The position numbers and the translations under genes are program-made. Of a stretch of DNA of 64,000 nucleotides, positions 1-64,000 are shown one piece after another (the first letter of the stretch is position 1; each line of letters starts with the position of its first letter). Under the pieces are notes generated by a model. The model saw only the letters and a program-made list of their open reading frames with translations. It had not been told where the DNA came from and did not search any database. Source of the stretch: the human T2T-CHM13v2.0 reference genome, Homo sapiens; assembly GCF_009914755.1 (NCBI RefSeq), contig NC_060930.1, one strand, 5' to 3'.

Positions 1-830
1 TTTGCCTTTGGCTGTGTTTGATAACATAGCACAAGAAAGTGATTAACACAAAAAGAATTAGCCAATTTGCAAAAAGAAATTTAGGCCTTGCATCCTGGAA
101 AAAACTAACAGCTTTTTAAAATTGGTTTCAAGAGACAAAGGCCAGCACATCTGTTCTACTGAACAAAATAAAACAATCAAGACCAGATTAAGGTGTGACT
201 GACACATCATTTCAGAAAGCCTCAAGGTAGCTTCCAATAAGTGTGGAGACAGACATAGGACAAGAAAGCCAAAAATTAAAGCAGACTTCAGTATCATGAC
301 TCATGGAACTGACTGGTAAAAAATAAATTAGAAGCCTACTGCATTTTCAAAGGAAAGTTATCATAAGCTTGAACTATTAAATACTTCTGATTGTTCCAAA
401 GGTAGAGTCAGGGAATAAGGAAAATGACAGACATAGGAAGTCTTCCTGAGCAGAATAATAAACATATAAAGGTGCCTCTACCACGCAGGGTAGGAGGTCT
501 TCAAAACATCTGCCCAGTTGAATTTCTAAGTTGCTACAGAGGAGTCACTGCTATGTGCTGCTCAGTCTTCCTTTGTCCAAATGAATTGGTTTTTTGCAGT
601 CATCTTGTTCCTATTTCAATTTTACACACTGATGTGGGCTGTATGCAGGTAACCTGTCTTTTTAGTTCACATATTCACCTCATAATTGATTCACAATGGA
701 ACTGAATGTCTCATGAAAATCATAGATTTTGAATTTGATTAATTAACTTATTGGAACACTGGGTTGTCTCACTTGAAGAGGCATTGTCTGTTTTCTATAT
801 GTGAGAAAAAGAAAAATATATTGGTCTGTG
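1..830 (+). mobile_element. MLT1-type (ERVL-MaLR) internal-region remnant
   Basis: Motif 'gaatttctaagttgctacagaggagtcactgctatgtgc...cttccttt' resembles MLT1-int; boundaries approximate. Confidence 0.55.
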
Positions 831-1559
831 CCACAGGCAGCTAGTGCTTACCAAGCATTCCATATGTTTCCCTAGGTATTCTATTTTGGGGAGTGATGAA
901 ATAGCTGAGCAGCAGACTAGTGTTTCTACCTAGAGCAACTGGAAAGGCAAAATAAAAATGTAGCATACATTTTCCAGAAGGTAGAAGGAAGCTTCTGAGG
1001 CAAGGAAAATAGAAACACTAAGATTCTGGAGACAGAAGAATATTGAAGAAATGACTGGATTCTGCAGAGAATTTTATTTGGGCTCTTTTGATTATTCTGG
1101 GCATTGACAAGAGGCAGAATACGCAGTGAAACTCTGGTGCAGGATTGCTATGTTGGAATGGAGAAACTAATAAGTAGAGATTTAGAGAGCCTCAAGTACA
1201 TGGCTAGTATTGCAAAAACTGGGGCATTATGGGTCAGGAAGCCAAAACTTTAAGGAAAAAGACAGTAAAAAGCAAAGAATTGATGGGACAAAGATTCAAG
1301 TTTGGCTCCTACAAAGGAGGAGAGTCTGCAGAATATATCAGACTCCTGTTTACTTGAAAACTCTGTAGGGACAGGGATGAACATGTGGTAGACCAAATGT
1401 TTTCAGGGCTACACTGATGCAATGACTGTGTCCAGTACCTAGTTGATCAACCACCAATCTCTCTGCCCAACAGAGGCAGGGAGAACCTTCTGAGAAAAGA
1501 GGTAACATAATTAAGAACCGTTACATATTTTATCTATAATACAAGATTATTGATTAAAT

Positions 1560-1912
1560 AGATTAAAGATTAAATACAAGATTATTTAGCAAGGTAAAAA
1601 AAAAAAAAAGAGAAAAATAGACAATAGAAGCATACCCCCGATGATCCAGATAGTAATCCTTGCTCTTAAGGTCATTAAAATGTTTAAGATTGACATGGTC
1701 AAGAAAATCATGAAGAAATAAACAAAATAAATAAAATATGGAAAATTTAACCTGGAAATTAAAATCTATGGAAAAAAAATCAGCTGGAAATTGTAGCAGT
1801 AAAATAACACACATCAAAAGTTAAAATCTCACTAGACGCTTCTAACGAAGATTACACACAGCCAGCAGAAGGCAGTATTAGTGAAGTAAGGTAGATCAAT
1901 AGAAATTGTTCA
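1560..1912 (+). mobile_element. Old L1M ORF1-region fragment
   Basis: A-rich degenerate ORF1-like text 'aaatcagctggaaattgtag...agattacacacagc...gatcaatagaaatt'. Confidence 0.55.
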
Positions 1913-1914
1913 CA

Positions 1915-2240
1915 TGTATCTTAATATTTCCCAACCTCTTTTGCAGTCAACTGTGGCCTTGTGACTGATTTGAGAAAATGAACATGTATAAAAGTGATAT
2001 GTATCTCTAAGGTCAGTCAGGTAAAGATTAGTGTGTCTCTTTAATCCTTCTTGATCTTCTATGATAGCTTCAGAATCATATAGTCCCCACTTTGGAGACA
2101 GTGTCTCCATCGACCAAGGTCACTGAGTAACTGTCAATCTAATCGCCCCACCATCCTTATATACCTATGTGATATCTAAAACATACAAAAGGAATAATTA
2201 TTTCTTGTCAGTCACTGAAATTCTGTTTCCTAATTCCCTG
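1915..2240 (+). mobile_element. Old MLT1 LTR fragment (MLT1H/J-like)
   Basis: 'atttcccaacctcttttgcagtc...tgtggccttgtgactga' and 'ggtcactgagtaactg' resemble MLT1 LTR motifs. Confidence 0.45.
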
Positions 2241-2617
2241 CTGTGAAAGTTATTAAGGGTTAACTCAGTAAACATAATGTATCTATGTTTATATAGAAAG
2301 TTAGTTGGTAAAATCTGCTGATTCTGCCTCAGTTGTTTTTCTCTTTAAATCACACTGCCTCTCAGGTCTCGAGCTATGAGCTAAAATAACCAACTTACTC
2401 ATAATAGTCAAGGAAAAGCCATCTGGAAATCAAGATTTGTTTTGTTATTTGTTATCTTGTTTAATTTGCACAGCAAACACATTTTGTTACCTAGGATTAC
2501 TGAAAGCTTTGTTAGCAAAGGATTTTATCAATTTTCTAACACTGGGTCCAGCAGCAATGTAGCAAAGGCTTGATTTGGTCCTTGATTCTGATCATGGCAA
2601 CATTATTAAAATTAACT

Positions 2618-3921
2618 CTCTGATCTTTCACAAACCTGACAAAAACAAGAAATGGGGAAAGGATTCCCTATTTAATAAATGGTGCTGGAAAAACTGGGTA
2701 GCCATATGCAGAAAGCTGAAACTGGATCCCTTCCTTACACCTTATACAAAAATTAATTCAAGACGGATTAAAGACTTAAATGTTAGACCTAAAACCATAA
2801 AAACCCTAGAAGAAAACCTAGGCAATACCATTCAGGACATAGGCATGGGCAAGGACTTCATGTCTAAAACACCAAAAGCAATGGCAACAAAAGCCAAAAT
2901 TGACAAATGGGATCTAAATAAACTAAAGAGCTTCTGCACAGCAAAAGAAACTACCATCAGAGTGAACAGGCAACCTACAGAATGGGAGAAAATTTTTGCA
3001 ATCTACTTATCTGACAAAGGGCTAATATCCAGAATCTACAATGAACTCAAACAAATTTATAAGAAAAAAACAAACAACCCCATCAACAAGTGGGCAAAGG
3101 ATATGAACAGACACTTCTCAAAAGAAGACATTTATGCAATCAAAAGAAACATGAAAAAATGCTCATCATCACTGGCCATCAGAGAAATGCAAATAAAAAC
3201 CGCAATGAGATATCATCTCACACTAGTTAGAATGGCGATGATTAAAACGTCAGGAAACAACAGGTGCTGGAGAGGATGTGGAGAAATAGGAACACTTTTA
3301 CACTGTTGGCAGGACTGTAAACTAGTTCAACCATTGTGGAAGTCAGTGTGGCGATTCCTCAGGGATCTAGAACTAGAAATACCATTTGACCCAGCCATCC
3401 CATTACTGGGTATACACCCAAAGGACTATAAATCATGCTGCTATAAAGACACATGCACATGTATGTTTATTGTGGCACTATTCACAATAGCAAAGACTTG
3501 GAACCAAGCCAAATGTCCAACAATGATAGACTGGATTAAGAAAATGTGGCACATATACACCATGGAATACTATGCAGCCATAAAAATGATGAGTTCATGT
3601 CTTTGTAGGGACATGGATGAAGCTGGAAACCATCATTCTCAGCAAACTATCACAAGGACAAAAAACCAAACACTGCATGTTCTCACTCATAGGTGGGAAT
3701 TGAACAATGAGAACACATGGACACAGGAAGGAGAACATCACACACTGGAGCCTGTTGTGGGGTTGGGGGAGCGGGGAGGGATAGCATTAGGATATACACC
3801 TAATGTTAAATGATGAGATAATGGGTGTAGCACATCAACATGGCACATGTATACATATGTAAAAAAACTGCATGTTGTGCACTTGTACCCTAAAACTTAA
3901 AGTATAATAAAAATAAATAAA
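2618..3921 (+). mobile_element. 5'-truncated young L1PA (L1PA3/4-like), 3' 1.3 kb
   Basis: Close match to the L1 ORF2 3' end and 3'UTR, G-rich tract 3759-3780, AATAAA plus A-rich tail; TSD TAAAATTAACT at 2607-2617 and 3922-3932. Confidence 0.97.
2620..3703 (+). pseudogene. L1 ORF2p C-terminal fragment (includes the Cys-rich CCHC region [18 protein letters not shown])
   Basis: Stop-free ORF2 translation from [23 protein letters not shown] to EYYAAIK; a 1-bp loss in the A-run near 3582-3586 shifts frame; no EN or RT domain; ORF track start is TTG. Confidence 0.9.
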
Positions 3922-6900
3922 TAAAATTAACTACTAACTACTACACAACCAAATTGGTATCTCCATAACACAAGGACTGAAATTTCTAGGCAAATCCTAG
4001 AGCTGAGCTTCTTTCAGAGCCAGTGGACTAGGGCAGCAGTGGGGCACTGGGGAAGAGGCAGGGGACATGACCTACTGAGACAAGAGTAAGGGTGGCTAAG
4101 GGAGTGCTTGTGCCACTCCTCTCCCATCCACTGGTAGCAGCTGTGTGGTGTGGAAAAATCTGTGCACCTGGGATAGAATGCGGCAATTGTGAGACTTTTC
4201 ATTCAATGTAGTGCTGTCCTGTTATCGCAGAGTGAAGCTGTGCTAGGTTCAGTTAGTACATACACATGGCGGGAGCATTTGGACCATACCTAGCCAGAGG
4301 GGACTCACCCTTTCCAGGGGTTGGAACTTGAGTTTCTCGGTAGGCCTTGCCATCATGGGCCAAAGTGCTCTAGGGTTTTGGGTAAACTCGAAAGGCAGTC
4401 TGTGCCACAAGGACCACAATTTCTAGGCAAATACCAGTGCTAAGGTGGGATTAGAGACAGTGGACTAGGGTGGCACATGACCTAGGGAGACACCAGAGTG
4501 GATAAGGGAGTGTTTGTGCCACCTCTTCTCCAACCTCAGGCTGTGCAACTCATAGCAATGAAAGTGACTCATTCCTTCTGCTTGAGGGGAGCAGAGTGAA
4601 AAGTAAAGAGAACTTTATCTTACATCTTGGATAGCAGTATAGCTACAGTAGGATACAGTCTTGGGCAGAGTCATAAGGCACCCATTCTAAGCCCTAGCTC
4701 ATGGACAACATTTCTAGGTATGCCCTGGGCCCAAAGGGAACCTGCTGCTTTGAAGGGTAGGACCCAGTCCTGGCAGGATTCATCACCTGCTGACTAAAGA
4801 ACCCTTGGGTCCAAAATAACCCACAGCAAAACCCAAGTAATATGACATGGGCCTTGGGCTCTAAGACATGATGGCTTTAGGTGTGACCCAGCACATTCCC
4901 AGCTATGGCAGCTATGGTAAAAGAATCTTTCCGTTTGAGAAAAACAAGAGGAAAAGTAAGGGGACTCTGTCTTGCATCTCAGGTGCCAGTTTGGCCACAA
5001 TGAAGTAGAGGAATAAGCAATCTCTTGGAGTCCCCAAATTCAGGACTAGGCTCTTGATCAGCATTTCTGGACCCTGGGCCAGAGGGGAACCCATTGCCCT
5101 GAAGGGTGAGTCTCAGGCCTGGCAGCATTCACCACAAGCTGACTGAAGAAACCTCCATGGGTTGGTGGTAGTGGTGGCTATAGGGAGAAGCTCCTCTGCT
5201 TGTGGAAAGAGGAGAGAAGAATAGAAAGGACTTTCTACCACCACCACCACCACCCCATGGAGGGTTCTTCCAGGCAACCACTGATGTATACTTAAATTTC
5301 AAGGGTTCTTCAGAAGAAAGAATTAGTAAGCTTGAAGACAGGCTATTTGAAGATACACAAAAGAGGCAAAAGTAAAGAAAAGAAAAACAATGAAGCATGT
5401 CTACAATTTCTAAGAAATAGCCTCAAACATATAAGAAGGTTCTAGAACACCAAGAAGATTTAACCCAAAGAAGACTACCTCAAAGCATTTAATAATGAAA
5501 CTCCAAAAGGTCAACAATAAAGAAAAAATTCTAAAAGCAGGAAGAGAAAAACAAAACAAAAACAAACAAATAACAGAATTGTTCATCAATATGCCTGACA
5601 GAAGACTTTTCAGTGGAAACCTTGCAAGCCAAGAGAGAATGGCAGGCCATATTTAAAGTGCTGAAGGAAACAAACAAACAAAAAAACATGTTTACCCTGA
5701 AATAATATATCCAGTGAAAATGTCTTTCAAGTGTGAAGGAGAAATAAAGAGCTTCCCAGACAAATAAAACCTGAGAGTTTTCATCAATATCAGATCTGTA
5801 CTGCAAGAAATGCCAAAGGGAGGTCTTCAACCTGAAAGAAGGAATATAAATGAGCAATAAGAAACCACCTGAAGGTATAAAACTCACTGGTAATAGCATA
5901 CATAGAAACAGAATATTATAACACTGTAATTGTCATGTGTAAACTAGTCTTCTATTAAGTAGAAAGATTAAATGATGAACCAATAAAAAATAATAATGAC
6001 AACACCTTTTGAAGACTTAGAGAGTAGAATAAGACATAAAGAGAAACACAAAAAGTTAAGAAGTTGGGGAATGAAGTTACAGTGTACAGTTTTTATTAGT
6101 TTTCTTTGTGTTCACGTGTTTATTTCATTGCTTATATAATCAGTGTTAAGTTGTCACCAGTTTAAAATGATGGGTTGTAAGAAAGTATTTTCAAGTCTCA
6201 CAGCAACCTCAAATCAAAAACCATATGTAGCTCTATGAATCTGCAAGACCTACAACATTATTGGGTTTGAGGCCTACGCCCCTTCAAATTCCTGGAAAGC
6301 CTGCCCAAGTATGGGCAGAAACAAGCCCAGACTGTGAAAACTACAATAAACACCTAACTTTTCTATGCCCAGGCACTGACAAACATCTACAAGCATCAAG
6401 ACCCACCAGGAGAATATGACCTCACCAAATAACAGGTATGTAAAGATTAAAAGGCAAGAAATTAAATCATATCACTAGAAAAATCACCTTCACTGAAAGG
6501 AAGACAGGAAGGAAGGAAAGAAAGAAGACCATGAGACAACCAGTAAACAAATAACAAAATGGCAGGAGTAAGTACTTATCAATAATAACATTGAATATAA
6601 ATGGAGCAAACTCTTCAATCAAAAGACAGAGTGGTTGGATGGATGAGAAAGCAAGACCCAATGATCTGTTGCCTACAAGAAATATACTTCACCTATAAAG
6701 ATGCATATCAACTGAAAATAAAGGATGGAAATAGATATTCCATACCAATGGAAACCAATAAGAAGCAGGAGTATCTATACTTATATAAGACAAAATAGAT
6801 TTCCAGAGAAAAACCATAAGAAGAAACAGAGTAGGTCATTATATAAATATAACGGGATCAATTCTGTAAGAGGATATAACAATTTTAAATATATATGCAC

Positions 6901-7916
6901 CCAGCATTGGATCACCCAGATATATAAAGTAAATATTATTAGAGCTAAAGAGAGAGATAACTTCAACACAATAATAGCTGGAGACTTCAACACCCTGCTT
7001 TCAGCATTGGACAGATCTCTGAGATAGAAACTCAGCAAAGCAACATTGGACTTAATCAGCACTATAGATCAAGTGGACCTAATAGTTATTTAAACAATAT
7101 TTACTTCATCCAAAGGCTGCAGATTACACATTCTTCTCAGCACAGATCATTCTCAATTTTAAAAAATTTAAAAAATGCCAGGCATCTTCTCTGACAACAA
7201 TGGAATAAAACTGTAAATCAATAACAGGAGGAATTTTGGAGACTATTCAAATACATGAAAATTAAACAACATGTTCCTGAATGACCAGGGGCCAAAGAAG
7301 TAATTAAGAACACAATTGAAAAATTTTTTGAAACAAATGATAATCGAAACACAACATACCAAAATCTATGGGATACAGCTAAATAAGTATTAGAGGGAAA
7401 TTTATACCTCTAAGTGCCTACCTCAAACGAAGAAAAAAACTTCAAATAAATACCCTAATGATACATCTTAAGTAACAAGAAAACCAAGAGCAAATCAAAC
7501 CCAAAATTAGTAGAAAAAAAGAAGTAATAAAGATTAGAGCTGAATAAATGAATTTGAAATGAAGAAAACAATATGAAAGATCAATGAAACAAAAAGTAGG
7601 TTTTTTGAGAAGATAAATAAAATTGACAAACTTTTAGCCAGACCAACAAAGAAAAAAAGAGGGAAAACCAATATAAATAATAATAGACATGCAAAAGGTG
7701 ACATTACGACTGATACCACAGAAACTTGAAGAATTATTAGGGGCTACTATGAGCAAATGTATGCCAACAAATCAGAAAGCCTAGAAGAAGTGATAAATTC
7801 CTAGACATGTCCAATCAACCAAGATTGAATCATAAATAAATCCAAAGTCTGAAAAGACCAATGACAAGGAACAAGGTGAATCCATAATGAAAAGTCTCCC
7901 AATTAAGAAAAGCCTG

Positions 7917-8346
<430 letters not shown>

Positions 8347-10284
8347 CTATGAGGTCAATATGACCTGATACCAAAACCAGACAGACACACCAAAAAATAC
8401 ATTTTACGCCTAATTCTTCTATATTAGGCATAAAATGCTTGAACAAAATACTAGCAAACTGAAGAGTTAGGTGTAACAATCCTCAACAAAATATTAGCAA
8501 ACCAAATTGAACAATACATTTAAAAGATCATTCATCATGAAAAAGTAAAATTTATACCAGAGATGCAAGGATGGTTCAAACCATGCAAATCATTCAATGC
8601 AATACATCCTATCAACAGAAGGAAGGACAAAAACCACATGACCATTTCAATCGATGCTGACAAAGCATTTTATAAAATTCAACATCCCTTTGTGATAAAA
8701 ATGCTCAAAAAACTGGGTCATAAAGAACATGCCTCAACATAATAAAAGCCATATATGACAGACCCACAGCTGGTATCAAACTGAATATGAAAAATCTGAA
8801 AGCCTTTACTCTAAGATCTGGAACACGACAAAGATGCCCACTGTCACTACTTTTACTCAACATAGTACTAGAAGTCCTAGCTAGAGTAATCAGACAAGAG
8901 AAGGATGTAAAGGGCATCCAAATGGAAAAGAAAAAGTCAAATTACACGTGTTAGCAAATGACATGATCTTATACTTGTCAATACCTAAAGACTCTGTGAA
9001 ATAAACTATTAGAACTGACAAACAAATTTAGTAAAGTCACAGAATACAAAATCAACATACAAAAATCAATAGCATTTCTATATGCCAACAGTGAAACACC
9101 TGAAGAAGAAATAAAAACATAATCCCAGTTACAATAGCCACACATAAAACTAAATACTTAGAAATTAACCAAAGAGGTGAAAGATCTCTATAATGCAAAC
9201 TATAAAGCAGTGATAAAAGAAATTGATGTAACACCAAAAAATGAAAAAATATCTCATGTTCATGAGTTGGAAGAATCAATGTCATTAATATATCCATACT
9301 ACCCAAAGCAATCTACAGATTCAACACAATCCCTATTAAAATACCAATGACGTTCTTAACAGAAATAGAAAAAAATCCTAAAATTAATATAAAACCACAA
9401 AAGACTCAGAATAGCCAAAGTTATCCAGAGCAAAAAGAACAAAACCAGAGGAATCACTTTACTTAATTTCAAATTTACAAAGCTATAGTAACAAAACAGC
9501 ATGTTATTAACATAAAAACAGACACATAGACCAATGGAACAGAATAAAGAAACTAAAAGCAAATTTGTACACCTACAGTGAACTCATATTTGACAAAGGT
9601 GTCAAGAACATACACTGGGGAAAGGACAGTCTTTCAATAAATGGTGCCCAGGAAACTGGATATTCATATGCAGAAGAGTGAAACTGGACCTCTATCTCTA
9701 GCCATTTACAAAAATCAAATCAAAATTAACTAAAGACATAAGTCTAAGACCATAAACTATGAAAATTCTGCAAGAAACATTAGGGAAACTCTTTCAGACA
9801 TTGGTTTGAGAAAAAATTCCTTGAGTAATACCCCACAAGCACAGGAAACCAAAACAAAAATGGACAAACGGAAGCTAAAACTTCTGCACTGCAAAGGAAA
9901 CAATTATCAATGTGAAGAGACAGTCCACAGAATGGGAAAAAAATATTTGCAAACTGCCCATTTGTCAAGGGATTAATAACCAGAATATATAAGGAGCTCA
10001 AACAACTCTATAGAAAATAATTTAATAATCCAATTTGAAAATCGGAAAATTTTGAATATTTGTTTCTCAAAAAAAATAGATACAAATGGCAAACAGGCCT
10101 ATGAAAAGGTGCTCAACATCGCTGATTATCAGATAAGTACAAATCAAAACTACAATGAGATTTTATCTCACCTCAGTTAAAGTGGCTTTTATCTAAAAGC
10201 CAGACAATAGCAAATCCTGGCAAATGTGGAGAAAAGGAAACTCACATAGGCTGTTTGTGGGAATGCAAATCAGTACCACCACTA

Positions 10285-10724
<440 letters not shown>

Positions 10725-11429
10725 CTATGCTCCTATGTTTGTTGCAGCACTGTTTACAATAACTAAGATTTGGAAGCAACTTAAATGTTTATCAACAGAT
10801 GAATGAATAAAGAAAATGTGGTACATCTACACAATGGAGTACTATTCAGCCACAAAAAGAATGATATCCAGTCATTTGCAACAACATGCATGGAACTGGA
10901 GATCATTATGTTAAATGAAATAAGGCAAACACAGAAAGACAAACATTGCATGTTCTCAATTATTTGTGGGGTCTAAAAATCAAAACAATTGCACTCATGG
11001 ACATAGAGAGTAGAAAGTTACCAGAGGCTGGGAAGAGTGGAGGTGGGGATGACTAATGGGTACAAAATAAAACTAGTTAGAAAGAATAAATAAGACCTAT
11101 TTGATAGCACAATAGGGTGACCGTAGTCAATAATAATTTTATTGTAAGTTTTTAAATAACTAAAAGTTTATAATTGGATTTTTTGTATCACAAAGAAGAA
11201 AAACTTAAGGGAATGAATACCCCATTTTACATGTTGTGATTAGTATACGTTGCATGTCTGTAACTGGGTATCTCATGTACTCCATTAATATATAACCTAC
11301 TATGTACCCACAAAAATTGAAAATAAAATAATTTTTAAAAGATGCCAACACAACATGAAATTATAAGAATTCATCACATCAGTTTTTGGAGTGCAACTGA
11401 CTTATGTTAAATTATTTATCTGACAATTA

Positions 11430-11570
11430 CTAGTATAATGTCTTAAACCTCTTTGAGTTCCATTTTTATTTTTCTTTATTTTTTAAGCACAAGGATAATA
11501 GTCCTGACTCATAGAGATGTAAGAATTAAATATGATAATACAGGGTACATGGTAAATGCTCAATAGTTGG
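11430..11570 (+). mobile_element. MIR fragment
   Basis: 'cttaaacctctttgag...aaggataatagt...gaattaaatatgataat...gtaaatgctcaata'. Confidence 0.65.
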
Positions 11571-12059
11571 CTTCCAGGAATAGTAGCTACACCACAATGT
11601 AGTTGTGTATGTAAATGTTTCTGTATCTCAGTACTACAGAGCCAGTAAAATTGTTTTAAAAGATGAAGCCTCTAGTATTTCAGGAAATGATAGGAGTTAA
11701 ATACCCACCAGGGGTAGCTAAAAACAGAAAAAGTAATCATTGTGTTTGAAAGTAAAGTTGTACTGGTAATATAGAGGTAGATTGCTACTTCCTTAAGACA
11801 GCTCTTTGTCTCCTCATTGAATGTAAAGGTATTTTAAAACTGTCTTACTGCTATCAAAATCAAGGATAACAGCTAACATTCATAAATACCATTAACAAAG
11901 GGTGACAAAATACAACTTATTTCAAAATAATTTATGATAATAAACCAAATATGTCAATACTTTTCTTCTTAAAAATGAATATTTATTGAATGTCTTCAGT
12001 AAGTCTTTTAGGCACTTGACAGCAACTGGTAAACAAAAATGTTTACCTCCCTACATTAG

Positions 12060-13030
12060 AAGTCATATACCAAAACCATTTGTTATTTAAAAAATATCCT
12101 ATTGGTTATGCAGCCCAGCCATGATTCAGTGTGGGTGGGGATTCCATAAAGCACCGCTGCCAGAATACAAGGAATATTCAGGACAAACTTGGAGGCTGCC
12201 TAACTCAGCTTGCCCTCTGACCTATGATAAATCATGTTCCTCCCATATGCAAAACATACTCCTCTCTTCCCAAAGTCCCCAAAAGTCTCATTCTTTGACA
12301 GCATCAGTCAACGTTATAACTTTTACCACCTAAATTAAGACCAAGTGTAAATGAGGCTCCAGGGATCCAGTTCTGGGCTCTCACTATAAAGACTTGAGAA
12401 CTAAATAGAAAAGTTGTCTTTTTACCATACTCCTAATGCAGATTCTCTTTTGAAACAGGCAAAGATTAGCCACTCTTAACTATCCCATTGAAAAAGAAAG
12501 ACAATAAGAGTCACATAGGAGTCACTGGTTTGTAACAATCCTTAAATTCCACAGGGAGCATACTGCCAGTTCCTTCATTAGCACTAAAGGCCTGGTAATG
12601 ATTTGAAGGATTATTTTGCCCTTCCAGATGTTCTTTCTTTGTTCAGAAATGGAGCCTGGATTTGCAGCTGAGTAATTTTTTCAGTTTACTTTCAGGTAGT
12701 AAAATTTGGGGGATCTAAATTCCTCTTTTTATTTTGTACTCTCTCTGTCTTCTTCTGATCAACCTTGCAATGTTTCTGCTAGTATAATTTTCTTAAAATT
12801 TCTTTGGTCCTTTATGAATCATACTGGGGTACATATCATTAGACAAAAGCCACACCACCTATAAGCATCTTCAAGATAATATGTATTCTACCTTGGTTTC
12901 AGCTTAGTCTATGACAAATAAGTCCTATTGTTTAACTGAATGGTTCTCTGAGGTACCACTATATATTTTTCTGAGATTTTCAACATTGAATTTTACAGTC
13001 ATATGTATGGCTTCCCCTTTAAGTCATACT
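12060..13030 (-). mobile_element. MaLR (MLT1) internal-region remnant
   Basis: 'tcccatatgcaaaacatactc...ccccaaaagtctca...cagcatcag' resembles antisense MLT1-int; adjoins an MLT1 LTR. Confidence 0.45.
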
Positions 13031-13039
13031 TTCCAAGCT

Positions 13040-13503
13040 AAAACAATATGCATTCATTATGTCTCACAGTTTCTTTTTTAAAATAAATTTTATTGTATAT
13101 ATTTGAGGTTTACAACATAATGTTATGGGATACATATAGATAGTTCTGTGGATAAAGCATTCAGGGGCAGCTCATCTGGATGATTCTGGTTGTCTCTCAT
13201 GAATTTGTAATCAAAATGGGGGCCAGGTATGCAATCATCTAAAGGCATAACAAGAGTTGGAAGATCTACTTTCAAGGTGGTTCACTCACATGGCTGGCTA
13301 CTATTTGCGAGTTGTTGGCAGAAGGCCTCAGTCCATCCCCATATGAACTGAGACGCCCTTCCACAAGGGCATCTGAATGTCCTCATGATATGAAAGATGG
13401 CTTTCTCCAGAGTAAATGATCCAAGAAAGGACAAGATAGAAACTGAAGTATCCTTTATTTCCTAGCCCTGCAAGTCATGCAAAACCACCTCTATAGTATT
13501 CTA
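13040..13503 (-). mobile_element. MLT1 LTR (MLT1H/I/J-like), interrupted by a short L1 tail
   Basis: 'tctcacagtttct...gtgg', 'ttcaaggtggttcactcacatggctggc', 'gttggcagaaggcctcag'. Confidence 0.75.
13074..13141 (-). mobile_element. ~70-bp L1MA 3'-terminal fragment
   Basis: 'ttttattgtatatatttgaggtttacaacataatgttatgggatacatatagata' is an antisense L1MA 3' end; flanked by agtttct/agttct. Confidence 0.7.
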
Positions 13504-13504
13504 T

Positions 13505-14080
13505 CTTTCTTTCTTGGGAAGTTTTTAATGACTGATTCAATCTCCTTATTTGTTATTAGTCTGTTCAGCTTTTCTATTTATTCATGATTCAGTCTTGGTA
13601 GGTTATACGTTTCTAGGAATTTTTACAACATGGATGGACCTGGGTGATATTATGGTTAGTAAAATAAGTCAGACACACAAACAAAACACAAATATTGTAT
13701 AATCTCACATATATGTGGAATTTAAAAATTTTGAACTCAAAAGACAGAAAAAGGGTAGTTGCTAGTGTCTAGGGGGTGAGGGACATGGGGAGATATTGGT
13801 CAAAGGGTACACACTTTCAGTTATAAGAATAAGTTCTGGACATCTAAGGTGCAGCATAGTGACTATAGTTAATAATATTGTATTGTTTGCTTGAATTTTG
13901 ATAGAGAAGATTTTAAGTCTCCTTTTCCCCACCTTCAACACACAATATCTATGAGTGATAATGAATGTTTTGACTGTTATAATCATTACACAATGTGTAT
14001 ATATGTATATAAATCAACACACTGTACATGTCAAATACATATAATTTTAATTGTATGTCAATGAAAATTTCAAAATAAAT
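13505..14080 (+). mobile_element. L1MA/MB 3' end (13626-14080, +) preceded by an antisense ORF2 piece (13505-13625)
   Basis: Antisense 'ttcagtcttggtaggttatacgtttctaggaattt' joined to sense 'acaacatggatggacctgg...aataagtcagacac'. Confidence 0.75.
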
Positions 14081-14128
14081 GATAACAATTATTTTAGAAC
14101 CTTTTTGTAGCAATTTAACACTTTATTA

Positions 14129-14850
14129 AGCTGGAGCATATGGTAGTACTACTTTTAACTTTTTGAGGAACCTCCATATTATTTCTTATAATGACTGTAC
14201 TAATTTACATTTCTACCACTGTGTTGCAATCCCATTATTGCATGTATGTCCAAGAGAAATGAGATTAGTGTATTGAAGATATATCTGCACTCCCATGTTC
14301 ATTGCAGCATTAGCCAAGATATGGAATCAACTAAGTGCTCATCAATGAAGAAATGGCTAAAGAAAATGTGGTATATACAGTGGAATACTATTCAGCTTTA
14401 AAAAGAAGGAAAGCTGTCTGCCACTTGCAAAAACATGGATAAACATGGAAGACATTATTGTAAGTGAAATAAGTCAGGCACAGAAAGACATATAACACAT
14501 GATCTCACTTATATGTAGAATCTAAAAAAGTAAAACTCACAGGAGCAGATAGTAGAATGGTGGCTACCAAAGGCTTGGGGGTGTAGGAAAAGAGAAAGGA
14601 TTAGTGTTGGTCAAAGGATACAAAATTTAGCCAGAAGGAATAAGTTCAGGAGATGTATTGTATAATACGGTGACCACAGTTAACAATGTATTATATATTT
14701 GAAGATTGCTAAGAGTGTATATAAACGCTATCACCATAAGTATGTGAACTAATAAATGTTAGTTTGACATATTCATACACAATGTATACATATATCAAAA
14801 CTTCAAGTTGTACAAGCAATTTTTATTTGTCAATTAAATATAAATTTAGG
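14129..14850 (+). mobile_element. 5'-inverted L1MA fragment (twin-priming structure)
   Basis: 14129-14225 antisense, beginning at revcomp of 'ccatatgctccagc'; sense part resumes at the next L1 bases 'gcaatcccatt' and runs to the 3' end. Confidence 0.8.
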
Positions 14851-14854
14851 AAAA

Positions 14855-15140
14855 ATAAGCACTTATCTACATACATTTAAGAATTATTGAAATAAATAGA
14901 CTATTAGAGATGGGTACTGTGTTCATCTATTGACATAAAATGTCAGTTCTCTCCCAATGAATCTATAGATTTATTGCCATTTCAATAAAAATCCTACATC
15001 ATTTTCCAAGAAACTACCAACTGATGATAAAATTAATATGAATGTAAGAAGAAAAAAACCAACACTGAAAATTAGCTAAGATACTCCTAATGAAGAAGAC
15101 AAATAAGTTTTGGGAACTCATCCCATCCAGATGTATCAAA
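14855..15140 (+). mobile_element. Old L1ME-like ORF2 fragment
   Basis: 'aaaatgtcagttctctcccaatgaatctatagatttattgccatttcaataaaaatcc'. Confidence 0.6.
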
Positions 15141-15886
15141 TTGCAAAACCTTCTGACTTTCTTTATGTATGTTGATTAATTTTTCCTTAAGCACATGTAT
15201 CCTTCTGAAAAAAAATTCAGTATCAAATGCATGTGGACATGCTTAAACTCATTATTTATCAAAATTGAAGCAAATAACTATTGAAACAATATTCTGTTAG
15301 AATTTAAATTAGTTTTCTCTCATGGGGTTAAATAATTACAGAGTAAAATTGTTGAATTAATTACCAGTATGAATTTTAAATGATTATTATCAGGGATATT
15401 TGTTTAATTTACAATAATAATTGACTGATGATATTCTAACGATATCCCCATAGACTTTTCAGAATTTGTTCCCCAGGGTGACTGTCATTTTCAAACCATG
15501 TGGCCTGAGAGATCTAAAAGGCTTTGATCATGCTCCCAGAGAATGTGGAAATAAGAACAAAGTCTACATTCTATAAATGATGCCAGGCCCAATGGGAGCT
15601 CTATCACTTCACCTGACTCTATCTTTTGATCTCTTCCCACCATAATCAGAATAGTCTGTAATGGGATATTTTGATTTCTTCTCTACCAAGGACAAATTTA
15701 ATACAGTTGCTTAATAAAATCAATGAGACACTTCAGTTTATAATAAACAAAATTTTCAGTCAGGGTAAAACTTTTTAATATATACAAATGCATGTGAATA
15801 TTGCATGTGTTCAATTGTCTTACAAGAAGTACACATAAAAACTAATGTTCCACAAATGCATTATCCATTCTCTATTTTACAATTTC

Positions 15887-16186
15887 TTTTTTTTTTCCTT
15901 TGAGACACGGTCTCACTCTGTCACACAGGCTGGAGTGCAGTGGCACAATCACAACTCACTGCAACCTCTGCCTCCCAGGCTCAAGTGATCCTTCCACCTC
16001 AGCCTCTTGAGCAGCTAAGACTACAAGCTCATGCCACCACACCTGAATAATTTTTGTATTTTTTTTGTAGAGGCAGGGTTTTGCCATATTGTGCAGGCTG
16101 GTCTCGAACTCTTGGCCTCAAGCAATCTGCTCACCTCAGCTTCCCAAAGTGCTGGGATTACAGGCGGGAGCCACAGGGCCCAGCCA
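15887..16186 (-). mobile_element. AluJ (Jb-like)
   Basis: Antisense Alu with J diagnostics 'ggctcaagtgatccttccacc', 'ttggcctcaagcaatc'; short TSD ACAATT. Confidence 0.93.
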
Positions 16187-16659
16187 ACAATTATTGATAT
16201 TACTATTTGCTTCCTTCTTTCTCAAAAGCATTACATTTTAATTTGGTTTAATTAATTCCTCTGGAAGGCTTATCTAGTCCCATAAAGAATTTACCACCCT
16301 TTCCTTTTATGATGCTATGCATACATGTGGTAGCTCTGGCAGTCCCTTATTCCACCCATTTGTTCACATGACTTTCCTTCCTTCCTGATTGTAATCACTT
16401 GAGAACATAGATGGCATCCTATTCATCTGTGTGCTGGCCACCTAAGGAAGATGGATGATCTTCCTCACAAAGTATGGCAGATCTCTGAACTGTTATCTCC
16501 ACTGCCACACCATCCATAATGTTTCCTTTCATACTCAATTATTGTACAGCCTCTTCTAGTTTTTCTTAAATATTCTTTGATGTTGTATTTTTAGAAATTA
16601 CATGATCTTTGGTTCACATCAGTTTTTGATGTGTATTTATCCATACTGCATTTACCTAG

Positions 16660-19600
16660 TATTTCCGATGAGCCAAGTACTGTGCTAGGCACTAAATATA
16701 TACACACAAAGAAGGCACAGTTTTCACCCTGAAAGTACTGGAAGACTAGTGAAAAAGCAAAAACTAATAATTACAATGCAATGCAATAAGTGACATAGCA
16801 TAAACAGGCACAGAGTGATCTGGAAACATAGTGACTAGTTTGGGGCAGTTAAGAAAGGATTCAAACAAAAAAGATGTATATGCTTACCTAGTTGGCAGAC
16901 AAAGAAGGCAGGAAGTAAAGTTTAGGAAGAATGTATGCAAATGTTAAGATAGGATCAGGGTTATCTAATGAACAAAACCTGCTTAATATATTTGGAGCAT
17001 AACGTATCTGATGTGGAGAGCAAGAAGGTTAGGAAGTCAGAGAAAGAGGATAGACCTTGTGGGCAATTTTAATAGATGTGTGCTCTATCTTTGGTAGCAT
17101 GAATATAAAAGTAATATTTAAACAAGGCAGAGACTAATCAAATCTAACTTTAGGAAAGTCAGGCTATTTGCAGGATGACTGTATTAGTCTGTTTTCATGC
17201 TGCTGATAAAGATATACTGACACTGGGTAATTTATACAGAAAAAGAGGTTAAATGGACTAACAGTTCCACGTGGCTGGGGAGGCCTCACAATCACGGCAG
17301 AAGGTGAAAGGCACATCTTACGTGGCAGCAGACAAGAGAGAATGACAGCCAAGCAAAAGGGGTTTCTCCTTATAAAACCATCAGATCTCATGAGACTTAT
17401 TCACTGCCACAAGAACAGTATGGGGGAAACTGCTCCCATGATTCAATTATCTCCTACCAGGTGTCCCCCACAACACATGGGCAATATTGATGCTAAAATT
17501 CAAGATGAGATTTGGGTGGGGACACAGCCAAACCATATCATTCCACCCCAACCTTTCCCAAATCTCATGTCCTCACATGTCAAAACCCCAATCATACCTT
17601 CCCAACAGTCCCCCAAAGTCTTAACTCATTCCAGAATTAACTCAAAAGTCCACAGTCCAACGTCTCATCTGAGACAAGGCAAGTCTCCTCCACCTAGAAG
17701 CCTGTAAAATCAAAAGCAAGTTAGTTACTTCCTAGATACAATGGGGGTGCAAGCATTGGATAAATATACTCATTCCAAATGGGAGAAATTGGCCAAAATG
17801 AAGGGGCTACAGGCCCCCACACAAGTCTGAAAAACAGCAGGGCAGTAAATCTCACAGCTCCAAAATAATTTCCTTTGACCCAATGTCTCATGTTCCCGTC
17901 ATCCTGATGCAGGGGGTGGGTTCCCATGGTCTTGGGAAGCCCTGTCTTTGAGGCTTTGCAGGGTACAGCCCCTGCCTGGTTGCTTTCACAGGCTAGCACA
18001 GAGTGTCTGTGGCTTTTCCAGGCATACAACGCAAGCTGTCAATGGAGCTATCATTCTGGGATCCAGAGGATGGTAACCCTCTTCTCACAGCTCTAGTAGG
18101 CAATGCCCCAGTGGGAACTCTGTATGGGGGCTCACACTCCACATTTCCCTTTACCATCACCCCAGCAGAGGTTCTCCATGAGGGTCTTAACCTTGCAACC
18201 AACTAATACCTGGATATCCAAGCATTTCCTTACATCCTCTAAAATTTAGGTGGAGGTTCCCAAACATCAATTCTTGACTTCTATGCACCCACAGGTTCAA
18301 CACCATATGGAAGATGCCAAGGCTTGGGGTTTTCACCCTCTGAAGCCATGGCCTGAGCTCTATGTTGGTCTCTTTAGGCATGGTTAGAGCAGCTGGGATG
18401 CAGGGCACCAAGTCCCTGGGCTGCACATGGCAAGGGGGCCCTGGGCCTGGCCCACAAAACCATTTTTCCCTCCTGGTCCTCCAGGCCTGTGATGGGAGGG
18501 GCACCTCAAAGGTCTCTGACATGCCCTGGAGACATTTTCCCCATTGTCTTGGTGATTAACATTTGGCTTGTTACTTATGCAAATTTCTGCAGCTGGCTTG
18601 AATTTCCCCTCAGAAAATGGGATTTTCTTTTCTATCGCATCATCGGGCTGCAAATTTTCTGAACTTTTATGCTCTATTTTCCTTTTAAAACTGAATGCTT
18701 TTAACAGCACCCAAGTCACCTCTTGAATGCTTTGATGCTTAGAAATTTATTTTGCCAGATACCCTAAATCATCTCCTTCAAGTTCAAAATTCCACAAATC
18801 TCTAGGGCAAAGGCAAAATGCTGCCAGTCTCTTTGCTAAAACATAGCAAGACTCACCTTTGCTTGAGTTCCCAGCAAGTTACTCATCTCCATCTGAGAGT
18901 ACCTCAGCCTGGATTTCATTGTCCATATCATTATCAGCATTTTGGTCAAAGCCATTCAACAAGTCTCTAGAGAGTTCCAAACTTTCCCACATTTTCCTTT
19001 CTTTTTTTGAGCCCTCCAAGCTGTTCCAACCTCTGCCTGTTACCCGCAGTTCCAAAGTTGCTTCCACATTTTCAGGTGTCTTTACAGCAATGCCCCAAAT
19101 TACTGGTACTGATATACTGTATTAGTTCATGTTCATGTTGCTGATAAAAACATACCTGAGACAGGGTAATTTATGAAGAAAAAGAGGTTTAATGGACTCT
19201 CAATTCCATGTGGCTGTGGAGGCCTCACAATCATGTTGGAAGGTGAAAGGCACATCTTATATGGTGGCAGATGAGAGAATGAGAGCCAAGCAAAAGGGGT
19301 TTCTCCTTATAAAACCATCGAATCTCATGAGACTTATTCACTACCAGGAGAACAGTATGAGGAAAGCCACCCCCGTGATTCAGTTATCTCCCACCGGGAC
19401 CCTCCTACAACACGTAGGAATTATGGGAGCTACAATTCAAGATGATATTTGTGTGAGGACACAGCCAAATCATATAATTGAGTATCAGTTTAGAGGTAAG
19501 AAAATTTTGTGGTAGAAGATTGTATCATCTAGAGAAAATATAAAATTATTTTTCAAATGGTAGAAGCATTGTGGAATGTAAAGATTAATTTGATTGATAT

Positions 19601-20350
19601 TGGTGAAATATACTCGACTAAGCACAGTGGGAAGAGGAATAAGTAGCTTGGAGGAGGTATGAGTGATTTCCAATTTTTTCTATGGAACACTGAAAAATAC
19701 CAGGATCTCTCTAGGTTCAAATGATGTTTGGGGTGCCTAGAGAAAATACAGGCAGACAAGCCTAATATGATACACATATTTGGAATTCAAGAGTAAAATT
19801 AGGACTAGGAGATTAGAAGTTCTCTGCTTGTAACTGGTAATTAAAACTATGAGGGTAGATGGGATAACCCAAGTTTTATGTGGAAAGTAAAAAAGGAAAT
19901 AGAGAAATGTAGAACCTTAGCGATCTATTGACATGTAAGGGGTAGCCCTAGTGGAAAAAAAAAAAAAAAAAAGAGCTTGTGAAGAATTCAAGAAAGAATA
20001 ATCAAAATAACAGCAAGAGCCAGAAGAGGACAAGCCACTACCGTTGAAAACTGCAAATGCCTCAGGTGAGAAAAGAGTTCAGTTAACTTTGTCAAACAGA
20101 AAGAAACTTCTATTGAGGTTGAAAAACCCATTCAGACAGAGCAGAGCAAGGGTCAATACCGTGGTTTGAGAGGCAAGTATGGAAGACATAAACTATTTTT
20201 TTAATATGAATGGTGCGGAAAGGAAAGAAATACATAATGTCAGTAGTTTGGGCAGAAGATTAATGGAAAACTTTTTTTTGAACCTTAAATGGAGCTAAAA
20301 TAGAGAAAATTTATGGTAGAGGAAATAGAAAAGATAATGGGATTAAATTC
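16660..20350 (-). mobile_element. L2 remnant split by the THE1B provirus
   Basis: 'gccaagtactgtgctaggcact' L2 3' end; purine-rich L2-like text continues 19480-20350. Confidence 0.65.
17180..19477 (-). mobile_element. Complete THE1B provirus: 3' LTR 17180-17540, THE1-int 17541-19117, 5' LTR 19118-19477
   Basis: Two ~360-bp direct LTRs (tgtattagt...catatca) flanking 1.58 kb of internal sequence; minus-strand ORF remnants 'EATLELRVTGRGWNSLEGS...DQNADNDMDNEIQAEV' typical of THE1-int. Confidence 0.97.
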
Positions 20351-20379
20351 CTGTGTAAGTGATAGAAAATTAGATATTG

Positions 20380-21574
20380 GTATATTAGATTTTTGCTGCT
20401 GCTATAGCAAATCACCATTATTTTGATAGCTTATAAAAACAAAAATTTATCTTATAGTTCTGGACATCAGAAGTCTGAAATGGGTTTTATAAGCCTAGAT
20501 GTCAGCAGGACTACATTCCTTTCTGGACCCTGTAGGAGAGAATATATTTGCATGCCTTTTCCAGCTTCTAGAGGCAGCATCCATTTCTTACCTTGAGGTC
20601 CTATCACCCATCTTCAAAGCCAGCAGTATAGAGCATTAAAATCCACACCCCCTACCCCCCACCCCGCACCTCTGTCTGTCTTTTCCTCTCTCTCTCTCAT
20701 ATGGTTAGGCTTTGTGTCCCCACCCAAATCTCATCTTGAATTATAATCCCCATAATCCCCTTAATCCCCATGTATCAAGGTAGAGACCAGGTAGAGGTAA
20801 TTGAATGAGGGCAGCTTACCCTGTGCTGTTTTTGTAATAGTGAGTTCTCACAAGATCTGATGGCTTTATAAAAAGGCTCTTCCTTCCCTCTTTGCTCAGC
20901 ACTTCTCCTTCCATGGTTAGGCTTTGTGTCCCCACACAAATCTCATCTTGAATTATAATCTCCATAATCCCCTTAATCCCCATGTATCAAGGGAGAGACC
21001 AGGTAGAGGTAATTGAATGAGGGCAGTTTACCCTGTGCTGTTTTTGTAATAGTGAGTTCTCACAAGATCTGATGGCTTTATAAAAGGCTCTTCCCTCTTT
21101 GCTCAGCACTTCTCCTTCCTGTCATCTTGTGAAGTACATCTCTTGCTTCTCCTTCACCTTCCACCACGATTGTAAGTTTCCTGAAGCTTCCCTAGCCATT
21201 CAGAACTGTGAGTCAATTAAACCTATTTCGTTTATAAATTACCCAGTCTTGGGCAGTTCTTTATAGCAGTATGAGAACAGACTAGTGCACTCATTCACAC
21301 ACACACAGCACACATCCCTGTTTCCATTGTTACATCTCCCTCTCTGATCTTCCCACCTGCTTCTTATATGAACCCTTGTTGTTAATCCCATGCAGATAAT
21401 TCCTAATTTTACCTTACATGGCAAAAGAGACATCACAAATATGATTTATCTCCATCTCAGGATCCTTAGTTTAATCGTATTTTCAGTGTCTCTTTTGCCA
21501 TGTAAGGTAAAATGTTTACCACTTCTAGAGATTAAGGGGTCAACATTTTGGGGAATGTTATTCTGCCTATCACA
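20380..21574 (-). mobile_element. MLT1D-like LTR interrupted by a THE1D LTR
   Basis: 'ttatagttctggacatcagaagtctgaaatggg', 'ccttttccagcttctagaggc' and terminus 'ttattctgcctatcaca'. Confidence 0.85.
20697..21289 (+). mobile_element. THE1D-like solo LTR with internal tandem duplication
   Basis: 'atatggttaggctttgtgtccccacccaaatctcatc...gaactgtgagtcaattaaacc...gactagtgca'; 20701-20912 repeated at 20913-21119. Confidence 0.9.
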
Positions 21575-22129
21575 TTGAGCAAGGATGGGGTGATTCAATG
21601 GGAAAGGACAAACAACTGCTTTTTAAACATAAGGGAAGAAAGCCAGAATGGGTGATGTCATATCTAAGCTCAAAGGTCAAAGTCAGTGACTGGGCCCTTT
21701 TGATGGCTGTATTTTTCTCTTGGCAGCCTTGGGAGATTAAAGTATGCCATTGACAAGAGGAACACATTTTTGAAAAACCTGCTAGAATCTATTGCAGAGA
21801 ACATGACTAGAAACAGGTAAAGAGATAGGGAAGAAGCATGGGGATGAGAATGAGGGTGCCAACAGAGCTAGAAAATGCAGGGTTGTTGTGAAGCTTTTTG
21901 GCTAAGTCGTTGTCCAGCAACACTTGGCAGCCTAGGAACAGAATCAAAGGAAATAAACAGATAGATTAATGAAGTGATGGATATCTGAAGGCTGGGCATA
22001 GTTAAGGAAATAAGGAAAAAATTAGAGCAAGGATCTTAGTGAATACACTGATCCTAGCATTAGTTTTGGTCAGGTCCGATCTACCCCAATTTCAAAATTT
22101 GTAAAAATCAATTTGTTTAATGTATAAGC

Positions 22130-22130
<1 letters not shown>

Positions 22131-22220
<90 letters not shown>
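22131..22220. repeat. Compound microsatellite (GT)n-(GA)n
   Basis: Directly visible pure GT run followed by a pure GA run. Confidence 0.99.
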
Positions 22221-22223
<3 letters not shown>

Positions 22224-23224
22224 GATCCCCAAGCCTTGGGAATGCAAAATTCCTGGCTATAACATTGACAGAACAATATTCTTATGTATTCACATTACAA
22301 AATCACATCAATAACCAAAGTAACTTCATGGAGATTGAAACTTATAAAAGCAGAATTAGGATGAGAAATAAATCTATCCTCATTCTTCTAGCACATAATA
22401 TTGATTTAAACATTTTTGAAATCTGTTTTTGACAGGCAGATTATTTTCATCAAAAGTTTATTTAACGATGTCTAAAGCTAACCAGCAAATAGAGAGGGTT
22501 TTCCCACTGGTAGAGATAAAGAATATAATTTACCACATAATTATTTAGTAATTACTTTGTTATCAGATATCTTTTATGAGAAATTTAACTCTATCTCCCA
22601 TGTAATCCATTCCATTTACTTTAGATCTCATTATTCTCATTCTCTCTGTTATAATTCATTAAAATATTATGCCAATTTCATTAGCTGGCCAAAAACTGTC
22701 AGTCAACATTCTAGAAGGCTACAATCATTTCATTATTAAACATTATACCTCTAAATTTTTCTAAGTAAAAGAATGCTTGCGAGCCTATCATAAAATATAA
22801 AATGTTCTTGTAATACTTTGGTTTTTTCTTGTTAAAATATTACATTACGTTTTTGTTTATTTACATATCCTACTATTTGCCCATATTTCTTTTCTTGGCT
22901 TCATTTGCACAAACTAAGTGGATCTAGTGACTTTTTAATCTTTTAAACTATTTGGCAAATCATACGTATATCAAAGTCACATAGGAATTTAACAAAAATA
23001 CAGATGGGAAGAAAATTAGTAAATGTTTCAGAGAAAAGTAATGCCATACTCAGGGCCCTAGACTGAGAAGATTATTTTGATAGTAGCTGGTAGTGGGAAG
23101 AAATCAGAAATGACTGCTCCAGGAAAGAGATGATTACTGTAGCCAATGATGGAAGTATTGCATTCTGAACCAAGATGATAGTCACAAACATGTTAAGATT
23201 AAGATTATTAAACATAGAAGAGAA

Positions 23225-23340
23225 ATCTGTAAAATGGGTATAGTAGAAGTTGTCCTAACCCTCACACAGGATTGTTCTGAGAACAGTGTAAAATTTAGTG
23301 TGGGGGAAATTGTTTGATTAAGTCAGAATTCTCTACATGT
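23225..23340 (+). mobile_element. MIR core fragment
   Basis: 'tctgtaaaatgggtatagta...cctcacacaggattgttctgag'. Confidence 0.6.
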
Positions 23341-25817
23341 TAACAGTCTTCATATTCTTTATTATGTAAGCGCACATTTCTCTTTCCAGGTTCTCTTCTT
23401 CACTTGGAAGAGTTCACGAGAGGCGAGTTCATACCTGCCACCACAATCTACTTCTCCTGTCAGTCAGTGCTCACAGCCTGCTTTTATAGTTAGCCATTAA
23501 AGGAGATTTTTATTTGCTATTTCCTTTAAAAAGATCTGCTTATTATCGCTGTAAAATGAAAGTTATTTTTAAAATTTGTGTCTTGTTTAAATAATTACAT
23601 GTATAACACAAAAGACTATGCTCTAAGCCATTGCCTTTTTTGGAATAGAATGAGATACCAGTACTTGCAAGTTTTAATCAATGGGAAAAATGACAGTTCT
23701 CATTTTTTTCTGCCATTCTGTCCACATTAGTAATAAATTTTAAGATGAAGTACAATGAAAAAGTATTCAATATTTACAAGTGACATACATTATTTTCACT
23801 GTTAAAGAATACAAATATACCAAAATTTATTATATATCTAAATTTCATTTTAATTTCTCATTTCAGTTTTTCATTAAGTTTTTATTAAACAGAATTTTCT
23901 ATCTTGTTCCTTGCCGTTGGTGCTTACATCTAAGGGTAACTTATTAAGTAACTATGACTTCAGTAGTCTAAGATTGGATGAAAGATTTTAGAAAGTGTTA
24001 AAATTATTTGGACTGTTAGTCAATGAATAATTTTTCACATTGACAAAGAACTGCATTCACACGTTACAACTGTCAGACAGCAGTTGTGATAAGCATGTTT
24101 TAGAGAACGTCAGCTGGAGAGTAATCATTGCCATTGTAGTAAACAAGAAAAAATAAAACCTTACCACATTTCAATGCTTATTTTCAGAAAAACAATAATA
24201 CATATTATATGTTTCAGAGTAAATATCTGATAGTGCCGTCCATTCACTACTGAGAACATTTTTTCCATCACACCCAAACAAGCCACTTTAAATGGGCACT
24301 CAAATTTAGCTTTCAATTCAGGAATAAGGTCAACTGCAACATTCATGTGCAAAATAACAAGGTATTTACTCACCTGTGGATGCATTAATCCTCAAAAAAT
24401 TTAAGAAATCATTATAATAAATTAGTATTGTTGATTTTAAGTTAATTTATTTTAAAGAAGATAAAACAGATAAATTCAGAAAGTAAATTTCACATCTCAA
24501 ATCAGCTTCTTATTCCACTAAGGGATCACCACTGAATTTCTCTGGCTAGGCTTTCCTTTAGTGTATTTAAGATGGAATAAAAAATTGACTAATATACACT
24601 TTCAGAAACATCAGCCATGTAAATGGTTTATCATCTAAAATGAGTTTATCTGTATTCTATTTCTTTTGCATAACCTATATTAAAATGCGGAAATGGAGAA
24701 TATGTTTTGCTGAAACATTTTTTGGTTGATGTATTCCAATATTCCAATCTATTTTTATCAAGATTCTATTACACCTCCAAGATATCTCTTATTTCAGTAC
24801 ATTTCAAAATCAATTCAATAAACAATATTAAGAATCCTGCTGGATCATTACATGTTTATACTTTTAAGATTGGCTTATTACTTTAAGCCTGTGAAATATA
24901 TATCTCACATTTAAAAATCAATGACTTAGTGATAAATGTCTTTGTTTTTCTGATTTCCATTTTGCTAATATTACTACTTACTTCACAATAGCATTGATAT
25001 TAAATAGATTACACATACCTACTTCTATAAAATATTTCAACCTAAAATAAACAATTTACAATTCCAACTTAATCTTAGACTGGGATATATGTGAAATTAA
25101 GTTATTGTCAAAACCTTTTCTTAAATCCTGATTGGTTTTATTGTATGTACCAAGGACACAAGTTACATTCATTATATTTCTACTTTCCTTATTATCTTTT
25201 TGGATACAGCTCTTTCTCTCCCGAGATAGTTCCAGAAATAATTTAGAGATGGGATAATAATAAAGTTTTTCTTCTAGTCCCATAGGTAGTTATATTTTGA
25301 CACCAAAGAAATAGAATTTTCACTGTAATTCTGCTTTTCCAAACTTCTTTTAAACTCTAAAGAGAATGACCAATAATTAAACAAGTGACTGTGGTAGCCA
25401 ACTTAATTTACCTAATCTTCAATGATCAACTTGATAAATGATATTTTCAATATATTTTAATGATAATTATAGTACCTTTTTTACTTACAAATCAATGTAT
25501 TCAGCACACATTTTGCATTTTTCTTTCCAAGACACTTACTCTACAGAAAAAAAGGCCTTATTAGTGTCTGAATTTCCTTTGGTATTTTTATTGCTTTTAC
25601 CACTACTTCTCTTAGCAATAGCACAAGGATAAAATCATCTGCTCATTAATGTTAGGCAAAATTCAACCTAGGTGGTGTCTTGAGTAATTTATAATTTTGT
25701 TGGATAAAATAATTGGAATTTTTTCAACAGAAACAATGGTAAATTCCCCTGCTATAAAAAAGCACAAAACATGCTTTCCGTTATAAACATATAATGGAAA
25801 AAAGGTGGCTATGAAGT

Positions 25818-25950
25818 CAGCTGGGTGACTTTGGTCAGTTTACTTGATTTTGGTGAACATGATTTACTCATTTTTAAAATGCAAATAAAAGACCTACCTC
25901 ATATGGCTAGATATAATATATACCCAGCACATAATTGTGTTCAATAAATG
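25818..25950 (+). mobile_element. MIR fragment
   Basis: 'gctgggtgactttggtcagtttactt...ctcatttttaaaatg...cctacctcata...ttcaataaatg'. Confidence 0.7.
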
Positions 25951-26669
25951 AGAATGGAGGAGGAGGATAGAGAGAGGATGATTACTGTGATGCAGCAGTT
26001 ACTATCTAATGTCACATGACCCCATTCCCTCCTTTCAAGTCTCTTTCCCTCACTCCCTTATCACTCAAATTACCTCATTTCCCCAAACTTAGTTATTCTC
26101 TGCCTAATTCTAGGGTTTCTCAAGACTAGCTAAGTCTCCCAGAATCTTAGATCTTTAGCCTCTGGCCTTAGTCAAGACTGGTGCATTCTAGGATGCCCAA
26201 ATGTTTTCATTTAGAAATGTAGGCCCTAGCTACATTGAGATACTCAAGCTGGTTTCACCTCCTCCACAGATTTGATTTAGACTGAATGTTTGGGGTGTAA
26301 GGTTTGAAAATGACTGACAATATGATCCAAGTCCAGTTCTATAGGAAAGGTCATGATTACTATTCATGTATCATGTTTTATTTTCTCTAGCTTCCTATCA
26401 GACACAGAGGTAGACTCAGATCATCATTTTTTCATACAACTCTTCAGAATATTCTAAAGAAATAATTTTCTAGAAAAATAAAAACAAGGAGCAAAACATC
26501 TCTACACAAGTGTTTTGGTTACTGCATTTTAGATGGATATTACTTTCAGGTGTTTAAATTATATGTATTTGCCTCAATAGGCTCCATTTGATACAAACTC
26601 TTCTTCCATGCTCATGGGCACCATGCAGGCCTAGATTCTTTTACAAAATCCTATGCCTTAAGTCATATT

Positions 26670-27080
26670 TATCAGGAAACAATCTTTGAGATATATATTT
26701 TTGTGCAGGAAGATTATTGATCAGGGCTCTCAGGACCAAGACCTATGAGGAAAATGCAGGAAGCCAGATTGGGTAGAGGGAGAGGTTAAATCACAATAAA
26801 CTTGCAGTAAAGAAAGGCTCCAGCTAAAGTCACAGTAAATTTTGGAGCTAGACTCACCCTGTAGAGTTGTCCAAAATTAAGGCCAGAGTCTGGCCTTTTT
26901 ATCCTTAATCGCCAGTTATTGCATGTGGTTGCTTTCTTTGGGCAGGCTGTTCCCTGCCGCTGACTGAGGGCAATTGCTTGAGAGGGCACCTAGCTATGAG
27001 CTGTTAGTAGCCAATACACCTGGCCATTTGGAGAAGTAGTGTTTCATCCTAAAGGGAGGTATGGGTGGTGCACTGCAAAA
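26670..27080 (-). mobile_element. LTR16-like (ERVL) solo LTR
   Basis: 'gccagattgggtagagggagagg', 'tggagctagactcaccctgtagagttgtccaaaattaaggc'. Confidence 0.7.
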
Positions 27081-27934
27081 GGCACTCCCTACTGCTAACC
27101 AGCAGTCATTTACTTTAATGCTTTGAAATAAAATACTTTGTATTTTTAATTCATATGTATTAAAATGACACAACTCTTGTCAGAGTGACATTTCAAATAC
27201 TTTTAACAGGTGAAAAAATAACAGGATTTATCCTTTGTGCTCACCACATACTGTTCTGGGTTTCAGGAATTCACCTGCAATTATGGCAATGGATGATCAC
27301 TAGACTTGCTATTCTTCAGCATTAAGTATAGTAGAGAGACTTCTTAGCATAGAATGGCAGTAAAAATGCTGAGCATTGTGGATTTTAGTGAGTGAAAGAC
27401 TAGAGAAATAAGTTCGTCCAGAAGTTCTTGAAAAATTGCAGGTACTCTACATCTCAGAAACCAATACAACTAAAAACCATAGTGTAAATGGGGTCATATT
27501 TTGGTACCAATATTGGGATCTGCAGTCCTTGTTCACTGGCTGAAATGTGTCTATGCTTTTTTCCCAGTGGATTCTTACTGCACATTAGTCCCATAAGATA
27601 CTCAATTTTTTAAAAATTCTATGATTAAATGTGATTGGGAAACTTATAATTTCAAAATCCCTTCTGAACTTTGCCACATGTATTAATAATTAATAAGCAG
27701 GCTGCTTTATCAACACAGAATCAGAATATTCTCTTTTATGGATGTCCTCTACTGAAATTCTCCTGGGAAAAATAGGCTAAAAGCAATTGCAGTTCAAAAG
27801 TCAACAAAATAGTTTCTCTATCAGTGAGTGACACGTGTCCATATGCACATATACATTTTCTTACCTAATTGAAATAATCCATTAAGCCACCATTATTTAC
27901 TTTTTCATATGTACCAACATTTGAATTTCAAGAA

Positions 27935-27938
<4 letters not shown>

Positions 27939-27971
<33 letters not shown>
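27939..27971. repeat. (TG)n microsatellite
   Basis: Directly visible. Confidence 0.99.
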
Positions 27972-27972
<1 letters not shown>

Positions 27973-28104
27973 ACTTGGAAATACTCAGAAAAGCCAAAAT
28001 GACCTTTGTGAGTTGGGACAGGATGCTAGTAATAAGGAACTAACTAATTTCTTTTTTTTAACCTCACATGGTATAGGCACAGAAAATGTGGCACATGAAA
28101 GCAG

Positions 28105-28275
28105 CAGAGCTTTGAATGATATGAAAAAGGCTCCAATTCTAACTTCAGTCATCAACTGAGTAATGTTGACCAACTACTTACCCACTCTGACTTCAGGCTA
28201 CTCAAATATAATATGGAGGTGACATCTCCTGTCAGGAAACTTGTCTTGCAGATTAAATAAAATAACATTTGTATA
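28105..28275 (+). mobile_element. MIR fragment
   Basis: 'ggctccaattctaacttc...ttacccactctgacttcag...gattaaataaaataa'. Confidence 0.55.
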
Positions 28276-28409
28276 GGGAAATAAACCTAACTAGATCTTA
28301 CCTAACAAATAGTAGTGCTCCTTACCTAGTTCTTTTTCTCACTTTTTTTTTTTTTTTTTAACAAAGTAAGGCATTTACTGCAAAATATTACTTAAATTGT
28401 TTTGGGGAG

Positions 28410-28727
28410 ATTTTTGTTTTCTTTTTTTAACTTTTAGTTTCAGGGGTACAAGTGCAGTTTTGTTCTATGCATAGTGTCTTGTGATGGTTTGGTGTATACC
28501 TTATTTCATCACCCAGGTAATAAGCACAGTATCCAATAGATAATTTCCCACACTCACTCTCTGCCTACACCGCACCCTCAAGTAGGCCCTGGTGTCTGTT
28601 GTTCCCATCTCGTGTTCATATGAACTCAATGTTTAGCTCCCACCTATAAGCGAGAACATGTGATGTTTGGTTTTATGTTCTTGCATTAGTTCCCTTAAGG
28701 TAATGGCTTGCAGCTCCATCCATGTTA
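28410..28727 (-). mobile_element. L1PA15/16-like 3' end
   Basis: 'ttatttcatcacccaggtaataagc', 'caagtaggccctggtgtctgttgttccc', 'tttagctcccacctataag'. Confidence 0.88.
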
Positions 28728-29064
28728 CATCTTACAGGTGATTCAGGAAAAATTAGGGATAGGGTTTCTGATAACTTTTTCTTTCAAATTTTTTTTTCAA
28801 ATGTTCTAAGTCCTTGACATTGTCTATATAAGAATCAGAAAAGACATGGAAAGTGAAAATATAATATGGGAATGGATTTTCTTTAAAAGCAATTGTTGCT
28901 TAATCACTTTAAATGTTTGACATTATTCCTAATGCAATTTGGACATTTTATCAATAATAGGTTTTTAATCATAGCAAACTATTTCTATCTGGCAACTGAC
29001 AGTGAATACATTGCACAATTTAAATGCCTATGCACTGAATGCATCGAGAGCATGGTTGTTCGTA

Positions 29065-29600
29065 ATGTGAAATGCAAATTAAAAGTACAAAAGGCACTAA
29101 TCTTAACCCATCAGATTGCAAAGATCAAAAAGTTGCATAATATCATGTATTTGCAAAGGTTGGTGTGAGCCTAAACTTGCATGACATCTAAAGGAATGTG
29201 GTAACAGCTAACAAAATTCGAATTGCATCCCCTTTGACCCAGCAACACCATTTCTAGCAATTTATCCTACAGAAATACTCTCTTGTATGCAGAACAAAGC
29301 AGCTTCAATGTGCAGCACTGCTAGTTACTGTAAAAGCCTAAAAAGAGCCTACATTTTTATGAATTGAGTACTATTAAAATATTTTGGTACATTTATAAAA
29401 TAGAATATTATATATAATTAATGTATACCATTTATTATAATACTGGTCTTCAAGATATGTTATAAAGCAAAAAAATCAAGTTTCAAAATATTTATATATT
29501 AAAAATGTATAATGAATCTACACTCAATAGGTGTAGATCATTTCTGGAAAAGAAATATCTAAGAACCTGACAGCAGCTGCCTCTAGGGAGTGTATCTGGT
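29065..29600 (+). mobile_element. L1ME-like 3' fragment
   Basis: 'gaaatgcaaattaaaa', 'ccctttgacccagcaac...tttctagcaatttatcctacagaaatactc'. Confidence 0.7.
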
Positions 29601-29609
29601 GACCAAGAG

Positions 29610-30150
29610 GGCCATAACATTTCCCACTGCCTGGCTAAACTTTTAGACAGGCTTCTCCCTAACATTAGATAACCGACCTCCGCATTTTCTTTTAAAATTT
29701 GATTTGGAAAACTTGTAATTGCAAATTCTTTCTCTGTTCTTTTAAAATATAAATCTTTTTGAAAGCTTGTTGCCAGTTTTACAACCCGGAACTGTCTTTC
29801 TCAATGACTTGAGAGCCATCCCTTTGAAATGTAGTCATCAGGGGAGATAGAGGCCCTATCAATCAGTCTCTGTGGGAAGGTAAGAGTCTATCTGCCATCA
29901 AGGTGACTAGCTCCAAATTGTAAAACTATCTCTTGTCATGAAGATAAGAGAAAGTTTACTTTTCCCTTAGGTTAGGCCAATTAGCCAACATAGGTGGCCT
30001 AAAATTCCCTTCTCCTAGTTCTTAAAAACCCTCCAGCCCCTTTTATTGGTGGGGTCGGGTGGGGTGGGGGGGTTGATTTGAGTTCTGGCCTCTTTCCATA
30101 TTGCAATAAACTTCAATTATAGGTACTTTGGCATAATTTTTGCCTTGACA
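29610..30150 (+). mobile_element. MER31-like ERV1 solo LTR
   Basis: 'gagccatccctttgaaatgtagtcatc...gatagaggccctatc...agtctctgtgggaagg'; AATAAA near 30105; ends 'ttgaca'. Confidence 0.7.
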
Positions 30151-31226
30151 CTGGTATACAAAAAACTCTGATCAAAATGGAGACTTAGTTTTCGCTCAAT
30201 ATTTTTTGTACATTTTGACATTTTCATAATGTTCTTGGATTATCTATTCAAAAGATAATCAATCTATTCAAAAAAAATCTAACAAAATTCTTATAGCAGT
30301 CTATGGTCTACAGAAATACAGGCTAAGTTGTCCTGAAGAGAGTCAAACAACCAGTTTCAGCTTTGAAATACTTGTTGAAAATATTTTAAAGGGAAACAAA
30401 AACTTCCAATTAAACAATGTGAACGTTATATAAACTGAGACCAAAATGGGAAAGTCATTAATTCCCTCAAATAGTGTTGTTAATACAAAGAAAGTGTTTT
30501 TGCTTAGTTGAATGAAAATTATAATGAAATCTTAAATGAGAGCTTACTATACTTTTCAGAGATGCTTGATGGATAATTATTCTGTATCTAGCCTATTTGG
30601 GTAACCCTAATATTATATAGGTTTGGGTCAACCTATATTTGACTGTTGAAACCTTCAAACCTCAAATCAGCATTCAGTTAAGCCAGTTGCTTTGTGATGA
30701 CTTACAGTCAAAGCAAATAAGAAGGGTAAGCTCTCATAATTATAAAGTCAGAATAATTCATTTTCAATGACATATTCTTCTTTCCAAGGAAAGTTCTGAA
30801 GTCTGCAGCAAGAAAGTAGGCCATCAATTTTCACCTTCTAGTGAGTTAGTCATGATTTTTAAAATAAGTCCTTTCCTTATGAGGTAAACTTCAAATTCAG
30901 AGTATTTAATGACTTATTAAGTTATTAGTATTAAGGATGTTTGCCCATAAATTTGCAGAAAGAAGAAATTTAATTTTTTTTTTGCATAATAGCATCTTAA
31001 CACTATTAACACAGCTGGATGACATTTTTTTCCTATATCTAGACTATCATCCTCTGTTTACTGTGAGACAACTTACTCCTGATTAGAGTTAACTAAAAAA
31101 AATGTTGGGGGAACAATGGAAAAAGACTTAAATATATAACTCAAGGAAAAAGACAAATATTCTTTGAATGTACCATGATTCTTAGTGTTCAGTGTGTACA
31201 GCTGAGAAACCCATCATCACAAGGAA

Positions 31227-31261
<35 letters not shown>

Positions 31262-31374
31262 ATTTAAAATTGACCAGATACTTCAAGAAAAAGAAAACTG
31301 TCTCCTGAAATCTGTACTACCTCTGGTAGTGCATCTTTTACTCCTTCCTCTGAATCCATGCCATAGAAGGCATG

Positions 31375-31515
31375 TTCCATGGATTAACAGCATTGCCATC
31401 ATTTAGGAGCTTGTTAAGAATGAAGAATCTCAGTCCCTATCCTAAGCCTCTTAATCAAAATCTGCATTTTAACAAGATCCCCAGGTGATTTGTATTCAGA
31501 CTAAAGAGTCTGAAT
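31375..31515. mobile_element. MER5-type hAT DNA transposon remnant
   Basis: 'gagcttgttaagaatg...aatctgcattttaacaagatccccaggtgatt'. Confidence 0.85.
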
Positions 31516-32161
31516 GTCCTCTCTCCTCCTACTCCACAAACATTAGCTATGACAGAAGATTGAAGAGCTCTTAGAACAAAGAGGAAAACATTCCATGTAG
31601 TCCCCCAACCACACCCTCTCTTTTCCATTCTGTCTGGCATGCCATTACCAAAAATGGTCTCCCCAAAATATTGCTGTGTCATGCTCCTAACAAATATAAT
31701 AACGTACTCACTTGAAGTATATTTTGAACAAAGTTCTTTCATGTAAATTGTCTGAGTTTATTCTCACATCAATATTGTAGATTACGTTGTATTGGTTCCA
31801 GATGTATTCTCAGAAAAGTCACATACATTCCTAAAGTCAGTCATGAAATAAGCAGTGGAACCAAGCCTCACTGCGTTAAATTGTATCATTAAATATTGCA
31901 CTCCCTCCCCCATTTTATTCTGGCTCATTCCCTTGTCCTGTTTTGCAACAATTCTCCACTACAAATTTTTAAAACTCCGAAAACGTGACACAATCTGGCC
32001 CCACTGACCTCTCCTACCAGACCACACTCTATGTCAAAACCAATCCTGTGAGATGGCCCCACAGCCTAGCTGTATTCACCCAGACTTCTTTACTCACACG
32101 TCTCTTTCAGAGAAACCAACACCATTCCAGTTTTTTGAAATGCAGCTAAAGACCATCATTA

Positions 32162-32560
<399 letters not shown>

Positions 32561-32595
32561 TTAGAGTGTCCTGAGTTTCTCAGCTCAATATAATG

Positions 32596-35500
32596 TTTTT
32601 TTCTTCCAAATTTTATTTGCGGTTCAGGGAGCACATGGGTGGGTTTGGGTAAATTGCATGTTGCAGGAGTTTGGTGTACAGATTATTTCACCACCCAGGT
32701 AATAAAGCATAGTACCCAACAGGTAGTCTTCTGATCCTCATTCTCTTCCCACCCTTCACAATAAAGTAGGCTCTGGTGTCTATTTTTCCCTTCTTTTTGT
32801 CCGTGTGTATTCAATGTTTAGGTCCTCTTATAAGTGAGAACCTGTGGTATTTGGTTTTCAGTTCCTGTGTAATTTGCTTAGGATAATGGCCTTAAGTTGT
32901 ATGCATGTTGCTGCAAATAATATAATCTCATTCTTCTTTATGGCTACGTAGCATGTCATGGTGTATATGTACCACATTTTCTTTATCCAGTCTAACATTG
33001 ATGGACATTTGGGTTGATTCCTTGTCATTGCTATTGTGAACACTGCTGCAATGAACCTAACACGTGCATGTGTCTTTATGGTAGAACAATTTATATCCCT
33101 TTGGGTATATACCCAGTAATGGGATTGCTAGATCGAATTGTAGTTCTGTCTTAAGATCTTTGACAAATCTCCAAACTGCTTTCCACAGTGGCTGAACTAG
33201 TTTACATTCTCATCAGCAGTGTACAAGCATTCCCTTTTCTTCACAACCTTGCCAGCATCTCTTATTTTTTCTTTTCAATAACAGCAATTCTGACTGGTGT
33301 GAGATGGTATGTCATTGTGGTTTTGATTTGTATTTCTTTAATGATTAGTTATGTTGAGCACATCTCCATATGCTTGTTGGCTGTGTATATATCTTCTTTT
33401 GAAAAGTGTTTGTTCACGTCCTTTGCCCATTTTTAATTGGGTTTTTTCACTTGTTGATTTAAATACCTTATAGATTCTTGATATTAGACCATTGTTGAAT
33501 GCATAGTTGGCAAATATTTTCCCCCATTCTGCAGATTGTTGGTTTACTCTGTTGATAGTTTATTTTGCTCTGCAGAAGCTCTTTAGTTTAATTAGGTCCT
33601 ATTTATTAATTTGTCTTTTTCTTACAATAGCTTTTGACATCTTTGCCATGAAATCTTTGCCAGGGCCTATGTCCAGAATCATATTTCTTAAGTTTTCTTC
33701 TAGGGTTTATTTCACAGTTTAAGTTTTACATTTAAGTATTTAATTCCTCTCGAGTTGATTTTTGTATATGTTAAAAGGAAAAGGTCTAGTTTCAATCTTC
33801 TGCATATGGCTAGCCAGGTATCTTAGTGTCATTCGTTCAATAAGGAGTCACTTTCCTCATTGTTTGGTTTTGCAGACTTTGTTGAAGATTAAATGGTTGT
33901 ACATGTGCAGCTTTATTTATGGGTTCTCTAAACCGTTCCATTGGTCTGTGTGTCTGTTTTTGTGCTACTATAATGCTGTTTTAGTTACTGTTGCTTTATA
34001 CTATAGTTTGAAGTCAGGTAGTGTGATGCTTCTGGCTTTGTTCTGTTTTTTAGAATTGCTTTGGCTACCTGGTCTCTTTTTTGGTTCTATATAAATTATA
34101 GAATAGGTTTTTCTAATTCTGTGAAAAATATTATTGTTGGTTTTATAGGAATAGCCTTGAATCTGTAAATTGCTTTGGGAAGTACGGCCATTTTAATGAT
34201 ATTGATTCTTCTTATCCATAAGCATGGAACGTCTTCCCATCTATTTGTATCATCTCTGACTTCTTTTAGAAGTGTTTCATAATTCTCATTGTAGAGACCT
34301 TTTACTTCACTGGTTAGCTGTATTTCTAGGTATTTTATTCTTCTTGTGGCTACTGTGAATAGAGTTGTGTTCTTGATTTTGTTCTCAGCTTAGAAGTTGT
34401 TGGTGTATAGGAATATCAATTATTTTTGTACTTTGATTTTGTATCTTAAAACACTGCTGAAGTTATCAGATCTAGGAGCTTTTGGGCAGAGACATGGGGT
34501 TTTCTTAGGTATAAAATTATATCATCTGTGAAGACAGATAGTTTGACTTCCTCTCTTCTTATTTGAAAGCCTTTTTTTTTACTTTCTTTTGCCTGATTGC
34601 TCTGGCTAGAACTTCTAGTACTATGTTGAGTAGGACTGTCAAGAGTGGGCATCCTTGTCTTATTTGAGTTCTCAAGGGGAATGTTTCCAGGTTTTGCCCA
34701 TTAAGCATTATTTAGACTGCAGGTTTGTCATAGAAGGCTCTTACTATTTTGAGGTATGTTCCTTCAACATCTAGTTTGTTTAGGGTTTTTTAACATGAAA
34801 GGATGTTTGAATTTTATCACAAGATTTCTGTATCTGAGACACTCATGTGGTTTTAGTTTTTAGTTCTGTTTATGTGATGAAGTACATGCATTGATTTGCA
34901 TATGTTGAGCCAATCTTGCACCCCAGGGATAAAGCTTATTTGATTGTGATGGAGGAGGTTTTTGAAGTGCTGCTGGATTTGGTTTGCTAGTATATGTTGA
35001 GGATGTTTGCATCTATGTTCATCAAAGATATTGGCCTGAAGTTTCCTTGTTTTGTTGTGTCTCCACCAGGTTCTGGTATCAAAATGATATTAGACTCATA
35101 GAGTAAGTTAGCAAAGTGTCCCTTCTCCTCAATTTTTTGGAATAGTTTCATTAGGATTGCTGCTAACTATTATTCATACCTGGAGTATAGTCTGGTAGAA
35201 TTTGGCTGTGAATCCATCTGGTCCAGGGTTTTTTTCTGGTTGGTAGGCTTTTTATTACTGATTCAACTTTAGAACTCCTTGTTGGTCTGTTCAGACTGTC
35301 AATTTCTCCCTGCTTCAATCTTGGGAGGTGGTATGTATCCAGGAATTTATCAGATTGTGTGTGTGGGGGGTGGGGGGGGGAGGTTTCTAGTTTCTGTGCA
35401 TTAAAGGGTTGATAATAGTCTCAGGTGGGCTTTTTTGTATTTCTTTGATGTCGGTGGTAATGTCCCCTTAGTCATTTCCGATTATGCTTATTTGAGTAGT

Positions 35501-37545
35501 TTCTCTTTTTCTTTATTATTCTAGCTAGTGATCTATCAATTTTATTTATTCTTTCATAGAACCAACCTTTGGGGTTTTTTTAATCTTTTTATCTTTTTTA
35601 TCTCAATTTCATTCTGTTTGGCTTTGATTTTGGTTACTTCTTGTCTTCTGCTATCTTTGGGGTTGGTTTGCTCTTGTTTTTCTAGTTCCTCTAGATGTGA
35701 TGTGAGGTTGTTAATGTGAAATCTTTTTAACTTTTTGATGTGAGCATTTAGCACTATAAACTTTCTTCTTAACACGGTTTTATCTGTGTCTCAAAGATTC
35801 TGGTATGTTGTATATTTTCTTAATTAGTTTCAAATAATTTCTTGACTTCTGTCTTAATTTCATTATTTACCCAAAATTCATTCAGGAGAAGGTTATTTAA
35901 TTTATATGTAATTGTATTGTTTTGAGACATCTTAGTATTAATTTTCATTTTTATTGCATTGTGGTCTGAGAGTGTGATTGGTTTGATTTCAGTTTTTTTA
36001 ATTTGTTGAGAATTGTTTTATAGTCATTCATGTGGTTTGATTTAGAGTATGTTCCATATGCAGATGAGAAGTATATATATTCTGTTGTTGAGTGGAGTGT
36101 TGTGTACATGTTTGTTAGGTCCTTTTGGTCAAATGTTATTAAGTCCCGAATAGCTTTGTTAGTTTTCTGTCTTGATGATCTGTCTAATACTGTCAGTGGG
36201 ATGTTGAAGTCTCCCACTATTATTGTGTGCTTATCTAAGTCTCATTGTAGGTTTCTAATAACTTGTTTTATGAATTTGTTACTCCTTGGTTGGATGCATA
36301 TATATTTAGAATAATTAAGTCTTCTTGTTGAATTGAATATTTTATCATTATGTAATGCTCTTGTCTTTTTTGATAATTGTTGGTTTAAAGCCTATTTTGT
36401 CTGGAATTAGAATAGCAACTCCTGCCTTTTTTGTTTTCCATTTGCTTGGTAGAGTTTTCTTCATGTCTTTACTTTGAGCCTTCGGGTGTCATTGCATGTG
36501 AGATGAGTTTCTTAAAGATGGCATAAAGTTGGGTCTTCTTTATGAAACTTGCCACCCTATGCCTTTTAAGTAAGGCATTTAGACTGCTTACATTTAAGGT
36601 TAATATTGATATGTGAGGATTTGGTCCTGTCATCATGATATCGGCTATTTATTATGCAGACTTAATTGTGTAGTTGCTTTATAGTGTCAATGATCTATGT
36701 ACTTAAGTGTGTTATTGTGGTAGCTGGTAATGGTCTTTCATTTCCATGTTTAGCACTCCCTTAAAGACCTCTTATAAGGCTGGTCTGATGGTATCAAATT
36801 CCTTTAGCATTTGTTGGTCTGAAAAGGATCTTATATGTCCTTCACTTAGGAAGCTTAGTTTGGCTGAATGTAAAATAATTGGTTGGCATTTGTTTTCTTC
36901 AAGAATGCTGAATATAGGCCCACATTCCCTTCTGGCTCATACGGTTTCTGCTGAAATATCCACTGTTAGCCTGATAGGTTGCCCTTTGTAGAAGACCTGC
37001 CCTTGTCTCTAGCTGCCTTTAATATTTTTATTTTCATGTTGACATTGGAGGATCTGATGACTATGTGTTTGGCAATGGTCTTCTTCTATAGTATCTCAGA
37101 GGTGTTCTCTGCATTTCCAGATTTTGAATGTTGGCCTTTGTAGCGAGGTTGGAGAAATTTTCATGGACAATATCCTCAAATGTTTTCCAAGTTGCCTGCT
37201 CTTTCTCCTTCTCTTTCAAGGATACCAATAATTCATAGGTTTGGTTTCTACATAATCCATATTTCTCAGAGGATTTGTTCATTCTTTTTTATTTTTATTT
37301 TTTTTTGTCTTATTGAGTTGATTCAAAGAACTGGTCTTCAATCTCTGGGATTCTTTTCTCAGCTTTGTCTATTCTGCTGTTAATACTTTCAATTTTGTTA
37401 TAAAATTCATATACTAAGTTTTTCAGCTCTATCATTTTCATTTGTTTTTTATGACTATTTCATTTTTCAGCTCTTCATTTTATTTCATTCTTAGATTCCT
37501 TGAATTGGGTATTGACTTTATGCTGAATCAATCTGAAGTTTAACT
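32596..37545 (-). mobile_element. ~5-kb L1PA15/16-like LINE-1 (part of ORF1, ORF2, 3'UTR), decayed
   Basis: Antisense 3'UTR at 32596; minus ORF remnants 'GDFNIPLTVLDRSSRQK', 'VFTDDIILYL', 'KCPSMLDWIKKMWYIYTM'. Confidence 0.95.
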
Positions 37546-37549
37546 TTTC

Positions 37550-38190
37550 CTCCACATACCCTTGAGTGTAGGTTGTACTTAGCAGCTTGCCTCCAAAGAG
37601 TAGAGTACGACAATGAGCCAAAAATACAACTTTATAGCAATGAAACCTGGTAAACACTAAATTAGACATGCTTTCAAAGTTAAAATAATCAGTGATTATT
37701 CAAGTTGATATTATATACCCTTGATATGAAGAAAGGGGAATGGTACCTCAACTTTGTGGTCTTTCTTCTCAAATCCCATAACCCTAGCCTAATCATTAAA
37801 CATCAGGCAAACCCCAAATCAAGAGAGACTACAAAAATACCTGATTAGTACTCCTCAAACTGTCAAGATTCATGACTATTAAAAACAAGAAAATTTAGAG
37901 AAATTATTATTGACCAAAGGAGGATATCATGACTAAATATAATGCAGAATGACTAAATGTAATGAAGGAATTATCAAACAGAAAAATGGAATTAAAAATT
38001 AGTGAAATCTTTTCAGAAGTGTACAGTTTAGTTAATAGATAAGCTTCATCTTTGTTTTTTAGTTGTGACAAATGTACCATAGTGATTAAGATGTTAACAA
38101 TAGGGGAAACCGAATGAGAGATATATAGGAATTCTCTGTATTATCTTTGCAACATTTTTGTGAATCAAAAACTACTCTAAAAGATTTATT
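37550..38190 (+). mobile_element. L1MC/L1MD 3'UTR fragment
   Basis: 'ccttgagtgtagg...cttgcctccaaagagtagagta', 'ttagttgtgacaaatgtaccatagt...gatgttaacaataggggaaac'. Confidence 0.8.
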
Positions 38191-38524
38191 TAAATTTGTT
38201 TAAGATAGAAAACTAAATACTTTCTTAAACAAAAGCTCAAAGATTTTTAACCAATAGACCAGTACTATAAAAATGTTAGTTGAATTACTTCAGGCAAAAT
38301 GAAAATAATAACAGATATAAACTCAAAAGTATGTAAAGAAATGAAGAGGATTAGAAGTGGTAAATGTGTGTTGCAAATAAAAAGAGATTGTTTTCATCAT
38401 TTTTTAAACAGGATAATTGATTGTATAACAATGTATTTTGGATTTTAACATACATAGAAGCAAAATATGTGACAATAATTGTAATGTTACGTGAAAGGGC
38501 TATATAAGCAAAGTGACCTTCAAA

Positions 38525-38930
38525 TGTTAAAGGAGCTGAGAAACCAAAGTAGGAGGCAGAAAAATACATTTTTTCGTATTGGTGAATGAATTGAGGGAAC
38601 TTACCAATAGAAGCATGGTCTTGGGCGACCACAAGACAACTAGATATCCACACTTTTACTCTTCAGACCCAGCACTTATAGGGAAAGCATATACCTGCTC
38701 TAGCAAGACAATTAAAGGCAACCCTCCAGAAGAGGCAAGAATGCTATGTGCACCACAGCCTATAATTTATGTAATAACATCAAGGTTGACATGTTCTTAA
38801 ATATCTACAATAAATAAAGCGGAAATCAGGAAGCACTCACAGAAATGGGGCTAATCAAAAGTCAACAAGACAGATTAGTATCCCAGATAAAGTCACTTTT
38901 GTGTCCACAAGAACAAAGGACAGGTCAGAG
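38525..38930. mobile_element. LTR-like element, family not assigned
   Basis: ~400-bp GC-richer block starting TG that interrupts the A-rich L1M text. Confidence 0.45.
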
Positions 38931-39579
38931 AAAATGTCGGTATACTCATACTATATGTGAGGATATATAGTATCACTTGAAAAGTTATAGGTAATAAGCC
39001 AACAAATACAATAAAATAGAATAAAAACACTCAATCCAAAAGAAGGAAAATTGAACAAATAAAAGATTACAATAATGTAAAGATGGAACTTTTAAATTAT
39101 TGGGCAACCACTAAAAAAATAAAATAGAACACTAGTGGATCTCAAATGGAACACAAAAAATATTAATCTGAAAAGGCAGAAAAAATATGTAAAACAGAAC
39201 AAAAGAAAATAGATGTTAAAATAAAACAAATAGCAAGATGGTAGATTTATATCCAACCATATCAATAGTTTTATTAAATGCAAATGATCTATTCAATGGA
39301 TACAAAAATGAGACATAATTCTATATCAGAGTCTATAAGGGATACTTTTTAAAGGTAGAGGTTGGTTAAAAATAAGAGAATGAAAAATGCAAGCGAGGGA
39401 AGAGACAAATTTCCCTTGTAGAAGATTTCAAAAGAATATATGTAAACATGCTACCTTCAATGGGAGGGACCATAAATCCCTACTCCTCAAGTGTGAGTGG
39501 GGTATAGTATGTTTCTTTCAAAGACCTCAGTGTAGAAAGAAGAAAAAAGTGTAAACAGACAAGTAAATGTAAAAGGAAG

Positions 39580-39945
39580 ACATATATATTACATTTACAT
39601 AAGTATATATATATATTTATATTGACATAAGTATATATTATATAAGTATACAATACAAATATATATTTACATAAGTATATACTTATATAAATATATAAGT
39701 ATATACATATATACTTATATAATATATACTTATAAGCATATACATAAGTAAAAAAGGAAGAGATTATAATATATATTTACATAAATATATATATTTGTAT
39801 GTCTAATCTGTCATGTTGACTTTTGATTAGCCCCATTCCTGTGAGTGCCTCCTGATTTTCACTTTATTTATTGTAGCTAGTGTAAGAACATGTCAACCTT
39901 GATGTTATTATTTATGTAAATATATATATCATATATATATATTTG
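39580..39945. repeat. TA-rich quasi-palindromic low-complexity tract containing a 108-bp inverted local copy
   Basis: Repeated aagtatat/atatactt units in both orientations. Confidence 0.9.
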
Positions 39946-40355
39946 TTACCCCCCAAGCCAATTTCATATGTTAACCCCAATCCCTAGTATCTCAGAATGT
40001 GACTGCATTTGGAGATAGAGCTTTTAAATAGGTAATTAAGTCAAAATGAGGCTGTTAGTGTAGGGCCTAATTCAATCTGACTGGTGTCCTTATAAGAAGA
40101 GATTAGAACATGCAGAGAGACCCTAAGGGTACATGTATACAGAGTGAGAACCATATGAGGAGACAGCAAGCAGGTGGCCACCTGCAAGACAAGGAGAGAG
40201 TCCTCAAGAGAAATCAACACTACTGGCAACTTCACCTTGAATTTTTAGCCTTCAGAGTTGTGAGACAATAAATTTGTTGTTAAAACCAACAAACCAATTT
40301 GTTGTTCAATACCAGTCTGTGGTATTTTGTTATGATAGCCCAAGCGAACAAATAC
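39945..40355 (+). mobile_element. MLT1B-like LTR
   Basis: 'ctcagaatgtgactgcatttggagatag', 'tgactggtgtccttataagaagaga', ends 'caaataca'. Confidence 0.88.
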
Positions 40356-41167
40356 AGTTAGTAACAGACAAGGCAGATTTTAGAGCAAACAATATTACCA
40401 AAGACAAAGAGAGGCATTTCATAGTAATTAAGGGGTTGATTTATCAAGAGGACATAAGAACCTTTACTACCTATGCACCCAATAAGATAACTTTATAAGG
40501 TATAAAACAAAAACCGACGTAAGTAAAATAAGTTGACAAATCCACAATTATAATTCAAATGTCAACAATATTCTCATAATTGATGTAACAAGGAAACAAA
40601 ATAGAAAACTTCAAAAACACTATCAACAACAAGATCTAGTTAACACTTATAGAACACTTCACCCAACAAAAGGAGAATGTATATATTTTAAAGTATACAT
40701 AATACATTCACCAGAAACGACTATATTCTGTGCCACATAACAAGTTTCAAAATGTATGAGAATTCAAATCAACAGCAGGACTTTTTCTGACCGTAACAAA
40801 TAAATTCAAAATTGGTACCAAAGAAATATCTAGAATATTCCCTAATATTTGGGAATTAACACTTTTCTAAAGAAACTATGGGTCAAAAAATCATGAGAGA
40901 TTAGAAAACATATTGAACTTAATAAGCACTAAAACATGACATATAAAATTTTTTGATGCATCTAGAACAGTGTTTACAGGGAAACTTACAAATGTAAATA
41001 TTACAGAAAAAGAGAAAACAAACGATAAAAGAAAAGGAAAAATGTTGTGATAAAGTTTTTACAAATAGGACACAGATGGTACAAACCATCACATAAATGA
41101 CAAATTAGGTTTCATAAAAAATTTAAAATTCTGCTAACCAAAAGACATTTAGAAAATAAAAAAATGC

Positions 41168-42339
41168 ATTTCATCCTGATTTAATCTGGGAGAGTTGTAT
41201 ATTTGCAAGAATGTATCCATCTCCTCTAGATTTTTCTAATGGTCTATCAGTTGTATTTTTCCAAGATCCAGTTTTTGTTTCACTTGTCTTTTGTATTGTT
41301 TTGTTTGTTTTTTGGTTTCAATTTCATTTAGTTCTGCTCTGATCTCAGGAAGAAATAGAAACTCTGGAGAGACCAATAACAAACAGCAAGATTTAATCAA
41401 TAATAAAAATGTCAACAAATTCTGGTACAGATGGGCTCACATCTGAATTCTATCAGACATTCAAAGAAGAATTGGTACCAATCCTACTGAAACTATTCCA
41501 AAAGATAAAGAGGGAATCCTCCTGAAATCATTCTATGAAGCCAATATCACCCTATTACCAAAACCAGGAAGGGAAATAACAAAAAAAGAAAACTACAGAC
41601 CAATATCCCTGATGAAAATAGATGCAAAAATCCTCAACAAAATGCTAGCTAACAGAATCCAGCAGAATATCAAAAAGGTAATACATCATGATCAAGTGGG
41701 TTTCATACCAGAAATGCAGGAATGGTTTAATATACACAAGTCAATAAATGTGATACATCAGATAAACAGCATTAAAATCAAAAATCATATGATCATCTCA
41801 ATAGACACAGAAAAAGCATTTGACAAAATCCAGCATTCCTTTATGAGGAAAACCTTCAACAAAATTGGCATACAAGGGGCATACCTCAAAGTAATAAGAA
41901 TAATGTATGACAAATCCACAGCAAACATCATACTAATGAGGAAAAGTTAAAAGCTCTACCCCTGAAAACTTGAACAAGACAAAGATGCCCACTTTCACCA
42001 CTTCTATTCAACATAGGGCTGAAAGTCCTATCCAGAGCAATCAGACAAGAGAAGGAAATAAAGGACATCTAAACTGGAAGAGGAAGTCAAACTGTCATAA
42101 TTTGCTGATAATATGATTATATATTTAGAAAACCCTAAAGATTCATCCAAAAAGTTCCTATATCTGATTAGTGAATTAAATAATTATTTGGAAGTCTCAG
42201 GATACAAAATCAATGTACACAAATCAGTAGCACTGCTAGACACCAACAACAACCAAGCTAAGATTTAAATCAAGAACTTAATCCCTTTTACAACAGCTGC
42301 AAAAAATAAATAAAATACTTAGGAATGCACTTAACCAAG
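41168..42339 (+). mobile_element. 5'-inverted L1PB-like ORF2 fragment lacking its 3' end
   Basis: 41168-41345 antisense, 41346-42339 sense ([10 protein letters not shown]...[10 protein letters not shown] motifs); abrupt join to a different L1 at ~42339. Confidence 0.85.
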
Positions 42340-46790
<4,451 letters not shown>

Positions 46791-46809
46791 AATAATTTGC
46801 ATTTTTTCT

Positions 46810-47125
46810 AAATTTTTCCTCTGTCTATAAATATTCAAATGCCCTCCCTTTAAATTCAGATTTTTTTATGCTGCTTGATTAAATCTGATGTTGATGCTCT
46901 CTATTCCATGGTTTTAAATTTTATTCATTGAATTCTTTAACTCCAGAAATTCTGTTTGCATCTTTTTATGATTTCTATCTTTTTCTTGAACTCCTCATTT
47001 TGATCAGGTAGAATTTTTCTGATATCATTATCTGTCTGTGTTCTATTGTGGCTCACTGAACTTCTTTAAAACAATTATTTTGAACTATTTGTCACACAAA
47101 TTGTAGATCTCCATTTCTGTCCAAT
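46810..47125 (-). mobile_element. Old L1M ORF1-region fragment
   Basis: 'ttttattcattgaattctttaactccagaaatt...gctcactgaacttctttaaaacaattattttgaa'. Confidence 0.7.
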
Positions 47126-47574
47126 GTTGGAACATTTCTAACATATATATGTTTAAAATTAATTAAAAATTAATAAAATTTAACTATCTTTTATAATTTT
47201 TATTCGTGGATTCAAATGTTTTTCGTATCATAAATAAAAATGCATTAAAAAATGAGATACTTGTCTAAAGGCAAAAATTCCCACGTTTATGCAAGATATT
47301 TCTCAAATTTCTTTAGCATTTTGAGTGGAATACAAGAGTGGAAAATATTTCTTATAAAGTAAAAATATCAATGTCTGATAATAATTAAGAATGTACTTAC
47401 TCATTAACTTCTACCACCTAATCAATTTTACATATTTCATTGCTGTTGCATACATTTCAGATTATGTAGGACCTTCAAGTAAAATCTTTATATTTTAACC
47501 AAGTAAATAAGAAGCACATGGAAAATTATCTGTCTTAAATTTTGGAAAATTATTTCCTTATGCAAAAACAATCA

Positions 47575-48695
47575 CAAGACTAGTTGGTAGCTATTGCAAT
47601 AATCCAGGCAAGCGGTAATGGTAACATATACCACAATAGATTTCAGATATATTTAACAGGTAGAGAAGAAAGTGTGTTTTAGGGTACCAGAAAAAGAAAA
47701 AAAGACAAATATAACACTAAGATTTCTGGCAAAAGCAACTGCTAGATATAAGTTGTGTATAGTGGTGTAATCAGCACATAGCAGTTTTTGAAGCACTATA
47801 AAAATAATAGGTCAGGAAGATGAAAGAACAATAGAGAATGGAAAAAAAAGTAGCCAGAGAGATAAGAAATAAACAAAGAGAGTGTATCCTGGAACCCAAG
47901 TAAAGAAAGATGTGATCAACTGAGTCAAATGGTGCTGATAAGTAATCTAAGTACTGATAAATGATTACTAGATTTGGTAACATGGAGGAAATTGATAAAC
48001 TTGACATGAGCAGTTTTAGTGGAATGGTTGAGATGAAATCCTAAGAGAAGTTGGTTCAAAAGAGAATAAGAGGAGAGTAAGTGGAGACAACAAGTACAGG
48101 CAACTCTTCAGAGTGGTTTTAATTTAAACTGGACCTAAGAAGGGAGACAAGTACACGGAGTGAAACATGAAATCAAAGAAGACATGTGGTTTGTTTAGGT
48201 TGTTGTTACTATGACTTGTAAATATGTCACTGGAAATAATCCAGCAGAGTAGGAAAAATTAAAGATGAGAGGAGAGAAGGGAGAGCTGTAGGAGCTGTAT
48301 AGGCAAGAGCAGACTGGCACCAGTGCACAGAAAAGGGGTGAGCCATAGATGAGAACCTAGCTCATTCATAGTGAAAAGACTCAAGGCAGAATTTGGGAAT
48401 ACATATGTATGTAAATGCATGTAGTTTTAGAGATAGAAGATGGAAATTCTTTTCTTTCTTTTGTTTTTTCCGTAAAATAATAAGCTATTAACTGAGAGTA
48501 AATAGGGAGAAGCAGAGTTGGAGATTTGAGGAGAAAGAGAAAGGGATGAACAAATTCTCTAGAATAGTAGTAAGAGGATTGATTAGGAAAAAGGATATGT
48601 GGGCAGCATTAAGGATGTTTTCATATTTAGTCATGAATTCAGGGGAGTCCAGCTGCATGAAATAGGTGTATTTCCCAGTCTTGTTCAGCTGTTTG
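47575..48695 (-). mobile_element. L2 remnant
   Basis: 'gctattgcaataatccaggcaag', 'gatcaactgagtcaaatggtgctgataag', 'gagcagttttagtggaatggt'. Confidence 0.8.
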
Positions 48696-48699
48696 TGTG

Positions 48700-48972
48700 A
48701 CGGCACAGAGAATGCGATGTGGAGATACAGACAGAGACTGTAATGTTGCATCTATGAACAATGGAACATCAAAAATTGCCAGGCATCACCAGAAGCTAGA
48801 AGAAAGGCATAAAACATGTTCTCATTTAGAGTCCTCAGAAGGAATCAATACAATTTACCTCTTGATATTGAACTTCTAGTTTCCAGAACAGAATTGTGAG
48901 AAAATAAGTTTCTGTTGTTTTAAACCACTCTGCTTGTAATACTTTGTTAAGACAGATCTAAGAAATTAATTA
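48700..48972 (+). mobile_element. MLT1C/D-like LTR 3' part
   Basis: 'caccagaagctagaagaaaggca', 'tgtgagaaaataagtttctgttgttttaaaccac'. Confidence 0.8.
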
Positions 48973-49013
48973 GGTGGTAAATGCTGAAGTCAGTGAATTC
49001 ATCATTAATTTAG

Positions 49014-49592
<579 letters not shown>

Positions 49593-50952
49593 TGCTTTGT
49601 ATCTTTAAATATGTTCTCTATAATAGGCCAAGCATTTCCTTTCATGACTTTTGAAAATCCAAATAATTCAATTAATAAAAATTATGAACATGCCTTTACA
49701 CAAGAGCATTAAACATATGTATGACATTACCAATGCAATTTGTGTTATTGAAATAAAGTTACTGAAGCTAATAATCTAACAGAGATGAAAAATTTGTATT
49801 AACACCACATAATTCTAAATGTTACTCTAGCATTCAGAGTGCAAATTCTAATTAACATCCTGAGTCTGCTACAAAACCATTGGCTCATAAAATTCAGATA
49901 TAAACTTCATCTTGCTAATAATTAATGCAATAAATTCTCAGTAGCAGGATGTGTAAATTTAGGCTGCTTCATACCCCATTTTTCTACAAATATATTAACA
50001 CAAAGTCAACATATGTGAAAGCCTCACTTAGCTGATAATTTTTATGTTACAAATACTCATTTAAAAGTTATAAATATGGTCCTTTTATCTAAAACTTGAC
50101 TTTGATGATCCAGTTCCATATTTAATAATCATAAAATTAAAATGAAGGCAAATTATTGTTTATACAATGAAAAGAACCTATCTTCTTACATGTTCTAATG
50201 GCTATCTTTCAGTAAGTACTACTTTCAGTTTATAAATTTTAATATTTTTTTTTCTACAGGGCTTGACACCTAATTATCTTTTTAAGAGTCTGACACTATA
50301 TTTTTTTTAAAAAAAATTAGTCAGTGAACTTTAATTTCATCATCTGGTTTTACCAAAAGATGACAAAAGTATCTTTGACTTCAATTATAACAAAGTATAC
50401 AATAATAGTAACAAAATCTTTATGTGAAGTGTATATTTGATAACTTAATATAGTAATATTCAAAACAAGACATTTCTATCCAACTTCTATTAAAAGGAAT
50501 TTTATGAGCATTGAGGGGAAAAATATTAATTTTGAAGATTATTAAAATGAAGAGCAGCCCCTGAGCACTCCAAACTAATGACCAGTTGAAATTACTCCCC
50601 TAGCTGAACTCAGTAAATGAGTGTAACTGCAAACTAAATTTGCTACTTCCTTTGATCAAGTTCTTACTGAATAATTTGCCTTGAACAATTTCTCTGTATA
50701 TAATCAACACAAGAAACACTGTTCTGAAAATTCATCTACATCCTCTATATTATAATCCTGTAAAAGATATAGCAAGGGGTTAGACAAACACTTTGCATTA
50801 ATACATAAGTTATCAGGAGAGAGCAAACCTCGTCCTCAGGAAACAAAAGAGAGTTCATATTCTTTGGCTTAAATGGAGAGCGAAAGTTTAAAGGATTTTA
50901 GATGACTTGTGAAGATTCTTTTCAACTCGATAATAATCTCCCAATAGTTATT

Positions 50953-51251
<299 letters not shown>

Positions 51252-52189
51252 CCAATAATTACTACGTACAATCTCAAATAAAAGAGAGAATGCTATATTA
51301 TTTAATGACTCATTGAAACTAAAATTTGAGCACTTAAGCTTACATATGTAGGAAGTATGCCAAGCTTCAAAAAACAATGTAATTAAATACCTGTTTATGC
51401 AAATAACCCTTTCTCTCTTGGAGAGACCACTTTATTCAACCAGGGCTTCAATCAGAATTTCTCCTCTTATCAAGACAACCAAACTGGCATTTGCCAAAAT
51501 GCTACAGAGTCAGTAAATACAAACTTAATTTTTTCCTTATTTGTTACCTTATCTCATTTCTGTACTGTACTAACTAGCAAATATGCAGTATTAGAAAATA
51601 GAAAGATTGAGTTATTTCTTTAATAACTTGTAAAATAAGATCTTTGTCTCCAGGACAGAAATACATCACTTCCATGACACAAGCCTAGTACAATTTGAAG
51701 CTATCAAACCATCAAACCCAGTTTTGAGAATCTGCTATGTTCTACTCTGTTTTTGGCCCCAAATGATTTAAAAGCAAAATGACTTGGCCCCCAAATGATT
51801 TAAAAGCATATGTGCAAATTACCAAAGATATTCCATGACTTTCCGCGGCAATTTAATCAAACTTCAATTGACAAGGATATTTACTATTCCAAATTTAGAT
51901 TTTCTTGTATTTATTTCCTGAACTGAGAAATTTTATTTGTATATTCAATTAATCCTTGTACAAACTATGTTGAAAGTTTAGTATAGAAATGACATATGGA
52001 AATAGTAGAAATTTTAAATTCCATAAAGTTTACTTGTAACACATCTTGGAAACCATTTACTGAGCTCACCATGCTCTACTGAACCATATCATCATTGAAA
52101 TTTGGTAGAATTAAGGTTTAGAATTTGAATTAGAAAGTTGATATTTTAAGCCAATAAAACATAGCTATAGAAAGTTAAACTAAAAAAAA

Positions 52190-52625
52190 TTCAAATGACC
52201 TATTGTACGACATAGTGAATGTAGCTAATAACAATATATCATATGCTTGAAAGCTGCTGAGAGATTTTAAGCACTCACCACACACAAAAAAATGATGTCT
52301 GAGGTAATGTATATGTTAATTAGCTTGATTTAGCCACTCCACAATGTATACATATTTCAAAACATCTAATAAGTATGCAAAATTTAATCAACCTACAATT
52401 GACAAGGATATTAACTATTCTACATTTATATTTTCTTGTATTTTTCTCCCTTAACTGAGAGATTTTATTTGTATATTTAATGAATCCATGTACAAACAAA
52501 TGATACTGGGGCAAAGTCATTTTACTTTTAAATCATCTGGGGCCAAAGAAGGTAGAAAACATCATATTCTCATGTACATGTTAAGTACATACAATTTAAA
52601 ACTTTTATTTACTATTAAAATTAAC
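52190..52625 (+). mobile_element. L1MA-like 3' end interrupted by a locally templated insert
   Basis: 'cctattgtacgacatagtga...ttagcttgatttagccactccacaatgtatacatatttcaaaacatc'. Confidence 0.8.
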
Positions 52626-52630
52626 TTTTA

Positions 52631-52964
<334 letters not shown>

Positions 52965-53257
52965 TCAATATAAACCTCTATTTCGTGAAAAAACAAAGCT
53001 TATACGCTTTTAGCTATATGACTACCTGGAGCTTGTATCTATATTGAAATTAATTAATAAAGATATTCTGTTAACTAATAACTTTTAAAAATATTTACCC
53101 ATTGAATATATCACATCTGATACTTCAAAGAGTGTTCCTTTTGCACTGAATGGTTGTGAAGTAACCAAACTAGAGAGAGCCTGATGAGTGTTCCAAGGAA
53201 AGTATATTAATAGCCAGGACAAAGAAGTAAATAAATTGAAAAGAAAATAAACTTTGA

Positions 53258-53684
<427 letters not shown>

Positions 53685-55458
53685 TAGAGAGGGAAGGAAA
53701 GTAGGGGAGAGAGGGAAGATAGAAGGAGCAATGAAGGAAGAAAGCTGAAATATTTGGGAATACTTAATTATTAAAGCCTAAGAACATTATCTTGGGCAGG
53801 GCTGGCATTCAGAAGGAGTTTCTCATACCCTTTTCTGTGTACAAGTCCCAAGGCCTTGAGGTGACCTAAAGGATAAATGGTACTAGAAATATAATTTGCA
53901 AAAAAAAAGCTCAGGACCAGACAGATTCACAGCTGAATTCTACCAGAGGTCCAAAGAAGACCTGTTAGCACTCCTGCTGAAACTATTCCAAAAAGATGAG
54001 GAGTAGGGATTCTTTCCAAGCTCATTATATGAAGCCAACATCATCCTGATGCCAAAACCTGGCAGAGACCAACAAACAACAAAAAACTTTGGGCCAATAT
54101 CCTTGATGTACATAGGTGCAAAAATCCTCAACAAACTGCTGGCAAACTGGATCCAGCAGCACATCAAAAAGCTTATCTCCACAATCAACTAGAGTTTATC
54201 CCTGAGATGCAAGGTTGGCTCAACATACACAAATCAATAAAGGTGATTCATCATGTAAATGGAACTAAAGACGAAAACCACATGATTATCTCAAAAGATG
54301 CAGAAAAGCCTTTCAATAAAATTCAACACTGCTTTACGTTAAAAATTTTCAATACACTAGGTATTGAAGGAACATACCACAAAATAATAAGAGCCATTTA
54401 TGACAAATCCACAGCCAGCATCACACTGAAGGAGCAAAAGCTGGAAGCATTCCTCTTGAAAACTGGCAAAAGACAAGGATGACACTCCTATTCAATATGT
54501 TAATAGTATTGGAAGTTCTGGCCAGGGCAACAGGCAAGATAAAAAGATAAATGGCATCCAAATAGGAAGAATGAAAGTCAAACTATCTGTGTTTGCAGAT
54601 GACATGATTCTATATCTAGAAAGCCCCATAATCTCTGCCCAACAGCTTTTTAAGTTGATAAACACCTTCAGCAAAGTCTCAGAATACAAAATCAGTATAT
54701 AAAAATCACTAGCACTCCTATATACCAACAGCAGTCAAGCTGAGAACCAAATCAAGAAAACAATCTCCTTCACAATTAGCATATAAAACAAAATATCTAG
54801 AAATACAGTGAAACAGGGAGGTGAAAGATCTCTACAAGGAGAACTACAGAATATTCTTAAAGAAGTTAAAGATGACACAAACAAATGCAAAAACATTTCA
54901 TGCTCATGGATAGGAAGAATCAATATCATTAAAATGGCCATACTGGCCAAAGTAATTTATAGATTTAATGCTATACCTATTAATCTACCATTGATATTCT
55001 TCACAAAACTAGAGAAAACTATTTTAAAATTCATATGGAACAAAAAAAAAAAAAAAAGAGCCTAAATAGCAAAGGGAATCCTAAGCAAAAAGAACAAAGC
55101 TGGAGGCATCACACTACGTGACTTCAAAATATACTATAGGGATACAGTAACCAAAACAGCATGATACTGTTACAAAAACAGACATATAGACCAATGGAAC
55201 AGAAGAGAGAGCTCAGAAATAGGGGTGCACACCTATGACTATTTGATCTTTGACAAACCTGACTAAAACAAGCAATGGGGAAAGGATTTCCTATTCAATA
55301 AATGGTGCTGTGATAAAAGGCTAGCAATATGCAGAAGATTGAAATGACCCCTTCCTCACACCATATACAAAAATTAACTCAAGATGGATTAAAAACTTAA
55401 ATGTAAAACTCAAAACCATTAATATAAAAACCCTAAAAGAAAACCTAGGCAATACTAT

Positions 55459-56336
<878 letters not shown>

Positions 56337-57724
56337 CTATTCTGGACATAGGAATGAGCAAAGATTTCATGATGAAGAAACCAAAAACAATTGCAATGAA
56401 AACAAATTAGACAAATGGAACCTAATTAAACTAAAGGGCTTCTGCACAGCCAAGAAAACTATAACAAAGTAAACAGACAACCCATAGAATGGAAGAAAAG
56501 TTTTGCAAACTATGCATCTAACAAATGTCTAATATCTAGCATCTACAAGAAAAAAACAACCTCGACATGAGCAGACATTTTTCAAAAGAAGACATACATG
56601 TGACCAAGAAGCATATGACAATAAGCTCAACATCACTGATTATTAGAGAAATGCACATCAAAACCACAATGAGATACCATCTCACACCAATCAGAATGGC
56701 TATTCTTAAAAAGTCAAAAACCAACAGGTGCTGGCAAGGTAGTGGAGAAAAAGGAACTCTTATGCACTATTGGTGAGAGTGTAAATTAGCTTAAGCATTG
56801 TGGAATACAGTGTGGCAATTCCTCAAAGACCTAAGAACAGAAATACCATTTGACCCCACAATCCAATTACTTGGCATATACTCAAAGAAATATAAATCAT
56901 TCTATTATAAAGATAGACGCATATCTTTGTTCACTGAAGCACTATTCACAATAGCAAAGACATAAAATCAACCTAAATGCCCATTAATGGTAGACTGAAT
57001 AAAGAAAATGTGGTACATATATACCATGGAATACTACATAGCCATAAAAAAGAACAAGATCTTGTCCTTTGCAGGAACATGGACGGAGATGGAGGGCATT
57101 ATCCTTAGCAAACTAACACAGGAACAGAAAACCAAATGCCACATGTTCTCACTTACAAGTGGGAGCTAAATGATGAGAACACATGGACACATAGAGGGGA
57201 ACAACAGATACTGGGGCCTATCAAATGATGAAAGGTGAGGGGAGGGAGAGGATCAGGAAAAATAACTAATGGGTACTAGCTTCATACCTAGGTGATGAAA
57301 TAATCTGTACAACAAACCCCCATGACACATGTTTACATATATAACAAACCTTCACATGTACCCCTGAACTTAAAAGTTAAATTCAAAAAAAGAAATATAA
57401 TATGGAGGATTTAAGGCAGGCATAAGTCACTAGACATGAACAGATGATCATCTCTATTGATCCACAATACCAAAATGACACAGAGCTCTGTAAGTAAAGT
57501 AGCCTTTACTTCTGGTTCTGATAACTGTTTTCTTTGCCTAAGGATAACCAAACTATATAATATAAGTGATAAACTAAATTATAAGTTGAAGAAACATACA
57601 GCAGAAGACTTTGGAAAATGAGACCCACTAAGAAAGTTTTGCAATAATAGAAGATTTGTAAGTCTTTTAAGGAAGACTCAATACCAAGGAGATGGTATCT
57701 TTAAGACAAACACCAGAGGCCAGA

Positions 57725-58010
57725 GGCCAGGTGCAGTGACTCGGGTCTATAATCCCAGCACTTTGGGAGGGCAGGGTAGAATCACTTAACGCCAGGAGTT
57801 TGAGACCAGTCTGGGCAACACAGTGAGACCTTATCACTACAAAAAATATTTCAAAAAAAATTAGTCAGGTATAATGGCTCAAGCCTGTAATTCTACCTAC
57901 TCAGGAGGCTGAAGCAGGAGGATCACTTGAGCCTAGGAGTTTGAGTTACAGTGAACTATGATAATGCCACTGTACTCCAGCCTAGGTGACAGACTGAGTC
58001 CCTAAGGAAA
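57725..58010 (+). mobile_element. AluJ (Jo-like)
   Basis: 'ggaggatcacttgagcctaggagtttgag...cagtgaactatgat'. Confidence 0.9.
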
Positions 58011-58378
58011 AACTAAAGGATAAACATGCTCTGATTCTTAAGTAAAAATGAAGGCTTGAGTGACAAATTTTAAGGGTCATTTAAAAAGAGACCTCAAACA
58101 GCATTCTTTCTGGCCAAAAAAAAAAAAAAAAAAAAAACTTAAAAATCTGTATCATTTTGGCATTTGTTCATTTGTTTTCATCTCTAGGAATAAAATCTGG
58201 ACTATTGACTCTAACTTCAGTTAGACTTTTGGTTTTGTATGTCTTAAAGATTGCTCTGTTGGCTCTTTATATCTTAGCTTTCCTGCACAATTTTATCTCT
58301 ACTTTCTTCATGTTTTTTATCCCACTAATTGTCTTGGCTGAGAACTTTCCAGTTCAATTCTCAGGCTTAAGGAATTTT

Positions 58379-58670
<292 letters not shown>

Positions 58671-58977
58671 TCTCAGGCTTAAGGAATTTTAACTTCAGTT
58701 GGTCTGGTCCCAGCCCCTGACAAAAGGAAAAATACATAAGATATTTTTTTAAAATACATTTTAGAGGAGGCAACATGAGGGACAAATACGTTTTGGAAGA
58801 AGAGAATTCAACAAGGGATTCCATATTCACCTACGCAGCTATCAGTAAAGTGATCATATATCTTATCATCTAGACCATGATACTTTAGAGAATTTAAAAC
58901 ATCACTAACTAGACAGACTGCCAGAAAGGATATATCAGCTGAAACTTCTGGGACAAAGTTGAGCATATGGTGGTCAC

Positions 58978-60278
58978 TATGATGGTTAATTTTACATGTC
59001 AACTGAGCTGAGGAATGCAAAGACAGCTGGTGAAACATTATTTCTGGGTGTGTCTGTGGGGAATGAAAGTCAGAAACATAAATGTTAGAGCCCCAAATAA
59101 GTTCTTAATGTTGGAAGTAAAAATTAGTGTGACTGTCAAGTAGAAGAAAAGTTTACCTAATTTCAACAAGAGATCAAAATTAACATTTATGGAGACAAGG
59201 GATAAGGGGAACCTCCATCTCCCATGCATTTTTAATAATGTAATGATATCATGTGGTTGTTTTTGATCAAAATTAAGTTTCACTTTGAGATTTGTTTTGT
59301 GGAAAAAAATTAAAAACAGAACCATTTTAATAAAATTTGAAACACTTCACTTCTAAGGAGTGTTAGAATTCAGGTTTTAGATTTAGCTAAATGTCAAGAG
59401 CAAACTCAAAAGCAGTCTACTGATATTATAGAATTAGCAGGAATGGCAGGAGGCTTCAATCACAAGAACTCAGTTCCTCTCTTATTGTAGCTTTGTTATC
59501 AGGAATTATCACTGACATAGCAATTTTTCTATGTTACTTCAACATCTGGCTTACAGGAAACATCATGGTTTGTCTTTCTTGCCAGTAGACACAACCTATC
59601 AGGAATTTAAAACTAATGAGGGATAAATTTTAAAATATCGCAAGGGTCTTTCCTTCCTCAATAATGCTTCTCACCACTTCTAAAATCAAATTTTCATTTA
59701 TGTTTTATGGTATAAAATATAATGAATTGATGTGAGACATGGTTATTCTGTTATAGAATATGTTTTCATAATGTATCAGCTATGGTTGAATCCAAGGTGT
59801 CAAAGATCTATTTTTCTCAATTGACTCTGATTATATCCTTGGGATTTTTTACATTTCTCTTAACTTAGTCCCTAATCTTTGCACAATTTGAAGTCAAGAA
59901 GGTCACCGTCAATGATGCGGGCAGTCGTTCTCCAAACCCTTGGAGGCATAAATAGAACAAAAAGTTTTAGGAAGGGTGAATTTGTTCTCCTAGACCTGGA
60001 ACATTCTTCTTCTTTTGCCCTCAGGCATGATTGCCCCTGGTTCTCAGGCCTTTGCACTCAGACCAGGATTTATACCACTTGTTTTTCTGGTGCTCGGGTC
60101 TTCAGAGTTGGGTTGAATTACGCTATGGGTTTTCCTTGTCTCCAGCTTTCAGAAGACAGATGTAGGACTACTTGGACCCCATAATCACATGGAGCCAAAT
60201 CTTGTAAAAAATTTTCCTACCTCTACATACATATATGTCACATTGGCTCTATTTCTCTGAAGACTCTTGACTAATACA
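58978..60278 (+). mobile_element. MLT2 (B/D-like) solo LTR split into 58978-59060 and ~59890-60278 by an ~830-bp insert
   Basis: 5' 'tgatggttaatttt...aaacattatttctgggtgtgtctgtg', 3' 'aatagaacaaaaag...tgactaataca'; perfect 5-bp TSD GTCAC at 58973-58977 and 60279-60283. Confidence 0.9.
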
Positions 60279-61180
60279 GTCACCCTAGCTAAAAATGAAT
60301 GTGGCATTACCCCAGTGATTCTAGAAACAAAAACTAAGGTTGGGAAGGGGAGCTGCAAAGAAACTCATTGGCATTGCCAATCAGGACATGGCTTTACACA
60401 TAGTTTGATATGGTGTTTTGTATTAAACCTTCCTTGGTGTCTTGGTCTTCAAACACACAGTTGCCCAAAGAATAGGCCCAAGTCAAGATAAATGTAAGAA
60501 ATTCCAAGGATGTAATCAGAGTCACTTGAGAAAAATAGATCTTTGACAACTTGAATTTAGCCATAGTTGATACATTATAAAAACACATTCTATAACAGAA
60601 TAACCATGTCTCAAATCAATTCATTATATTTTGTACAATAAAAAATAAATGAAAATTTGATTTTAGAAGTTTTGGAAAGCATTATTCAGGAAGAGAAGAT
60701 CCTTGTGATATTTAAAAATTTCTCCTTCACTAGTTTTAAATTCCTGATAGGTTGTATCTATGGGCAAGAAAGACAAACCATGATGTTTCCTGTAAGCCAG
60801 ATGCTGAAGTAATATAGGAAACTTGATATGTCAGTGACAATTCCTGACAATAAAACTACAATAATGAGAAGAACTGAGTTCTTATGATTGAAGCCTCCTG
60901 CCATTCCTGCTAATTCTATAATATCAGTAGACTGCTTTTCGAGTTTGCTCTTGACATTTAGCTAATCTAAAACCTGAATTCTAACACTCCTTAGAAGTAA
61001 AGCACTTCAAATTTTCTTAAAATGGCTTTGTTTTTACATTTTTTCCACAAAACACGTCTCACAATGAAAATTTTCATCAAGACAACCACATGATATCGTT
61101 ACATTAGTAAAAATGCATGGGAGATGGAGGTTCTCTTTATCCCTCATCTCCATCTCCATAATGTAAATTTGATGTCTTGT
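59166..61180. repeat. Long inverted repeat: arms 59166-59881 and 60466-61180, spacer ~584 bp
   Basis: Manual reverse-complement alignment is colinear over ~715 bp at roughly 85-90% identity. Confidence 0.97.
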
Positions 61181-61229
61181 CTAAAGACTTAGAATCTTCA
61201 TTAACCATTCTCTTGTCTTTATCCTTTTT

Positions 61230-62582
61230 AAGGACTTTTTAAAATAGCACTTTCAGGTTCACAGCAAAGTTGAGAGGAGGATAGAGAGATACCCCATATA
61301 GTCCCAGCCCCAGATATGCATAGTATCCTCCACTATTAGTATCCTCCACTAGAGTGGCGTATTTGTTGCAATTGATGAACCTACACTGACGCAATATCAT
61401 TATCGTCCAAAGTCCATAGTCTACCCTAGGGTTTATTCTTGGTGATGTACATTCTTTGGGTTTGGACAAATGTATAATGACATGTATCTGTCATTATAGT
61501 AACATTCAGAGTACTTCCACTGCCCTAAAAATCCTCTGTGCTTTGTTTATTCATCCCTACCTCCCCTCTAATCTCTTGGCAACTACTGATGTTTTTACTA
61601 TTTCCATAGTTTTTAGCTTTCCAGAATGTCATGTAATTGGAATCATACTGTAGCCTTTTCAGATTGGCTTCTTTCACTATCTTCTTTCACTTTCTTCCAT
61701 GTCTTTTCATGGCTTGATAGCTCATTTCTTTTTAGCACTGAACAGTATTCCACTGTCTACATGCCTGTGGTGAGCTGCATGTACTGTAGTTTATCCATTC
61801 ACCCACTGAAGGACTTCTTCGTTATTTCCAACGTTTGTCCATTATGAATAAAACTTCTGTAATCATCCATGTTCAGGACTTTATGTGGCATAATTTTTCA
61901 ACTCTTTTAGGTATATACCAAGGAGAAAAATTGCTGGATTATATGGTAAGAACGTGTTTAGTTTTGTAAGAAAACACCAAAATGTCTCCCAAGTGGCTGT
62001 TTCATTTTGTATTCCAGCAGCAATGAATGAGAGTTCTTGTTGATCCACATTCTCACCAGTATTTGGGTTGTCAATGTTCTGAATTTGGGCCATTCTCATA
62101 GATATGCAGTGGTATCTCAATGTTTTAATTTGCATTTCCCTGATGACATATGATGTGAAGTATCTTTTCATATGCTTATTTGCCATCTGTACATCTTTGG
62201 TGAGGTCTTCAGCCCATCTTTTAATCAGGTTGTTTTCTAATTGTTGAGGTTTGAGTTCATTGTGTAATTTGGATAAGCATTCTTTATTAGATATGTCTTT
62301 TGTAAATATTTTCTTCCATTCTGGGGCTTGATTTTTCAGTCTCTTGACAGTGTTTTTCTCAGAGCAGAAATTTTTAATTTTAAATGAAGTCCAGCACATC
62401 AATTCTTCCTTTCATGACTTTGGCATCTTACCTAAAAAGTAATTGCCAAACCCAAAGTCATCTAGATTTTTCCCCCATGTTATTTGTAAGAGTTTTATAG
62501 TTTTGAATTTTACATTTAGGTCTGTGATCCTTTGAGTTAGTTTTTTTTTTGAAGAATGTGAGGTCTGGGTCTGGATTCATTC
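61230..62582 (-). mobile_element. L1MC1-like 3' portion
   Basis: 'caattgatgaacctacactgac...ccaaagtccatagt'; minus ORF remnant 'KIKNFCSEK...[12 protein letters not shown]...YNPAIFLLGIY'. Confidence 0.88.
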
Positions 62583-63297
62583 TCCATTATCTTTTATAGT
62601 TAATTAATCTCCAAGTATCTCTGAGAAACTATTCAAATGTGTTTTATTTCTGCCATTTCTTCTGTCACTGAAATCCTCCCTGTTGTAAATCACATGTCAC
62701 AAAATATGGAAAACACACCTTAAAACATTATAAACATAGACATACTATTCTCATTCTCAATGGGGAATGAAATATCCTAAGACAGGCATTTGCTCAAATA
62801 TGGATTCTATTGGGATTTCTGGCCTATGAACCTTCTCTATTGTTATAAACAAAATAAGAGAAGAAAAGCAGTATTTCTTTGACTTATCTCTGACTTGAGA
62901 AAAAATAAAAAGATTTAAAGAGAGCAAGATAAAGTTGGGGGAGGAGGAGAGGATTAGAGAAGAAATAGCCTTACACATATCATCACAATCTTGTTCCCAT
63001 TTACAAGGTCACAGGAGGTAGGCTTCAGTCCAGAGTATTCCTTACTCATTTATAATCTAAGACAGATAGCCAGAAAAATAGAGTAGCTTTGGAAATAATT
63101 GAGTCACTATAATGGGCACCAAATTTTTTTTTATTATTTTTTCCTTTAAGTTTTCCAAATTATGTTTTGTCAGTTGGACTATAATGATTGTCAAGGGCAT
63201 TTAGTGATGGTTTTAATGAAGTATCTTCAAGACAGTGGAAATCTTTCATATATGTACAGTATGTTTCCTGAATACCATTAACTGTCTTATTGCCTTA

Positions 63298-64000
63298 CAT
63301 TTATCATTCAATGAATACTTATTAACCACCTACTTTGGGTCAGGCACTATGTGTGATACTGTGTAAGGCAGTGATAAATAATACAGACAGGGATCTTCAG
63401 TCTGGTTAGGGAATGAGATAATAAACATCGAAATATGTAAATAATTATGTAAGTACAAACTGAGAAGAATGCTAAATATCAAATTAGTAAGGAAGAATAG
63501 GCAGAAATAACTTTGAAGACATAGCATTGAAAGTGTGATGGGAGTGATAAAAAGCCATGTGAGAAGGATTTGTAGAGAGAACATTCCCACCAACAAGAAC
63601 AGTTTTGCACTGTTCCTAAGACAGGATGTATGTAATGAACCAAAAGGAGCTCAATTCAGCTTCAGCATAGTGAGAAAGGGAGAGAAGAGAGATTATATTA
63701 CAGAGGTTGTCAGGGAGCTATGATCCAGGGTCTTTAGGTTAGGTGGGTGATATGAGTATCACCCTAAGTACAAGGAGGAACCAGGAAAACTTTTAAATCA
63801 TATCATAGCAACCCCAAAACTCAGGCACAGTGGAAGGACCACTTTGAGGTAGAAGGAAGGACATCCTTGTATTTAGGGGAAAAGAAAGGGACCAGAGTCC
63901 CTTTGCTATTTGTGGACTTGCTGATGGAATGCCTTTTGAAGCTCCCTTTGGATAGCTGCTACCTTCTTAAATCAATGAAATAAAGTCACCAGCTGATATT
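63298..64000 (-). mobile_element. L2 remnant(s)
   Basis: 'cattcaatgaatacttattaaccacctactttgggtcaggcact' is an antisense L2 3' end. Confidence 0.75.

What the first reader, a model, noticed from the sequence alone, without database searches (positions are those of the whole stretch)
59060..61180. ~715-bp inverted repeat of apparently unique DNA, created by pasting a reversed neighbouring segment into an MLT2 LTR
Seen: 59166-59881 is the reverse complement of 60466-61180 (roughly 85-90% identical by eye), with a ~584-bp spacer. The left arm sits inside an MLT2 LTR whose two halves share a perfect GTCAC TSD, so the left arm is the derived copy and postdates the LTR. The insert has no poly-A or TSD, and a few tens of LTR bases appear to be missing at the site, so it is not retrotransposition. 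I recognise no repeat family in the arms. Inference: template-switch or break-repair duplication. Any transcript crossing it, on either strand, could fold into a ~700-bp non-Alu duplex (potential ADAR, Dicer/endo-siRNA or dsRNA-sensor substrate). The arms could also mediate inversion of the spacer.
Basis: partly seen in the sequence, partly recalled or inferred. Interest (0 to 1): 0.8.

Follow-up and report, generated by a model that had tools for sequence, protein, structure and literature searches.

The report
Old inverted copy pasted into LTR
About 40 million years ago a 715-base stretch of ordinary single-copy human DNA was copied backwards into a nearby retroviral LTR remnant, leaving a decayed inverted repeat that looks like a repair scar, not a working element.

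Summary
Window 59166-59881 is the reverse complement of 60466-61180: 88.1% identity over 723 columns, with a 584-nt spacer. In the whole T2T genome each arm finds only itself and its partner (2 of 2 first-look candidates).

The left arm, plus a 103-nt orphan stretch (59063-59165) that matches nothing, interrupts a multicopy solo LTR (58978-60278). The LTR has perfect GTCAC target-site duplications, and about 35-40 LTR bases are lost at the site. So the left arm is the derived copy.

Best reading: one templated inverted insertion, by replicative template switch or break repair copying from 0.6-2 kb away. I date it to roughly 25-55 Myr from K2P 0.109, using recalled substitution rates.

New here: a 113-column substitution-free tract inside arms that are otherwise 11.9% diverged (3 of 20000 permutations). 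Gene conversion between the arms is the likeliest cause.

A transcript could fold into a roughly 660-bp imperfect duplex. But no gene is annotated here, there is no Rfam hit or long ORF, and wobble-compatible changes show no strand bias (22 vs 23).

Verdict: a real, clean example of a known kind of mutation, probably neutral.

The parts
58973..58977 (+). Left target-site duplication of the LTR (GTCAC)
   Evidence: Sequence read. Identical 5-mer at 60279-60283.
58978..59062 (+). 5' part of a multicopy solo LTR (ERVL/MLT2-like; the name is recalled, not tested)
   Evidence: 618 first-look candidates, 40 scored; the 39 other than the query's own place are at 79-85% identity, and alignments cover window about 58977-59062; homology to other copies stops at 59057-59064.
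59063..59165 (.). Orphan 103-nt filler between the LTR part and the left arm; origin unknown
   Evidence: only itself in the genome at E <= 10 (1 candidate); no significant similarity on either strand to the source flanks, arms, local LTR, four other LTR copies or the neighbourhood. Best case was 13 of 300 shuffles reaching the score, among 23 shuffle tests.
59166..59881 (-). Left arm: derived, inverted copy of 60466-61180
   Evidence: 88.1% identity. It interrupts the LTR.
59882..59889 (.). About 8 nt at the arm/LTR junction that cannot be assigned
   Evidence: Sequence. LTR homology resumes at about 59886-59892. Microhomology cannot be judged at this divergence.
59890..60278 (+). 3' part of the same solo LTR
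   Evidence: 298 first-look candidates, 40 scored; the 40 matches other than the query's own place are at 66-83% identity, and alignments run from window 59892 to 60278-60281; adjacent to the 5' part in other copies.
60279..60283 (+). Right target-site duplication of the LTR (GTCAC)
60284..60465 (.). Single-copy DNA between the LTR and the source arm
   Evidence: only itself in the genome at E <= 1 (1 candidate).
60466..61180 (+). Right arm: inferred source of the copy
   Evidence: Direction is inferred because only the left arm interrupts an older element.
60885..60998 (+). Substitution-free tract, right-arm side (partner is 59349-59462)
   Evidence: 113 aligned columns with no substitution and two 1-nt indels, against 71 substitutions in the other 595 columns. 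A run this long occurred in 3 of 20000 permutations.
59349..59462 (-). Substitution-free tract, left-arm side
61216..61613 (-). High-copy repeat fragment next to the source arm (L1 3'-end-like by recall); context only
   Evidence: 4290 first-look candidates, 40 scored; the 39 other than the query's own place are at 75-79% identity, and alignments cover query 36-113 to 362-440, most ending at 433 (window about 61216-61293 to 61542-61620).

Best explanation
A single ancient mutational event copied 715 nt of single-copy DNA (60466-61180) in reverse orientation into a site 0.6-2 kb upstream, inside an older solo LTR. It replaced about 35-40 LTR bases and also left 103 nt of filler of unknown origin.

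The geometry is that of a template switch. Synthesis leaves the LTR at about 59062, copies the opposite strand from 61180 back to 60466, and returns to the LTR about 36 nt downstream of where it left. This is order 1-4-3-2 in the four-point model. The same structure could come from repair of a double-strand break by invasion and copying of nearby DNA followed by end joining.

Since then both arms have decayed at a neutral-looking rate. The exception is a 113-nt patch that was most likely re-homogenised by gene conversion between the arms. I infer no present function: it is a neutral scar that happens to be able to form a long imperfect hairpin if transcribed.

Shown: the repeat, its uniqueness, its position in the LTR, the lost LTR bases, the orphan and the uneven divergence. 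Inferred: the direction of copying, the mechanism, the age, the gene conversion and the neutrality.
For: - Inverted identity is 88.1% over 723 columns. There are only two copies in the genome.
- The left arm plus orphan splits an element that is contiguous elsewhere. Both LTR parts were found adjacent in 21 of 22 other loci. In the 10 loci whose alignments reach window 59057-59062 on one side and 59891-59896 on the other, 38-43 nt lie between them (sequences).
- Perfect 5-nt TSDs at the LTR's outer ends show the LTR went in whole.
- No TSD or poly-A surrounds the insert.
- The LTR parts are colinear, so the spacer keeps its ancestral orientation.
- Pattern 1-4-3-2 is described as one of the two majority patterns that generate single inverted repeats (PMC7954356, passages read).
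- Divergence between arms (p = 0.100, K2P 0.1085, ts:tv 45:26) is symmetric in direction (12/12/11/10 for the four transition classes).
- The arms are 88% identical, against 66-85% for the LTR family's pairwise matches and 75-79% for the neighbouring repeat family. This fits an event younger than both insertions.
- Uneven divergence: 0 substitutions in 113 columns against 11.9% elsewhere, 3 of 20000 permutations.
Against: - No outgroup genome could be examined, so the empty site, the direction of copying and the date are inferred, not seen.
- Junction microhomology, which would favour a replicative or polymerase-theta route, cannot be judged after about 12% divergence.
- The 103-nt orphan is not explained by a simple two-switch event.
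- The substitution-free tract carries two 1-nt indels. That is a little odd for a recent conversion and is also compatible with constraint.
- Neutrality is assumed from lack of annotation. No expression, editing or conservation data were available.
Confidence: 0.8

Rival explanations
1. The structure arose from an inversion made by staggered breaks, which leaves inverted duplicates at the ends of the inverted segment. A second flip of the spacer by recombination between the then-identical arms restored its orientation.
For: Inverted duplicates flanking a segment are the signature of that model (recalled from Drosophila inversion studies, not read here). The substitution-free tract suggests the arms have recombined at some time.
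Against: The two LTR parts are colinear and share outer TSDs, so the spacer is in its ancestral orientation. This model therefore needs two events. It does not explain the 35-40 lost LTR bases or the 103-nt orphan.
Confidence: 0.05
2. The insert is an RNA-mediated copy. An antisense local transcript covering 60466-61180 was reverse-transcribed into a break in the LTR by endonuclease-independent retroposition.
For: Insertions of this kind can lack TSDs and delete target bases (recalled knowledge). The orphan could in principle be another exon.
Against: There is no poly-A at either end of the insert. The orphan has no second copy in the genome that could be a source exon. No transcript is annotated here (hub table). 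The source lies only 0.6 kb away, which is what DNA-level template switching predicts.
Confidence: 0.05
3. The arms are copies of a mobile element: either terminal inverted repeats of one transposon or two independent insertions of the same element.
For: None beyond the inverted-repeat shape.
Against: Each arm has exactly two genomic matches (2 of 2 candidates). The same search recovers LTR relatives at 66-70% identity. The LTR is split by the left arm only, and its 3' part lies inside the would-be element. No TSD flanks either arm or the whole unit. The longest stop-to-stop frame touching the arms is 102 codons (59038-59346, minus strand), and it starts in the LTR part and the orphan; no frame lying wholly within an arm exceeds 67 codons.
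Confidence: 0.02
4. The locus is a working hairpin-RNA gene born from the duplication. It is transcribed, folds into a long duplex that is edited by ADAR or diced into small RNAs, and its core is held by selection on both arms.
For: Predicted MFE is -1098 (plus) and -1116 (minus) kcal/mol for 59166-61180, with 658 of 716 arm bases paired across arms. There is a 113-column tract without substitutions. A survey argues that some expressed intergenic inverted duplicates are functional (PMC5398296, passages).
Against: No gene or functional element is annotated in the 64-kb window (hub table). No Rfam family matches the arms above noise; the best is snoZ267 at 24.1 bits against a gathering score of 43, E = 0.25. 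Transitions are not biased to keep G:U pairs on either strand (22 vs 23, p = 1.0). About 12% divergence outside the tract looks like free decay. The arms hold only 3 and 1 CpG at 31-32% GC, so they carry no CpG-rich, promoter-like sequence.
Confidence: 0.05
5. The repeat is an assembly artefact.
For: None.
Against: Artefactual fold-backs are near-perfect. These arms differ at 71 substitutions and 8 indels, and each has its own distinct flanks.
Confidence: 0.01

Closest known systems
Template-switch mutations under the four-point model (short-range template switching in great apes; PMC7954356, passages read)
   Same: The reverse-complement copy comes from a nearby template and is placed with a small skip at the return point. 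The point order is 1-4-3-2, which creates a single inverted repeat. There is no TSD.
   Different: That work concerns local events, with templates tens to hundreds of nucleotides from each mutation cluster (passages). Here 715 nt were copied from 0.6-2 kb away, with an extra 103-nt orphan. The event is tens of millions of years old, so its junctions are blurred.
FoSTeS/MMBIR and templated-insertion repair (PMC2621351 and PMC8421209; only search listings and abstract starts seen)
   Same: Non-recurrent, copy-in-cis insertion with a deletion at the site and possible multi-template complexity, of which the orphan could be a sign.
   Different: Those models are mostly documented for kilobase-to-megabase pathogenic or somatic rearrangements with visible microhomology. 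Here microhomology cannot be assessed and the event is fixed and small.
Catalogued mammalian 'inverted duplicates' with spacers of 1 kb or less (PMC5398296, passages read)
   Same: An intergenic inverted duplicate in non-repeat DNA with a spacer under 1 kb, capable of forming a hairpin.
   Different: In that catalogue the 80th percentile of human arm length is 36 nt, so this one, at 715 nt, lies far in the upper tail. By that paper's 1-nt-overlap rule it might still be filed as 'repetitive' because of the LTR next to it. Expression, the paper's criterion for function, is unknown here.
Long, nearly perfect endogenous dsRNAs regarded as MDA5/ADAR1-relevant (PMC7006430, passages; PMC11838218, passages and section 10)
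   Same: The arms are longer than 300 bp, and the locus is intergenic like most such predicted structures (88% of them are intergenic in PMC11838218).
   Different: Those classes require >96% identity or pairing and are mostly inverted LINE or Alu pairs. This pair is 88% identical (92% of arm bases paired when G:U is allowed), is made of non-repeat DNA, and has no known transcript.

Membership tests
Templated inverted insertion / template-switch mutation | The inserted segment is the reverse complement of a sequence nearby on the same chromosome, and the source is retained | tested here: met
   60466-61180 vs 59881-59166, 88.1% over 723 columns. The source starts 585 nt downstream of the copy's end.
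Templated inverted insertion / template-switch mutation | No target-site duplication or poly-A around the insert; small deletion or filler at the site | tested here: met
   Sequence. About 35-40 LTR bases have no counterpart. The 103-nt orphan is unmatched.
Templated inverted insertion / template-switch mutation | Microhomology at the switch points | tested here: inconclusive
   Junctions were read. With about 12% divergence and an 8-nt unassignable stretch (59882-59889), no call is possible.
Templated inverted insertion / template-switch mutation | The ancestral (outgroup) state lacks the insert and has the intact target | not testable with these tools
   No other mammalian genome is held. 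Intact copies of the LTR family elsewhere serve only as a proxy.
Transposable element (TIR transposon or two insertions of one family) | Multiple copies in the genome | tested here: not met
   2 of 2 candidates, the two arms only. Positive control for sensitivity: LTR relatives at 66-70% identity were found.
Transposable element (TIR transposon or two insertions of one family) | Target-site duplication flanking the unit or each copy | tested here: not met
   Flanks were read. None is present.
Solo LTR of an endogenous retrovirus (ERVL/MLT2-like) | Dispersed multicopy element of about 0.5 kb with defined ends | tested here: met
   298 and 618 first-look candidates. Alignments start at about 58977 and end at 60278-60281. 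Other copies span about 525 nt.
Solo LTR of an endogenous retrovirus (ERVL/MLT2-like) | Short perfect target-site duplication at the outer ends | tested here: met
   GTCAC at 58973-58977 and 60279-60283.
Solo LTR of an endogenous retrovirus (ERVL/MLT2-like) | Assignment to the named Dfam/Repbase family MLT2 | not testable with these tools
No repeat library is on hand.
Long nearly perfect dsRNA (MDA5/ADAR1-relevant class) | Duplex longer than 300 bp | tested here: met
   658 of 716 arm bases paired arm to arm.
Long nearly perfect dsRNA (MDA5/ADAR1-relevant class) | More than 96% identity or pairing (criterion in PMC7006430 and PMC11838218) | tested here: not met
   88.1% identity. 92% of bases are paired when G:U is included, and the longest uninterrupted helix is 55 bp (plus) or 74 bp (minus).
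Long nearly perfect dsRNA (MDA5/ADAR1-relevant class) | Both arms transcribed on one RNA | not testable with these tools
   No expression data are available. The hub table lists no gene in the window.
Inversion with flanking inverted duplications (staggered-break model) | The segment between the duplicates is inverted relative to the ancestral order | tested here: not met
   The LTR 5' and 3' parts are colinear with matching outer TSDs.

The most novel reading that the evidence does not exclude
The duplication created a primate-specific hairpin-RNA locus from non-repeat DNA. The 113-nt substitution-free core (60885-60998 / 59349-59462) would then be kept alike in both arms by selection on a transcribed duplex (an ADAR, Dicer or dsRNA-binding target), not by gene conversion. 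The evidence does not exclude this, because neither expression nor cross-species data could be examined.
Probability: 0.04. Interest if true: 0.6.

Novelty: new member of a known kind. Interest (0 to 1): 0.25.

Why it matters
This is a clean, datable, kilobase-scale example of an inverted templated insertion fixed in the human lineage. The target is an LTR whose intact form is known from hundreds of copies, so the breakpoints, the lost bases and the filler can be read with unusual clarity.

Such cases show how long hairpin-capable loci can arise from non-repeat DNA without transposons. They also show how arms of an inverted repeat keep exchanging sequence afterwards.

Beyond that it has no shown biological role. 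It lies in a gene desert, is now too diverged for efficient recombination, and is below the pairing level discussed for innate-immune sensing.

Tried and rejected
1. Origin of the 103-nt orphan (59063-59165).
- Genome search found only itself.
- A relaxed blastn against the whole window gave best E = 0.009 for two AT-rich 35-51-nt matches, which I do not trust.
- Shuffle-controlled local alignments were run on both strands against 61181-61230, 61601-61900 and 60280-60470. They were also run against the local LTR parts, four other LTR copies, the right arm, 58000-58971 and 61181-64000.
- Nothing beat the shuffles convincingly. The best was 13 of 300, among 23 tests.
- So the orphan is not a continuation of the source, whether or not the neighbouring repeat was already present.

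2. A global alignment with very cheap gap extension produced noise and was discarded. One search used stricter local alignments and printed the sequences.

3. By eye, the start of the left arm resembles the LTR bases lost at the site. The arm is clearly homologous to the right arm there, so I treat this as chance or unprovable homeology.

4. Rfam at E <= 1 over 58000-62500 gave only Alu-related hits outside the arms and one sub-threshold snoRNA hit.

5. Stop-to-stop ORFs of 50 codons or more: 11 are listed. The longest touching an arm is 102 codons (59038-59346, minus strand), starting in the LTR part and the orphan; none lying wholly within an arm exceeds 67 codons. No coding reading was pursued.

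6. Strand-specific G:U bias as a sign of selection on an RNA stem was absent (22 vs 23).

8. One paper search failed on a phrase that was too long and was re-sent as shorter terms.

9. The hub's list of masked stretches was not used as evidence of uniqueness. It omits the LTR and the neighbouring high-copy repeat, both of which are plainly repeats.

Full report
**The observation**

A self-comparison of window 58000-62500 gives one strong non-trivial match. 60466-61180 pairs with 59881-59166 on the opposite strand at 88.105% identity over 723 columns, with 71 mismatches, 8 gap openings and E = 0. The repeat finder sees the same thing as four colinear ungapped blocks of 74-390 nt at 87-97% complementarity.

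A global alignment gives 708 aligned pairs and 71 substitutions (45 transitions, 26 transversions). The p-distance is 0.100 and K2P is 0.1085. There are eight gaps of 1-5 nt, and the longest identical run is 55 nt. The spacer is 584 nt.

Across the whole 64-kb window, only four inverted pairs of 150 nt or more lie within 5 kb of each other. The other three have arms of about 185 nt and sit in stretches the hub lists as masked.

**Are the arms a repeat family?**

Each arm was searched against the 3.1-Gb genome that holds the window. Both times the first look produced two candidates and two matches: the arm itself and its partner (the latter at E <= 10).

The tool warns that it can miss very common words. 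However, it recovered relatives of the flanking LTR at only 66-70% identity, so a family of that similarity or better would have been seen. The 182 nt between the LTR and the right arm are also single-copy.

Rfam finds nothing credible in the arms. The best hit is snoZ267 at 24.1 bits against a gathering score of 43, E = 0.25. The longest stop-to-stop frame touching an arm is 102 codons (59038-59346, minus strand), and it starts in the LTR part and the orphan. No frame lying wholly within an arm exceeds 67 codons. Each arm is 31-32% GC, with 3 and 1 CpG.

**The context**

- 58960-59070 and 59885-60285 each hit a large dispersed family: 618 and 298 first-look candidates, 40 scored each.
- In 21 of the 22 other loci fetched, both parts occur side by side in the same order and strand. 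L013 showed only the 3' part.
- In the 10 loci whose alignments reach window 59057-59062 on one side and 59891-59896 on the other, 38-43 nt lie between them.
- Reading ten copies against the window places the end of the 5' part at about 59062 and the resumption at about 59886-59892. About 35-40 bases of the element have no counterpart here.
- The element is bounded by GTCAC at 58973-58977 and 60279-60283.

It is thus a solo LTR of about 0.5 kb that went in whole and was later interrupted. No repeat library was available to test it.

**What lies inside the LTR**

The insert is 59063-59889. It comprises 103 nt of orphan sequence (59063-59165), the 716-nt left arm (59166-59881) and about 8 nt that cannot be assigned.

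The orphan has no other match in the genome. It has no similarity beyond shuffled controls to any of the following:
- the DNA on either side of the source arm;
- the DNA beyond the neighbouring repeat;
- the arms themselves;
- the local LTR;
- four other LTR copies.

There is no poly-A and no duplication at the insert's ends.

**Direction and mechanism (inferred)**

Only the left arm interrupts an older element, so it is the derived copy and 60466-61180 is the source.

The two LTR parts are colinear, so the spacer has its ancestral orientation. In ancestral coordinates the order of the four switch points is as follows:
- the leaving point in the LTR;
- the return point about 36 nt further on;
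- then the two ends of the copied stretch.

This is 1-4-3-2. A study of great-ape template switching names it as one of the two majority patterns that create single inverted repeats (PMC7954356, passages read).

A replicative template switch and a break repaired by copying nearby DNA give the same product. I cannot separate them, because junction microhomology is unreadable at this divergence.

Three other origins fit less well:
- A staggered-break inversion would need a second flip to restore the spacer.
- An RNA-mediated copy lacks a tail and a source for the orphan.
- A mobile element is contradicted by copy number and by the position of the LTR parts.

**Age (inferred)**

The arms differ by K2P 0.109 overall and by 11.9% outside the tract described below. 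I assume both arms decay independently at a recalled neutral rate of about 1.2-2.2 x 10^-9 per site per year. This gives roughly 25-55 million years, placing the event in anthropoid ancestors.

The LTR family's pairwise identities (66-85%) and those of the high-copy repeat at 61216-61613 (75-79%) are lower than the arms' 88%. This fits an event younger than both insertions.

**Uneven divergence**

Substitutions are not spread evenly. Columns 60885-60998 / 59462-59349 (113 aligned pairs) have none, only two 1-nt indels. The remaining 595 pairs carry all 71 substitutions. A run this long arose in 3 of 20000 permutations.

Gene conversion between arms of an inverted repeat is the simplest cause. 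Constraint on both copies is the alternative. Only a multi-species comparison can tell them apart.

**Function**

As RNA, 59166-61180 would fold with an MFE of -1098 kcal/mol (plus strand) or -1116 kcal/mol (minus strand). In each, 658 of 716 arm bases pair arm to arm, and the longest perfect helices are 55 and 74 bp. That is only potential.

- The hub's table lists no gene or functional element in the window. The nearest lncRNA ends 67.8 kb upstream.
- Transitions that would keep a G:U pair are split 22 to 23 between the strands. Nothing suggests selection on a stem.
- Two papers treat duplexes of >300 bp and >96% identity or pairing as the class relevant to MDA5, and find them rare and mostly intergenic and untranscribed (PMC7006430, passages; PMC11838218, passages and section 10). 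This duplex fails the identity criterion.
- A survey of mammalian inverted duplicates with spacers up to 1 kb puts the 80th percentile of human arm length at 36 nt (PMC5398296, passages). This one is an extreme member of a catalogued class, not a new class.
- With a longest identical run of 55 nt, present-day recombination that would flip the spacer should be inefficient. This rests on recalled requirements of a few hundred identical bases for mammalian homologous recombination.

**Verdict**

The object is one more instance, though an unusually legible and large one, of a templated inverted insertion. It carries an unexplained 103-nt filler and a probable conversion tract. Its RNA-level and recombination-level consequences remain untested, and I judge them unlikely.

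Supplements of the cited papers were not opened. They may list this locus among predicted dsRNAs or inverted duplicates.

Noticed in passing
window 58359-58690: An Alu-type SINE on the minus strand: two Metazoa_SRP matches at 58387-58535 and 58553-58669 below the gathering score, plus a mir-1268 look-alike. It is flanked by a perfect 20-nt direct repeat at 58359-58378 and 58671-58690, probably its target-site duplication.
   Followed up: partly
window 61216-61613: A high-copy repeat fragment of about 400 nt lies 36-45 nt beyond the source arm (4290 first-look candidates; the 39 scored matches other than its own place are 75-79% identical). By recall it resembles the 3' end of an old L1 on the minus strand. 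Its lower pairwise identity suggests it was already there when the arm was copied.
   Followed up: partly
window 49289-49475, 52764-52950, 53277-53458, 55838-56021: Alu-sized inverted pairs at 79-82% complementarity. One pair (52767-52948 / 53277-53458) has arms only 328 nt apart. All lie in stretches the hub lists as masked.
   Followed up: no
window 59254-59327: A weak plus-strand match to the C/D-box snoRNA family snoZ267 inside the left arm: 24.1 bits against a gathering score of 43, E = 0.25. Most likely chance.
   Followed up: no
L009:764-838 and 1483-1829: In this other copy of the LTR family, the 5' and 3' parts are about 645 nt apart instead of about 40. That copy also seems to carry an insertion near the same region of the LTR. 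Not examined.
   Followed up: no
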